Positions 1 through 64,000 of a stretch of DNA of 64,000 nucleotides are shown piece after piece. A program made the translations under genes and the position numbers. The stretch comes from Candidatus Methanomethylicia archaeon. Its GTDB lineage: Archaea > Thermoproteota > Methanomethylicia > CALHIW01. The notes under the pieces were generated by a model. The model saw only the letters and a program-made list of their open reading frames with translations. It was not told the origin of the DNA and searched no databases. The stretch is taken from positions 1 to 64,000 of the forward strand of contig JAWBQF010000009.1 in NCBI GenBank assembly GCA_038845975.1, read 5' to 3'. The stretch's first letter is position 1. Each line of letters starts with the position of its first letter.

Positions 1-221
1 CTAGAATTAGTGAAGAAAATAATGCATTAGGATAGAACTAAGCTATTCGATAACTATATACAATTATGAAGGATAAATGCGATAGTGAGCACGTATTAAT
101 ACTTATGAAGCCAATAGTATACTTACTAAACAAGACATGGATTAATAAAAAGATAAAGCTAAGAACTCATAGAAACACAAACTAAAATAGAGGTAATAAA
201 CATGCTTAAGTCAACAAAGCC
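1..221 (+). mobile_element. 3' end of a degenerate IS6-like element (truncated by window start)
   Basis: Ends in catgcttaagtcaacaaagcc and aligns by eye with the reverse complement of the first ~220 bp of the copies at 20982 and 34170, including the DRTKLFDNY-coding stretch. Confidence 0.85.
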
Positions 222-228
222 TACAAGT

Positions 229-852
229 TTACATAATTTTTATTAATCCTTTCTCCTGCATTGTTTTAAGAACCTCCTTTAATAAATCTTCACTAATCGA
301 AAATTCATCTGCACATTTTCGTAAATTTAATACACCTTTATGTATAACTAAGTAATTCAATATTCTCTCTTCAAGTAAATCTGATAAGTGTTTTGAAGCA
401 ATTTTAAGTTTACTCTCAATGTTTTCTACATGTTTTCTCAAGTATCTTATTTCCTCATCCTTTATGGAGATCATGGCTCTAGTTTTCTTTATTTCCTCCT
501 CAAGGTTAATTCTTATTGTCCTTTCTTCATTTAATTGTTTTTCAATATCTGACGTTTTTAAACGTATCTCATTAAATTTTACTAACATGCTTTCAACCTC
601 ATTAAGTTTTAACTGTAATCCTCTAGATTTCTCTTTCTCCTTTTCCAGCTCCCTTACAAGTTCATTGTAGTCTTTTTTAATTTTCTCTAACTCCTCTCCT
701 TTTCTCTTCTCTTCTTTAAGCATTTTCTCTAACTCTTTTATTCTATCTTGCTGATATGTTAGTGAATCTAGAAGTTCTGTAATAATGTTCACATGTTTAA
801 TCTTTTCTCGGATAATATATGAAAAACCTTTAAGTAACGTGGTAAGCTTCAT
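229..852 (-). CDS. Coiled-coil protein with C-terminal winged helix (CdvB/ESCRT-III-like C-terminus)
   Basis: Long heptad E/K-rich body; C-terminus ILNYLVIHKGVLNLRKCADEFSISEDLLKEVLKTMQEKGLIKI has a winged-helix pattern; divergent from a CdvA-like gene. Confidence 0.6.
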   Translation of the reverse strand: MKLTTLLKGFSYIIREKIKHVNIITELLDSLTYQQDRIKELEKMLKEEKRKGEELEKIKKDYNELVRELEKEKEKSRGLQLKLNEVESMLVKFNEIRLKTSDIEKQLNEERTIRINLEEEIKKTRAMISIKDEEIRYLRKHVENIESKLKIASKHLSDLLEERILNYLVIHKGVLNLRKCADEFSISEDLLKEVLKTMQEKGLIKIM

Positions 853-928
853 AGGCTCCTCAGCTCATATTATGGATAAACCTTATAAATGTTCTTTAAT
901 AATATTGTCATAGTGAAGCTTAACTATT

Positions 929-943
929 TTATGTAATACATAA
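929..943. promoter_or_regulatory. Perfect 7-1-7 palindrome TTATGTA-A-TACATAA between divergent TATA boxes
   Basis: Seen directly; TTTATAAG boxes at 991-998 (+) and 889-882 (-) flank it. Confidence 0.5.
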
Positions 944-1029
944 TGATTACTTTAGACTCTATTTATTAATGATTCTTTAAGTAGAATAGTTTTATAAGAG
1001 TTATTGTAAATGATATGCTGGGTGAGTAA

Positions 1030-1500
1030 TTGACTGCACATTTATGGGTTAAAGATTTTGAAAAGCTTGTTGAAAGCATAAAAATGTCTAATAAGAGAAT
1101 GCAGGTTCTTGCAGAGCTTGTAAAATCTAAAAGAATATCCCAAGTTACGTTTGAATATCTAAGGAAAGGCTATGAATCAGAAGCAAGAAGCCTTGAAGAG
1201 AGGAGGAGGTCTCTTCTAGAGAGGTTAAAAACATATTTTGATGAAATAGATCAGCAAATAAAATCCCTTGAAGAACGTATTGTTAGTATTGAAACAAGAT
1301 ATGTTATAGGGGAAATAGATGAGGAATCTTATAAAAAACAAATAGAAGCATTACAAATAGCGTTGCAAGGAATGATTGAAGAATTAGAGTCAGTTAAAGG
1401 ATCTATAGCTATATTAGAAGTGTCTAGAGTTGAAACACAAATAGTTGTAGAGGAACAGGTAATTCCAGGGGAAAGAAGAGAAGAATTAGAAAAAATCTAA
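1030..1500 (+). CDS. CdvA-like coiled-coil protein (no N-terminal PRC barrel)
   Basis: Repeated CdvA-type motifs LAELVKSKRISQVTFEYL and IETRYVIGEIDEESYKK; SD GGTGA before TTG. Confidence 0.75.
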   Translation: MTAHLWVKDFEKLVESIKMSNKRMQVLAELVKSKRISQVTFEYLRKGYESEARSLEERRRSLLERLKTYFDEIDQQIKSLEERIVSIETRYVIGEIDEESYKKQIEALQIALQGMIEELESVKGSIAILEVSRVETQIVVEEQVIPGERREELEKI

Positions 1501-1758
1501 AACTATTAGAGTAATAATAAAATTATTTTTATCACTTATACAAAACTGGCAATCTTTAAAAAGACATTATATGTCATGAATTAGAAAATTATACTAAAGT
1601 TCAATATTTAAACAGGAAATTCATTAGGTTACCCAGTACAAGTAGCAATTTTATATCAATAATTTTCGATAATACATTTGCTTCTTCCAAAGATTAAGTT
1701 TGCAATAACCTAGAATTTATAGTAATATATTTATACTAGCTATTCTTATTGAAAATGT

Positions 1759-2505
1759 ATGACTGATGTTCAAATTATTGAATTAAAGAAAATTAATATA
1801 GATAGTCCTGTTATTGTGTGTGGATTTCCAGATGTCGGTCTTGTTGGTGCTTTATCAACTGCCCATATTATTCAACACTTGGATATGGATGAAGTAGGTT
1901 ACATTGATTCAGATACTCTTCCTCCCGTAATAGTTTTGCATAAAGGTGAAGTAAAAAACCCTCTAAGACTATATGCTAAAGATAAATTAATAGCTATACT
2001 ATCTGAAATTCCAATACCTCCTGAACTTATTAGACCTATAGCAAGGTCCATTATTGAATGGGCAAAAAAGAAAAATGCTAGCCTTATAGTATCTCTTGCA
2101 GGAATAGCTACACCTAATAGACTTGAAATCGATGAGCCAAAGGTATTTGTAGTATCGTCTAACGATGTAGCAAGAGGTATAGCTTCTAAGCTAAATCTTG
2201 AACCTCTAGAGGAAGGATTCATAGTAGGACCGTATGCTCTAATACTTAAAGAGGGGTTGCTGAAGTCCCTTTCTAATCTAATATTGCTAGCACAATGTTT
2301 TCAGCAGTATCCAGATCCTGGTGCAGCAGCTGCTGTACTTAAAATATTTAGTAAAGCATTAGGCTTACAGATTAATGTTGATTCATTAATTCAAGAAGCT
2401 GAAGAAATTAGAATTAAAACTAGAGAGCTTATGAGAAGAACCCAGAACATAATGAGGCAAATGCAGAAAACTGCTGAATATGAAGTGCCGTTAATGTATA
2501 GGTAG
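1759..2505 (+). CDS. Proteasome assembly chaperone family protein (PAC2/Pba)
   Basis: GFPDVGLVG, PLRLY, SEIP and YPDPGAAA motifs; C-terminal HbYX-like MYR. Confidence 0.88.
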   Translation: MTDVQIIELKKINIDSPVIVCGFPDVGLVGALSTAHIIQHLDMDEVGYIDSDTLPPVIVLHKGEVKNPLRLYAKDKLIAILSEIPIPPELIRPIARSIIEWAKKKNASLIVSLAGIATPNRLEIDEPKVFVVSSNDVARGIASKLNLEPLEEGFIVGPYALILKEGLLKSLSNLILLAQCFQQYPDPGAAAAVLKIFSKALGLQINVDSLIQEAEEIRIKTRELMRRTQNIMRQMQKTAEYEVPLMYR

Positions 2506-2514
2506 GTGACTTAA

Positions 2515-2952
2515 ATGGAGCGACGTCGAAGGTCAATATTTGAATACATTGATGAACTGCGCTCAAAATTCGAGGAAATATTTAATGAATTTGAAGAACA
2601 GTTTGAAAAGCCTATGTTGAATTTTGAAAAGAGATGCTTAGAACCACTAACAGAAATTAAAGAAACTCCTAGCGAGGTTATAGTTACGTTTGATCTTCCA
2701 TGCGTTAGAAAGGAAGATGTAAAACTACACGCTACGGAAAACATGCTAACTATTGAGGCATTAATGTATAGAAAGATTAAATTTGATAAGTTAAAAGCTA
2801 TATATCATGAAACCGAATTTCAATCATATCATAAAGCAGTTAGACTTCCATCATTGGTAGATCCTGAGGCTGCAAGAGCAAGATTCAAAAACGGAATACT
2901 TGAAGTTAGACTTCCAAAAAAATATAAAGCTTATAACATAAGAATAGATTAA
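2515..2952 (+). CDS. Small heat shock protein (Hsp20/alpha-crystallin)
   Basis: DLPCVRKEDV, ARFKNGILEVRLPK and C-terminal IRI motif; SD GGTGA. Confidence 0.9.
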   Translation: MERRRRSIFEYIDELRSKFEEIFNEFEEQFEKPMLNFEKRCLEPLTEIKETPSEVIVTFDLPCVRKEDVKLHATENMLTIEALMYRKIKFDKLKAIYHETEFQSYHKAVRLPSLVDPEAARARFKNGILEVRLPKKYKAYNIRID

Positions 2953-3020
2953 AAGTTTAGTTGTATAAGTACAATTTTAAGATTAGGAAAATATAATTAT
3001 TTATAATTTAAATTATGTTT

Positions 3021-3662
3021 CTATTTAATTCCTTGCATTTTTAACTCACATAATTGATTATATTCACACATGTTGCATTCCCATTGTGGCCATCTTGGAG
3101 TTGATGGATTTCTAATTATTTCACGTATTTCATCATCAGTACATGAGTTATTTATATAATAAAACTTTACTCCATCACTTGCAAAGTACCATAATTCAGC
3201 GTCTCTTGCATCTAGAAGCCATAAGTATATACGTGCCTGTAATATGTGATGTTCAAATGGTGTGTTGACAACACTTCTAACGTTTTTTACTTCTATAATC
3301 CTTTTACAATTTTCATCATATAAATCTACTGAGCCAACAATTAAAAAATTCTTACTATTAATTCTAACTTTCTTTTCATTTCTCACATTGGCTTTCATAT
3401 TTGAAACATTTTCGAGAGCTAAATGAATTAGCTCTCCTCTAATTATATTAGGTTTTAATAGTTTTGACATGCTAATTTCTGGAAATAGTTTTGAATACCG
3501 CCTTTTACGTGAACATTCGCATAACTCATGTACGAATATAACTTCATATCCTTCATTTTCATAGTTTTTCCTATAACTATCTCTTTCATCAATGTACTTT
3601 TTTCTCATGGCATCAATAAGTTTTCTAAGTACTAGTTCACCCTGTAGAGATAAAGTATCCAT
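3021..3662 (-). CDS. Stand-alone Cas4-like Fe-S PD-(D/E)xK exonuclease
   Basis: N-terminal ELCECSRK, GELIH, D..IIEVK, QARIY, C-terminal CNMCEYNQLC. Confidence 0.82.
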   Translation of the reverse strand: MDTLSLQGELVLRKLIDAMRKKYIDERDSYRKNYENEGYEVIFVHELCECSRKRRYSKLFPEISMSKLLKPNIIRGELIHLALENVSNMKANVRNEKKVRINSKNFLIVGSVDLYDENCKRIIEVKNVRSVVNTPFEHHILQARIYLWLLDARDAELWYFASDGVKFYYINNSCTDDEIREIIRNPSTPRWPQWECNMCEYNQLCELKMQGIK

Positions 3663-4161
3663 GTATAGATTCTATCTACATGGGATATATACTTTGCTTA
3701 TTAGTATATTCTTAAACAATTTTAGCCTTATCATACATCATTTTAATCATTTTTCCTCACTTATGAAGGCTTTTAAAACATTGAACTGAATAACCTAATT
3801 TCTTTTCAGATAATTGTAGATAGTGAATTGCTTAATGTTTATAGTTGACCATTAAATGTGATTGATTCTTTTAGTAGTTTTCTCAGTCATATTTTAAATG
3901 AGCTTAGCTATTTACTAGATGTCTCCATAGCTAGTATATGCTAATCTCTATTAGACAGCGTCTAATAGAACAGATTTGATAACTTAAGATGAAAGCTATA
4001 TATGCTAAGTTGTTAGATCCGTAAAACATACCTTAAGTTTAACAATCAACATCAATAAATTCAATATACTCCTATCTACATTTCATTAAGAACATACTTA
4101 AATTTTAAAGATAAATGCAAAGTTTTATGGTAAGCTCATATACTGTGTAATAATGAACTAA

Positions 4162-4446
4162 TTATGGGCTTCGATTATACTGCTTAGGTTTGCCTTTAAA
4201 TCTAATAGCAAATATATCTTCTCCTACAAGTTTATTAACTTTATATTTATACCTATCACTTGGTTTTATAGTTAAAAATGGAGTATTAACATTTCCAAGA
4301 ATATCGATAACCATACCTATCTCTTCTCCATTTTTATTATATACTAACTCGTATATTCTTGGAATTTCATATGCTTCAGCAACAAGATGATTTGTTAAAG
4401 TTTTAAGAACTATCTTACCGATTTTTATAGCACCCTTAACTTTCAA
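4162..4446 (-). CDS. gar1: H/ACA RNP subunit Gar1/Naf1
   Basis: IGMVIDILGNVNTPFLTIKP matches the archaeal Gar1 beta-barrel motif; size fits. Confidence 0.8.
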   Translation of the reverse strand: MKVKGAIKIGKIVLKTLTNHLVAEAYEIPRIYELVYNKNGEEIGMVIDILGNVNTPFLTIKPSDRYKYKVNKLVGEDIFAIRFKGKPKQYNRSP

Positions 4447-4507
4447 AATTACCCCTAATATTTAACTTTAAATATACTATATAAAGTGTACTCTAAAAAA
4501 TATGATT

Positions 4508-4580
4508 GGGAGGCTATGAGCTGGTGATAACCATCTGATTCATGAGGAATGAGCTGAACAGGAAGCCGATGAGCATTTTT
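4508..4580 (+). ncRNA. Candidate small structured RNA (K-turn/K-loop; C/D- or H/ACA-like)
   Basis: G-rich island after TATATAAA (4478-4485) ending in a T5 tract; CTGA-ttc-ATGAGGA, second CTGA then ACA; GGCT/AGCC closing stem; TGGT-GATA-ACCA hairpin. Confidence 0.4.
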
Positions 4581-5115
4581 ACATGATACCGCCATTTTTA
4601 TTAAGCCAACTTACAGTTTTGAGCTATAATATACTTAGCTTATACATTTTATCTGTGATTTTCTTTTACTTAAAAGATGTTTAAAAATTTTACACTTATA
4701 GTTTCTTGTGAACTTAAGTATTCCTGATCACCTTTTATTCTGGTCTTATTTTATCATAAAAATAATGAAATTAAACAAGATGTTTATTCCTACCATAAAT
4801 TTAACAGCTAATAACTACATAAGCGAGAGAAATAATGGACTCAGATTAACTCTAAATCTCAACTATATTGTGCTTAATTATATTTTACAGATGCCTTGTA
4901 GTAGTGGGTCTATCACTTAATATAATTATCTCAGGATTATAAGTAGCCTTAGTTCTTCTAGAAATGTTAAAGATGTAAATATATTTGCAGTATCATAAAC
5001 TTATATGTAAGCATCTTCTTAATCAATACTCAAATATGTAGCAATTCAATGTTTAATTATTAAATGATCTTTAAGGGAATTAGAGGAAATACTAAATATT
5101 TTCTACAATACAAAT

Positions 5116-5793
5116 TTGTATTTACATCATTACAGATTTAAAATACTAATGTTTTTATTCGGGTTTAAGAATTACTTTATGATGCTGCATACATTCAAGA
5201 AAGGAATTAGGGCGCTTGGTATTGCTGAAAGCTTTACACGAGATACTAGTAGCAAGTCAGTTTTAGCTGGAGTCGTTATGAGAGGAGATTTCCTAGTAGA
5301 TGGATTTTCATTTTCATACGTAACTATAGGTGGATTAGATGCTACTGATGCTGTACTAAATCTGTATAGAAAGCTTAATAGGAGGGATATTAGTGTGTTA
5401 TTTATTAATGGATGTATAATTAGCTGGTATAATATCATGGATTTAAATAGAATATATAGTGAACTAAAAATACCGTTAGTATCATTAACGTATAGAGAAT
5501 CGTTAGGCTTAAATGATCATTTCAGAAATATTTTTCCGCAAGATTATGATAAACGTATTGAGATATATAGGAGGAATGGGGAGAGAGAGAAGATTAAGCT
5601 AAAAACAGGTTATGAAGTGTTTGTAAGATATCTAGGTATGGGAAAACCTACCTGTAGACAAATATTAAATAGGTTTACTATAAGTGGAAAGATACCAGAA
5701 CCCGTAAAGGTTGCAAGAATACTTGCTAAATCCATCAACATGTTCCTAACTAATAGTCATAGTTTAAAGTTGTTTAATACTATTTCTTCTTAA
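5116..5793 (+). CDS. DUF99 family / endonuclease V-like protein (true start probably near 5179)
   Basis: GIAESF, GGLDAT, ISWYNIMD and GKIPEPVKVAR motifs. Confidence 0.8.
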   Translation: MYLHHYRFKILMFLFGFKNYFMMLHTFKKGIRALGIAESFTRDTSSKSVLAGVVMRGDFLVDGFSFSYVTIGGLDATDAVLNLYRKLNRRDISVLFINGCIISWYNIMDLNRIYSELKIPLVSLTYRESLGLNDHFRNIFPQDYDKRIEIYRRNGEREKIKLKTGYEVFVRYLGMGKPTCRQILNRFTISGKIPEPVKVARILAKSINMFLTNSHSLKLFNTISS

Positions 5794-5992
5794 TACTTGA
5801 CATAACAATGTTTAAAATATCTTCCGGCTTAAAGTTTCTTCTACCGCCATGTATTTCTACCAAGAATATTTTCTGATCACTTAATCTTTTAATCCTAATA
5901 ACGTCTTTATCTGGATATGTGTAGACATCCAATTGCTCCAGTTCCTTCTCCTTTAAAAGCTTCTTTAGAATAACATTCATACTCTTAGGCAT
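5780..5992 (-). CDS. Small hypothetical protein
   Basis: 70-aa ATG ORF with protein-like composition, convergent with DUF99. Confidence 0.6.
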   Translation of the reverse strand: MPKSMNVILKKLLKEKELEQLDVYTYPDKDVIRIKRLSDQKIFLVEIHGGRRNFKPEDILNIVMSSIKKK

Positions 5993-6130
5993 GCAATTAC
6001 TTAATAGTAGCTATTTAAATATATTTTGCTATAAGCATTCAACTATTATGTAACATAAATGTCTTGAACTAAAGTATGCAGCAAATTAAGCCTACATGAA
6101 TGATATCTACCATATTGAAGTCTACAATTG

Positions 6131-7204
6131 TTAAAAATACTCTATAGAGAAATTATATGCTTTAAGAGTTTCAGCTATAAGAACAGCTGTTCCAGCAGCG
6201 CCTCTAATCATGTTATTTCCAAGTACAACATACTTTAAATATTGTTTGCCGATATTATCGTTTCTTATCCTTCCAACAACAATTGCCATACCGTTTGATG
6301 CTTCCTTATCAAGTATTGGCTGTGGTCTATCAGGCTCTTTCCTCACAATTATTGGTCTTTGAGGAGCTGTTGGGAGATTTAGTTTCTGCGGTAGTCCTAT
6401 AAACGTCTCCATAGCTTTAATCACATCAATGGCATCTATTTCATTATTCATCTCAAGAAAAACATTTATCATATGTCCCTCATATACTGGAACCCTATTA
6501 CAGCTTGCAGAGATTTTAAATTGAGCAGGGAGTATTCTACCATTATAAAATGATCCTAAAATTTTCAATGATTCACACTCAATTTTTTCTTCTTCATTCT
6601 CTATATAAGGTATGATGTTTCCTAAAATAGCCATTGATGGCAGTCCTAAGTATCCTGCTCCTGATATAGACTGCATTGTTGAAATTATAATTCTTTCTAT
6701 CTTCGTTAGGTTAAGTATTGGTTTAAGAGATAATGATAGAATTGCAGCAGTACAATTCGATGTTTTAACTATGAAACCACTCCAATTTCTACTTTTTCTC
6801 TGCTCATTAATAAGCCTTAAATGATCAGGATTTACTTCGGGGATTATCATAGGAACATCATTATCCATTCGATAAATACTAGAATCACTTATTATTGCAT
6901 ATCCTCTTCTAGCAAGTTCAGGTTCAATGTGTGCTGCTATATCTGAAGGTACGGCTGAAAAAAAGATGTCTACATCGTAACTGCCTTCAACATTCCCTAT
7001 GTATTCCACCTTGATTTCACCTATATCATCAGGTAATGAATGATCCATATACCATTTAACAGCCTCACAATACCTTCTACCTGCGGATTTTTTGGATGCA
7101 AATAAGGACACTATGTTAAACCATGGATGTTTGCTTAATATTTTAACTAAGTTTTGACCTACAAGTCCTGTTGCACCTATAACTGCAGCTTTAAGCTTTG
7201 ACAT
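6131..7204 (-). CDS. asd: Aspartate-semialdehyde dehydrogenase
   Basis: GATGLVGQ, IPEVN, catalytic SNCT, QSISGAG, CNRVPVYEGH, NMIRGAAG. Confidence 0.95.
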   Translation of the reverse strand: MSKLKAAVIGATGLVGQNLVKILSKHPWFNIVSLFASKKSAGRRYCEAVKWYMDHSLPDDIGEIKVEYIGNVEGSYDVDIFFSAVPSDIAAHIEPELARRGYAIISDSSIYRMDNDVPMIIPEVNPDHLRLINEQRKSRNWSGFIVKTSNCTAAILSLSLKPILNLTKIERIIISTMQSISGAGYLGLPSMAILGNIIPYIENEEEKIECESLKILGSFYNGRILPAQFKISASCNRVPVYEGHMINVFLEMNNEIDAIDVIKAMETFIGLPQKLNLPTAPQRPIIVRKEPDRPQPILDKEASNGMAIVVGRIRNDNIGKQYLKYVVLGNNMIRGAAGTAVLIAETLKAYNFSIEYF

Positions 7205-8455
7205 TTAATTATCACCAATAATTATATCATGAACTAGATTAGCGGCTCTCTCTTCAAATCCATTACTAACTGCTAATACTGTACTGTTACCTAACGAAAA
7301 TATGGCTTGAATATCTACTTCTTGACTTTTCAACAATTTAGTTACTTTCTGTAGTATTTCTGGATACTGCAGAAAGTTAATACCAACTACAGCTATCATA
7401 CTGGTATCTTCATACTTAATATTTTTTTCATTCAATGTTGATGCTGTAATGCTTAAAGGCTTGTGATGAAAAACAATATTTCTAATTGTAATTACAGTTG
7501 AACCTTTCAAGACACATATGGCCCTAGCTGGAGGAGAGGACTTACTTTTAACTATAAGTGTACCTTCAGAATCTGGATTTAGAATATTTTTAATTCTTAT
7601 AGGAATCCCTAAATCTATTACTGGTTCAAGTGTTCTATAATGGAGTTTTTTAGCTCCAAAGAAACATAGCTCGATAGCTTCATCGTAAGATAGATATTTA
7701 ATAGGTTTTGCTTTTAAAACTATCTTAGGATCAGCTGTCATTAAGCCATCAACATCTGTCCATAACCATAATTCATCAACCATCAAAGATGAAGCTACTA
7801 GCGATGCTGTGTAGTCTGACCCGCCTCTTCCAAGAGTTGTTATTTTACCATTTGTGCTTAATCCTATAAAGCCAGTGATTACTGGAACTATACCTGAACT
7901 TATTATTGGCTCTACCTTTTCCCTTATTAATTTATTAACAGAAGGAATAGGATGGGCATTACCATAGTTTTCATCAGTTATTATTCCAGCCTCCCATCCA
8001 TTAAGTGCTTTAGAGCTAATACCAAGCTCCACTAGATAATTTGAAAATATTGGAGCTGAAAGCCTTTCTCCAAAAGATATAATATTATCAAGAATATCCA
8101 TGGATACATTTGTCATATTTACTAATCCAATTAGTATATTGTTTAATTCATGTATACTTAATCTTACCTTATCTTCCAGTAATCTTTTTAAAGCTTGGTT
8201 TGAAATCCCGTTCAAGATATTTAAATGTTTTAACATAATATTGTCTATAATTTTTCTAGCACTATCCATATCCTTTATGGATAGTTGAGCTGCAGAGATT
8301 AGATTATCTGTTACTCCTGCAAGAGCTGATACAACTACTATAACGCTATCATTAGATTTAACTTTATCAGCAACTATTTTAGCTGCTTTAAGCATTTTCC
8401 TAGAGTCATCAATGGAGGAGCCTCCAAACTTCATTACGATCTTCAATATGAACAC
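7205..8455 (-). CDS. lysC: Aspartate kinase (short regulatory region)
   Basis: KFGGSS, VVSALAGVTD, GERLS, TLGRGGSDYTA, WTDVDG. Confidence 0.93.
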   Translation of the reverse strand: MFILKIVMKFGGSSIDDSRKMLKAAKIVADKVKSNDSVIVVVSALAGVTDNLISAAQLSIKDMDSARKIIDNIMLKHLNILNGISNQALKRLLEDKVRLSIHELNNILIGLVNMTNVSMDILDNIISFGERLSAPIFSNYLVELGISSKALNGWEAGIITDENYGNAHPIPSVNKLIREKVEPIISSGIVPVITGFIGLSTNGKITTLGRGGSDYTASLVASSLMVDELWLWTDVDGLMTADPKIVLKAKPIKYLSYDEAIELCFFGAKKLHYRTLEPVIDLGIPIRIKNILNPDSEGTLIVKSKSSPPARAICVLKGSTVITIRNIVFHHKPLSITASTLNEKNIKYEDTSMIAVVGINFLQYPEILQKVTKLLKSQEVDIQAIFSLGNSTVLAVSNGFEERAANLVHDIIIGDN

Positions 8456-8457
8456 CT

Positions 8458-9404
8458 TTAACTAATTACTTTACAACCATTTGCAGGTTTTGCTACATAG
8501 ACATCAGTATTTAAACCCAGAGATCTAAATTCAGACTTTATAGTTTCTATAATATTATCGATATTCATGCTTTTAGGGGGAATTGCAGCTATGCTTGGTC
8601 CGGCTCCACAAATCATAACTCCTTTAACACCGAGTTTATTAAGAGCTGATCTTATATATGGATAGTATGTGTAGATTTTCGATCTTGCGGGCTCAACAAT
8701 CTCATCGCATATGAAACTACTTAGAAGATCAGAATCCCCCTTAAGAATTCCAATTATAATACCTGCAATTCTACTGGTATTTAATATTAGCTTACTTAAT
8801 TCAACATGTTTTGGAATAACATTTCTAGCATATGATGTTTTCATCGGTCTTATATCTACATGAGGTATAGCTATAACAACTCTTAAATCACTAGGAGGAG
8901 GTATATTAAAAACTTTAACATTACCATTGCTATCGAAACATGTAATAGTAAACCCACCAAGCAATGCTGCAGAAACATTATCAAGATGCGATGTGCCTGC
9001 TGAAGCTATCTCACCCTTTGAAGCCAGTAATACCATATCTTCTACCGATAAATCTATGTTAAAAAGTCTACTTAATGCAAGAGCTGTTGCAGATGCTGTT
9101 GCTGCACTACTTCCAAGACCTAAACCTGGCTTAATACCTTTCAATATGTTTATGTTCAGACCAGACTTAATATTAAATCTTTCAAGAAACTCCTTTGCAA
9201 CTATTCCAGCAGTATTTTCATTAGGGTTTTCGGGAACTTTATAGCCAAAAACTTTTAGTTTAATATTATTTGAATACTTGTTTATTGAAACTTCAACTTC
9301 ATCATAGCATAAATCAATGGCAAGCGCAAATATGTCAAATCCTGGACCTATATTAGCTATACTTGATGGAGCTCTAACCTTAACAGATAATGTATTTAAC
9401 TCAT
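8458..9404 (-). CDS. thrB: Homoserine kinase; start unresolved (ORF track start 9144 is internal)
   Basis: Frame is open from 9483 and encodes VKVRAPSSIANIGPGFDIFALAI, then GLGSSAA, HLDNV, GAGPS; no in-frame ATG/GTG/TTG upstream of 9144. Confidence 0.88.
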
Positions 9405-9609
9405 GCCCATTATTTTCATACTTTATATTATAATCGTTTGGCTCATATAAACACCTTGCAGAAATCCATATTTTTAGCAGTATTTAAGCATTTCTGAAAG
9501 TTTTATTCCATATAGAATTTAAGCCTCAATGTATTGTGATATTTATACATGATTCCTAAAGGAATTTTGTTTTCATAAAAATATTTATTAATAGTTCTGA
9601 AAATAGAAG

Positions 9610-10176
9610 TTGATGAGTATGTTCATTGATCCATGTAGAGTAGGAGAAATAAGAAGAAAACTTGGAATAACCCAAAGAGAACTAGCAAAACTTGCAGGTG
9701 TAAGTCAATCGTTTATTGCTAAGCTTGAATCCGGCAAAATAGATCCAACATATTCAAAGTATAAGCAGGTCATAGATGCTTTAGCTAAACTTAGTTTTAA
9801 GAAGGATGTAAAAGTTGGGGATATAATGGTTAGGAACATTATTCATGCTGATGTAAATGAAACTGTTAAAGAAGTTGCTGAAAAAATGTTAAAGCATGCA
9901 ATATCACAGGTTCCAGTATTTGATGGAGATAAACTAGTTGGTATGGTGACAGAATCAACCATTTTAAATGGAGTAGCTGGAGGAATGAAAATGTCTGAAG
10001 TTAAAGTTTCAAAAATTATGGAGGCACCTCCACCAATTCTACCAGAAGATACTCCACTAGTAGTTGCAGTTCAACTACTTAAGTTTTACCCTATAATACT
10101 TGTTTCAGAAAGGGGAGAAATAGCTGGTTTAATTTCTAAGGCTGACATCATTGGTTTTATGAGGGAAACACTCTAA
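9610..10176 (+). CDS. XRE-type HTH plus CBS-pair transcriptional regulator
   Basis: GITQRELAKLAGVSQSFIAKLESGKIDP HTH; two CBS domains (ISQVPV, GLISKADI). Confidence 0.9.
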   Translation: MMSMFIDPCRVGEIRRKLGITQRELAKLAGVSQSFIAKLESGKIDPTYSKYKQVIDALAKLSFKKDVKVGDIMVRNIIHADVNETVKEVAEKMLKHAISQVPVFDGDKLVGMVTESTILNGVAGGMKMSEVKVSKIMEAPPPILPEDTPLVVAVQLLKFYPIILVSERGEIAGLISKADIIGFMRETL

Positions 10177-10350
10177 TAGTCAAGTAGGTACTTAACTACC
10201 ACTAAATAATGATTTAGAGAATGTATCTAAAGCTATTAGACTAGAGTAGACTAATGTAATAGTATATTGATTAAAAAGTAGACAAGCTTATCAAGATAGT
10301 ATACGAATAATTCTTTAATATGTAGGGGAAGATATACTGAGGCGTTCTAA

Positions 10351-12957
10351 TTGAATATTAATGTTAAGAAGATCATTAAAAGAGATGGGAGAATTGTAGA
10401 TTTTGATTCTCAAAGAATTGAGGTAGCTATTAGAAAAGCAATGTTAGCAACAGGTAAGTATGATGAAAAACTTTTAAGAAGAGTTGTTCAAGCTGTCCTC
10501 AGAATAGTTGATGAAAAGTTTGGTGAAACAGAGCAAGCTCCTCATGTAGAAGACATTCAAGATATCGTTGAGCTTGTTCTTGTTAAATATGACTTATATG
10601 AAGTGGCAAAAGCATACATTCTATACAGGAAGGAGAGGGAAAGAATAAGAAAGGAGAAAATGACAATACTTAATAAGAACTATGTTGATGAGGTTGATAA
10701 AAGCTTTTCAATTAATGCTATAAGACTAATGGCTTCTAGATATCTACTGAAGGATGAAGAGGGAAGAATTATAGAGGGGCCTAAACAATTGTTTGAAAGA
10801 GTAGCTGCATTAGTTGTTATACCAGATATAATTTACGATGAAAAAATATTCAGTAAGCACGGAGGGCAAATAATACATCCATATGAGGAATTTAACCCAA
10901 CTAAATGGTTAGGAAAGCTTGGTTTGGGTAAGAATGAAAAGGGTTTTAAAATATATTGGAATGAATGGCATTTGGAATGTATGAAAAAACTTTACGATGA
11001 ATTAAATAATCAAGGAAAAATGAAGATTTCTTGGAGTACATTATTAAACAAGATTGCTCAGGGAGAACTCGATGATCATTACAATGACTTCATAAAATAC
11101 TATAGGCTAATGACTGAAAAAAAGTTTTTACCAAATTCGCCAACATTATTTAATGCCGGAACAAGACTTGGACAACTTTCAGCATGTTTCGTACTTAATA
11201 TTGATGATGATATGGAATCAATAATGAAGGCTGCAACTGATGCAGCAATAATATTTAAAAGTGGTGGGGGAGTAGGTATCAACTACTCAAAGCTTAGAGC
11301 TGAAGGAGATATCGTTTCCTCAACAAAGGGAGTAGCAAGCGGTCCTGTATCATTTATGAAAATAATAGATACAGTAACGGAAGTAGTTAAACAGGGCGGA
11401 AAAAGAAGGGGAGCAAACATGGGAATACTTGAAATATGGCATCCAGACATAGAGAAATTTATTCTTGCAAAATCCAAAGAGGGAAATTTAGAAAATTTTA
11501 ATCTATCTGTAATGATAACACCAGACTTTTGGAGCTATTACGATAGTGGTAAACCATATCCCTTAAGGAATCCGAGGGATGGTAAAGTATGGAGAGAAAT
11601 AGATCCAAAAACACTATTTCATATGATTGCTGAAATGGCTTGGAGGACAGGAGATCCTGGAGTGCTTTTTATGGATAATATTAATAGAAGAAATATTATG
11701 ATAAGCTTTCTGGGGGAAATTAAATCAACAAATCCCTGCGGTGAGGAACCTCTGTATCCGTACGAATCATGTAATTTAGGCTCAGTAAATCTTTATGCAT
11801 TCATAAAAGTTAGTGATTCAGGTATAGTTTTTGATTGGGATGATTATAGTGAAACAATAATGATTGCTCAAAGATTTCTAGATAACATTATCGATGTTAA
11901 TAAGTTTCCACTAAGAGAAATAGAGGAAAACACTAAGAAAACTAGGAAAATAGGTCTTGGATTAATGGGGCTTGCAGATACTTTATTTGCTTTAGGGATA
12001 CCGTATAATAGTGAGGAGGGATTTGCCCTAATGAGGAAGTTTGCTGAATACCTAACATATTATGCGATGAAGGCCTCTATAGAAATGGCTAAAAGAAGAG
12101 GAGAATTCCCGTTATTTAATGTTTCAAACTATGTTAAGGGAGATATGCCTATTGAAGGTTATTATCATAGAGAACTTTGGACGCTTAACTGGGATGAAAT
12201 TCAAAAAGAAATAATGGCTAATGGTATTAGGAATGCTGAATTAACAACTATAGCTCCAACAGGATCGATATCAATGCTTGTAGATACATCTTCAGGAATT
12301 GAGCCTCAGTACGCATTAGTATATGAGAAAAGAGTAACAGCAGGCCAATTCTTCTATGTCGATGTGGAATTTGAAAGACAACTTAGAGAAAGAGGATTAT
12401 ATGATGAATCAATACTTAAAAAGATAGCAGATAATGGTGGATCTTTACAAGAAATATCAGAAATACCTGAAAATATGAGAGAGATATTTCTCGTAGCTTA
12501 CGATATTCCATGGTGGGATCATATTAGAGCTCAGGCTGAAATCAGTAAATGGATATGTGCAGCTGTTAGTAAAACAATTAATATGCCAAGCTGGGTTTCA
12601 ATAGAAGATGTTGAAAAAGCATTTCATCTAGCTTATAAATTAAACTTAAAGGGATTAACAATATATAGGGATGGATCAAAGGGAATGCAAGTTCTTGTAA
12701 CACCATCGCAAAGAAAGGGAGGATATGTTAGAAGTATTAAAAACGAAACTTTAAAAATAATGTCCAAGCTTGGAATAATGCCCAAGCTTAACGTATCGAT
12801 TTTCATACAAACCGTAAAGCCAGAGAATTTTGAGAACCAGCATAGCATTGAAAAAGGAGTAGAAAAGTGTCCGGAATGCAATTCAAAAAGGTTTGTATAT
12901 GAGGAGAAATGCATTAAATGCTTAGATTGTGGATGGATCGCATGCGTTGTATCATAA
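10351..12957 (+). CDS. nrdJ: Class II (B12-dependent) ribonucleotide reductase with ATP cone and C-terminal Zn ribbon
   Basis: KRDGRIVDFD ATP cone, PNSPTLFNAG, LSACFV, TNPCGEEPL, CNLGS, IAPTG, C-terminal CPEC/CLDC. Confidence 0.95.
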   Translation: MNINVKKIIKRDGRIVDFDSQRIEVAIRKAMLATGKYDEKLLRRVVQAVLRIVDEKFGETEQAPHVEDIQDIVELVLVKYDLYEVAKAYILYRKERERIRKEKMTILNKNYVDEVDKSFSINAIRLMASRYLLKDEEGRIIEGPKQLFERVAALVVIPDIIYDEKIFSKHGGQIIHPYEEFNPTKWLGKLGLGKNEKGFKIYWNEWHLECMKKLYDELNNQGKMKISWSTLLNKIAQGELDDHYNDFIKYYRLMTEKKFLPNSPTLFNAGTRLGQLSACFVLNIDDDMESIMKAATDAAIIFKSGGGVGINYSKLRAEGDIVSSTKGVASGPVSFMKIIDTVTEVVKQGGKRRGANMGILEIWHPDIEKFILAKSKEGNLENFNLSVMITPDFWSYYDSGKPYPLRNPRDGKVWREIDPKTLFHMIAEMAWRTGDPGVLFMDNINRRNIMISFLGEIKSTNPCGEEPLYPYESCNLGSVNLYAFIKVSDSGIVFDWDDYSETIMIAQRFLDNIIDVNKFPLREIEENTKKTRKIGLGLMGLADTLFALGIPYNSEEGFALMRKFAEYLTYYAMKASIEMAKRRGEFPLFNVSNYVKGDMPIEGYYHRELWTLNWDEIQKEIMANGIRNAELTTIAPTGSISMLVDTSSGIEPQYALVYEKRVTAGQFFYVDVEFERQLRERGLYDESILKKIADNGGSLQEISEIPENMREIFLVAYDIPWWDHIRAQAEISKWICAAVSKTINMPSWVSIEDVEKAFHLAYKLNLKGLTIYRDGSKGMQVLVTPSQRKGGYVRSIKNETLKIMSKLGIMPKLNVSIFIQTVKPENFENQHSIEKGVEKCPECNSKRFVYEEKCIKCLDCGWIACVVS

Positions 12958-13005
12958 TTACAGGTAAAAGTTAGATTTATATTATATTTTTGCTATGTAG
13001 CATTA

Positions 13006-13335
13006 GTGTTAGTAATGGGGCTAGATGATATTATTAGCAAATTTATAGCTAATGCATTAACTAGAGTACTCATACTTCAGACATTAAGTTCTGGGGAACT
13101 ACTAGGAGGATACCATATACTAAAAAGAATAACTAAAACATTAAATATAAGGATAAAGCTCAGTACTTTCTATACAATACTTAAGGATATGGAAATGAAG
13201 GGATATATTAATTCTATAAGTAGTGATGGAAAAAATAGAGTTTATAACATAACTCAAAAAGGTAAAAATGCGCTGAATTTAAGTAAAAAATATTTAAAGA
13301 CAAAAATAAACGATATTATTTCAAAAACTGAATAA
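13006..13335 (+). CDS. PadR-family transcriptional regulator
   Basis: GYHI, STFYTILKDMEMKGYI, VYNITQKGK. Confidence 0.85.
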   Translation: MLVMGLDDIISKFIANALTRVLILQTLSSGELLGGYHILKRITKTLNIRIKLSTFYTILKDMEMKGYINSISSDGKNRVYNITQKGKNALNLSKKYLKTKINDIISKTE

Positions 13336-13419
13336 TATAATAGTTGATGATTTAAGTTACAAGATAATTCATACGATCTCAAAATCTTTACTAAGTTAGC
13401 TAATTTTAATCTAATTATG

Positions 13420-14373
13420 TTAGTAACTAGAATACTTTACTAGCTTAAGTTTCCTTGCAGCAGCTCGTACCCATTCTGCTACTTTAACAGCATCTCTTGT
13501 TTCTGAAACATCATGTGTTCTGATCACGTTTGCTCCATTTATGATAGCTATTGCCGTTGCTGCTATTGATCCATAAAGTCTATCCTCCACCATTTCTCTA
13601 CCTGTTATTGGCCATAAGAATGATTTTCGTGATACACTAATAAGAATTGGGTGATTAAGTGTTTTAAGTCTGTAAAGCCCGGATATTAAAGCTATATCTC
13701 TTATATACCATGGAGGATTACTACATCTAATATATCTATTAATCTCATTTATATCAGCTTCTTTAATTTTTCTTTCTGTAAAAACCTGTAATGATGAGGG
13801 AAATCCTATGCCTGGATCGATAACTATTTTCTTAGGCTGTATTCCAGCATCATATGCTATATTTAAGCTTTCTCTTAGTATTTGTACAGTGCAATTGATA
13901 ATATTTGATTTTAAGGGGTTAATGTTATTCATTCTTGCAACAATTACTAAGGAAGCATTATAATCTGCAATTACCTTAGCCATTTCTAAATCTGCTTTTA
14001 AACCAGAGACATCGTTTACAATTTCAACATCATTTTTTAAAGCAGCTTCGGCAACCTTTGAGCTTGTAGTATCGATTGATATCGGAACATCAAAACTGTC
14101 TTTTATTATTTTAATAGCTCTTATAGCTCGATTCATTTCCTCATCTAGTGGTATATATGTGTTTATGTATGGTGCTGAGGATCTTGCACCAATATCTATT
14201 ATATCGGCACCAGAGTTAACCATAATTTCTACTGTAGAAATTACTTCTTCTTTGCTGATTTTTACTGATTTTTTATAGAATGACTCCGGGCTTACATTAA
14301 TAATTCCCATAATTCTAACAGGATAGTTTTCGCCGACATGTATCTTTCCTAGAAGTGCATATGTATTCCTCAT
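13420..14373 (-). CDS. folP: Dihydropteroate synthase
   Basis: MGIINVSPESF, IDIGARS, ISIDT, NDVSG, DPGIGF, SRKSF, IRTHDV. Confidence 0.92.
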   Translation of the reverse strand: MRNTYALLGKIHVGENYPVRIMGIINVSPESFYKKSVKISKEEVISTVEIMVNSGADIIDIGARSSAPYINTYIPLDEEMNRAIRAIKIIKDSFDVPISIDTTSSKVAEAALKNDVEIVNDVSGLKADLEMAKVIADYNASLVIVARMNNINPLKSNIINCTVQILRESLNIAYDAGIQPKKIVIDPGIGFPSSLQVFTERKIKEADINEINRYIRCSNPPWYIRDIALISGLYRLKTLNHPILISVSRKSFLWPITGREMVEDRLYGSIAATAIAIINGANVIRTHDVSETRDAVKVAEWVRAAARKLKLVKYSSY

Positions 14374-14564
14374 TAGATTGAAAATTTCGTATAGAATTTA
14401 AAGTTACTGTTTACATGTATTTTAGCCTTTATTGGGTATTTCTAGAATTTTCCTCTCTTTACATAGCCTTAATTTACCACATGATCTTAAATAGGCTGTG
14501 AGTATAAAGTTACTAAGGACAATAGACTTAGTAAATATTAAGCAATTTCGGCATGTTGTTTAAC

Positions 14565-15044
14565 TTAAAGATTATACTTTTTAACAATTTCAAGAAGTTT
14601 TTCTCTAATGCTGGTTAACATAGTATTGAATTCTTCTAATTTCTGAAGTGCTTTTAAGTCTTCAGTAATTTTAAGTATTTCACTACTAATCTTAAGTATT
14701 TCAATTTCATGAATAATAGGATTCAAATCTGCAATTTTATACATAATCTTAATTCTATTATGTATAGAGTTTAGCTTTATGATAAGTTCGTTAATGTTTT
14801 TATTATCCAATGTTTCAATAATATCTTTAAGCATATTGCCTAATATTTGTTGACATAAAGCTCTAACTTCATTATGTTTCAGATATCCGTATGAAAGCAG
14901 TATTATTGATACCCCAAGTCTATATGCTTCTCCTCTACTTAAAAAATATCCTTTATTTATAAGTTCATCTAATACTTCCACCTTCCATTTATTATCTCTT
15001 AATATTAATGTTTGGGAAATTTTTCTACTCATTTCTATAACCAA
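14565..15044 (-). CDS. Putative RHH-domain protein with C-terminal helical extension
   Basis: LDELINKGYFLSRGEAYRLGV resembles the RHH L(V/I)xxG.(Y/F).SRSE..R motif. Confidence 0.5.
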   Translation of the reverse strand: MVIEMSRKISQTLILRDNKWKVEVLDELINKGYFLSRGEAYRLGVSIILLSYGYLKHNEVRALCQQILGNMLKDIIETLDNKNINELIIKLNSIHNRIKIMYKIADLNPIIHEIEILKISSEILKITEDLKALQKLEEFNTMLTSIREKLLEIVKKYNL

Positions 15045-15299
15045 TATACAGTTTACAATTATTATTGAACCCCCAACTCAATTATATAAATGTTTTCAGA
15101 TATAGCATCGCATTGCGAACCTTGATTTTATTTGTAGTAATGATCAGTGACTGGAAGTTGCTTGGTGAAGGGTAAACTCATAAGAAATAAACACTAAAAA
15201 CCATAGAAGCAATTCAAAATAAATAATGATAAGTATACTAAGTTCATAAGCATTAATTTGTAAAATATAAATACTAGTTTATGTTTATAATAAAATATA

Positions 15300-16505
15300 A
15301 TGAAAGAGTTTATTAAAAAAGCAACCGAAACTGTAAAACTCATTAATTCTATTAGAGTAGAAAATGCCTTAGTAATATATCATGATGATGCTGATGGAAT
15401 ATCAGCAGGAGCTATAATTTCTACAACTTTAAATAGAATGGGGTTAAATGTAAATAGAATCTGTCTTGAAAAGCTACTTCCAGAAGTGGTTAGGGAAATA
15501 CATAGTAGTAAAAGGAGAACACATATATTTTACTGTGATATTGGATCACCCCATTGTGATATGATTTCACAATATAATAATGGAAGAAACTTAACCATTA
15601 TTTTAGATCACCATGATCCCAAACCGTCTATTGATCCTATGGTTATAGATTTAAATCTTGAAAATTTTGGCTTTAAAGGTGAAAGCGATTTTTCAGGTTC
15701 TACATGTAGCTTTTTATTTGCTAAAGTAATTAGTGATGAAAATATTGATCTTTCATATCTTGCAATAACTGGAAGTATAGAGATACCTGAAGGTATTAGA
15801 GGAATAAATAGTGATGTTCTTAGTGAAGCATTAAGAAATAAAATAATATTACGGAAAAATGAAAAGTTATATGTTCCCAAAATAAACATGTTTATTGATG
15901 ATTTATTCTCAAAGTTACAAATACTTGGTTCGGCTGGCTACTATAGAGGGGGACCTGAGCTTGGGATTAAGTTATGCCTTAATGGCGAGACTGAAGAAAT
16001 AAGTAAAGTAGTTAAAGAACTAGAAAGTAAAAGAAAGAATGCTAATAAAAAAATGCTTTCTAAACTTTATAGTGAAGGTATTAAGCAAAGTAAGTATACA
16101 CAATGGTTTGATGCAAATGATATATTCAGTGGCATGGGAACAAAAACCATTGGAACTTTCTGTTCATATTTATCATATCAGAAAAAAATTATAAATCCTA
16201 ATAAGTTCATCGTAGGTTTTATCAATATGTCTTCGGAAATACCAGGATTTGGAGAGATAAAGGAAAAGTATGTTAAAATATCAATTAGAGCACCAGAACC
16301 ATTAAAGAGCAAAATCGATGATGGAATAGTACCATCGGCTATAAATATCCTAAGCGTAGTTGTTAATGGACATGGTATTGCAGATGGACATACTTATGCT
16401 GCAAGTGCTATAGTATATAGAGAGTATAAAGATGAAATTATCAGGAAAATTGATTACTATATTGATAAATACAAAGATAAGAGAGGAACTAAAAATATAT
16501 TCTAG
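15300..16505 (+). CDS. DHH-family phosphoesterase (RecJ/GAN-like)
   Basis: YHDDADG, CDIGS, LDHH and DHHA1-like GHTYAAS. Confidence 0.85.
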   Translation: MKEFIKKATETVKLINSIRVENALVIYHDDADGISAGAIISTTLNRMGLNVNRICLEKLLPEVVREIHSSKRRTHIFYCDIGSPHCDMISQYNNGRNLTIILDHHDPKPSIDPMVIDLNLENFGFKGESDFSGSTCSFLFAKVISDENIDLSYLAITGSIEIPEGIRGINSDVLSEALRNKIILRKNEKLYVPKINMFIDDLFSKLQILGSAGYYRGGPELGIKLCLNGETEEISKVVKELESKRKNANKKMLSKLYSEGIKQSKYTQWFDANDIFSGMGTKTIGTFCSYLSYQKKIINPNKFIVGFINMSSEIPGFGEIKEKYVKISIRAPEPLKSKIDDGIVPSAINILSVVVNGHGIADGHTYAASAIVYREYKDEIIRKIDYYIDKYKDKRGTKNIF

Positions 16506-16543
16506 AATTTTAGAGCTAAAATTAACATGATTTCAAGATAAAA

Positions 16544-18001
16544 CTACCATTTATTACCTATAGTCCTGATTAGAACATAAATATAAGGTAAACCAAATAG
16601 TAATAAACATGTTGCTGATAGAATATATCCCTTAAGAAGCATTACTATTGAGGATAGATAACATACAGTACTTAATATAACTTCTGATTTCTCAACATCT
16701 TTAAATTTATTTGAGAATTTACCTTTAGGTGTAACGTGCCATACTTCTTTTATCTTTAAAAGGGCTTTCAATGATGATATAAATACTACTAATGCAAGAG
16801 CTCCAGTAACTGCTGCATTCCTACCTATATCTATTATTCTCCTCCTTTTCGAATAAGCTATTACATCACGTGTTGAATGATAATAAACTAAAGCATATAT
16901 AGAAATAAAAGGTATTAAAGATACTAGATAATACATATTCATAGATAATACATCAAAATCTAACACTAAAGAAGATAATGAAAGGATAATTAAAATAATA
17001 TTAAGTAAAAGAGCATGATATTGAATTACATGAAAAATAATCTCAAATTTCCATCTCAATGGAATATTTGATTTAATTATATTCCAAAAATTATTCATAA
17101 AAACTTGAGTTGCACCGTAAACCCATCGTTTTTGCTGCTTTTTAAGAGCATGATATGTTTCAGGAACTTCAATAGGTAATTCAACATCATATAAATATTT
17201 TATCTTATTACCGTTAATCAATAATTTAATGGATAAATCAATATCTTCAATAAGTGTACCCTCTGGCCAGCCACCAATATTTTCTAACACTTTTTTCCGA
17301 ATGACACATCCATTACCTGTTAAAAAAATTGGGCTGCCCAAAGCTTCTCTACCATCGAATAATACTTTACTTAGGAAATTCAGGGATAGTGCCTGAGCTT
17401 CTGAGATCGGTGTACTTAGAGTATTGTATGGCTTCCATCTTACTATTAATGCAGCAAATTCCTTGTTAAATTCTAGATAATTAATTGTTTTAGTTAGGAA
17501 GTTGGATGGAGGCTTTGAATCAACATCAAATACAACTATATACTCGCCTTTACTTTCACACAAAAGGCGATTTAGAGCCCCTGCCTTAAATCCACTATAT
17601 GAGCTTCTAGATAGAACTTTAATGTTTAATCCGTTTTCTACATATTCTTTTACTAGTTTTCTAACATTTTGTACATAAATTTCATCATCATCGCTAAGTA
17701 TTAGCAATTCAAATGCTGAAGTAGGATAGTTTAACTTTTTAATATTTTCTATAAATTGCTTAATTAGATCAATAGGCTCTGATCTTACTGGTAGATGTAT
17801 GGAGACAAACGGATGATTTTCTGTAATAAGCATAGAATTGTTTTCTAAATTAGGCTTCAATTTAAAGCTATATAGGTAATAGATTATATGAGATAAAACT
17901 ATAATTATTACTAAAGAAACAACAATAATTACTATGGCCTTTATGATGAAAGCTATAGAAAGGAATGAAGATACATATCTAATTATGTTAAGCTCTAGCA
18001 T
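16544..18001 (-). CDS. Membrane GT2 glycosyltransferase, cellulose-synthase-like
   Basis: FKAGALN, FDVD, IED, QQKRW, WHVTPK; one N-terminal and several C-terminal TM helices. Confidence 0.88.
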   Translation of the reverse strand: MLELNIIRYVSSFLSIAFIIKAIVIIVVSLVIIIVLSHIIYYLYSFKLKPNLENNSMLITENHPFVSIHLPVRSEPIDLIKQFIENIKKLNYPTSAFELLILSDDDEIYVQNVRKLVKEYVENGLNIKVLSRSSYSGFKAGALNRLLCESKGEYIVVFDVDSKPPSNFLTKTINYLEFNKEFAALIVRWKPYNTLSTPISEAQALSLNFLSKVLFDGREALGSPIFLTGNGCVIRKKVLENIGGWPEGTLIEDIDLSIKLLINGNKIKYLYDVELPIEVPETYHALKKQQKRWVYGATQVFMNNFWNIIKSNIPLRWKFEIIFHVIQYHALLLNIILIILSLSSLVLDFDVLSMNMYYLVSLIPFISIYALVYYHSTRDVIAYSKRRRIIDIGRNAAVTGALALVVFISSLKALLKIKEVWHVTPKGKFSNKFKDVEKSEVILSTVCYLSSIVMLLKGYILSATCLLLFGLPYIYVLIRTIGNKW

Positions 18002-18749
18002 GATATAAGATGTTATAAAACGTATTTAAATTCTTCTTATGTCTACTAAAATTTTCTATAGGTCTATGTACTGAAATGTTCTAGTACATAATGTATCCTT
18101 ATCTCTAATTATATAGTAATCTTATTATTGAAGGGTAAGAACTGATTTTAAGAGAAACCCTGGTAAGTTAATTAATATAACCAGTAAATAAGCCTAATCA
18201 GCTATATAATTTTCTATTGTAAATTAAGTAATTTTAAGTGTTTTCTCTAGGATATTGGGGAGTATAAGTTGGAGAAAGTAAGTATGTGTGGAAGCATTTT
18301 TCCCTCTCTAAATACGTACTCTTCAATACTAGTGGCTCCATAAGTCTATCTATTTATGTCTTTGGATTACCGTTGAATTTTAATACTAAAGCTTCATGAA
18401 GCTCAAAATAATTTAAGAGAAGATACCTAATCTTCTTTTACTCGGTGAAGTATAGTTTACTCAAAGTATTTGTTGTTTTATTATTCTTTACTCATTGGTT
18501 TATGCAGTTCTCATACTCTTCTGACTGAGACTTATGTGTTGGCTTCTTAAGTTTGTTGATGGTTCTATAGGTAAGCTTATTCACTCTTACAACAACATCC
18601 TATAAACCTAAATAATACTTTAGAAATCCATCAAACTAACATCTACATGAATACTATACCAGATTAACATCTAATAAAACCCTAACACCAACATGAAAAA
18701 TAAACAATAGAACCTATACAACTTATTAAGCTGTCAGATCCGTTTTATA

Positions 18750-18808
18750 GGTTCTGTAAACCTTAGATATGAAAAGTACACGTAATTGATTGCTTAAGTC
18801 CACAAGGC
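18750..18808 (-). mobile_element. ~58-bp IS6-end mini-element, copy 1
   Basis: ggttctgtaaaccttagatatg...gcttaagtccacaaggc; similar to copies at 31741, 38431, 38993 and 40494. Confidence 0.7.
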
Positions 18809-19283
18809 AGTTTATATATTCTCATTGCAGCTTATATAATGCTATTAAATGAGGTTAATATGAGAAGTGATTATCGTAGACGTCGTTGTAAATCATGTCT
18901 TAAGGCTTTTAATAATAAATTTTAATAATAAAAACTATAGTAATTAGTGAAAACTCTATATGTCTATGTTTCATGCAGTTTAATTTACCACTATGTTGAA
19001 TTTACAGTTTCTTTAAGATTTTTAGGACTGCTAGAACCCTTAAAGGAATTTAAACACCACCTTAAACAATAGAGTTTCTAGACAATTTATATAGAGGCAA
19101 AGTATAAAAATTTCATAAAAAATATTATATTTGTAGTACGAATACAATGGTGCTTTAATCTCTAAAGAATTATAGCTGCTGGCTTATCAATATAGAGTAA
19201 GAATATGCTAAATAAAAATCTAAGTTAACGGATACAAAACATTATTAGAAATAAATTTAAGAACGCTATAGAAATTAGTTAAT

Positions 19284-19952
19284 ATGGGATTGATTGAGCT
19301 AGAGAATTTAGTTAAGGAGTGGAGAAAAGGACCTTCTGGACCATTGCCTAAGATAAATTTAATGAAGCTTATTTCAGCAACCATAATGATTAGTTGGTAT
19401 AAACCCATAGGGAGGTATCTTCTATCAGAGCTTACTAATGTTCCTCAAGGAGTTATGAGGGGGCTTCTTAAAAGACTACAGAATAGTAATTATGTGATGA
19501 TGAGTAAAAGAGGAGCAATATTAACACCACTAGGGGAAAAAATTCTTAATGAGACGCTAAATGACCTCAAAATAAATAGAATAAACAAATTAAATGCAGA
19601 GGAAATGAAGTCTTTAGTGCAAGGGAAGTGTATTATAGGAGTTTGTATAAGGAAAGTTGCAAATAACATAAAAAGTGGAGTGGAGCAGAGAGATGAGGCA
19701 ATAAAACATGGTGCTAGAGGAGCTACTACAATTGTATGTAAAAGCAATGATTTACGCATACCACCTACATATGAAAGTCTAAAGCAATTATCACCAAACA
19801 TATATAGATTATTAATGGTTAAGTTTAATCCTGAAGACGATGATGTAATAATAATCTCATGGAATGATAAGGAAGGAATAGTTCTGGAAGGAATAGTATC
19901 AGCTGTGATATTAACATTGGGATTAAAAACCTTATTAAATCAAAATATATAA
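19284..19952 (+). CDS. HTH-containing protein (DUF4443-like putative regulator)
   Basis: GPLP, IGRYLLSELT, GAILTPLG, GVEQRDEAIKHGARGATT. Confidence 0.7.
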   Translation: MGLIELENLVKEWRKGPSGPLPKINLMKLISATIMISWYKPIGRYLLSELTNVPQGVMRGLLKRLQNSNYVMMSKRGAILTPLGEKILNETLNDLKINRINKLNAEEMKSLVQGKCIIGVCIRKVANNIKSGVEQRDEAIKHGARGATTIVCKSNDLRIPPTYESLKQLSPNIYRLLMVKFNPEDDDVIIISWNDKEGIVLEGIVSAVILTLGLKTLLNQNI

Positions 19953-20017
19953 TTATATGTCTTTATAGCTGATATTTAGCAGCTTAATAGGATGTTCAAT
20001 TAATCTTTCATAGAATT

Positions 20018-20932
20018 TTACATGTTATGTTTTATGTATTTATAAGCTGATAAAGCTGCAACAACACCATCACCTACTGCAGTAGCAACTTGGAAACCTC
20101 TACCAGTACAATCTCCAGCTGCAAATATACCTAGAATATTTGTTTTTTGGTTACTATCAGTAACTATGAATTTTTGCTCATTAATTTTTAGCCCTATTTT
20201 TTCGAATAATGCTGTTGATGGAATACCATTCTTTGCTACAAACACAGCATTCACATTTATTATTTTTATTTCATTTTTAGTCATGACTTTAACAGCTTCT
20301 ACGTTATTTTTTCCTTCAATTGAAATTAACTTACCATTAAAAATAATCTCAACCTTTCCTGATGATAAAACATGCTCAATTAAATGTTTAGGTACAGTGA
20401 GGTGCTCGCTATCAGGAATCCAATAAACTTTTTTGGCAGTACTGGTTAAATATAAAGCCTCCTCAGCTGTTCTTTCAGTATTACCAATTAGAGCAACAAC
20501 CGTATTTTTGTACAATAAGGCATCACATACAGCACAGTAGGAGACTCCATGACCAAAAAGCCTCTCTTCACCAGGAACATTAATACGAGCTTTTTCTAAT
20601 CCAGTAGCGATTATCAGAGCTTTTGCAATATATGTTTCCCCATTTCTAGTTGAAATGGTTTTGAGGTTATCCATTATCGATACCGATACCACTTCAACAG
20701 GGTACACTATTTTAGCCCCAAACTTTAGAGCTTGTCTATAAAAGAGCTCTGCTAATTCTATTCCTTTAATACCATTAGGAAAGCCAGGGTAGTTCTCTAA
20801 TTTTGGTATTTCAGTCATTTTGCCACCTATAACTCCTTTTTCTAAAACTATGGTTTTTAATCTAAGCCTTGAGCAATAAATAGCGGCTGATAATCCTGCT
20901 GGCCCTGCTCCGATAATACATACATCAAACAT
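20018..20932 (-). CDS. trxB: Thioredoxin reductase
   Basis: GAGPAGLSAA, ENYPGF, GVSYCAVCD, FAAGD. Confidence 0.92.
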   Translation of the reverse strand: MFDVCIIGAGPAGLSAAIYCSRLRLKTIVLEKGVIGGKMTEIPKLENYPGFPNGIKGIELAELFYRQALKFGAKIVYPVEVVSVSIMDNLKTISTRNGETYIAKALIIATGLEKARINVPGEERLFGHGVSYCAVCDALLYKNTVVALIGNTERTAEEALYLTSTAKKVYWIPDSEHLTVPKHLIEHVLSSGKVEIIFNGKLISIEGKNNVEAVKVMTKNEIKIINVNAVFVAKNGIPSTALFEKIGLKINEQKFIVTDSNQKTNILGIFAAGDCTGRGFQVATAVGDGVVAALSAYKYIKHNM

Positions 20933-20981
20933 TACAATACGTTATAGTAGAGACATTTATAAAGATTATGTAAGCTGTGAC

Positions 20982-21682
20982 GGCTTTGTTAACTTAAGCA
21001 TGTTTATTACCTCCATTTTTGGTATTATGTTTTCTATGAATTCCTTAGCTTTTATTTTCCTTATCCATGCTTGTTTAGTATGTATGCTATTGACTTCATA
21101 AGCATTAATGCATGCTTATCATCACATTTATCCTTCATGTTATGTAGGTTATCGAATAGCTTAATTCTATCCTTAATATACTGTATTATTCTCTCCATTA
21201 GATTCCTAACCTCTAAACCATATAATGTTTTAATTAATATTTTACATGATTCTTATAATAATGAACCCCATCACTTAATACAACTAAGAACCGTAAATAG
21301 CTCTAATTTTCTAATGTTAGTGATGTAAGTATGTTGCAACATCACAAACCCATACATATAGAATCCTTCTCAATAATGGCTCGAATGCAACATAAATAAC
21401 CTTACTCTTAAAACCTACTTACAATAGTATCATCAACCATAACAATCCTAACATCCCTCCTATCAAAATCAATAGAAGATTAAGATAAACCATAATATGG
21501 ATACATAACCTAAAACAATAAACTAAATATCTGAAGCCATCCTAGAAGAACGAAAACATATATGAGCAACATAACAACTAGAGTAAATGGAGTTCCCTCC
21601 CTAACAAACCTAACAACTTTAACCATAGATTCACCGTAAACAAGGGAGAGAGCTCCCAAATAAATCTAAAGTTAACAAAGCC
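20982..21682 (-). mobile_element. Degenerate IS6-like element, 701 bp, transposase pseudogene
   Basis: TIRs ggctttgttaactt / aagttaacaaagcc; collinear with 34170..34904. Confidence 0.88.
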
Positions 21683-21884
21683 TATTGACTCAATGATAAA
21701 ACATAAAAGAGGAAGAAATACACTATAAACATTAGATTACAGCTTTCAATTTATTGAAATCATTATAGTATATTAAAATCAAGGCCACAAACTTAACAAA
21801 TTGGAGTCAATATATCTAAAAATTAATTAAAACTCTTACATCATGAATAATCAAGTTTAATAGCCTAGTTTTAAATTACTATTT

Positions 21885-22541
21885 ATGTTAGTAGGAGTTG
21901 AAAGAGGAAGATGGCTTAAGGCTGATTTACATATTCATTCTATATACTCGGAAGATAGCTCATTAACAATTGAGCAAATTATAACTACTTGTAGAAGGCA
22001 GAGCTTTGATATAATATCAATAACAGATCATAATACATTTGAGGGGGCATTAAAAGCTAGTAGTTATGCAAAGAACTATAATGATATCACTATTCTAATA
22101 GGAATTGAAATAATGACTAACTTAGGTGAATTAATAGTTATTGGTGATGGCCCATTTGACGTATCGTATGATGCGTATGAGTTAATAGACATAGCACATT
22201 CTATGGGTTATTTAGTTATAGCTCCTCATCCATATGATATCTGGAGAAAGGGTGTAAGAGATCATATTTATAACTTAAACATAGATGCTATTGAGGTTTA
22301 TAATACATCCTCGAGTGGTAAGGCAGTGGAAAAAGCATTAAATGTAGCAAAGGCACTAAGTAAACCAGCTATTGGATCTAGCGATGCACATACAGTAAGG
22401 GAACTTAATACCTCGTATACAGTTATACATTCTATTGATAATGTTATAAATGTTAAAACAATTATTGATAGTATTAAAACTGGAAAAGTTAAACCTTATT
22501 TTAGATCAGTAAGTAGAATTTTCAGTCGTTTATTTAGATGA
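21885..22541 (+). CDS. PHP-domain phosphoesterase
   Basis: DLHIHS, ITDHN, APHPY, IEVYN, SSDAH. Confidence 0.9.
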   Translation: MLVGVERGRWLKADLHIHSIYSEDSSLTIEQIITTCRRQSFDIISITDHNTFEGALKASSYAKNYNDITILIGIEIMTNLGELIVIGDGPFDVSYDAYELIDIAHSMGYLVIAPHPYDIWRKGVRDHIYNLNIDAIEVYNTSSSGKAVEKALNVAKALSKPAIGSSDAHTVRELNTSYTVIHSIDNVINVKTIIDSIKTGKVKPYFRSVSRIFSRLFR

Positions 22542-22591
22542 TCTACTCACTTTTAATAAAATTTATTTAACTGATTATTTACGTTTTACTG

Positions 22592-23007
22592 AGCTTTGTT
22601 AACTTAAGCATGTTGATTACTCTATTTTGTTTTGTGTTTCTATGAATTCTTAGCTTTATCTTCTTATTAATCCATATCTTGTTTAATAAGTATACTATTG
22701 ATTTTATAAGCATTAATACATATTCACCATCACACTTATCCTTCATAATTGTATACAATTACCCCTTCTCATATCAAACTTAATGGAAGCTTAAAGATTT
22801 AAACCACGACAATATGGATGCATAACTCCTACAACAATAAACAAAATATCTGAAACCATACTAGACAAACATGAACAGAAATATATAAGCAACATAACAA
22901 CTAGAGTAAATGGAGTTCCCTCCCTAACAAACCTAACAACTTTAACCATAGATTCACCATAAATAGGGAAGAGAAAACTCTCAAATAAAGCTAAAGTTAA
23001 CAAAGCC
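22592..23007 (-). mobile_element. Internally deleted IS6-like derivative, 416 bp (MITE)
   Basis: Same TIRs; central ~300 bp missing; same deletion junction as 50235..50657. Confidence 0.85.
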
Positions 23008-23270
23008 TTTGCTATAGGGTAGAACTTTTATCATTATTATAATAGCATTGTTGTCAATTTTGTTTTTGCTATATGTTTAACGTTTATATCTTGTGTTTCA
23101 TATGTACTCTGTGTTTATTTTATAGTAGATGTACATGTAAGTTGGTATTTCCTTTTTAGGTTTAGGAGTTTCGCAAACTTAAATAGAACTGTATTGGAGC
23201 TTGTTACTTTAATAGAAATTAAATGAAGAAAAAATCCGCTTCAGTTAGGATAGTAGTGAAGCTGTATAGT

Positions 23271-23978
23271 TCATATTATTGTTTCTAGATACTTATTTAG
23301 ATCTTCATACACAACGTTTCCAACAACTATGGTAGCATATTTAGACATCGTTAACGCCTTATTCCTTGAATTTATTCCTCCACCATAAAATAGTTTAGCA
23401 TTAACTATGTTTTCACTTACTGCCTTTACAAATTCTGGATTTCCAAACACCCCACTATATTCAATATACACAATTGGAAAAGATAGGTATTGTTCAGCAT
23501 AAATTGCGTATGCTACAACATCATCTATGGTCAAGTCAGTATCAGCTTCTGTTACTTTAGCAACAGATGATTTAGGATTTAAAACTATATATGCTTCACC
23601 AACTACCTTATTCCATGGAATTTCAACATTTTTTCTTCGTTCATTCTTAATCCATTCGACTATTGCTTTAGAAATCCATATTATATTTTTAGTATTTAGT
23701 ACTGATGGTATGAAAAGATAGTCTATGTTTGTAAATGTTACACATTCTGGATTTGATGGTTCAAGAACTATTGGAATAGATTTTCTATATTCTGTTATTT
23801 TGGAAATTAACTTTTCAACTTTTTCACGTGTTACATTTAATGTACCACCTATGATTATAGCATCTGTTCCGCTATTAACTACTGTTGAAATGATTTCTTC
23901 AGTGTTTAGTCTGTCAGGATCAAGCTTGGTGACATGCTTCCAATTCTTCCATTCTTTTAGAGACATAAATGTTATCAC
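23271..23978 (-). CDS. pcrB: PcrB-type (group I) geranylgeranyl/heptaprenylglyceryl phosphate synthase
   Basis: WKHVTKLDPD, TDAIIIGGT, EAYIVLNP, YIEYSG, FYGGGI, VVGN. Confidence 0.85.
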   Translation of the reverse strand: MITFMSLKEWKNWKHVTKLDPDRLNTEEIISTVVNSGTDAIIIGGTLNVTREKVEKLISKITEYRKSIPIVLEPSNPECVTFTNIDYLFIPSVLNTKNIIWISKAIVEWIKNERRKNVEIPWNKVVGEAYIVLNPKSSVAKVTEADTDLTIDDVVAYAIYAEQYLSFPIVYIEYSGVFGNPEFVKAVSENIVNAKLFYGGGINSRNKALTMSKYATIVVGNVVYEDLNKYLETII

Positions 23979-24017
23979 TGGAGCAAACTAATAAACATTA
24001 TTAATATTTAAGTTAAG

Positions 24018-24491
24018 TTATGTTAATTGCTTTAAAACATCACTTATAAACATTAGTCTACCACAATAAAAACAGCGTAATGTTAACTTAATTTTGTCTT
24101 CTACTAGGAATTTTGAAGTTAAAGATTCTCTTTCATAATTTGTTATGCAGGAAGGGTTTTGACACTTTAAAACCCCTTCAAATTTCTCTGGTAATTCTAC
24201 TTTTACTTTCTCAATTACATCATAATTTTTTACTATGTTTATAGTAGCATTTGGAGCTATTAATGCTATCAAATTAAGTTCATCTTTAAGTAGATATCTA
24301 TTCTCGATTTTTATAATGTCTTTCTTACCTAATTTTCTACTTTCAACATTCATCGCTATTAACACTACGTTTCCTTCCTTACCTGTTATTCTAACTATTT
24401 TTAGAATATCTAATGCTTTTCCGGAAGGAATATGGTCTATTACAGTTCCATTCATAATTTTTTTAACTTTTAATTCACTGCTATTAGTCAT
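24018..24491 (-). CDS. pyrI: Aspartate carbamoyltransferase regulatory chain
   Basis: GTVIDHIP, KKDIIKIE, CQNPSCIT, CFYC. Confidence 0.96.
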   Translation of the reverse strand: MTNSSELKVKKIMNGTVIDHIPSGKALDILKIVRITGKEGNVVLIAMNVESRKLGKKDIIKIENRYLLKDELNLIALIAPNATINIVKNYDVIEKVKVELPEKFEGVLKCQNPSCITNYERESLTSKFLVEDKIKLTLRCFYCGRLMFISDVLKQLT

Positions 24492-24612
24492 AAATACCTA
24501 TAGTTAAAGTATAACTATTCTAAATTAATTTAATGCTACCACTAATGTCAGCTACAAAAATCCTATTAAAGGGCTTTGCTGTTTAGCAAGATCATAAATA
24601 TCTGAAAGTACT

Positions 24613-25527
24613 TTATCTTCTATGCGCTAGACCTACTAAATCATTTATTTTATCAATATTATTTTCCTCCAAATACTTTTTAATACCAGTACATATTTTC
24701 CTAAATATACCTAAACCTTCAGTAGCTATTGCTGAACCTATTTGAATAGCTTTAGCTCCAGCTAGAATATATTCTACGGCATCCTCCCATGAATATATTC
24801 CTCCACAACCAATTATTGGAATACTCAGCACTTCGTAAGCTTTAAATACGCATGCTAATGAAAGCGGTTTAAGAGCCTTGCCAGAAAGCCCACCATAAAC
24901 TCCTTGAAGAACCGGTTTCTTACTGAAAATGTCTATTTTCATAGCTTTAACAGTATTTGTTAACGTTACTGCAGAAGCCCCTCCGTCTTCTGCCGCTAAT
25001 GTAAGCTCATCAATTAATGTCATTAATGGAGGGAGCTTAGCTATAACAGGTACTTTTGATTTCTTGCATACTTCTCTTGTTACTTCTTCAACCATCCAGG
25101 GTATTTTTCCTATTTCTAACCCTACACCCATTTTGGTTGGGCATGATAAATTAAGCTCTAAAGCATCTACATAGTCAGTAAGCTTGCTTGCTAAATATTT
25201 AAACTCATCAATATCTGATGCAAAAATACTTCCAAATAACCTGACCTTCTTACTTTTTACTATTTCAAACTCAGCTATCATTTCATTAAGTCCTGGATTA
25301 GGCAATCCCATTGAGTTTATATATCCATATCCTAGGTCGATAAGTACAGGTGTCTTGTATCCCTCGTTTGGCTTAATGCTAATTGACTTTGAAACAACAG
25401 CTCCGGCTCCAGATTTATATGCTCTAATTAGCAATGAAGCTGTAGTTCCAAGTATTCCTGAAGCTAGTATTGTAGGGTTTCTAAGAAATAGGGTACCTAA
25501 TGAAATACTTACTGACATATTAATCAC
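24613..25527 (-). CDS. pyrD: Dihydroorotate dehydrogenase family 1B catalytic subunit
   Basis: LASG, NSMGLPNPG, ELNLSCP, GGLSG, IIGCGGI. Confidence 0.94.
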   Translation of the reverse strand: MINMSVSISLGTLFLRNPTILASGILGTTASLLIRAYKSGAGAVVSKSISIKPNEGYKTPVLIDLGYGYINSMGLPNPGLNEMIAEFEIVKSKKVRLFGSIFASDIDEFKYLASKLTDYVDALELNLSCPTKMGVGLEIGKIPWMVEEVTREVCKKSKVPVIAKLPPLMTLIDELTLAAEDGGASAVTLTNTVKAMKIDIFSKKPVLQGVYGGLSGKALKPLSLACVFKAYEVLSIPIIGCGGIYSWEDAVEYILAGAKAIQIGSAIATEGLGIFRKICTGIKKYLEENNIDKINDLVGLAHRR

Positions 25528-26335
25528 TTAATTTAACTTTTACACCGGAGGGGGAACGACGATAGCGGCCAAGCTCACTTAGTTTCACTAATATTTTAAG
25601 TGGAAATACAGGACCGTCTTTACATACTCGTAACCCAAGAGGATCTAGACAGCAGGAACCACATAATCCAATTCCGCACTTAATAAGTCTCTCTAGAGAT
25701 GCTTGCAGGTTTAAATTGTGGTCATATGCCAATTTTATAAGTTTAGTTATCATGACTTCCGGTCCACATGTATATATTAAGTCTACCTTTGAGAGAGACA
25801 GATATTTTTCTACCAGTGTAGTAACGTCACCGTGAAAACCTTCAGAGCCGTCATCTGTAGATACAAATACTTCTCCTAACAGTTTAAACTGGTCATAAAA
25901 AAGCAGTTCATCTTTATTCCGCGCACCTAAAAACGATATTACTTTTATATTCATGTTTGAAACTTTCTTAGCTAGAAGGAGGAGAGGAGCTATTCCATAA
26001 CCACCACCAATAATCCATATCTTGTTTGTACCCCTAGGAATTTTAAATCCATTACCATACGGACCTCTAACATATAAATAGTCATGAATTTTCAGTTCAT
26101 GAATTTGCCTCGTTGTTTCGCCAACAGCCGCTATCGTTAAACCCATGATTGAACCATTAAAGTAAGATATAGAAATTGGCACCTCTTCAGCACCCGGAAT
26201 CCAAACCATCATAAACTGACCGGGGATAACTTTAATTCTATCTTTTAGTTTTAGATAAAATGTCTTAATCCTATCTGAGTGAGTGAGGATATTAATAATT
26301 TCAATAGGTTTTTGAGAAACTATCATTTTTAACAC
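25520..26335 (-). CDS. pyrK: Dihydroorotate dehydrogenase electron transfer subunit
   Basis: PGQFMMVW, RGPYGNGF, GGGYGIAP, CGPE, CGIGLCGSC, VCKDGPVF. Confidence 0.94.
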   Translation of the reverse strand: MLKMIVSQKPIEIINILTHSDRIKTFYLKLKDRIKVIPGQFMMVWIPGAEEVPISISYFNGSIMGLTIAAVGETTRQIHELKIHDYLYVRGPYGNGFKIPRGTNKIWIIGGGYGIAPLLLLAKKVSNMNIKVISFLGARNKDELLFYDQFKLLGEVFVSTDDGSEGFHGDVTTLVEKYLSLSKVDLIYTCGPEVMITKLIKLAYDHNLNLQASLERLIKCGIGLCGSCCLDPLGLRVCKDGPVFPLKILVKLSELGRYRRSPSGVKVKLSD

Positions 26336-27647
26336 CTATCTTTACGAATTTACCACACCCTTTTTTTACTAAAATTTCATCTTCATCATAAATAAGTAAG
26401 CCGCCTAAAATTGTTTTAAAAACTTTAAATTTAACCTTCATATTTTTGAATGGAGAATATCGTGCTTTAGATTTAAATTTCTCTGGATCTATTGTATATT
26501 CACCTTTATGATTAACAATAACTAAATCTGCATCAAATCCAGGTTCTATTTTACCCTTATTTTTAAGATTAAGGAGTTTAGCCGGATTTTCAGACATAGC
26601 GGAGATAACATGTGAAAAAATAAGTTCATCATTTAAGCATCTCGATAAAAGCACTGGTAGAGCAACTTCAAAGTTTGGAAAGCCTGAGGGGGCTTCACAG
26701 TAGTCCTTTGATTTCTCTTCCAGAGCATGCGGTGAATGATCTGTTACTATACAATCTACAAGACCTTTATTAAGAAGCTTAACTAGCATTTTTCTATCAT
26801 ATTCAGTACGTAATGGGGGGTTTACCTTAGCTATGTTTCCCCAAGTAGATGTAAAATTATTATTAAGAATAAGGTGATGAGGTGTTACCTCAACTGAAAT
26901 GTTTAAATGATTATATTTCACTTTACTAATTAAGAAGCATGAATCGCTTGACGATATATGACATATATGCGCTTTAAATTTATAGATGCTTTTTAAGTTA
27001 AATACATAATTTATGGCTTCAATTTCAGCCTTTGTGGGTCTGATTAAATGATGATTCAACACATTTAACTCACAGGTAGTAGTGTTAATATTAATAAAAT
27101 CTCTTAATTCAGCGTGAAAGTGAACACGTATATTGTAATTATTACAAGCATTATAGAAATTATAGTTGCAGTGGTCCGTATTTAACTCACCATATTCGCT
27201 TAAATATACTTTAAACCCTGCTATACCCATATTAACCAATTCTATAAATTCCTCAATATTTTTGGGAGGAGCTGAATATAAGCCAACATTAACTATAGCA
27301 TTTAAATGTATCTTTTCTATTTTTTCACGAAGTCGTATTGGCGAATTTGTAACAGGTTCAGTATTAGGCATATCAAATACTGTAGTAAAACCACCAGAAG
27401 CTGCTGCACATGTTCCTGTGTAGAAATCTTCTTTATAAGATAGCTTAAAATCTCTTAAATGAGAATGAATATCTATGAGGCCAGGAAGAATAAGTAATCC
27501 ATTGACGTTCAGTCTTAAATCAGATCGAGGAGCTAAAGGCTCCTTGCAGAGTTTAACTATTTTACCATTATCGATGACTATAGCGCACTCGACAAATTCC
27601 CCTGCATGCCAGACTTTACCACCAGATATTACTAAATCAGCAATCAA
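26301..27647 (-). CDS. pyrC: Dihydroorotase
   Basis: PGLIDIHSHLR, GGFTTVFDMPNT, PHHL, VNPPLR, TDHSPH; operon context. Confidence 0.93.
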   Translation of the reverse strand: MIADLVISGGKVWHAGEFVECAIVIDNGKIVKLCKEPLAPRSDLRLNVNGLLILPGLIDIHSHLRDFKLSYKEDFYTGTCAAASGGFTTVFDMPNTEPVTNSPIRLREKIEKIHLNAIVNVGLYSAPPKNIEEFIELVNMGIAGFKVYLSEYGELNTDHCNYNFYNACNNYNIRVHFHAELRDFININTTTCELNVLNHHLIRPTKAEIEAINYVFNLKSIYKFKAHICHISSSDSCFLISKVKYNHLNISVEVTPHHLILNNNFTSTWGNIAKVNPPLRTEYDRKMLVKLLNKGLVDCIVTDHSPHALEEKSKDYCEAPSGFPNFEVALPVLLSRCLNDELIFSHVISAMSENPAKLLNLKNKGKIEPGFDADLVIVNHKGEYTIDPEKFKSKARYSPFKNMKVKFKVFKTILGGLLIYDEDEILVKKGCGKFVKIGVKNDSFSKTY

Positions 27648-27658
27648 GAAAATTCACG

Positions 27659-28630
27659 CTATTTAAAGCTATAAAATAACTGTTTTAAATCTTCTTTATT
27701 AGCTAAAATCATTGATAGTAGAGCCATTCTTATGCATAAACCATAATATGTTTGAATGAAGTATTTAGCTTGAGGGTGTGAATTAACATCTAATGATATT
27801 TCATCAACTCTTGGCAATGGATGTAAAATAATACAATTAGGCTTGGCTTTAGATATTAGGGAGGAGGTTACCTTATAGCTTCCCTTAACTCTTAAATATT
27901 CAGCGGGATCTGGGAAACGTTCTTTCTGAATTCTAACAACATATATTACATCAAGATTAGAAATGATTTTTTCAATATCTTCATAGTATTTAAACTCAAC
28001 TCCTTTCTTTTTCAGATCCTCTTCGATTTCATCTCTTAACCTTAAACTTGGAGGAGATACGAAGCTTAAATTAACATTAAAAAGAGATAAAGCATACACA
28101 AGAGAATGAACAGTTCTTCCATATTTAAGATCGCCAATAATGCCAATCTCTAAACCATCCACTTTACCAAGTTCTCTTTTTATGGTGTATATATCTAATA
28201 AAGCCTGGGTTGGATGCTCTTGAGCCCCGCTACCAGCATTAATAACAGGAACATTGGATAGCTCAGCAGCTAACTTAGCAGCACCTTCAGCTGGATGACG
28301 TAAAACTATGCAGTCACAATAATTCTCAACTGTCTTAATAGTATCCGAAAGCGTTTCACCTTTAGCAACAGACGATGCTTCAGCAGACGTAAATCCTATA
28401 ACGTTACCTCCAAGTCTATACATTGCAGCTTCAAAACTTAAGCGAGTTCTAGTTGATGGTTCAAAGAATAGTGTAGCCATTATTTTACCTCTAAGAATAT
28501 TAGGACTACCGCCTTTAGCATACTTCTCCATTATATAAGCAACATTAAATATTTCCTCAATTAACTCCCTACTAAAATCCAGAATTGAAACTACATCTTT
28601 ACCGTGGAGGCTAAACAGATTACTCACCAT
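27659..28630 (-). CDS. pyrB: Aspartate carbamoyltransferase catalytic chain
   Basis: FFEPSTRTRLSFE, HPTQALLD, GDLKYGRTVHSL, HPLPR. Confidence 0.97.
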   Translation of the reverse strand: MVSNLFSLHGKDVVSILDFSRELIEEIFNVAYIMEKYAKGGSPNILRGKIMATLFFEPSTRTRLSFEAAMYRLGGNVIGFTSAEASSVAKGETLSDTIKTVENYCDCIVLRHPAEGAAKLAAELSNVPVINAGSGAQEHPTQALLDIYTIKRELGKVDGLEIGIIGDLKYGRTVHSLVYALSLFNVNLSFVSPPSLRLRDEIEEDLKKKGVEFKYYEDIEKIISNLDVIYVVRIQKERFPDPAEYLRVKGSYKVTSSLISKAKPNCIILHPLPRVDEISLDVNSHPQAKYFIQTYYGLCIRMALLSMILANKEDLKQLFYSFK

Positions 28631-29001
28631 AAAATACCTTTAACTACAAATATTTGAATTTTTTAATTACAATATGGCTTAACATTATGCTACTAATCAA
28701 CACTAGATAATATGAATAAGTAAACGATAAATCTTAAATAGATATGACAACTTAAGCCTACTTTCCAGGGTTGTAGATGGTATAAATATAAATAGGTTTA
28801 GTATTCAGTTTATTTCTTATCGTATAGTTGTTATTGTTGAGAATACTCTAATTCTCTCTGAATAATAGTATTCTACTCTACTATACTTCTCTTACTGAAA
28901 GATACTTCTAAATGTAGTAGTTTAAGTTTTACGTAGTGCATTATCAATGAAGAATATTGATTCTATCATAATGTTTTAATTACTTCATAAGAATTGTTTA
29001 A

Positions 29002-29112
29002 GAACTAATTGCAAACTCCAAATTTAAACATGTTAACAATATTTCACAACACTATTCTCATGTAGAATTAAACCAGTTAAACCTTAATAGTAGAGTTTTG
29101 CAATGACTTCTA
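29002..29112. repeat. 111-bp direct repeat copy 1 (MITE-like, imperfect TIR)
   Basis: Identical to 31015..31125; ends gaactaattgcaaactc / gagttttgcaatgacttc. Confidence 0.9.
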
Positions 29113-29609
29113 AATATTATGATATTCCTTATATGCTTCCATAGCAAACTTATCTGAAAACTTATATTGTTAAAACTTAAATTAGATTAATAAATTAACT
29201 ACCAACTAATCATAGAGTTTTCAGACAGGCTAAGCTATTATTTCATTCCTATAATATCTAGTATAATCCAATAATTCCTATCATTAGTCTTAACTCCTCA
29301 TTTATAACTCTCTAGAACTCCAATGATTTATATTTATCCTCTCCTAAGCTTATTCATTCCTACAATAACCATATTATAAACCTAAATAATACTCTAGAAA
29401 CCCCTATCAAATATCTATATGAATACTATATCAAATTACATCTATAAAACATTATTCCACTCAAACATTCCAAGATTTTAATAAACTCCTAATACTAACA
29501 TGAAATAAACAATAAACTTATATAACTTCTTAAGTCGCTAAGTTCTCTTAAATTACCAGAAAATTTAAACACTAGTTCCTAAGTATACCTACTACTGGAG
29601 TGAAAATAA

Positions 29610-30983
29610 ATGGTTAGTACGCAATGGAGTTTACTATATTTACTACGTGAGAATCCTGATAAACTCAAATGGAGTCAAAAAGTAAGAGGGTTGGATGAAA
29701 AGGTAATTGATAGTGCATTAGAACTTGATTTGAAATGGAGGGAGATTTTGAAAGAAGTCAATAAACTAAAACATGAGAAAAATGTCATTTCTAAAATGCT
29801 CTTAAAGACAACCATAGAAGATAAAAATACTTTAATTAATAAAGCTCGTGAAATAACTCAGAAGATAGAAAAGCTTGAAGCATACGCTGAAGATTTAAAG
29901 AAACGTAGAGATCAGATACTACTAGGACTACCAAATGTATTACATGAATCAGTACCTATCGGTACTGATGAAAGCGATAATATACCTGTAAGGTTTTATG
30001 GAAAACCAAAAGTTTGGAGGAAATTTATTGACCAATTTTTAAATCAAGTAAGAGGACATAATGTGGAGTATGAAATAGTGGATAGGCTTCCTATTGGTCA
30101 TGCTGAATACGTGGAAAAAACAGGCCTTGCAGATATGGAAAGAGCTGCAAAAGTTTCAGGCTCTAGATTTTATTACTTAATAGATGATCTTGTATGGCTT
30201 GACTTTGCATTAATTAACTATGCTCTCGATTACCTTAAAGCACAAGGTTTTAAAATTCTTGAGCCTCCATTTATGATTAGAAGAGAAGCTTACGAAGGAG
30301 TAACTTCACTTGAAGATTTTGCAAATGTCATATATAAAATTGAGGGGGAAAATCTATATTTAATAGCAACATCTGAGCATGCAATTGCTGCCATGCACAT
30401 GAATGAGGTGCTTGAAAAAAGCGAGCTTCCACTATTGTATGCTGGAGTAAGTCCCTGTTTTAGAAAGGAGGCTGGAGCCCATGGCAAAGATACTAAGGGA
30501 ATATTTAGAGTTCATCAGTTTAATAAAGTTGAGCAATTCGTATTTTGTTTACCTGAGGATTCTTGGAAATGGCACGAGAAACTCATAGAGAATGCCGAAA
30601 AACTATGGCAAGGCCTTGAGATTCCTTATAGAATTGTTAACATATGCACAGGAGACATAGGAATTGTAGCTGCAAAAAAATATGACTTAGAAGCATGGAT
30701 GCCAGCTCAAGGGAAATATAGGGAGGTAGTATCATGTAGTAATTGCACAGATTGGCAGTCATATAGGCTTAATATAAGATATGCTGAAAAGAGAGGGTTA
30801 CCATCAGAGGGCTATGTTCATACATTAAACTCAACAGCAATAGCTACATCTAGAGCTATAACAGCTATAATAGAAAACTATCAACAGGAGGATGGAAGCG
30901 TAATTATTCCTAAGGTTTTAAGAAAATATTTAGAGAATATTGAGAATGCGCCTAAAGAAAAAATAGTACCAATTCGAAAGTAA
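29610..30983 (+). CDS. serS: Serine--tRNA ligase
   Basis: N-terminal coiled coil, KVSGSRF, ATSEH, FRKEAG, IFRVHQFNKVE, EVVSCSNC, HTLNST. Confidence 0.97.
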   Translation: MVSTQWSLLYLLRENPDKLKWSQKVRGLDEKVIDSALELDLKWREILKEVNKLKHEKNVISKMLLKTTIEDKNTLINKAREITQKIEKLEAYAEDLKKRRDQILLGLPNVLHESVPIGTDESDNIPVRFYGKPKVWRKFIDQFLNQVRGHNVEYEIVDRLPIGHAEYVEKTGLADMERAAKVSGSRFYYLIDDLVWLDFALINYALDYLKAQGFKILEPPFMIRREAYEGVTSLEDFANVIYKIEGENLYLIATSEHAIAAMHMNEVLEKSELPLLYAGVSPCFRKEAGAHGKDTKGIFRVHQFNKVEQFVFCLPEDSWKWHEKLIENAEKLWQGLEIPYRIVNICTGDIGIVAAKKYDLEAWMPAQGKYREVVSCSNCTDWQSYRLNIRYAEKRGLPSEGYVHTLNSTAIATSRAITAIIENYQQEDGSVIIPKVLRKYLENIENAPKEKIVPIRK

Positions 30984-31014
30984 AATATGTAGAAACTTGA
31001 ACAACATTAAATAT

Positions 31015-31125
31015 GAACTAATTGCAAACTCCAAATTTAAACATGTTAACAATATTTCACAACACTATTCTCATGTAGAATTAAACCAGTTAAACCTTAA
31101 TAGTAGAGTTTTGCAATGACTTCTA
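31015..31125. repeat. 111-bp direct repeat copy 2
   Basis: Identical to 29002..29112. Confidence 0.9.
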
Positions 31126-31199
31126 TATTAACTTAAGCTCATCACTTAGATCAACATTAATTCTTATTAAATTTAGAGTACTAGTACTGATCACTAACA

Positions 31200-31574
31200 C
31201 TATAAATGAAAGGGCTTACCTTGATATAATATCTTTTCAGGAAGTTTGCTTGCATGAGATTTAAGGAAAAGAATATCGGCATCTTTATTTCTAAGATCAT
31301 CAGGAAGCATATGTGGTATTTCATCTATTATTGGATACCATCTATTACAATTGCAACAAATAAGAGCTCCTTCAATAATCTCCTTAGAGAGACAGATGTT
31401 ACACTTTAGGTCATTAATATCCCTAATAAACTTACTTTCAAATCCACAGTATTCTTCACATGTCCTGGATACGTTTCTAGAAATTTCAACTTCAGACACT
31501 TCAAATACATATAATGAAAGTGGAAATGTCTTACAAATTGGACAAGCAAGTAAATCCATTAGTCGATACTTCAT
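31200..31574 (-). CDS. Trm112-family methyltransferase activator
   Basis: LMDLLACPICK, CCNCNRWYPIIDEIPHMLPD. Confidence 0.9.
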   Translation of the reverse strand: MKYRLMDLLACPICKTFPLSLYVFEVSEVEISRNVSRTCEEYCGFESKFIRDINDLKCNICLSKEIIEGALICCNCNRWYPIIDEIPHMLPDDLRNKDADILFLKSHASKLPEKILYQGKPFHL

Positions 31575-31625
31575 ACTATCAAGTTCTTTTACTGAACAAA
31601 TATAAAAAGTTGCCTATCAATAAAG

Positions 31626-31665
31626 GGCTTTGTGAGCACAAGCATGCTCATTATCTCTAACTATA
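31626..31665. mobile_element. Isolated degenerate IS6-like end fragment
   Basis: ggctttgtgagcacaagcatgctcattatctcta resembles ggctttgttaacttaagcatgtttatcacctcta. Confidence 0.55.
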
Positions 31666-31740
31666 CCTTCAATCAAACCTCAATTCAAAGTTTGAATTAA
31701 ATGTCAGTTATAAAATATTAAATTTCTCTTGATTACTATT

Positions 31741-31797
31741 TTCTCATGAATTTAAATCATCAACTACGTATATTTTATATCTAAAGTTCGCAAAACC
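31741..31797 (+). mobile_element. ~58-bp IS6-end mini-element, copy 2
   Basis: ttctcatgaatttaaatcatcaactacgtatattttatatctaaagttcgcaaaacc. Confidence 0.65.
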
Positions 31798-32473
31798 TAA
31801 AAATTAGTTTTGTAGGTGATAATATCCTATACCTAACTAAAGTCCTTAACCTCCTAATATCTTTAGATGAAACATAGCATTCAATCAAAAATCACCGCAT
31901 AGTAACTAATACCATAGACATCAACTTTATTCTAATTCTAGCTGAGGCAATAGCCATTTAATGGATTAATAAACAGCCTTAGCATCTTTATCATCGGAAG
32001 CCTTAAATAGATTAACCAATAGATTATCCATGAACCCAGTAATAGCACAGACATTCTTTAAAAGCTTAGAAGTAAAAGTGTTCACCTCTTCAACATCATT
32101 AGTAAAGCCAAACTCGTCAACTAAAAACTATCTCATTGATAATAATAGTTCTACATTTATTCCTGTTTAATCTGCATCAATATACCTTACCTTGCGCATC
32201 TCTCCATTTTAGCTAGCCTTAAGCTGTAAACAATCATTTGAGTGTGGACCTAATTCTTTAGTAGCTTAACATGACTAGTCAAGTAATGGTCGCAAAGATT
32301 AATTAATAACCAGGTCTATCAATTCAAGCAGTAATGGAAAGAATCTTTCATAAGGTCAAATCATAGAAACAACCAGAAACCAGCAATAAGAATAAACTAC
32401 AAAGCGTAAAAGTTTAATATCCATAACTTTAATAGAAGTAATGTTGTTAGTTTCTTCATAGCTACATTATTTT

Positions 32474-34114
32474 CTACTTTCTAAATTTATTTATTACCTC
32501 ATCAATTCTATTTAGTACAAAAGTTTTTTCAAGAATGGATAAGTAAGGAGATATTCTTGGACCGTATGTTTGGCCGAAAAATATTAAATATAGAGCTTCG
32601 AAAAATTGTCGTTCTTCCTCTTTATTAGCTCTTGGTACACGTATCATAGCATTTTTTAATTCTTCATCGATCCATCGACAATTTTCTAAGTTCTTTCTAA
32701 GTATTGATAGCATTTGAATTTGCTTTTCGTTTAATCTATTTATTATATCTTCATGTAGTACTTCTAGAAACTTTATTCTATAGACTTCAGGAGCGTATTT
32801 TTGAAGCCAGTTCCTAGCATAATTTAGTCTATTTTTAATTCTCTCTATATCTTCTGGTAACAGCTCCTTTGATGTAAACTTAGTAGCTCTTAGTCTTGCA
32901 ATAGCGTTTTCTACTAAGTTTTCTTTGGGAAGGGTTTGAATCAGTGCTACAGCGTGAAGATATGGAAGCTGTATTGGTATTTTATATGGTAACGGTTTAA
33001 TATGTGCAAGTTTAAAGCTTTTCAGTAACTGTTTAAATTGTGGAAGCTCTCTTTTTGAGGGTTTTTCTACACCATAATACAATCTTTCTACGCGGTCAAA
33101 TTGATCGGTGTATTGTGGAATATTTTCAAGTCCAATAATGATCCTTTTCATTGGCTCTTGAAATAAGTATAAAAATCTCAGAACTTCAGGTTCAGCAACT
33201 TCAACCCATTCTTTTGGCGAGAAGCCAATGAAGTCGCTTGACCCCATATCACCAGCATCCTTACCGTCCTTATAATAACCGACCCATTCATAAGCTAATC
33301 CCAAGGGTGGTTTCATATTGAATACATTAACAGACAAATCTACACAGCTATCTCTTGATCCTCCTGGCATGGCATGATCTTTGCCGAATGGTTCAAAATC
33401 AACATTTAAGCAATACCATATTGAAATCCATTCAAGCCTCCATGTTAATTTACCATTCCACATAAATGTTTCACCTTCATGGCCGCAATAATGGCACTTA
33501 TACCTAACCTTATAACTACTTATATCGGCGCTTATTGATTCAGCACCTATTCTATTACAGTTTTCACATATAGCTTCAAATGGAAGCCAATTTTCATGGT
33601 ATGGTTTTCGACCCCTATATTTGTTTATTACTGACCTGATACTTTCTCTTTTTTCAAAAGCAGTTTTAATAAAATTCTTCATTTTATCAGATTTATATAA
33701 ATCGGTTGTTGTGATTATGTCGACTTCATGTGTAAAGAGCTCCAGATAGTTTCCGAAATCCTTCCAAAAGTGTTCAACCCAGTTGTTGCAACAATCAAAT
33801 GGGTCAGGAACCATGATAAGTGGCCATGATATATATTTCTTGGCTTCATCAGGATTCTTAAAAACTGATAACTGTTTATCTTTACCCTTCCAAGGATCTT
33901 GCGTGTATAGCACTAGAGTATGCTTACCTTTGAGTCCATTTTCCTCAAGTAGACTTATAATAGCATCATTAATTACAATTTCACCTCTCAATCTCCCAAT
34001 ATGTTGAAGACCAGATACAGAAAGGCCGCCATTACATATATATATAGATTTCTCTCCGCGAAATTTTAGTAGTTTTGCTAATATATCAACAAGCCAATGC
34101 TCAGAGCTAGACAT
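32474..34114 (-). CDS. lysS: Lysine--tRNA ligase class I
   Basis: SGLQHIG (HIGH-like), CENC/CHYC Zn site, KLTWRLEW, FGKDH, DMGSS, YGPRI. Confidence 0.95.
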   Translation of the reverse strand: MSSSEHWLVDILAKLLKFRGEKSIYICNGGLSVSGLQHIGRLRGEIVINDAIISLLEENGLKGKHTLVLYTQDPWKGKDKQLSVFKNPDEAKKYISWPLIMVPDPFDCCNNWVEHFWKDFGNYLELFTHEVDIITTTDLYKSDKMKNFIKTAFEKRESIRSVINKYRGRKPYHENWLPFEAICENCNRIGAESISADISSYKVRYKCHYCGHEGETFMWNGKLTWRLEWISIWYCLNVDFEPFGKDHAMPGGSRDSCVDLSVNVFNMKPPLGLAYEWVGYYKDGKDAGDMGSSDFIGFSPKEWVEVAEPEVLRFLYLFQEPMKRIIIGLENIPQYTDQFDRVERLYYGVEKPSKRELPQFKQLLKSFKLAHIKPLPYKIPIQLPYLHAVALIQTLPKENLVENAIARLRATKFTSKELLPEDIERIKNRLNYARNWLQKYAPEVYRIKFLEVLHEDIINRLNEKQIQMLSILRKNLENCRWIDEELKNAMIRVPRANKEEERQFFEALYLIFFGQTYGPRISPYLSILEKTFVLNRIDEVINKFRK

Positions 34115-34169
34115 ACAATTCTGTAGTCATTACAATAGATGCATATTTAAAACTTTCTAAAATTTAAAC

Positions 34170-34904
34170 GGCTTTGTTAACTTAAGCATGTTTATCACCT
34201 CTATTTTGGTATTATGTTTTCTATGAATTCCTTAGCTTTTATTTTCCTTATCCATGTTTGTTTAGTATGTATATTATTGATTTTATAAGCATTAATACAT
34301 GTTCACCATCACATCTATCCTTCATGCATGGTATATAATTATCGAATAGCTTAGTTCTATCCTTAACATACTGTATGATCCTCTCCATTAGATTCCTAAC
34401 CTCTAAACTATACAATTCATGTTTTAATTTTAATATTCTACTGCTTTATAATAATGAGCTCCATCACTTAATACAACTATATTAGAACCATAGATAGCCC
34501 TAACCTTTTTAAGGAATGTTAGAGATGTAAGCATGTTGCAACATCGCAAACCAATACATACAAAATTTCCTTAATAACGGCTCAAATACAACATAAACAA
34601 CCTTACTCTTAGAACCTACACTAATAATAGTATCATCAACCATAACAATCCTAACATCCCTCCTATCAAACTCAAATAGGAAGCTTAAAGATCTAAACCA
34701 CGATAATATAGATACATAACTCCTAACAACAATAAAGCTTAAAATATCTGAAGCCATCCTAGATGAACATGAACGAAAATATATATAAGCAATAAACAAC
34801 TAGAGTAAATGGAGTTCTCTCCCTAACAAACTTAACAACTTTAACCATAGATTCACCATAAATAAGGGAGAGAACTCCCAAATAAATCTAAAGTTAACAA
34901 AGCC
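34170..34904 (-). mobile_element. Most complete IS6-like element, 735 bp, frameshifted DDE transposase
   Basis: Perfect 14-bp TIRs; minus strand reconstructs MVKVVKFVRERTP...VMVDDT...LSDGAHYY...RNLMERIIQYVKDRTKLFDNYIPC across several frameshifts (D, D, E triad). Confidence 0.9.
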
Positions 34905-34932
34905 GTGTAGCCATTCGTTAAGTTTAAAAGAG

Positions 34933-35757
34933 TTGTTAAATATAATGAAGGGTGTGAACATTGAGCGCCTTTCAACTGGAGTAAAGGGACTTGATGAACT
35001 TATTGAGGGTGGTATTCCAAGAGGGTTTTTTGTTGTTGTTACTGGAGAACCTGGATGCGGTAAAACAATACTCTGTATTCACTTTATTAATCAGGGTATT
35101 CTTGAAAATGATAAAAACATATATATAACAACAGAGGAAAGTAGAGAAAGCATAATCAGTCAGGCTGCTCAATTTAACATGGATTTTAACAAGGCAATTA
35201 CTGAGAAGAAGCTTATAATTATAGATGCACTTATGGGGGGAGAAGATCTGTGGACTTTAAAATCACTAGATTTAGAGATGCTTATTAACAAAATAATTGA
35301 GGCAAAAAAATATCTTGGATATGGCCGTGCTCGAGTAGTAATAGACTCTATTTCAGCTTATTGGCTTGATAAGCCTGCTATGGCTAGGCGATATTCGTAC
35401 TTTATTAAAAAGGTCCTTTCAAAATGGGATTTTACAGTTATGGCGACTGCACAATACGCTATAACTACTGGAGAGGCACATGGATTTGGGGTTGAACATG
35501 TAGGTGATATTATTATCAGATTTAAGAGGATAATTCGAGGAGGAAAGCTATGTAGATTTTTAATAATTGAAAAAGCTAGACAAACAAATCATTGTTTATA
35601 TGCTCATGAGATAAACATTGCTACGGGGCAAGGATTAATAATAGGTAAGAAGCTTGAAATAAGAAAAGAAGACTATACTTTACCAAGATACATATATGAT
35701 AAGATAATATCAATTAAGAAAAAGGAAGTTAAAGAACTTAGTCATAGTAGTCTGTAG
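34933..35757 (+). CDS. KaiC-like / RAD55-family ATPase (single domain)
   Basis: LSTGVKGLDELIEGGIP, Walker A GEPGCGKT, TTEE, VVIDS, IEKAR. Confidence 0.9.
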   Translation: MLNIMKGVNIERLSTGVKGLDELIEGGIPRGFFVVVTGEPGCGKTILCIHFINQGILENDKNIYITTEESRESIISQAAQFNMDFNKAITEKKLIIIDALMGGEDLWTLKSLDLEMLINKIIEAKKYLGYGRARVVIDSISAYWLDKPAMARRYSYFIKKVLSKWDFTVMATAQYAITTGEAHGFGVEHVGDIIIRFKRIIRGGKLCRFLIIEKARQTNHCLYAHEINIATGQGLIIGKKLEIRKEDYTLPRYIYDKIISIKKKEVKELSHSSL

Positions 35758-36247
35758 GTATAGGATTCAACAAACATTTAAAGTTAAAAGTTAATATTTT
35801 CTTTTGCATTTCTTCTAATAACCTTTTATTACTGAGCATTTACTATATGCTCTGTTGTTTTTATTTTCTTACTTATTTGTAATTAAATTAACAGCATTAA
35901 GAATCTCATAGAGACAAAGTATCATAGATCCAGTATTATAGTCTTATATTCATAAGAGATGTGTTAGGAAGGAGTGTAACTCTCGAGATCCTACTAACAC
36001 TTCTAGCATTTAACATTAATACTCTGGTGGGATGAGAGAAAGTAGAAACTATGATTTATTAAAGACATCTTATTATTCAAACTCCCAAACAAGAAAACTA
36101 AAACATACAAAAGATACAATAATAAACTAATCACTAACAAATACTTGAGTAAGAGTTAAGAATAATACTAATAAATCTAAGCTGCTATATGTTCAAGGTC
36201 TTTAAAGTATGTTTAGGAGAAGGTTGCCTTAGGCGTGATGGTAAGTT

Positions 36248-37075
36248 ATGAATTGTGAGAATATTAAATTCATGAGAGTAAGATATGATATAATAGGGGA
36301 TATAGCAATTATTAAAATTCCTAAGCGAAATGATAAAGAAGTTGGAATTTTAATAGCTAATCACATATTAAGTAAATGTAAAAAGGTTAAGGTTGTAGCT
36401 ACTCAAATAAAGCCAGCGCATGGAGAATATAGAGTGCAAAAATTTGAAGTTATAGCTGGTGAAAATAGAACTGAAACTATTCATAAAGAATCAAAATGCT
36501 TTTTTAAACTTGATATCAACAAGGTATTCTTTACACCAAGATTAATGTATGAAAGAATTAGGATTGCAAGGCTTGTTAACCATGGTGAAGTCATAGTAAA
36601 CATGTTTGCTGGTGTAGGAACATATTCCATAGTAATAGCAAGACATTCAAAACCTTCTATTATATATTCAATAGATGCCAATCCAGATGCTTACAACTAT
36701 ATGCTACAAAATATAGAAATCAATAAGTTTACAAATACTGTTGTACCCATACTTGGTGATGCTAGAGAAGTCATAATGAGGAAACTAATAAATATTGCTA
36801 ATAGGGTTTTAATGCCATTGCCGGAATTAGCTAAAGCTTATCTTCCATATGCAATTTTAACTTTAAAAAACGATGGAGGATACGTACACGTCTATGATGT
36901 ATATCATAGAAATAGAGGTGAAACGATTAATGATCTATTTAATAAAGCTATAAGGGATTATAGTAAGATTCTAAATAATAAAGTAAAGTATTTTGAGTTT
37001 AAACTTATTAGAGTCACAAGAAAAATTGGAGTAAGACTTTATCAAATAGTTATGGATATATACATAGTAAAATGA
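36248..37075 (+). CDS. Trm5/Taw2-family (Met-10-like) tRNA-modifying SAM enzyme
   Basis: YDIIGDIA, ETIHKE, VFFTPRL, NMFAGVG, DANPDAY, RVLMPLP. Confidence 0.88.
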   Translation: MNCENIKFMRVRYDIIGDIAIIKIPKRNDKEVGILIANHILSKCKKVKVVATQIKPAHGEYRVQKFEVIAGENRTETIHKESKCFFKLDINKVFFTPRLMYERIRIARLVNHGEVIVNMFAGVGTYSIVIARHSKPSIIYSIDANPDAYNYMLQNIEINKFTNTVVPILGDAREVIMRKLINIANRVLMPLPELAKAYLPYAILTLKNDGGYVHVYDVYHRNRGETINDLFNKAIRDYSKILNNKVKYFEFKLIRVTRKIGVRLYQIVMDIYIVK

Positions 37076-37133
37076 TTTTGAATTATATCAATTAAATTTA
37101 TATCGATAATAAAGGTTTAATTATGGTGATAGT

Positions 37134-37544
37134 TTGAGCCCAAAGAATAAAGTTAGACGAATAAGCATTTCATTACCGCCAGAGTTACTACATGACTTTG
37201 ATAAGTTAACTAAGAGTCTAGGTTATGAAAGATCTCGTGCTGTACAAATTGCAATGAGAGACTTTATAGCTAGTCATTATTGGACAAGAAGTGAGAAAAA
37301 CGTTGTTGGAGCACTATTAGTAACATACAATCATGAGATTAAGGGGATTGTTGATAGAATTATTGATATTCAGCATAAATACTCAAGTTTAATTTCATCA
37401 TCAATGCATATTCACTTAGATGAAAAAAGATGTTTAGAAATTATAATTGTTAAGGGAATAACAAGTAGTGTTAAAGAGTTACTCAAGGGGATGACAAATA
37501 CGGATGGAATAATAAGCATTACTGTTAACATTGTAACAACATAA
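37134..37544 (+). CDS. nikR: Nickel-responsive regulator
   Basis: RISISLPPELL...RSRAV RHH; YNHE, HIHLD..CLE metal site. Confidence 0.85.
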   Translation: MSPKNKVRRISISLPPELLHDFDKLTKSLGYERSRAVQIAMRDFIASHYWTRSEKNVVGALLVTYNHEIKGIVDRIIDIQHKYSSLISSSMHIHLDEKRCLEIIIVKGITSSVKELLKGMTNTDGIISITVNIVTT

Positions 37545-37598
37545 GAAAGTTACATTATTAGACATTAATACTTTACATTTGAATTAAGTACTATTGTC

Positions 37599-38129
37599 TT
37601 ACTTTTTGCCGTTGTTTCTCATTTTTCTTGGAACAAACCAGTCAACAGTTATTCTACGACTACTTTGATGAAAACGTATTTTTATTACAAATCCCTTCTT
37701 CATCCATTCTTCTTTCAGAACTATTAATCTTTCCCTTTTCCTTTTAGGCATTTTAACAGCTACTATTGGTTCAGGCATATATCCTAACGTTTTAAGTTTA
37801 CGGTAAATAGTATACAATTTTTCATAATCTGAGGGATAAAGATAGAGAAAATCCTTTCTTATAACTTTACATTCAATAAGTTTTACTTTATGATTTTTCT
37901 GTAGGACTACTACATCAACATCAAATGAATGTGTACTCTTGAATGGAACGCCTTTCTTGGAAAAACGGTCATAAACGTCTTTTTCATATAATTTACCATC
38001 CTTTGATAGCCATGCGTGTCTATCATACACCTCATAAGCATATTTTAATTTCCTTTTAGCTTCTTCAATATTATTTTTTTCTAGTAGATCTATAGCTTCT
38101 TTAATCACTTTATCTACTTGAAAAGCCAT
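37599..38129 (-). CDS. Hjc/Hje-like PD-(D/E)xK endonuclease with N-terminal helical extension
   Basis: GKLYE, DVDVVV, LIECK motif spacing. Confidence 0.6.
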   Translation of the reverse strand: MAFQVDKVIKEAIDLLEKNNIEEAKRKLKYAYEVYDRHAWLSKDGKLYEKDVYDRFSKKGVPFKSTHSFDVDVVVLQKNHKVKLIECKVIRKDFLYLYPSDYEKLYTIYRKLKTLGYMPEPIVAVKMPKRKRERLIVLKEEWMKKGFVIKIRFHQSSRRITVDWFVPRKMRNNGKK

Positions 38130-38430
38130 GAATACCGACCTTATAATGATAGTATAGTTGAGATATGTTATAGTTTAAAAATATTTACATTATGTAAGTA
38201 TTATATGAACTTAACTTTATTTCGAAATCTCTTCTCTATTTTAATAGAATTCTATAGTAGTTCCGTTCATTCTCTACTAATCTTTCCTTCTCTTATAGCT
38301 ATATGGTTTAAACTTACAAGTTTATTTCTTGGAAAACTCTTCGTCTATGCTGTCTTGTTAAGTAGGATTATAGCTCTTTAAATCTTCTGTAAAGTTGTCT
38401 TTCTCTATGATTATTAAGTTATACTTGTTC

Positions 38431-38488
38431 GCCTTATGAACTTAGGCTATCAATTACACATATTTTCACATCTAAAGTTAGCAGAGCT
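38431..38488 (+). mobile_element. ~58-bp IS6-end mini-element, copy 3
   Basis: gccttatgaacttaggctatcaattacacatattttcacatctaaagttagcagagct. Confidence 0.7.
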
Positions 38489-38992
38489 TGCTTGTTAGCT
38501 GAGCCTACATATAGTCAAGGTTATAATATCTTCCATCTGTAAAACATGTAGCCTTATAACATAGAGCTTTTTAACAAGTCATAGTCTATGATTTTCTCAT
38601 CTTGGCAATATATACTTTTCTTTTTTATGTTTCTGGAACTTACATGACTTCTCTCTAGCTTAGGAGCTTCGAGTACTCTATGAATTGTTCTTATACCTGT
38701 TAATCCTTTTAATAACCTACTGTACTTAGTGTTGAGAGGAAAACCAACTTCTCTACAAAGAGTCCTGGGCTATAGTATTTGAATAGTTTTGATAAACATG
38801 CGATTATTAGATGTGTTAAACTAAGACTATAGCTCGACAAGAATTACATAAAATACCATAATGATTTGCTTAGGTTTTTCTATAATGAAATAATAAAATA
38901 TCTTAACAATATAATTTACCAAGCTCAATATAGGTTAATGATGATTTAGAGTTGCTACTATTGGCTTCTCTTCAATATAAGTAGTTGACAAT

Positions 38993-39049
38993 AGTTTTAT
39001 GAACTTTAGATATGAAGCATATGTAGGTGATGGCTTAAGTTCACAAGGC
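38993..39049 (-). mobile_element. ~58-bp IS6-end mini-element, copy 4
   Basis: agttttatgaactttagatatgaagcatatgtaggtgatggcttaagttcacaaggc. Confidence 0.72.
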
Positions 39050-39096
39050 AGATATGAATATAGTAAAATTTATTTTGGAAACTAAATGTTAACTGT

Positions 39097-39477
39097 ATGT
39101 TTAAAAAGATAGAATCAATAAATTTGATCATTGATTTCAATAGCATTGCGAAAATTAAGATATCACTTATTAGATTTCTTGCCCCTAGAACAATAGAAGA
39201 TATGGTAAAACATCTTCCATTATTCTCAAGAGCATTTAAGGAAGTAAACTATATTAGAATTCCAATTAAACTTAAAACTGGACTGGAAAAGCCAGGTAAG
39301 CTGAATTTTAGTATGGGTGATGTAGCATACTGTCCTTTAGGTAGTGATATTATTTTATTTTTAAATGAAGGTTTATCATATGCGAAGTCGTTGTCTATAG
39401 GATACATTACTGAAGGAGTTAACGAGCTTAGAGAAATTCCAAAATCTATTCCTGTTCACATAAAAATGTTAGATTAG
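39097..39477 (+). CDS. Cyclophilin-like fold protein
   Basis: RFLAPRT, LP, GLEK, GDVAYCPLG..I..F. Confidence 0.75.
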   Translation: MFKKIESINLIIDFNSIAKIKISLIRFLAPRTIEDMVKHLPLFSRAFKEVNYIRIPIKLKTGLEKPGKLNFSMGDVAYCPLGSDIILFLNEGLSYAKSLSIGYITEGVNELREIPKSIPVHIKMLD

Positions 39478-39809
39478 AGGGGATTTTGATTTAATGGTAC
39501 ATATACTTGAATTCTTGCGTTTCCACTAACAAGTTTAATTATTCCTTCTGAACATAGTATTTTAAGTATTCTTTTAGCATCTCCTATTTTTAGTCCATAT
39601 TTAGAATATACACTAAAAGGTGTTAGATAACTTGTACTGCTTAAATCTTTCTTAATGTTCTCAATTATTGAGATATCAACAGATGCAGGTATTGCTCCCC
39701 TCTTTATTTCCTTTTCTTCCTTTTTCTTTTTTTCTTCCACTTTTTCTTTTCTCTTTCTTAAAGATTCCTTTTCCATTGCTGTTATTGTTTTCTTCTTTTT
39801 ACCACCCAT
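39474..39809 (-). CDS. rps25e: 30S ribosomal protein S25e
   Basis: MGGKKKK basic N-terminus; YLTPF..KYGLKIGDAKRILK winged helix. Confidence 0.9.
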   Translation of the reverse strand: MGGKKKKTITAMEKESLRKRKEKVEEKKKKEEKEIKRGAIPASVDISIIENIKKDLSSTSYLTPFSVYSKYGLKIGDAKRILKILCSEGIIKLVSGNARIQVYVPLNQNPL

Positions 39810-39836
39810 ATTATTCCCAATAATATTAATGCTAGC

Positions 39837-40175
39837 TTAATTAAATTTTACTTGGGAATCTTCTAAAAGATAATGTGAGCACCATATACTTACTATATAA
39901 TCAACCATTTCCTTAATCTTTCTTATAGTGGCTTTTTCTGATTTCTTTCTTTTAACTATGCTATTTGCTAATTTTAATAATTCTTCTATAACCCCATCTA
40001 AATCACTTAAAATATAGTCGTCATAACTAATAATCATTTTTGCAAATTCCTGCACTTTTTTTGCAAATTCGCAGTAATCCCGAGCTTTATATAAGTTCTG
40101 CATTTCATCCCAACACTCAATTATATGAGTTATACCTTTTAAATTAATTGTAATAGTTTTGGTCATCTCTCTCAT
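39837..40175 (-). CDS. Hypothetical helical protein
   Basis: 112-aa ORF co-oriented just upstream of rps25e; no motif recognised. Confidence 0.6.
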   Translation of the reverse strand: MREMTKTITINLKGITHIIECWDEMQNLYKARDYCEFAKKVQEFAKMIISYDDYILSDLDGVIEELLKLANSIVKRKKSEKATIRKIKEMVDYIVSIWCSHYLLEDSQVKFN

Positions 40176-40493
40176 CCTAAATTTAATCTACGAGTATAAA
40201 AACTCATCTCCTCATGTCATCCTATAGGCATAAACTTATCTAGCCATTTCCATTTGTATTTGGTCTATCATAAAAGCAGATCCTTTATCATTTTTCTAGA
40301 AACTTTCAGTCGCTGAACATTTATCATAAAGAAAAAGTTTTCTCTTAGACCGAACTCATTATGATGCGCTTTATTTGCTTAAAACTTTGGTAGCTCCTAA
40401 ATGTTTGCTATTAAGCTATGTCTAAAGCCTGTATTAATTTATATTTAGAACTGTTAATTGTAAAATATTTAAATATCTTTTAATTGTCGGTTA

Positions 40494-40550
40494 TCTTTAT
40501 GTACTTAAGCCATCAACTGCGTATACTTCATATCTAAATTTCATAGAATC
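40494..40550 (+). mobile_element. ~58-bp IS6-end mini-element, copy 5
   Basis: tctttatgtacttaagccatcaactgcgtatacttcatatctaaatttcatagaatc. Confidence 0.7.
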
Positions 40551-40665
40551 TTGATAATTAAACATAAGGAAAAATAAAATCATTAATGAACGCCTAATAT
40601 AAAGGAGGATGGGTAAGGTTACATTAGGATGTCATAATAATAAGATGTTGACATCAAAGCTTTAG

Positions 40666-40950
40666 TTAACATCCCTTTATAAGCCATTTTAATGGGATGT
40701 CTTGATGTGTGCCATCTGAAAGTCTACGTCTAATAGTTATTGGAAGAATACCAGCTTCAAGTTCTTCTTTTGCAATTTGAATTGGGTTATTATATCTAAT
40801 ACCTGAAAGTAATGGAGGAGCACCTAGTGATAATTGTAAAGCTCTAGCACCTATTATTCTGGCACGTTCAAATCTTGTAAGTTTTGGTGGGCCAATAAGA
40901 ATTCTTTTTCCTTTTTCCTCACATGAAACCTCAACCATAGTATCTACCAA
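40666..40950 (-). CDS. rpoK: RNA polymerase subunit K (Rpo6)
   Basis: [32 protein letters not shown]. Confidence 0.95.
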
Positions 40951-41050
40951 GCATTCGCCGCATTCCTTAAATGTTTTACTATTAGTTATTTAATTTTTTA
41001 AATCTTAAATAATGTTGCTAATAAAAACTTAGAAAAATAAGTTATTGTTA

Positions 41051-42691
41051 TTATTCAAATTCACTTGGAGCTCCTTCAGTAGGTTTCTTCTCCTTTTCTT
41101 TTTCAGGTCTGGCAGCAGCTATAATATCATCAATTCTTAAGATCATTATTGCTGCTTCAGTTGCAGACTTTAAGGCCTGTTTTTTAACATTTACAGGATC
41201 AACTATATGAAGACTCAGCATATCACTTATATCACCAGTGATTGTGTTAATTCCAGCCCATTTCATCTTTTCATGAGCGGCTTTTAATTTTACAATTATG
41301 TCTATTGGGTCCAATCCAGCATTTTCCGCAAGAGCTAATGGTATAACTTCTAAAGCATCAGCATATTTCATAACTGCAAGCTGATCTTTACCGCTTAACT
41401 TCTTTGCATATTCTCTTAAAGCCTTTGCAACTTCAATCTCTACAGCGCCTCCACCTCCAACTATTTTAGGCTCCTGAACAACATCTCTAACAACGCATAT
41501 CGCATCATGAATTGATCTTTCAGCTTCAGCAACTAGTTGATCAGAGCCTCCCCTAAGAAGTATTGTTACTGCTTTAGGATTCTTACATTGTTCAACAAAA
41601 ACCATTTTATCCTCAGCAACTCTTCTTTCTTCAACAAGTCCTGCTTCACCTAAATCTTTTTCAGAGATGTCCTCTATACTTGAAACTATTCTTCCACCAG
41701 TAGCTTTTGCTAATTTTTCCATGTCTGATCTTTTAGCTCTTCTTACGGCCATTATTCCCTTTTTAGCTAAGAAATGTTGTGCAACATCATCTATTCCCTT
41801 CTCACATATTACCACATTTGCACCAACACTTGCAATTTTATCAATCATTTTCTTTAAAACTTGAGTTTCTTCCTCAAGAAATCTTTTCATTTGATCTGGA
41901 CGTGTAATATTTATTTTGGCGCTTATTTCTGGTTTTTCGATTTCTATGGGGCATTCAAGTAGTGCTATTTTAGCATTTTTAACTAGTTTAGGCATTCCTT
42001 CATGAACAACTTCTTTATCCAGAACAATACCACTTACTAAAACGCTTTCATCGATTGATTTACCATGTTTCTTTTCAACTTTAATATTATCAATATCTAC
42101 TTTCCATTTACCATTGATTTTTTCAGCTACTTGAAGTACAGCTTCAACAGCAAGTTCTGCTAACTTCTCATAGGCCCCTGCGGTTACAACTTTCCCACTA
42201 AGACATGTTAATGCTATGTCCATTAATGTTTTCCTATCCATAGGATCTACAGGCTCAGCTATTGAATCCAAAGTCTCCAGGGCCTTATCAAGCGCGCGTC
42301 TGTAACCATCAACTATAACTGTTGGATGTACATCCGAATCTAAAAGCTCTCTAGCGCTCTTAAGTAATTCACCAGCTAGTACTGTAGCTGTTGCTGTTCC
42401 ATCACCAACTTCTTGATCCTGTGCCTTGGCAACTTCAACAAGCATCTTAGCTGCAGGATGTTGGACATCCATTTCTTTTAGTATTGTTGCACCATCATTG
42501 GTTATTGTAACATCTCCAAAACTATCCACTAACATTTTATCCATACTCTTAGGTCCTAATGATGACCTAACAATGTTAGCTAGTGCAATGGCTGCTGATA
42601 TATTATTTTCCTGAGCTTCCCTACCTATAGATCTGCTTGTTCCTTCTTTAAGTACCAATACAGGCATACTAGCTATACGCGCAGACATCAA
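41051..42691 (-). CDS. Thermosome (group II chaperonin) subunit
   Basis: [41 protein letters not shown]. Confidence 0.97.
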
Positions 42692-42960
42692 ACATCACCT
42701 ACTGTAATGATTTATTATATGTCATACAAGTTTACTAGTAGTGAGAGAATTAAAATAGGGCTCCTTATAATCTTTACGCTCATAGTGGATATTAACCATT
42801 ATGATTTCATTTATAACTGAGATAGAAGGTTAAAATAGTAAAACAGTATAGCATTATGTGGTTTAATTTCGTTTCAGGGTTTGCTCCAAAGTTTTATATG
42901 AAAAATTATTAATTGATTAAACTATGAAAGATGATATAATGACTAAATAAGAGCTAAAAT

Positions 42961-43437
42961 CTAGGTTAGTAATGAACGGGACATACAGTATGCATCTTCA
43001 CCATTCATGTAGTAAGCTCTTAGTATTCGAACAACTGAGAAGCCTAACTTTTTATATAAATTTATTGCAGGCTTATTGGAGACTCTGACCTCTAAATATA
43101 CTTCACTTGCCTGATAAGCACGTAAAGCTTTCATAGCTTCTTTAAGCAGATTTTCACCAATTCCTTTTCTTCTGTATTCAGGTAATACAGCTATAGATAT
43201 AATGTGACCCTTTCTACAAACACCAAGTTTATGATTGCTAAAACCATATTCAACTCTACACATAATATATCCAACTACAACACCTTCATATTCAGCTACA
43301 AGAAAGGCTTTTGGATATTGATTATAATGCTCCATAAAGAACCATGGAGCATAGTTTTCAGGTAAACATTTTCTATTTATGTCAATAACGGGTTCCAAGT
43401 CATCTTCTCGAAATTCTCTAATTTGGTAATTGTTCAT
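42961..43437 (-). CDS. rimI: N-alpha-acetyltransferase (Ard1/RimI)
   Basis: LPENY, GHIISIAV, RRKGIG, LEVRVSN, YYMNGEDA. Confidence 0.92.
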   Translation of the reverse strand: MNNYQIREFREDDLEPVIDINRKCLPENYAPWFFMEHYNQYPKAFLVAEYEGVVVGYIMCRVEYGFSNHKLGVCRKGHIISIAVLPEYRRKGIGENLLKEAMKALRAYQASEVYLEVRVSNKPAINLYKKLGFSVVRILRAYYMNGEDAYCMSRSLLT

Positions 43438-43477
43438 TATTAATTGTTTAAAAGAAAAAATTTAAATTTTAAGGTCT

Positions 43478-44265
43478 CTCTTTAATGAGGTTGTTGTGGT
43501 TGTTAGTTTGTAAATTGTTTTAGAATTTCTGTTATTGCTTCGGTTGGGCTTATTCTTTCCGATCTTCTACATGTTTGAATGCTGTTAAGTATAGGTTTAT
43601 TTTTTACATATTTTCTATATATTGATAGCCATGGTATTAGCATTGACGTTCTATTTTCATAGTTGTTATGTGACGTCTACCTCTAACCTATTCTGAGTGG
43701 TTTACATACTCATGTCTATATCTTAGCTTACTTACTTAAGCTTAGATATAAGTTGAAGCTATCATATGGTTAAGTTATTCTCAACTCTTCTACCTATTAC
43801 CTTGAGAGATACTTCAAAACTCAACACTACTTGATGGAATGTAATCCTCCACTCCTACCGACAAGTAGGAATGAAGCTGGCTTATCGTAACTCCATAATT
43901 CACGCCCCCTAAAGGCTCTTTGTCTAGCTACTTTACCTAGGCGTTTAATACTATACTATTGTTCCTACCCTCTTCAATCTAGTGTTAACGTATAATTCAT
44001 CGGCTTCAACAGCTCCATTAAATCCAATCTTATCAATTCTACCTATTAATAAATGATGAATACACTTTTACTACGCTTCTCTGGATGTAGCAACTTAGCA
44101 TATTGCAGCTTCCTTCCCAAGTTACCATGTCTGTTTTTCTTACCGAAATGTGTTTTCTAACATATGTAGTTTAAGTTCTTCAAGAGATCTAGAAAATCAT
44201 AATGCACCACGATGAAAAATATTGGTTTCTCACCATAATACTTAGTATTTAAATCTTCATAAGGA
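43478..44265 (-). mobile_element. Decayed IS1595-family (ISH4-like) element; right boundary approximate
   Basis: Minus strand fragments GAVEADELYVN, YDKPASFLLV, NYENRTSMLIPWLSIYR, LYLTAF; left end ctctttaatgaggttgttgtg is shared with the 57347..57954 copy. Confidence 0.72.
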
Positions 44266-44308
44266 AAATAAATATATAAGATCTTATAGTAGATAGTACA
44301 GACTGAGT

Positions 44309-44848
44309 ATGAACTATAGCAGAATACTGAAAAATAGTAAAATTAAAGATTACATAATGATGGCTATACTATTAATTACAGTATTGTTTGCATATAATAT
44401 CTTACAGATAGTTCTTAATACAAAGGTACCTATAGGAGTCGTAAGTTCGAGCAGTATGGAGCCTAGCCTTAAGAAAGGAGACTACGTTATATGTATTGGG
44501 GTAAAAGCTGAAAATATAGAAGTAGGTGACATAATTATATTTAACTTACCCTATAAGTCAAATATTATTCATAGAGTAGTGAATAAGACAAAGGATTCAA
44601 ATGGAAACTGGCGTTTCTTAACTAAAGGTGATAATAATAATAGCCCAGACGAAAACCCATATAATATAGAGACATGGATTAGAGAAAAGGACATTGTTGG
44701 GAAGGTTGTTCTTAAAATTCCTTATATTGGATGGATTACTTTAATTGCTCATGAAAGTCCAATAATATCACTAATAATATTCCTATTAATTTTGATTGTA
44801 ATTACTGTTCCATGGTGTAAGGAGGAAAGAAGAAAGGGAAAAAGGTAA
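44309..44848 (+). CDS. Signal peptidase I (Sec11-type)
   Basis: SSSMEP, GD, IIHRV, TKGDNN..PD, IPYIG. Confidence 0.92.
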   Translation: MNYSRILKNSKIKDYIMMAILLITVLFAYNILQIVLNTKVPIGVVSSSSMEPSLKKGDYVICIGVKAENIEVGDIIIFNLPYKSNIIHRVVNKTKDSNGNWRFLTKGDNNNSPDENPYNIETWIREKDIVGKVVLKIPYIGWITLIAHESPIISLIIFLLILIVITVPWCKEERRKGKR

Positions 44849-45069
44849 TACAAAAATTCTAGTCAGTATTACTTAAATAACATGTACAATAGAAAACTTA
44901 AATTTGCTTAGTATAACATTAAACTTTTCCTAACTTTATTATCAGTTTATAAATGATTTAGACTCAAGAAGAAGAGGAACAGTTTAAAACTACCCTCTAT
45001 TTAGGTAAATATTATTTTAGCTACGCTATAGCATGCTTAAATTTATTAGTAAAAACCCTAGAGAATAAT

Positions 45070-46098
45070 GTGAGTAGCTGCTTTCAAACAAGCATGCCTT
45101 ATGTAAGTATAGTGATTATAAATGCAAGAAACATTAAGAATTTAGAATCTTGCCTGAAATCTATATATAAGACTCAATATTCAAATTATGAAGTACTAGT
45201 TGTTGATTGCCAAACTCCTAAAATAGAGGAACTAGCGATGAGGTATAATTTTAGACTTATTGGCTTTAAAAATGATGTTGGACCTGCAAAATCACACAAT
45301 ATTGGATTCAAAAATATAAGCATAAACTCTAAGTATATTGTATTCTTAGATAATGATATCAAAGTTACACCACATTGGTTAAAAAGGCTGGTTGATGTCA
45401 TGGAAAAAGATAGATCTATTGGAATAGCACAAGCATGCATTTTACAGTATGATCATCCGGATAAACTTGACCATTCATGCCTCTCTATAGATCTTCTTGG
45501 AACATGGGTTTCAACATATGGATTAAAACAGAGCAGTATAGGTAATAGGATTATAGAGATTTTTGCCGCCTCATCAGCGGCATGTATAACAAGACGTAAT
45601 ATCTATGAAATTACCGGAGGATTTGATGATGATTATTTCATATATGATGATGATACAGACTATAGCTGGCGTGTAAGACTTATAGGGTGTAAAGTGGTTT
45701 TAGTTAGAGATGCTATAGTATACCATAAAAGCAATATAGAGAAAAAATTGAATCCTTTTAGAGTTTATCATTCAACCAAAAATAGGCTATATACACTATT
45801 TAAGAATGCAGAACTAGAAAACTTACTAATTAGAGGAAGTATATACCTGTTTCTATCATTCTTAGCCATACATGTATCTATTCTAATTAATACTCAATTT
45901 TCTATAAGTATTATTAAGGCTGTATATGAATTCATGAAGAATCTAAGAAAAATAATTATAAAACGAGTTTATATTCAGAGTATGAGGGCAATAAGCGATA
46001 AGATATTATTCTCTAAGGGCTTTCTAAGAAATAGTATTGAATTTACAGTTAATGAGTTACTACAAGAATACAAATATTTGAGGAGGAAGCGTATTTAG
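45070..46098 (+). CDS. GT2 glycosyltransferase
   Basis: VSIVI, VVD, FLDND, GGFDDDYFIYDDDTDYSWR. Confidence 0.88.
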   Translation: MSSCFQTSMPYVSIVIINARNIKNLESCLKSIYKTQYSNYEVLVVDCQTPKIEELAMRYNFRLIGFKNDVGPAKSHNIGFKNISINSKYIVFLDNDIKVTPHWLKRLVDVMEKDRSIGIAQACILQYDHPDKLDHSCLSIDLLGTWVSTYGLKQSSIGNRIIEIFAASSAACITRRNIYEITGGFDDDYFIYDDDTDYSWRVRLIGCKVVLVRDAIVYHKSNIEKKLNPFRVYHSTKNRLYTLFKNAELENLLIRGSIYLFLSFLAIHVSILINTQFSISIIKAVYEFMKNLRKIIIKRVYIQSMRAISDKILFSKGFLRNSIEFTVNELLQEYKYLRRKRI

Positions 46099-46144
46099 GT
46101 AGGTTCATGGAATGAGAAACTTACTGTTAGAAGAGAGATAAACT

Positions 46145-47143
46145 ATGAGTGAAATAGACATATCTGTTATAGTTCCTGTTAGGAATGGAGCTAATACGAT
46201 TAGAGATTTACTAGAGTCCTTGATGAAGCTGGAATATGATAGGAGGAAGTATGAGGTTATTGTTGTTGATGGATACTCAACGGATGGAACTCGAGAACTC
46301 GTATTAAAGTATCCTGTTAAACTTGTTATGCAAGAAGGAACCGGATTAAATGCCGCCAGAAACACTGGAATTAAAAATTCAAAAGGAAAAATTGTTGTCT
46401 TTACAGATGCTGATTGCGTTGTTCCAAAGGATTGGATAAAAAATGTAGTTTCATGTTTTAACGATAATGACGTAGCATGTATAGGTGGAAGTGTAAAGGG
46501 ATTAAGTAAGAACTTTACTTCAATATACATTGACAATACGGGTTTACATATTATGCCACAATATAAAAGACAAGAAATCCTAAATTTGTGGAAACCGTTC
46601 AGCTATCCCGCTGGATGTAACATGGCCTTTAGAAGAGATGTACTAATTAATATAGGACTTTTTAATGAGACAATAAAGTACGGTTATGATGATCTTGAAC
46701 TTATTGAAAGACTAGGATTAAAGGGGTATAAAATAAGACTTGAGCCTAATGTAATAGTATTTCATCAACATAGAGACTCTATCATTAAACTTATTAAACA
46801 AACATTTAGATATGGTAAGGGAGGGGGAATTTTAATAAAAAAGGTAAAGGGAGTTAGACCTTTAAGAACATGGCTTATACTTTACCTTATAGGTTTTATA
46901 ATAGCAGTAATGCTTTTAATAGTGTTGTTGATTACAAGTATACTTTTTAATAATAGACTATCACTAGATATAATTAAGGCAATTATATTGGCTCCCCTTA
47001 CTTGGGGATTAATATATTACTTTATTAAAGGATTTAGAAAGAAAATCCTAAAATACACTTTAATATATCCATTTATAGATTTATTGGTTATCTTATCATC
47101 AGCCATTGGTGAACTGTATCAATTATTTAGAAGAGAAACTTAA
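46145..47143 (+). CDS. GT2 glycosyltransferase with C-terminal TM helices
   Basis: SVIVPVRN, VDGYSTDGT, ARNTG, FTDADC, GCNMAFRR. Confidence 0.9.
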   Translation: MSEIDISVIVPVRNGANTIRDLLESLMKLEYDRRKYEVIVVDGYSTDGTRELVLKYPVKLVMQEGTGLNAARNTGIKNSKGKIVVFTDADCVVPKDWIKNVVSCFNDNDVACIGGSVKGLSKNFTSIYIDNTGLHIMPQYKRQEILNLWKPFSYPAGCNMAFRRDVLINIGLFNETIKYGYDDLELIERLGLKGYKIRLEPNVIVFHQHRDSIIKLIKQTFRYGKGGGILIKKVKGVRPLRTWLILYLIGFIIAVMLLIVLLITSILFNNRLSLDIIKAIILAPLTWGLIYYFIKGFRKKILKYTLIYPFIDLLVILSSAIGELYQLFRRET

Positions 47144-47894
47144 TAAATTAGAAGTCATCTACAAGTTTCTCTGGATTCAGCAATATTTGCTTGTCTTAAG
47201 ATGGTTTTAAAATATTTAAGTCTTGTTACTTTATGTTTTGCTATAAAGCAGAACTTCTATTACCCTCCTAACAACCTTTAGTGGCTAACCATTTATATGA
47301 AGTTTGTGAGTTAATAGTACCCGGATAAGAAAGTATTTAAAATCCATTTATTTACTTTTAATGGATTATGAATATAGTAAATTTAATTTCTAGTTGTTTA
47401 AAATGTAATAGAAAAGGGTGAAACTAAAGTTTAGTAGTATTAGAGTATGTATTTCATGAAGGTTTAGAAGAGTTTCAAAATTATTAAGCTTAGCTATAGA
47501 ATCTATAAGTAAATCTGCAATTCATACAATAAGTGAAACTAATCCTAACATTACATTCATTAACATAACCTTATACAACCAATAGAATAACTAATAATAA
47601 TTCACTAAATTTAGAGTCATTCATGTAAAGTCTCATAGTTACGATCAATATTTAATATTCTACTCATCTTCAAGCTACAATCATAAACAAGTTAATAAAG
47701 CCTACAAATAGAATGATATTCTCAACCTCTTAAATCCATAATTACTAACCATACAAAATACAGAGTAAGAACACCCAAAAATAAACTTCTAAATTTAATA
47801 GACACATAAACAAATCAAACTAAATAATATATTCAAAACTTCAACAAATTCGTTTAAAATGCATAATGTTAAGCATTAGATTTATATTCTTACT

Positions 47895-48131
47895 GTGCTA
47901 AACATATACATGCTGATTAAAACTAGTGCGACATTAAAAGAAATAATTGCACTTATACTTATGATGTCTCCACCCTTAATTAACTACTTATTGAATACAG
48001 ACCCACTAATACGTATTTCAGAGATTATAGCAGAAGCTCTCGGCTTAATAACTATACATTTCACAGTACTTGTATCGCTAGTCTCTTTTTCAATTGGAAT
48101 ATTAATATGTATAAATCTAGATAGAAAGTAA
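47895..48131 (+). CDS. Possible small membrane protein
   Basis: Hydrophobic 72-78 aa ORF; no motif recognised. Confidence 0.35.
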   Translation: MLNIYMLIKTSATLKEIIALILMMSPPLINYLLNTDPLIRISEIIAEALGLITIHFTVLVSLVSFSIGILICINLDRK

Positions 48132-48294
48132 TACCATCAGTTAAATAAATATAGTATGATAGATTAGAGTTTATTTAAATCTTGAAATCAATTCTAGATA
48201 TTAGTTTCCTAATACTCTCAAATCATGAATAGTTAGAAGGGAAATTTAAACATGCTTAAGTTCATAAAAGTCTTTAATAAGTTATTCTAATTAA

Positions 48295-49267
48295 GCTTTG
48301 TGGCTTAATTAATTTTTGGTTTATTGAATCTTTAGTTTATGGATTGGAGGGTTGTTGATGAGTGTTTGATTAGGCGTGGTGAGCTTCTTCTTAGCCTGGA
48401 ATTTCTGAAGGCTATGATTCTGAGCTTATGGATTTGAATCGTGGTAAGGTAGGTCATCCCTTCAAGCTTACTGTTAGGTATGTTGAATTCCTTATGGTTG
48501 TACGTTATCTCTTCTCAATGCCTTACAGGCAGCTTGAAGGCTTCACTAGGGCTTTAAATAGGCTTATCCCTAAGCTTCCATCAGTTGACTACTCTTGGGT
48601 TAGGAGACGTATATTAATGCTTAACCCATCTTTATACGATTCGTTGAGGGTTTCCAACGAGCCAGTCACTATAGCCGTAGACTCGAGCGGTGTTAGCGTC
48701 CATAAGTCTGGTGGATGGGTTACACGTATGTATGGGAGGAGGAAGCGCTATATCAAGATCCACTTCGCAGTAGACGTTAAGACTAGGAGGTTTTAGCTAT
48801 GGAGGTAACAACTGATGACGTTCACGACTCAGAAGCGGCATTAATTAAGGATGCCTCTAAGCTTAGGAGGGTTTCTGAAGCTGTTATGGATGGAGCTTAC
48901 GATAACTCTGAAGCCTACAATCTCCTTAGAGGGATGGGCGTAAAACCCGTCATAAAGCCTAGACGTAATGCTAGAGATGATAGAGGTCCTCCGGAAAGAC
49001 GTAGGATGGTTAGGCTTATCGGAAGGATGGGTGATGAAGGATGGGCGGGGATGATGGGCTACGGTAGACGTTGGGTTGAAACAACATTCTCAACATTCAA
49101 ACGCCAGTATGGAGAATACTGCATGGCGAAAAACATGGAAAGCATAAAGAAAGAACTAGAAGCCAAAGCATACATATACAACATGCTAATAAACCTATAA
49201 GGCAAAATCAAAAAGAAACATAAAATCAAAGAAGAGACCTAAACAACAAAGAATTAAGCCACAAAGC
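48295..49267 (+). mobile_element. IS5-family (IS903-like) element with frameshifted transposase
   Basis: Perfect TIR gctttgtggcttaatt; 9-bp flanks tctaattaa / tctaaataa (8/9 match, probable TSD); GC-richer than host. Confidence 0.9.
48339..49200 (+). pseudogene. IS5-family transposase, split by two 1-bp deletions (near 48410 and 48790)
   Basis: MDWRVVDECLIRRGE | PYRQLEG, AVDSSG, KIHFAVD | MDGAYD, YGRRWVETTFSTFK. Confidence 0.88.
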
Positions 49268-49432
49268 TCTAAATAAAATATTAAGCATCATAAAACCAAT
49301 ATTAGTAAATCTCCTAATAATCCCACTCACCATATACAGAGTTTACCTTTCATCAAGCAATCTCCAATTATCGATAATTACCATAAACAAAGAAAGAACT
49401 AAATAAAGATAAAGTTCTAAGGCGCTATATTT

Positions 49433-49452
49433 GACAAAACGCTTATATATAA
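49433..49452 (+). promoter_or_regulatory. BRE/TATA promoter of tbp
   Basis: gacaaaacgc-TTATATAT about 20-30 bp before the start codon. Confidence 0.5.
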
Positions 49453-49468
49453 TGTCTATTTATAAATA

Positions 49469-50029
49469 ATGATTAGTATGTTTAAGCCTAACGTGAGGAT
49501 TGAAAATGTTGTTGCTTCAGTAACATTAAATCAATCCATAGATCTTGATGCAGTATTTAGAAATGTACCAAATGTTGAATATAATCCTGAACAATTTCCA
49601 GGTCTTGTGTTTAGACTTGATAAACCTAAAACTGCAACGCTGATATTTGCCTCAGGAAAAATGGTATGTACAGGTGCTAAAAGCGAGAAGGATGTTTATA
49701 GAGCTATAAAAAAGATAATTAAAATTCTTCGCAGCAGTGGAATTGTGATAGTAGGAGAAGCTGAAACAAAGATCCAAAATATTGTAGCATCTGCAAATTT
49801 AAGCGCTGAGATAGATCTAGAAAAGGCTGCATTAACACTTGAAGATTCAATGTATGAGCCGGAGCAATTCCCGGGATTAATATATAGAATGAGAAAACCT
49901 AAAGTTGTTTTGTTACTATTTAGCTCAGGTAAAATTGTATGTACAGGAGCAAGACAGGAAAATGAAGTTTACCAAGCTGTAGACTTGCTTTACAAGAAAT
50001 TATACGAGTTAGAATTATTAAGAGTATAA
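49469..50029 (+). CDS. tbp: TATA-box binding protein
   Basis: Two repeats: NVVAS..YNPEQFPGL..IFASGKMVCTGA and NIVAS..YEPEQFPGL..FSSGKIVCTGA. Confidence 0.98.
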   Translation: MISMFKPNVRIENVVASVTLNQSIDLDAVFRNVPNVEYNPEQFPGLVFRLDKPKTATLIFASGKMVCTGAKSEKDVYRAIKKIIKILRSSGIVIVGEAETKIQNIVASANLSAEIDLEKAALTLEDSMYEPEQFPGLIYRMRKPKVVLLLFSSGKIVCTGARQENEVYQAVDLLYKKLYELELLRV

Positions 50030-50234
50030 CTAGTAATAGCATCGTTTTATTAATGAATTCTCGTAAAACTATTCAAGCTTTCTTCTTTATGTTTTCTATT
50101 AGGTTTCGTGAACTTAGCGATAGTGGTTGGAACTCATTAGACCTTTATATTCTCTTAAAACAGAAAACTGGTAGTTTAGAATTGGCAATAACATACACTA
50201 AATAGAATTCTATATGGTTTGTTACAGGCTAATG

Positions 50235-50657
50235 GGCTTTGTTAACTTTAGCTTTATTTTAAAGCTCTCTCCCTTATTTATGGTGTTAGTATGTCTAGAA
50301 TTATTAGGTTTGTTAGGAAGAGAACTTCGTTTACTTTAGTTGTTTATGGTGCTATGTATTTCCGTTCATGTTCGTATAGAATTGCTTCAGATATTCTAAG
50401 CTTAATTATTGTTGTAGGAATTATGCATCCATATTGTCGTGGTTTAAATCTTTAAGCTTCCATTAAGTTTGATATGAGAAGGAGTAATTGTATACCATGT
50501 ATGAGGATAAGTGTGATGATGAATATGTATTAATGCTTATGAAGTCAACAGTATACATGCTAAACAAGATATGAATCAATAAGAAGATAAAGCTAAGAAT
50601 TCATAGAAAATACAAAACCAAAATAGAGGCAATAAACATGCTTAAGTTCACAAAGCC
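50235..50657 (+). mobile_element. Internally deleted IS6-like derivative, 423 bp (MITE), opposite orientation to 22592
   Basis: TIRs ggctttgttaactt / aagttcacaaagcc; 8-bp flanks ggctaatg / agctaatg (7/8 match, probable TSD). Confidence 0.88.
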
Positions 50658-50839
50658 AGCTAATGCTGGATAATGTGCTTGCTAGGCATAGCATTACTTA
50701 ATGGTCTTGAAGGTTTTAAGATATAAGAAGTATGCTTAAGGAAGTTACGAAGAACCACATACAAAAGTGATAGTTTACTTCAAGCGTAGGGGTAATATAA
50801 AGAATAAACCAAGAAATAGATATAAAGTCTAGATATAGA

Positions 50840-51078
50840 GGAACTAGCAACTTAAGAAGGAAGCTACAATATGCTAAGTTGTCACGATCCATGGAGGATT
50901 ACAAAGGTTAAATAGAAAACATATAGAAACATAGAGAACATTATTGAAAGGTTTACATGACCAACATCATTCAAGAAGGTAATTATAAGATATAATAGAC
51001 TACATTAATATTCTTAACCCTCGTACAGGTAGTATACATAATAATTGCTTAAGGATTTTGCAACAACTTTAATAGAAG
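50840..51078 (+). mobile_element. IS1595-like relic fragment (boundaries approximate)
   Basis: aacttaagaaggaagctacaatatgctaagttg is shared with 3981-4020 and the reverse strand of 44085-44130. Confidence 0.5.
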
Positions 51079-51084
51079 ATCAAA

Positions 51085-51411
51085 TTATTTATTCATCTCT
51101 TCAGAGGGAATATTCTGATTGATTATTTCCTTTAATTTTTCAATAACAAAGCCAGCAGCTACTCGTATTCCTTCATTTTCACTATTAAGAAGCTTAAGTA
51201 GCTTAGGATAAAATACGTTAATTAACTCCGGAATTTTTCTTACAATACTTGCAATTATATATGATGCTCTTAGCCTGACATATTCATTTCTATCACTTAT
51301 TAAGGATAATAAAGCACTAAATGATTGATCGTTAATTACTTCATTAATCAGTAAATCATAGTCAATTAAATCTCCTTTAAGTTTAGACCTTAGCTCTGTT
51401 TTTGATGGCAT
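51085..51411 (-). CDS. Small HEAT/ARM-repeat protein
   Basis: LISDRNEYVRLRASYII and LLNSENEGIRVAAGFVI repeats. Confidence 0.75.
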   Translation of the reverse strand: MPSKTELRSKLKGDLIDYDLLINEVINDQSFSALLSLISDRNEYVRLRASYIIASIVRKIPELINVFYPKLLKLLNSENEGIRVAAGFVIEKLKEIINQNIPSEEMNK

Positions 51412-51670
51412 ATTTCCCCCAGTGATGATACTTTCTTCTTAATTCAACATTGTTAGAACGAAAGTTTTCAATTAAAACCCTATTTATACTAACATAAGTC
51501 TGTATAATATTAATCATATCACTAGTTAAGCTGCATCCTTAAAAGCTTTTCATTGAAAAGATAAATTAGAGTTATTTAGATCATAATTTCTGAGTTGAGT
51601 ACATTAACATGCATAGTAAAAGATAATACCTATCTTAAAGTATTATTAATATGCCCAGTCGGTGAGTTAA

Positions 51671-52831
51671 ATGCCAACTAATTTGCCAGCCGAGGCTAAA
51701 GCAAAGTGGATTAGGGCGATGCAAATAAGTAACCCTTATGAAAAAATAATAGCTTTACAAGATTTTCTTTCATCTATTCCTAAGCATAAGGGTACTGAAA
51801 AGCTAGTAAGCCATGTTAAACATCAAATAGCCACTTTAAAAAGAGAAATTGAAGAAAGAGAAAAGCATAGAAAATCCATAATTTCAAAGTCTGAATATGC
51901 TATTAAAAGAGAAGGAGCTGCACAGATAGTTCTTGTGGGAATGACAAAATCGGGTAAGAGTAGCCTTTTAAAGTTATTAACTAACGCTAAAGTTGAAATA
52001 TCTGATTATCCATTTGCTACAAAGAAACCAGCAGTAGGAATGCTGCCATATGAAGATATAGCTTTCCAATTAGTGGAAGTTCCATCTATAATAGGTGAAA
52101 ATGAAGGAATCATAGGGGGTGCTCAAGCTTTAAATCTTATTAGGAATTCCGATGGAATACTCATAATTTTAAATGGGGCAAACGATGTATTTAAACAGTT
52201 TGAAACTATAAAGAAAATACTAGAAGAAGCTAGAATTTTAATACATAAACCTCACGGGTATGTGCAAATTGAAAAAAGAAGAGCTGGGGCTGGAATTCAA
52301 GTTATTGGTAAAGTTTCAAATGCTACAGTTGAAGATGTTAAAAAGCTCTTATTAAGCTACAAAATTAATAACGCAATTATAAGATGTTTTGGTGAAGTAA
52401 CAATAGATGATGTTGAAGATGCTATATTTGAGAACACTACTTATAAGCCATCAATTGTAATTATTAATAAAATAGATATTGCTAAAATAGTTGTTGAAGA
52501 TGTTAGGAAAGTCATAGCTGGCATTCCAATTATATGTACATCATGTAAAAACCTAGCAGGCATTGATGTGATAGGAAAAACAATATTTAAAACTTTAGAA
52601 ATTATTAGAATCTATACAAAAAAACCTTTAGAAAAAGAACCTTTTGGAAAACCGTTCATCAGTAGAAAAGGAATAACTGTTTTGGAGCTTGCTAAGAGTA
52701 TACATAGTGAATTTTACGAGAAATTCTCATATGCACGTGTATGGGGACCATCTGCAAAGTACCCAGGCGAAAAAGTGGGATCAAATCATGTTCTCGAAGA
52801 TGGGGATATAGTAGAAATTCACACTAAATAA
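51671..52831 (+). CDS. DRG/OBG-family GTPase with TGS domain
   Basis: MPTNLP, PKHKGTEK, GMTKSGKS, YPFAT, NKID, HVLEDGDIVEIH. Confidence 0.92.
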   Translation: MPTNLPAEAKAKWIRAMQISNPYEKIIALQDFLSSIPKHKGTEKLVSHVKHQIATLKREIEEREKHRKSIISKSEYAIKREGAAQIVLVGMTKSGKSSLLKLLTNAKVEISDYPFATKKPAVGMLPYEDIAFQLVEVPSIIGENEGIIGGAQALNLIRNSDGILIILNGANDVFKQFETIKKILEEARILIHKPHGYVQIEKRRAGAGIQVIGKVSNATVEDVKKLLLSYKINNAIIRCFGEVTIDDVEDAIFENTTYKPSIVIINKIDIAKIVVEDVRKVIAGIPIICTSCKNLAGIDVIGKTIFKTLEIIRIYTKKPLEKEPFGKPFISRKGITVLELAKSIHSEFYEKFSYARVWGPSAKYPGEKVGSNHVLEDGDIVEIHTK

Positions 52832-53610
52832 AATTATGAACTCCAGAATATAGAAACGAGTAAGTCATAAAAGCTATTTAAAACAGACTTAACCATCTAA
52901 GAGTTCATTAAACCCTGCTTGCTATGAAAAGCAGAACTTTATCACTCTTCTAACAGCTTTTAGTTATTGAACCTTTGCCATAAGAGGGTTTCTTTAGTCA
53001 TCTCTTTAATGTTTATTATTAAGTCATGCTTAAAGCTTGATATTATTTTTCATACATTTCTTATCTACATATAGTCTATCCCTTAATAAGTATATGCCAT
53101 GTTATAGTTAATATTTTTCTCAATGTCACTACAGCTACTTTCATATTCTCTATTAGTTTTAACTCTTAAAAGGAAATATAAGCTTCGAATTTTTTAGCTT
53201 TGATATTGTCATTGCTACTTTAATCATAATTCTTCAAGCATTTAAAGTAGCCTTTGTTATTCTGCTAGTGTACGTTATGGTAACCTGAAAAGTTTGTCAG
53301 AGCTATTGGCTATAGTATTTTGAATAATTTTGTATTTTTTCAGTTATTAATGGTATTTTTAGATCTATTTTGCTATTTTATTTTTGTTTTGAATATCTCA
53401 TGTTATTTCTCTCTTTCTTTAATTTTTATAGCTATAAAGTTTCATGAAGATATTTTAGCAGGTATATTGTCTTAACTATTGATGAATCATTATGTGCGTT
53501 ATTTATTTCTAGATCATGATAGCTATAAGTAAATCTACATGTAACCACTTAAATAAATTTATCTCTAGGTTTAAGATATATCAATAAATGACCTCGTACA
53601 GGGGAAAAAA

Positions 53611-54498
53611 TTGAAGGTTCTTATCGTTTATGAAGGAAAAAGACCAAACTGGGCTTGTATGGAGCTTATCAATGAGCTTAAAGTCAGAGGAACTACTACA
53701 ATAGTATTGCCTGTTACTAGGATTACAGCAGCAATAAATTTTGAGAAGGCCTTCTTTACATCAAAGTTGTCTCTTGACGATATTAGTGGAGTGTTACTAA
53801 GGAGTATAGGATTAATACTGACAGATGACCAGTTCATGCGTAGAACATCGCTTTTTAAACATATGGAAAAAAACGGAATTCCAGTTATGAACCCTATAGA
53901 TGGGCTTAGAAAGGCTAGAGATAAGTATATGTCATTATGTATTCTTTCAAGACATAAGATTCCTGTTCCACAAACTATAATTACTGAGGATTTAGTTACA
54001 GCCTATCAAGCTGTAACTAGACTTAAAGTCGCTGTTATTAAGCCTTTAATAGGATCTAGAGGATTTGGATCGGTTAAAGTTGAGGATCCGGATGTTGCAT
54101 TTAGAATAATGAAAACAATTCTAAGTTTTGGCCAAACATTGTATGTACAAGAATATATTCCTAAGAAAAATGATAGGGATATAAGGGCATTTGTTGTAGG
54201 TGATAGTGTTATTGCATCTATGTACAGGTATGCTCCTGTTAATTCATGGAAAACAAATGTTGCCCAAGGGGCTAAAACAGAGCCATGTAAGTTAACTGAT
54301 GAACTAACAGAACTAGCGATAAAAGTAACAAAGATCTTAAACCTTTGGTATTCTGGTGTAGATATAGTTGAAGGAGAGAATGGGCCATTTGTACTTGAGG
54401 TTAACGGTGCTCCTGATTGGAGAGGATTGAGAGAGGCAACAGGAGTTAACCCAGCCCCATTCATTGTTAGCTACCTAATAAGTAGGGCGAAGAAGTAA
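53611..54498 (+). CDS. RimK/LysX/MptN-family ATP-grasp glutamate ligase
   Basis: RDKY, IKPLIGSRGFG, YVQEYI, DIRAFVVG, WKTNVAQG, GVDI, EVN. Confidence 0.88.
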   Translation: MKVLIVYEGKRPNWACMELINELKVRGTTTIVLPVTRITAAINFEKAFFTSKLSLDDISGVLLRSIGLILTDDQFMRRTSLFKHMEKNGIPVMNPIDGLRKARDKYMSLCILSRHKIPVPQTIITEDLVTAYQAVTRLKVAVIKPLIGSRGFGSVKVEDPDVAFRIMKTILSFGQTLYVQEYIPKKNDRDIRAFVVGDSVIASMYRYAPVNSWKTNVAQGAKTEPCKLTDELTELAIKVTKILNLWYSGVDIVEGENGPFVLEVNGAPDWRGLREATGVNPAPFIVSYLISRAKK

Positions 54499-55604
54499 TG
54501 ATAAACGATCATTACGAAGTCGAGACTCCGCAGTACGTTGTTCTAGGTAGCAATATACTAGAAGAAAAGCTTAAAGAAATAAATATACTTAAAAGAATTA
54601 AGGTAGCATTAATAGTAACAGGACCTACTAAAACACGAGAATATGGAGAAATAGTTAAAAACATTTTAACTGATATGAATATTAAAGTGTTCACATATTC
54701 ACTAAGTAATGCCTTTGATAAGATGCAAGATAAATATATCAATGAAGTCAAATCTATACTGAATATAGCATTTCAAAATAATGCTCGGATAATATTAGGT
54801 GTAGCTGGAGGAAAGGTATTTGATATTGTTAAAGCATGTAGTGAACTCTTATCAGTACCGTATATTAGCATTCCAACTGCAGCTTCACATGATGGAATTA
54901 GTTCACCCATAATTAGTTATCCAATATTTGAAGTTATATCTAATAAAATTCCATTAAAATCAAGTAGAGTAAGACCTCCAATTGCAATACTAGCTGATAC
55001 AGCAATAGCATCAAAATCAGACAGAAGATTATTATATGCAGGCTGTGGAGATCTTATTGCTAAATTTACTGCAATATTGGATTGGAAGCTTGCACATAAA
55101 CGTCTTAAAGAAAAATTTAATGAATATGCTGCAGCTATGTCTATGTTAGGTTTTAAAATTATCAAGAATAGAAGGAAGATTATAAATTTAGCTACTGAGA
55201 AAAGTTATAGAATCGTATTGAAGGCTTTAATTGCTGTAGGAGTTGCTGCAGGATTTGTTTCTAGTAGTAGACCTTTAAGTGGTTCTGAACATATCTTTAG
55301 CCATACCTTAGAAATGCTATCATATAAATACGGATTTAGGCCGGCACTCCACGGGGAACAGTGCGGTATTGGAACAATAATCATGGCATATCTACATGGT
55401 AAAAATTGGAGGCTAATTAAGAATATATTAAAGGAAATAGGTACTCCTACTAATGCCAATGAATTGGGCATTGAAGAAAAATATCTAATTGAAGCTCTTG
55501 TTACATCTAGAAGAATAAGACCAACAAGATATACAATTCTAAATGAGAGAAATATATCTTACGAAGAAGCAAGGAAAATTCTATATGAAGTAGAAGTTAT
55601 TTAA
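54498..55604 (+). CDS. egsA: Glycerol-1-phosphate dehydrogenase
   Basis: AGGKVFDIVK, PTAASHDGISS, GDLIAKFTA..DW, SRPLSGSEH, LHGEQCG, RYTIL. Confidence 0.93.
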   Translation: MINDHYEVETPQYVVLGSNILEEKLKEINILKRIKVALIVTGPTKTREYGEIVKNILTDMNIKVFTYSLSNAFDKMQDKYINEVKSILNIAFQNNARIILGVAGGKVFDIVKACSELLSVPYISIPTAASHDGISSPIISYPIFEVISNKIPLKSSRVRPPIAILADTAIASKSDRRLLYAGCGDLIAKFTAILDWKLAHKRLKEKFNEYAAAMSMLGFKIIKNRRKIINLATEKSYRIVLKALIAVGVAAGFVSSSRPLSGSEHIFSHTLEMLSYKYGFRPALHGEQCGIGTIIMAYLHGKNWRLIKNILKEIGTPTNANELGIEEKYLIEALVTSRRIRPTRYTILNERNISYEEARKILYEVEVI

Positions 55605-55982
55605 TATTAAATGCTGAGTTAAAGCAAATTCAACTGTATTTATCGTTTCTACATATCATTGTTGGTTTGAAATTCTAATACATTCATATTATTATTTTTA
55701 GGATTTAATTTACAATTATTATGATGAAGTTAATGTAATAAGATAACAATTGTGCTGAGATGGCTGTTTCAATACAATTCAGTAACCCATTAATTTAAAA
55801 ATAGAATCATTACAGATTTATCAATTGTTGCTTAAAAAAATTATAACATAACCTGTCCAAGTACCAATTAAGCCTAGGATTATTTTCCTGCTCTTATCTT
55901 CCTGACCATTATACTTGAGAAACAACATAAGAAAAGGATGTTGAAAATACTAAGCTCTCTAAACTTGGGTTTTATATAACTA

Positions 55983-57284
55983 TTAAGGATGAATTCTATT
56001 AATGAGTCTTGGGAAAGCTATGGCATCTCTAATATGTTTGAGCTTGCATATCCACATAACTGTTCTCTCAATACCTAGGCCAAAGCCTGAATGAGGAACT
56101 GATCCCCATCTTCTAAGATCAATATACCAATAATAATCATTAGGATTTAAATCGTTTTCATTTATTCTTTGTAGTAGTTCATTAGTATCATCAATTCTTT
56201 GACCTGAACCTATTATTTCACCATAGCCTTCTGGGGCTAATAAATCTGCACTTAAGGTTACTTCAGGTCTCGTTGGATCAATTTTATGATAAAATGCTTT
56301 AATATGTTTCGGGAAATGAGTGACGAAAAATGGGGTGGTAAACTTTAAAGCAAGCTTCTTTTCAGTAACCCATGTAAGATCATCTCCCCAGTTTATTTGA
56401 ACCCCGTCTTCTTTAAGAATTTCAATAGCTTTATCGTATGTTATTCTTGGGAATGGAGGTTTAATTCTAATTAGATCCTCAGGATTTCTACCAAGTAGTT
56501 TTAGAGTATCATGCAAATCTTCAGCAACTCTATGTAGTATATATGTTATAAGTTGCTCCTCAATCTTTAAAAGACATTCAAAATCACAAAACGGAATTTC
56601 AGCTTCAAGATGCCAATACTCAGTTAGATGCCTTCTAGTTCTTGACTTTTCAGCTCTAAATGATGGTGCAATGGTATATATTCTACCAAGGCTAGCAATT
56701 CCAGCTTCAGCATAAAGCTGCCAACTTTGAGTTAAATATACAGTTTTACCGAAATAGTTTACAGAAAACAATGTTGCTCCACCTTCACATGCAGTAGAAG
56801 TAAGTATTGGTGCATGAAATTCTATAAATTCATTCTCTCTGAACCATTCTCTAGCAGCTTCAATTATTTTTGCTCTAACTTTGAGTATCATGAACATTTT
56901 ACGACTTCTTATCCATAAATGCCTATTATCTAATAGGAAACTGGGTCCATGATATTTTTTAGCTATAGGAAAATCATCCTCAGCTCTATGTAAAATCTTT
57001 ATGTTTTCAGCTAAAATTTCATAGCCTCCAGGAGCTCTTTTATCAGCTCTTGAAACTCCGTGGATTTCAAGAACAGATTCTATGTTCAGTTTATCTACTT
57101 CTCTAATAATGTTTTCACTGATAGTATCCTTTTTTAAAACACACTGTATAAAGCCAGTCCCATCCCTGACAATAAGAAATAGCATACCACCTAAAGATCT
57201 TTTATTATGAAGCCAGCCTCTAATACTAACTTTTCCCTCATATCCATTTAGAATTTTAGATATGTTAATAAACACCATCAGCAC
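55983..57284 (-). CDS. asnS: Asparagine--tRNA ligase
   Basis: LLDNRHLWIR, CEGGATLF, YLTQSWQLY, FRAEKSRTRRHLTEYW, GYGEIIG, WYIDLRRWGSVPHSGFGLG. Confidence 0.93.
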   Translation of the reverse strand: MLMVFINISKILNGYEGKVSIRGWLHNKRSLGGMLFLIVRDGTGFIQCVLKKDTISENIIREVDKLNIESVLEIHGVSRADKRAPGGYEILAENIKILHRAEDDFPIAKKYHGPSFLLDNRHLWIRSRKMFMILKVRAKIIEAAREWFRENEFIEFHAPILTSTACEGGATLFSVNYFGKTVYLTQSWQLYAEAGIASLGRIYTIAPSFRAEKSRTRRHLTEYWHLEAEIPFCDFECLLKIEEQLITYILHRVAEDLHDTLKLLGRNPEDLIRIKPPFPRITYDKAIEILKEDGVQINWGDDLTWVTEKKLALKFTTPFFVTHFPKHIKAFYHKIDPTRPEVTLSADLLAPEGYGEIIGSGQRIDDTNELLQRINENDLNPNDYYWYIDLRRWGSVPHSGFGLGIERTVMWICKLKHIRDAIAFPRLINRIHP

Positions 57285-57346
57285 CTCTCTTATATCTTAT
57301 TGTAAGCGGGATGAGACTTTTAAATATATCCATATATTTAATTAAA

Positions 57347-57954
57347 CACTTTAATAAGATTTTGTGACTGGTTTTATGATGTTTTCGGCTTTTGTATGTA
57401 GAGTTATCGGCTATTTAGGAATATTGATCATTGAGGTTAATAGGTTATATATTAATGCCGAGTTGAGAGAAAGAAAGAGTAATGTAAGTATTAGATGTCT
57501 GGATAGAGTATCCAGATGTAGGCTTTTAGAGAGTTGAGCACGGATTATGAAGCTACAATAAGCCTGTTATGTTTATTTTAGTTAGTAGAGATAAAAGTGA
57601 AAATCATGTTTCATCAAACAGTATTGAATCCAACCAGCTCTCAAGTAATAGCTAGACGAGTTGAGGACTTTAACTATACATTAATAGCTTCAAACCATAT
57701 ATGGGATTGCATGAGTTAGGGTATAGGTATGAATATGTGAGCTGGAAATGAATGGACTATAGAAGAACACATAAACAACTACAAGAACGAAGAGTTAATA
57801 CTGAGAACACGACTAACCATTCAAAAAGAATATGTAGGGATAATATAAGCTTATACTTAATAGCATTTAAAACATGCAGAAGACAGAGAAACACAAGCAA
57901 TATTAAATCCTAAAGTCATTACGCATCAATAGTCACAACAATTTCATTAAAGAG
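57347..57954 (+). mobile_element. Decayed IS1595-family element, second copy
   Basis: Imperfect TIRs ctttaataagattttgtgact / agtcacaacaatttcattaaag; fragments LYINAEL, KPVMFILV, HINNYKN, LYLIAFKTCRR align with 43478..44265. Confidence 0.7.
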
Positions 57955-58453
57955 CAGAATTAAATTCTACAGCCCATATAAAAAATCTTCATTACTCTTA
58001 TTATAAAAGCAAACCTCTAAAAGATCCAGCTTTACAATTCTTCTATAACTCTAGTTATTGATCATTTGTATCTTATTGATAGATTTATTTTTCCTTTATA
58101 GTTTTAGTTTATGTAACTTCTATCTTCTGAATGAATTTATATTGCTGGCTTCTAAGTTTATTAATGGCGCTATGTGCTCCCATTATAGCTCATACAATGT
58201 TATTTAGATAAAGTTAACTACGCAAATAATAGAGAACATGATCAGGAATAAGAGTAGAGGAAACAACTACAAAATCTTATCCAGAATAGGAAGGATAATA
58301 GAGATTCCATTAAATCGAACTACTGATTCAGATTCATAAGAGCAATATTCTAGCTATCAAAATAATTTTATCAATATTAACATCAAACATAATTCAATTG
58401 ATAAGAACTAGAGTTTTAAGGGGGAAAGATACATTGATGAAGCAGTTATGGTT

Positions 58454-58490
58454 TTAATCATCGCTTATTACTATTCATAGCGATGATTAA
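58454..58490 (-). terminator. Perfect 12-bp stem hairpin overlapping the stop codon of the KaiC-like gene
   Basis: ttaatcatcgct-N13-agcgatgattaa; terminator role is inferred from position only. Confidence 0.4.
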
Positions 58491-59251
58491 TGTTTGATTG
58501 TTTTAACATCTACAGAAGTTACTCCCCTTCTAGTTATTGTAAAGAATACCCATCGTGACCTATGTGGAGCTCCCTTCAATTTTCTTACCCTAAGTTGCTT
58601 TAGAAGAATCCCCTCACGCATAAAGTTAGGCTCAAATCGGCAATCAATTATACCGTCCATAATATATTCAAGCATTTCTTCAACTCCTTCAAGTGGTTTT
58701 ATACCTATGTGGAATGTCCCAAAACATAATATATTATGACTTTTAGAAAACTCTGCTCTCCAGGTTTTTACGGCTTCTATACCTTTTGCTAGGTCAACCT
58801 GAGTCAAAAACTCAGTTAGAGAATCTAGAAATATTGCTCCTCGACAATCATGCAATGTAAATCTTTCAAAATTAGATGCAATTATATCAGTTAATATGCT
58901 GTAACAGCCCTGCGAGTTTTCAATAAAAGTTACATATGGTAATGTATTCGATTGTTTAGCTCTATATGAGAAACAATCAATGAAATGTAGGAGGTTAGCT
59001 TCAATGTATTTTGTAGGACACCAACCAAAAGATGACAGTTGTTGAACTATCGCATTAGGACTGTCATCAAAGCAGATATATATACATGGCTCTCTACGTT
59101 TAAGCCTAGCATATAGTAAATGCAGCATCAATGCTGTTTTTCCAGTACCACTTTCACCTATAATCATTATGAAGCTGTTTCTTGGTATACCAATAGGTAC
59201 TAGGGCATCTATGACTGGAATTCCTATTTTCACCAAATTTTCTTCCTTCAT
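58487..59251 (-). CDS. KaiC-like / RAD55-family ATPase
   Basis: GESGTGKT, FDDS, FIDCFS, FLDSLT, MDGIID, LRVRKLKG. Confidence 0.88.
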   Translation of the reverse strand: MKEENLVKIGIPVIDALVPIGIPRNSFIMIIGESGTGKTALMLHLLYARLKRREPCIYICFDDSPNAIVQQLSSFGWCPTKYIEANLLHFIDCFSYRAKQSNTLPYVTFIENSQGCYSILTDIIASNFERFTLHDCRGAIFLDSLTEFLTQVDLAKGIEAVKTWRAEFSKSHNILCFGTFHIGIKPLEGVEEMLEYIMDGIIDCRFEPNFMREGILLKQLRVRKLKGAPHRSRWVFFTITRRGVTSVDVKTIKH

Positions 59252-59274
59252 CTAATCCCTATATTAAGTTAAGA

Positions 59275-59390
59275 TTTAGGTTTTAAATCATTAACGAAAA
59301 ACCTTTATAAGAACTGTATCAGAAAATGATGATTTTAAACCTAAACAATAAACGTAACCATTTTAAATACTGTAATCCTATTATAATAGG
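59275..59390. promoter_or_regulatory. Divergent promoter with 17-bp inverted repeat and 14-bp palindrome
   Basis: tttaggttttaaatcat (59275-59291) / atgattttaaacctaaa (59329-59345), 16/17 match, enclosing cgaaaaa-cc-TTTATAAG; cctattataatagg at 59377-59390. Confidence 0.6.
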
Positions 59391-59398
59391 GATGCTCT

Positions 59399-59572
59399 TT
59401 GAGAACGATAACAGTTAGAATTCCTGAAGCTTATATTGAAGCAATGAAAAAACTTGTTAAGGCTGGCCTCTATCCGTCTATGTCAGAAGTTATAAGAGTG
59501 GCAATAAGAGACTTAGTAAGAAAAGACTTGACCTTAATAAATAGAGAAGTTAAAAACTCAAACCTCGATTAG
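59399..59572 (+). CDS. 57-aa ribbon-helix-helix regulator (CdrS/aCcr-like); absent from ORF track
   Basis: Hand translation from TTG: MRTITVRIPEAYIEAMKKLVKAGLYPSMSEVIRVAIRDLVRKDLTLINREVKNSNLD. Confidence 0.88.
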   Translation: MRTITVRIPEAYIEAMKKLVKAGLYPSMSEVIRVAIRDLVRKDLTLINREVKNSNLD

Positions 59573-60529
59573 ATTATCAGAAGTATAGCCTTAATTAAAT
59601 TAGGTTTACCATAAAAGCAGATACTTTATGAACTCAATATATTAAACATTACAATTAATAGTTCAACTCATGAAACCAATCGACAGTTAAAGAGTATTAA
59701 ATACTTGTCTTAGCTTTATAGAAACCTTGATCATGTTTATTATTTTCGGTTTTGTTGTCTTGTGTGTAATATGTTATTGCTTGTGTTTTTTATAACTCCT
59801 CTCAATTCTATTTTGACCTCCATCTTTCTTTAATATAAGTGTTATTGTTTATATATGTTCCTTTCATAATATTTTCCCCTTATGAATTTATGTTTTGATT
59901 ACTGTTAAATCTTTCCCATAGTTAGCTCTACTCTTCTCATATCTATTTTCCTATGTATAGTCTAAGTTCTTTGATCCTTTCCTCTTAGTTAGGAACAGGT
60001 TATTAACTCCTCAATTTTATATTGGGTATTATCTTCATTTTTCTTCCATCTTTAACCTATCATTAATTCTCTCTATGATTAAATGCTTACTAAGTCTCAT
60101 AATAATAGAATTTATATTTATTATTAAGGGTTGGAATTGATGAAAGATATGATGTTCTCTTTGATAATTAACCTTTAATAGGAACTCTAATGCTGTAAGG
60201 TGAGGTATCATACTTGAGCTTACATTAAGTATTGTAATGTGGAAGAAAGACTGTAAGTTCTCTATAATCCTTTTTTTAAACCCCTCCTTAAGAGAAGAGC
60301 TAAATGTTGATGTTACTATAATTCTTAGAATACTTATTTAAAAGGAATACATATTCTTTCTCATAACAATAGGATAGCCCAAATCAATGGGTATAGTCAT
60401 CCATGAAGTATATCATAGTAACAAAGAAAAAGATTTTTATAGGACCTTCAGCGGGAAAGTTTAAAATCATTGATGTTATATATCAAATAACAATTAAAAC
60501 TTCATTATAGTGATGTATGAGGTTAAAAT

Positions 60530-61294
60530 ATGGTTATTAAAGAGGGGGATTTTGTATTACTTGTTCATAAAGGAAATAAGTGGATCATTAAAGTTGAGAA
60601 AAACAAGATTTTTCATACTCATAGAGGATTTATAGATATGAATAACATAATAGGTAAAGAATATGGAACAATTATTAAAAGTAGCTCGGGATATGATTTT
60701 TACGTATTTTACCCTTTAATGAGGGATTTTATAATGCAATTTAGGAGAAAAACACAAATAATATATCCTAAGGACATAGCAATTATCGTTTTATACGCAG
60801 ATATTAGACCGGGGAAAGTTATTGTTGAGGGTGGGACCGGAAGTGGAGCACTAACAGTAGCTCTAGCTTCCCTAGTTTCGCCAACAGGTAAGGTGTATAG
60901 CTATGATATTAATATTGAAAATTTAATGCATGCTAAGAGAAATATAGAAAAACTTGGATTAAATGATGTTGTTGAGTTTAAAGTAGGTGATGTCACGAAA
61001 CATATTAATGAATGTAATGTTGATGTTGCAGTACTTGATATTCCAACGCCATGGCTTGCGGTACCGATAATTAGAAGTATATTAAAACCTAGTGGCGTTT
61101 TTGTAAGCTTTAGCCCAACTATTGAGCAAGTAATTCAGACAGTCAATATGCTTGAAAGTAATAGATTTAGCGAAATTGAATGTTACGAATGTATTATGAG
61201 ACAACTTCGAGTAAGAAGTGGGATGACAAGACCATTTCATCGACAAATAGTACATACAGGATATATAGTATTAGCTAGATCGTTAGCTATGTAG
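60530..61294 (+). CDS. trmI: tRNA (adenine57/58-N1)-methyltransferase
   Basis: FHTHRG, TQIIYPKD, EGGTGSGALT, LDIPTPW, FSPTIEQV, HTGY. Confidence 0.93.
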   Translation: MVIKEGDFVLLVHKGNKWIIKVEKNKIFHTHRGFIDMNNIIGKEYGTIIKSSSGYDFYVFYPLMRDFIMQFRRKTQIIYPKDIAIIVLYADIRPGKVIVEGGTGSGALTVALASLVSPTGKVYSYDINIENLMHAKRNIEKLGLNDVVEFKVGDVTKHINECNVDVAVLDIPTPWLAVPIIRSILKPSGVFVSFSPTIEQVIQTVNMLESNRFSEIECYECIMRQLRVRSGMTRPFHRQIVHTGYIVLARSLAM

Positions 61295-61316
61295 TATTAT
61301 AAAAAAAATCTTGTTA

Positions 61317-61637
61317 TTACCCCATGAAGAGAAGCATGAATGCTATGACTAAACCGTATATTGCTATAGCTTCGATAAATACGATAAATATTAATGATCT
61401 CCCGAACAACTCAGGTCTTTCAACAAGCGCACCTGCAAATGCGGCAGCAGCAGTTCCCATACCAATACCAGCACCCAGACCAGATAGACCAATGGCCAAT
61501 GCCGCTCCTAGATATTTTTCTCCAACAATTTCAGCCATAATATTAGGTTTTAAAGCCAAAGTTAAGGGAAGCACTGTTAACACTAAACCAGCACTAAGTA
61601 GCAGTAATACTATTTTTCTGGACATCTCATCAACCAC
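61317..61637 (-). CDS. atpK: A-type ATP synthase proteolipid subunit c (K) with N-terminal signal-like segment
   Basis: GAALAIGLSGLGAGIG, ERPELFGR, FIEAIAIYG. Confidence 0.92.
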   Translation of the reverse strand: MVDEMSRKIVLLLLSAGLVLTVLPLTLALKPNIMAEIVGEKYLGAALAIGLSGLGAGIGMGTAAAAFAGALVERPELFGRSLIFIVFIEAIAIYGLVIAFMLLFMG

Positions 61638-61929
61638 CAGCTGTAAATGTTAAAACTTATAAATTTTACTACAATCCAGATGGGACCTTAGTAGTTCGTG
61701 AGTCTTGCATATTTATATTTTAATCTAGTTTATCATTGAATGTTTAAGACAGAACTTAAAGCGATACCTGTAATAATATTTCCATGCCGAACTCGTCCAA
61801 TAACATTATACGAAATACAGTGAAACATATAACACCATTAATAATTCTAAGAAAGCAACAGCACAATCATCAGAAGAATATGAAAGACAAAATAAACAAA
61901 AACAGGAGTATGGTAAAGAGGACTTAATT

Positions 61930-62982
61930 TTACTGGATTATAAGATAGTTAATAATTTCGTTAATTGGGATATCAGCAAGTACTCCAAGTATTATTGTTC
62001 TAATATCCATTATTTCAAAATGTTTAATATATAGGTAGGCTACTGGAAAACCTAAGTTCATAGTATCACCATAAAGATATCTATAAATATGTTTAATAAG
62101 GTATTTCTTAATAAAGTATTCTATCTGATTCATCTGTGTGCCTATCAAATCTGCTAAGAAACTATAGTGAAATTCACTTAAAATTTTAAGAGCCATATCC
62201 ACACTCTTCATTTCAATAACTGGTGTATAGTAATGTTTCCTTATGCTAGGTATTAGAATGGATTCCAAGAGTTTTGGATCTATTTTTAAGGTAATACCTC
62301 TTAATATTAGAAGTATATTAGATAAGTCTACATCAAGTTGAATTATTGAGGAAACTAGAGTTTTATCAATTCCTTTTAAATTATTTATGGCTTTAAATAG
62401 TTGATTATACGAGTAAGATAATATTGTAGATTCAAGGAATAATGATGATGGACCATACTTATTAAACGTATCTAAAAGGTTACTTCTTAACCGATATTCT
62501 GGAATTAAATGTATGACGTCTTCTATGGATCTTGATGAAGCATATACATAGTTTAAAAAATCAGTATTATAAGGATAAATAGGTAATAATAAAATTGATG
62601 CAATATCCTTTGGTATCTTATTTATTACGGATAGGATTATAGTTCTTAATGAATCATGTTTCCATTTATTTAAGAGAGCAATAAAAACAGTTCTATCGTT
62701 CTTATTTAAGTAATTAAGTATTATATTTATTTCTTTGATTAATAGATTAACAAGCTTCTTATCGAACTCAATAGTTGAAAATTCCTCTGATACAGGTAAA
62801 CATGAAGAATATGATGTATTTCCTAAAAATCTTAAGAGAGACCGAAGATCTGATAATTTTAAAATAAGTTTAAAATCATCAGGTTTAAGCATTCTTGATT
62901 TTAATGCGTGTACCCTTGCATTAAGAGCTCCTAATCTACTTGTATTAGCATCTAAAACTTTAACCATAGAATTATCCTCCAT
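61930..62982 (-). CDS. atpC: A-type ATP synthase subunit C
   Basis: NARVHALKSRML, L.NTSY, DLSNILLILRG, AYLYIKHFEIMDIRTI; operon context. Confidence 0.85.
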   Translation of the reverse strand: MEDNSMVKVLDANTSRLGALNARVHALKSRMLKPDDFKLILKLSDLRSLLRFLGNTSYSSCLPVSEEFSTIEFDKKLVNLLIKEINIILNYLNKNDRTVFIALLNKWKHDSLRTIILSVINKIPKDIASILLLPIYPYNTDFLNYVYASSRSIEDVIHLIPEYRLRSNLLDTFNKYGPSSLFLESTILSYSYNQLFKAINNLKGIDKTLVSSIIQLDVDLSNILLILRGITLKIDPKLLESILIPSIRKHYYTPVIEMKSVDMALKILSEFHYSFLADLIGTQMNQIEYFIKKYLIKHIYRYLYGDTMNLGFPVAYLYIKHFEIMDIRTIILGVLADIPINEIINYLIIQ

Positions 62983-63190
62983 TTAGTGAAAGCTTCTCAA
63001 ACAATTTTACAGTTATTATTGTGCCCGTTATAAGACCTAGTATTGCGCCTAAAAGACCTAAAATCATCATGTACATAGTACTAACAAGCTTACCCAGATA
63101 AATTCCAATGAGTAGACATACAATTACTAAGAGTGGTAATATAAGGCCTATACCTAACACTCTAAATATAGAAAAACTTTTTTCTTTCAA
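62972..63190 (-). CDS. Small two-TM protein, AtpZ/AtpI (ATPase gene 1)-like
   Basis: GIGLILP..LIGIYLG and GLLGAILGLITG hairpin pattern inside the ATP synthase operon. Confidence 0.6.
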   Translation of the reverse strand: MKEKSFSIFRVLGIGLILPLLVIVCLLIGIYLGKLVSTMYMMILGLLGAILGLITGTIITVKLFEKLSLNGG

Positions 63191-63200
63191 TCATAGCACC

Positions 63201-63998
63201 TTATAGCTGAAATGGTTTAAAAATGTAGCCTTCTCCTTTATAGAATTTGAGAAACCACTCAACCCAATGTAGACGTAAAGCTTGCATAAATGTTGCAAGA
63301 AGTTCTAGTGTCATTATTAGAAATGTTGCCAGCGGTAATGATAAATATATATATATTGATCCTTTACCCATTAAGCCTATTTGACTTATTGCCCAGTGTA
63401 CTAAATGAAATGCAAAAATTCTTAAATACGAGATTGTGTTTGATATTGAAGCAATTAAATGTTCAAGAGATTCCCCTAAAGCCTCAGTAAAGCCTTCAAT
63501 AAAGATTCTAACAGTAAACATAGTTATGGCTGGAACTATAAGAAGATATAGAGGGGATACTGGCAGAAATGAAGGGTTTTTAGCGCTGAATACATCAGAT
63601 AACAACTGTGAAACTCTTGTTGTTGGATTAAAATCATATAATGTAAATAGAACTGTAAGTGTACCGTAGAACCACAACCATAATACAGGTCCTGAGAACA
63701 TATGTTTATATTCCTTCTCTGTAATCTTATTTATAATATCTAGTACTAAGCCAAAGATTATATGAAGCATACCTATGTATATACATAATTTCATCAATAT
63801 TATAAACCATCGATGTTCAGCTACCTCTTCTTCCAGGCCAGAAAGACCTAATATTGAATATATAGGTTTTCCATTTATATTAGTTAATGCTTTAAACCAT
63901 TCATTACTGCCTAAAAACTCACCATACAAGAAACCGAAAAATATCGAGAATACAGCGCAGATTATAAGAATATCTGCACCTTGTACTATCGGTCTAAA
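63201..63998 (-). CDS. atpI: A-type ATP synthase subunit I (a), C-terminal part; runs off window
   Basis: Frame open to window end (SIFFGFLYGEFLG); SNTISYLRIFAF, QALRLHWVEWFLKFYKGEG. Confidence 0.93.
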   Translation of the reverse strand, partial: FRPIVQGADILIICAVFSIFFGFLYGEFLGSNEWFKALTNINGKPIYSILGLSGLEEEVAEHRWFIILMKLCIYIGMLHIIFGLVLDIINKITEKEYKHMFSGPVLWLWFYGTLTVLFTLYDFNPTTRVSQLLSDVFSAKNPSFLPVSPLYLLIVPAITMFTVRIFIEGFTEALGESLEHLIASISNTISYLRIFAFHLVHWAISQIGLMGKGSIYIYLSLPLATFLIMTLELLATFMQALRLHWVEWFLKFYKGEGYIFKPFQL

Positions 63999-64000
63999 AA

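Follow-up and report, generated by a model that had tools for sequence, protein, structure and literature searches.

A gene for a CdvB-type winged helix on a helical stalk lies head to head with a PRC-less CdvA paralog in a Methanomethylicia archaeon

The locus and its two genes

The window analysed here, a stretch of 64,000 nucleotides, comes from a MAG of the class Methanomethylicia with a completeness of 93%. Close to its start, two genes lie head to head across a divergent spacer of 177 bp (Table 1), and ORF listing confirmed the coordinates of this layout as a sequence-only reading of the same DNA had given them. One of the genes, which we call ORF A, encodes a protein ending in a winged helix, while the other encodes a CdvA-like protein, whose TTG start codon lies immediately 3' of an in-frame TAA and a GGTGAG Shine-Dalgarno-like hexamer. 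Compared with their orthologues, ORF A (64-82% protein identity, with P0002 at 65%) has a dN/dS of 0.13-0.20 and the CdvA-like gene (73-95% identity) a dN/dS of 0.22; both are real genes under purifying selection.

The spacer carries what we take, by the archaeal consensus, to be two separate promoters. The promoter-proximal blocks on both sides are kept in two related lineages (G001 and L018), while the centre of the spacer is variable and contains a 66-bp insertion in L018. The pair had been proposed to be co-regulated, but each gene has a TATA-like box and a ribosome-binding site of its own, both of them conserved, and co-regulation is not indicated.

Table 1. Features of the gene pair, with positions in the window
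Feature	Position	Strand	Description
ORF A	229-852	(-)	207 aa, ATG start; cationic N-terminal head, single-helix stalk and C-terminal CdvB-type broken winged helix (predicted)
ORF A winged helix, residues 156-207	232-387	(-)	CdvB-type, "broken": stops after first wing strand
ORF A helical stalk, residues 32-155	388-759	(-)	Continuous helix in AF2; length varies in the family
ORF A N-terminal head, residues 1-31	760-852	(-)	Motif K-H-x5-E-L-L-D-x-L; possibly an amphipathic or contact helix
Divergent spacer	853-1029		Two separate core promoters (predicted)
GAGGAG of ORF A	856-861	(-)	Read from sequence
TATA-like box of ORF A	883-890	(-)	Read from sequence
TATA-like box of CdvA-like gene	990-998	(+)	Read from sequence
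GGTGAG of CdvA-like gene	1021-1026	(+)	Read from sequence
CdvA-like gene (PRC-less CdvA paralog)	1030-1500	(+)	156 aa, TTG start
CdvA-like acidic tail, residues 133-156	1426-1497	(+)	Strand-prone V-E-T-Q-I-V-V-E-E; candidate E3B-like docking peptide

Head and stalk of ORF A

The ORF A family is a small one, whose members are predicted to have a conserved cationic head, a helical stalk that differs in length between them and, at the C-terminus, a CdvB-type winged helix ending with the first wing strand. In the AF2 model of ORF A (pLDDT 90.7), a single helix runs from residue 2 to residue 170 and leads into a three-helix winged helix, with no helical hairpin, in agreement with the earlier view that the middle of the protein is continuous and not an ESCRT-III hairpin. 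The stalk gave just weak family matches of coiled-coil type (SMC, Rad50, and BRE1), and short family members of 119-144 aa have far less of it than the 207-aa ORF A.

The columns of the head motif are invariant among six ORF A orthologues, and the motif recurs in short family members as a separate HMMER domain (17.5 bits in P0013 and 11.0 bits in L050). Residues 1-24 form the most hydrophobic stretch of the protein, with a net charge of +4 and a moderate helical moment of 0.38-0.48. The amphipathic N-terminus that had been suggested is confirmed in part only, as its pattern fits coiled-coil heptads equally well.

Word-based homology searches returned very close relatives only, both for ORF A (2 of 1104 candidates) and for the CdvA-like protein (4 of 2231), while a full HMMER search of 1.84 billion representatives gave 13 matches at E<=0.001. 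The ESM Atlas offered as a lead a 210-aa archaeal cluster, mostly from Bathyarchaeota (score 0.90). A Pfam assignment as "Cmi2, C-terminal", which arose from weak matches of distant members, was dropped, a literature search for Cmi2 having brought up unrelated papers.

Identity of the winged helix

An hhalign comparison of ORF A with 18 CdvB proteins gave a probability of 97.7% (E 2.3e-12) over residues 156-207 only. BLASTP gave E = 1.0 for the N-terminal stretch, and the resemblance of residues 23-40 to helix 1 of CdvB, to which the sequence-only reading had pointed, is not borne out. The ESCRT-III core (the alpha1-alpha2 hairpin and alpha3-5) is absent from ORF A, which reaches 19 bits with NF041008 (cut-off 370). 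We rejected ORF A as an ESCRT-III protein, given that no CdvB alignment precedes residue 156 and that the model is a single helix.

When a profile of the winged helix only was compared with all PDB sequences, the top match was 2xvc_A (E 3.8e-6), the Saccharolobus CdvB winged helix with a CdvA peptide, followed by a NirD-like protein and an Lrs14-like regulator (E 3.5e-4 and 6.6e-4). In addition, a profile built from the ORF A family without any CdvB (A5) was used for a six-frame search of 62 genomes of the class and matched 40 of them at E<=1e-4. In G000 and G001 the profile matched orthologues, and the other matches lay almost all on its winged-helix part, in open frames of about 250-315 aa. 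All 28 of the matched ORFs that were extracted (235-293 aa) are CdvB according to NF041008/NF041005 (E 1e-22 to 1e-48), and the same pattern of matches to CdvB C-termini was repeated across 401 genomes of the phylum. Moreover, CdvB is the best NCBIfam match for the winged helices of the family members P0013 (E 2.3e-6) and P0011.

The domain also shares the shape of its end with certain CdvB proteins. AF2 predicts the isolated winged helix as three helices and a 7-residue tail, and ORF A stops 1-2 residues past the first wing strand. CdvB of the class ends likewise where CdvA was found (9/9 in family f5, 1/1 in f7, and in ORF A's own genome), while it extends 9-24 residues further in families that yielded no CdvA (17/17 in f4 and 1/1 in f9).

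As an alternative, which we regard as unlikely, ORF A might bind DNA with its winged helix and dimerise through its long helix (e.g. as a nucleoid-associated or segregation protein, or a transcription factor), and its adjacency to a CdvA paralog would be a recent accident. The second and third ranks in the PDB comparison would fit such an identity, as would weak Pfam matches to Rrf2 (E 0.016) and GntR (E 0.029). These lie below their cut-offs, however (15.8 bits against 30 and 14.5 bits against 27, respectively), as do all Pfam DNA-binding families compared with ORF A, HTH_24 included. Foldseek with the winged-helix model placed 2xvc first at E 0.19 and DeoR next at E 0.20, with nothing at E<=0.001. 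A search of this kind does not separate the CdvB winged helix from DNA-binding ones, and DNA-binding domains reach nearly the E-value of 2xvc. The shallow adjacency described below, an indel of the CdvA-like gene between conserved flanks and the unrelated neighbours of distant family members would likewise suit an accidental pairing. Against the alternative stand the six-frame matches, which lie on frames of CdvB length and whose 28 checked examples contain none of the many winged-helix regulators that each archaeal genome encodes, as well as the truncated wing and, as an indirect hint, the net charge of -1 of the domain. The evidence supports the C-terminal domain of ORF A as a homologue of the CdvB winged helix and not one of the ordinary DNA-binding type, families of which did not prove to be the better match.

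The CdvA-like protein

The CdvA-like protein matches the CdvA coiled-coil family PF18822 over residues 22-132 (49.8 bits, cut-off 30) and NF041007 over positions 69-194 only. Because its BLASTP alignment with the CdvA of its own genome (residues 69-189, E 5e-13) begins past the PRC barrel, we regard it as PRC-less; together with a start codon directly after an in-frame stop, this upholds its earlier description as a PRC-less CdvA paralog. A profile of the window's family scores PRC-less proteins (f29) at 63 bits and the canonical CdvA of the class at 28-39 bits, and in a phylum survey about 58 further genomes of the 401, counted by hand, gave a strong match from the first residues of the model. 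To judge from these profiles, the protein, which has an orthologue in P0005, is a member of a widespread PRC-less CdvA subfamily that has already been noted in print.

The V-E-T-Q-I-V-V-E-E segment of its acidic tail is kept in 5/5 orthologues and is deleted in a paralog on contig C3 of the genome. Canonical CdvA proteins of the class have a similar C-terminus, closing with T/A-L-V-V-K/R-V-K-E, and the segment is a candidate docking peptide. The tail may also be just a short form of the unstructured Glu-rich tail of the subfamily.

Cdv inventory and conservation of the pair

The genome encodes a canonical cdvB1/2-cdvA-cdvB-cdvC cluster on contig C1, and FtsZ was not found in it at 93% completeness, which answers the question, raised with the first description of the pair, of whether cdvABC or ftsZ lies elsewhere. 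By this gene content, the genome relies on Cdv for division. There are five ESCRT-III paralogs and three CdvA-family proteins in all, a second PRC-less paralog being that on contig C3. CdvB-type winged helices are carried by three proteins, namely CdvB, ORF A, and a single-pass membrane protein encoded on contig C3. Neither CdvC/Vps4 nor ESCRT-III had a match on the window's contig, so that the reported lack of a Vps4/CdvC gene in the window extends to the whole contig.

Adjacency of ORF A and the CdvA-like gene was found in three of four close lineages (that of the window, which is identical to L017, G001, and L018) and in neither of two distant members. L019/L020 have the same flanks but no CdvA-like gene within them, and in the distant members (G108 and G171) the ORF A homologue lies between rpS6e and a tRNA-splicing endonuclease gene. 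The pairing is thus confined to the closest relatives and does not amount to a conserved two-gene module. A search within about 1.5 kb of PRC-less CdvA paralogs in other lineages revealed a winged-helix ORF at 0/10 loci, and the idea that such paralogs generally have a winged-helix partner beside them was rejected.

A possible adaptor for CdvA-family proteins

The broken winged helix of CdvB has been described as binding the E3B motif of CdvA (PMC12909875). We hypothesize, tentatively and with slightly less than even confidence, that ORF A acts as an adaptor which does not polymerise and which docks on the C-terminal strand of a CdvA-family protein. A CdvA-family C-terminal tail, either that of the CdvA-like neighbour or the E3B of canonical CdvA, would supply in trans the beta-strand that completes the broken winged helix of ORF A, and the stalk would space the N-terminal head away from this site, free for a second contact with the membrane or with another protein. 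ORF A might then link CdvA-family scaffolds as a tether or cross-linker, or rival CdvB for them, being itself neither an ESCRT-III protein nor a Vps4 substrate. Docking, the choice of partner, dimerisation of the stalk and the role of the head are all inferred, and the pair is a plausible candidate for an accessory role in division.

Several observations make docking conceivable. The winged helix is CdvB-type and comes without an ESCRT-III core; its wing is broken as in the CdvB of CdvA-bearing lineages; the tail segment of the neighbour is strand-prone, resembles the CdvA C-termini of the class and persists in every orthologue; and the genome relies on Cdv, with cdvABC on contig C1 and FtsZ not found. 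A bridging function in particular is suggested by the conservation of both ends of ORF A while the length of the stalk varies. The same reading is weakened by the shallow adjacency and the ten other PRC-less CdvA loci at which no winged-helix ORF was present, as well as by the near-tie in Foldseek, the sub-threshold Rrf2 and GntR matches, the heptad-compatible N-terminus and the possibility that the tail is just the short form of a Glu-rich one. A complex prediction with cut fragments (residues 150-207 of ORF A and 118-156 of the CdvA-like protein), run without controls, scored 0.02 against a mark of 0.32, which speaks neither for nor against docking.

With regard to the partner, CdvA without its PRC domain is reported not to polymerise (bioRxiv 10.1101/2025.09.15.676241). 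Because it has no PRC barrel, which makes the lateral filament contacts in CdvA, the CdvA-like protein probably does not form CdvA-type double filaments alone.

A role of ESCRT-II type is quite unlikely in our judgement. Vps25 contacts Vps20, and by analogy the winged helix of ORF A would contact an ESCRT-III protein (a CdvB paralog) rather than CdvA, the CdvA-like hairpin would correspond to the ESCRT-I steadiness box, and the pair would amount to a minimal ESCRT module that acts upstream in forming vesicles, not in division. The five ESCRT-III paralogs of the genome would provide partners for it. As described by Makarova et al. 2024, euryarchaeal ESCRT loci encode stand-alone proteins with helical, coiled-coil and CdvB-like winged-helix parts (arCOG09748 and arCOG11741), winged helices are argued to contact ESCRT-III generally, and the CdvA hairpin is likened to the steadiness box. 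This reading has to contend with the lack of a Vps4 or ESCRT-III gene near ORF A, and with the sole solved example of this type of winged helix, 2xvc, which binds a CdvA peptide.

In Sulfolobus, according to PMC12909875, a fusion with the CdvB winged helix that lacks alpha5/MIM2 accumulates and blocks division, which the authors attribute to interference with CdvA-CdvB association. That ORF A, which has the winged helix and no ESCRT-III core, might by analogy be a natural decoy on the E3B of canonical CdvA, delaying or gating CdvB recruitment as a cell-cycle brake buffered by the CdvA-like protein, is likewise quite unlikely, as a decoy would need neither the conserved head nor a stalk of about 150 residues. 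Such a decoy would be a special case of the adaptor.

Significance

Two questions from Sulfolobus give the adaptor its interest. The first concerns the membrane tether of CdvA, whose filaments do not bind lipid in vitro and for which tethering partners have been postulated, as reported in bioRxiv 10.1101/2025.09.15.676241; the second, which arises from the account in PMC12909875, is whether the broken winged-helix interface has users other than CdvA and CdvB. The ORF A family, in which the docking domain is kept and the ESCRT-III core is replaced by stalk and head, and its membrane-anchored relative are concrete candidates for both. A broader proposal, which we also regard as unlikely, is that archaea use the CdvB-type broken winged helix as a portable module for docking on CdvA and place it on proteins other than ESCRT-III, with ORF A and the membrane-anchored form being the long-sought tethers or organisers of CdvA-family scaffolds at the membrane, independent of ESCRT-III polymerisation. 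Should ORF A not dock, the locus would be one more paralog pair in an uncultured archaeon. As far as the account in PMC9723716 goes, the class Methanomethylicia is described with CdvB and CdvC only, while some of its lineages at least have the full cdvABC set and paralog expansions.

Comparison with known systems

Like CdvB (2xvc), ORF A carries its winged helix at the extreme C-terminus, with the wing truncated at the same point; unlike CdvB, it has no ESCRT-III core and its gene lies outside the cdv operon. The CdvA-like protein shares with CdvA, which consists of a PRC barrel, a coiled-coil domain and E3B, the PF18822 domain and a strand-prone C-terminal segment. It differs in lacking the PRC barrel, in its position outside the cdvABC operon and in its acidic tail, a putative E3B.

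Bathyarchaeia have been described as encoding, outside the cdv locus, CdvA-like proteins that lack the PRC barrel and carry a Glu-rich tail (e.g. KPV61682.1; Makarova et al. 2024), and by that description the CdvA-like gene has the same architecture and extra-operonic position. In contrast to that subfamily, the tail here is short (24 residues) and contains the conserved V-E-T-Q-I-V-V-E-E, and the gene lies head to head with one for a CdvB-type winged helix, which was not seen at 10/10 other loci.

In architecture, ORF A resembles arCOG09748 and arCOG11741, in which, by the account of Makarova et al. 2024, a helical N-terminal part is followed by a coiled coil and a CdvB-like C-terminal winged helix. 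The genes of these euryarchaeal proteins neighbour those for Vps4 and ESCRT-III, and a globular domain occupies the centre of arCOG09748, whereas ORF A comes from a TACK lineage and has a CdvA paralog as its neighbour, apart from cdvBC.

A CdvB-type winged helix on a helical stalk

AlphaFold2 models the ORF A protein, from six orthologues, as an unbroken helix over residues 2-170 followed by two short helices and a 7-residue tail (pLDDT 90.7, pTM 0.38), with no helical hairpin, in keeping with the sequence-only reading, which had seen no ESCRT-III hairpin. Aligned by hhalign with 18 CdvB proteins, the ORF A family gave a single match (97.7% probability, E 2.3e-12) that joins residues 156-207 to the CdvB winged helix and extends nowhere beyond. 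An ESCRT-III identity is therefore rejected for ORF A, and a likeness to CdvB helix 1 that had been suggested has no counterpart in this alignment.

The sequence-only reading had set CdvB against DNA-binding wHTH families as the better match for the winged helix, and our sequence comparisons favour the CdvB type. A family profile free of CdvB, searched in six frames against 62 genomes of the class (E<=1e-4), matched 40 of them; beyond two orthologues, nearly all matches were to the winged-helix part, in frames of about 250-315 aa. All 28 ORFs extracted from these matches (235-293 aa from the first start codon) are CdvB by NCBIfam, with 13 further listed matches left out, two of which are the CdvB of the genome studied here (G000) and of its congener G001. 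Across 401 genomes of the phylum, a profile of the short members matched 126 at E<=1e-6, a result similar to that in the class: outside four genomes it was the winged-helix part that matched, on frames spanning 126-346 aa, of which nearly all exceeded 240 aa. Searched against all PDB sequences, a profile of the winged helix alone placed 2xvc_A first (E 3.8e-6, 29.9 bits), the Saccharolobus CdvB winged helix solved together with a CdvA peptide, with a NirD-like protein (3.5e-4), an Lrs14-like regulator (6.6e-4) and PdhR (8.7e-3) ranking below it. Pfam DNA-binding families all scored under their cut-offs against ORF A. Structure comparison of the modelled domain likewise ranks 2xvc first (TM 0.70/0.73, rmsd 1.4 Å, E 0.19), with DeoR and others level, and does not discriminate CdvB winged helices from DNA-binding ones.

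Close orthologues of ORF A are few. When 1.84 billion representatives were searched in full with HMMER, 13 proteins were returned at E<=0.001, including five short forms of 119-216 aa (P0010, P0011, P0013, P0015, and P0019) and one confirmed CdvB (P0014). The short forms retain the C-terminal domain and have a much reduced stalk between the ends, and the N-terminal K-H...E-L-L-D motif persists, as a separate HMMER domain, in at least P0013 and locus L050. Two metagenomic proteins carry the domain in a membrane context: P0018 (88 aa) combines a single membrane helix with a winged helix of the ORF A type, and P0017, a membrane protein of 763 aa, contains a CARDB domain together with two winged-helix copies and several membrane helices. 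Full-length members among the 401 genomes are confined to G000, G001, and two genomes of family f29 (G108 and G171). The nearest look-alike in the ESM Atlas, a 210-aa archaeal cluster mostly from Bathyarchaeota, is a lead only.

A PRC-less CdvA paralog

The 156-aa protein matched the CdvA coiled-coil domain (Pfam PF18822) at 49.8 bits (cut-off 30), the NCBIfam CdvA model at positions 69-194 only, and the 223-aa CdvA encoded in the same genome over its residues 69-189. With its match confined to this region, the protein is, by sequence, a CdvA paralog lacking the PRC barrel, as had been proposed. Its TTG start is credible, since an in-frame stop precedes it and the N-terminal residues are kept in a second PRC-less paralog on contig C3. 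Its tail segment, V-E-T-Q-I-V-V-E-E, is conserved, strand-prone, and similar to CdvA termini of the class. The contig C3 paralog lacks this 9-residue segment and lies between TrpD-like and nucleotidyltransferase-like genes, with no winged-helix neighbour.

Such proteins are not rare. Versions in the f29 genomes are 170-190 aa long with long Glu-rich tails. A survey of the 401 genomes of the phylum matched 181 at E<=1e-8, and, by hand count from its table, about 58 further genomes have strong matches (E<=1.1e-24) starting at the model's first residues. In two other lineages (L099:2201-2554 and L102:808-1173) the paralog adjoins genes for a small regulator of PadR type and an ATPase of ABC type. 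Two matches, G080:C8:12690-13088 and G136:C15:19776-20162, each contain one in-frame TGA and may be pseudogenes, sequencing errors, or cases of recoding.

The locus and the depth of the pairing

The genome (2.77 Mb in 76 contigs, 93% complete, about 31% G+C, the window being from its contig C9) represents, together with G001, all of family f1 among the genomes searched. As earlier described, the two genes stand head-to-head, separated by a 177-bp spacer in which a TATA-like box and a Shine-Dalgarno-like hexamer are present for each gene separately; the promoter-proximal blocks are kept in G001 and in the related locus L018, and the mid-spacer is variable. Both genes are under purifying selection: dN/dS against orthologues ranges from 0.13 to 0.20 in ORF A and is 0.22 in the CdvA-like gene.

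Coordinates and strands of the genes discussed
Feature	Location	Strand	Description
ORF A	window 229-852	-	207 aa
CdvA-like gene	window 1030-1500	+	156 aa
PAC2-family proteasome assembly chaperone	window 1759-2505	+	downstream of CdvA-like gene
Hsp20	window 2515-2952	+	downstream of CdvA-like gene
PD-(D/E)XK/Cas4-like nuclease	window 3021-3662	-	downstream of CdvA-like gene
Second PRC-less CdvA paralog	L002:1489-1914 (contig C3, about 84.4 kb)	+	141 aa; 67% identical to that of the window
Winged-helix protein	L049:4404-5003 (contig C3, about 142.4-143.0 kb)	+	199 aa; one N-terminal membrane helix, C-terminal winged helix

The proposed pairing proved to be only shallowly conserved. It is present in the window (and the identical locus L017), in G001, and in L018 (78% identical), but not in L019/L020 (71% identical), where the same flanking genes enclose 243 bp in place of the 1447 bp of L018 that hold the CdvA-like gene, and where no CdvA-like ORF occurs within the 11.5-12.3 kb examined. 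Nor does it hold in G108 and G171, in which rpS6e and a tRNA-splicing endonuclease flank the ORF A homologue and the PRC-less paralog is on a different contig. In other lineages, a winged-helix ORF was seen within about 1.5 kb of the PRC-less paralog at none of 10 loci. Each of the four genomes that have an ORF A-family gene carries a PRC-less paralog too, which says little, as the four represent two independent lineages and the subfamily is so common.

Three independent assemblies break about 10-230 bases past the ORF A stop (window 1-228, the end of L016, which is contig C46 of G001, and the end of L017), which points to repetitive or variable sequence on the downstream side of ORF A in this lineage; L018, unlike these, runs on into a 673-aa membrane or secreted protein. 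The PAC2 and Hsp20 genes are near the pair in G001 too and absent nearby in L018. CdvB in Sulfolobus is under proteasomal control, and a proteasome factor close to Cdv-related genes is a curiosity.

Cdv complement of the genome

Canonical Cdv genes, which the sequence-only reading had left to be located, lie on contig C1, where cdvB1/2-like, cdvA (with PRC), cdvB (with winged helix), and cdvC are co-directional; the window's contig has no CdvC-like match, as noted earlier for the window. The genome contains five ESCRT-III matches in total, and FtsZ was not found in this 93% complete assembly. The winged helix of the 199-aa protein shares 44-49% identity with that of CdvB in the genus; the protein has no NCBIfam match, and no orthologue of it was found in the other 61 class genomes. 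Thus the genome has three CdvA-family proteins (CdvA and two PRC-less paralogs) and three carriers of a CdvB-type domain (CdvB, ORF A, and the 199-aa protein).

A broken wing and its candidate partner

One or two residues follow the first wing strand before ORF A stops, and the CdvB of the genome terminates likewise. Among class CdvB genes (loci L021-L048), those ending at this strand include 9/9 in family f5 and 1/1 in f7, and canonical CdvA is present in 8/10 and 1/1 genomes, respectively, as well as in our own. CdvB has 11-24 extra residues in f4 (17/17) and 9 in f9 (1/1), families in which canonical CdvA was found in 0/32 and 0/1 genomes. In sequence, these additions resemble a second wing strand; loss of CdvA may have been followed by completion of the wing in cis. 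This pattern, drawn from few, related families and not a statistical test, fits the idea of a broken domain completed in trans by the CdvA E3B strand (PMC12909875), and puts ORF A in the group of domains requiring such a strand.

We hypothesize that, most likely, ORF A uses its broken winged helix to dock on a C-terminal strand of a CdvA-family protein, and that the helical stalk holds out the conserved cationic head at its opposite end, with the membrane as one option for the contact of that head. The candidate partner would be the V-E-T-Q-I-V-V-E-E tail of the neighbour, canonical CdvA, or both. CdvA deprived of PRC is described as not polymerising (bioRxiv 10.1101/2025.09.15.676241), and the neighbour accordingly is more likely to occur in soluble or capping form than to build filaments. 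Rival readings would make ORF A a decoy or a DNA-binding protein, or give it an ESCRT-II-like role.

In the literature searched, we came across no account of a CdvB-type winged helix on a stand-alone protein in TACK archaea, or of such a protein paired with a CdvA paralog; the supplementary tables of Makarova et al. 2024, outside that search, may list such families. By its description in that paper, the architecture of arCOG09748 and arCOG11741, from euryarchaeal ESCRT loci, is similar to that of ORF A. The CdvA-like proteins with a Glu-rich tail that the same work describes outside the cdv locus in Bathyarchaeia (bioRxiv 10.1101/2024.02.06.579148) are, as described, of exactly the same sort as the PRC-less subfamily found here.
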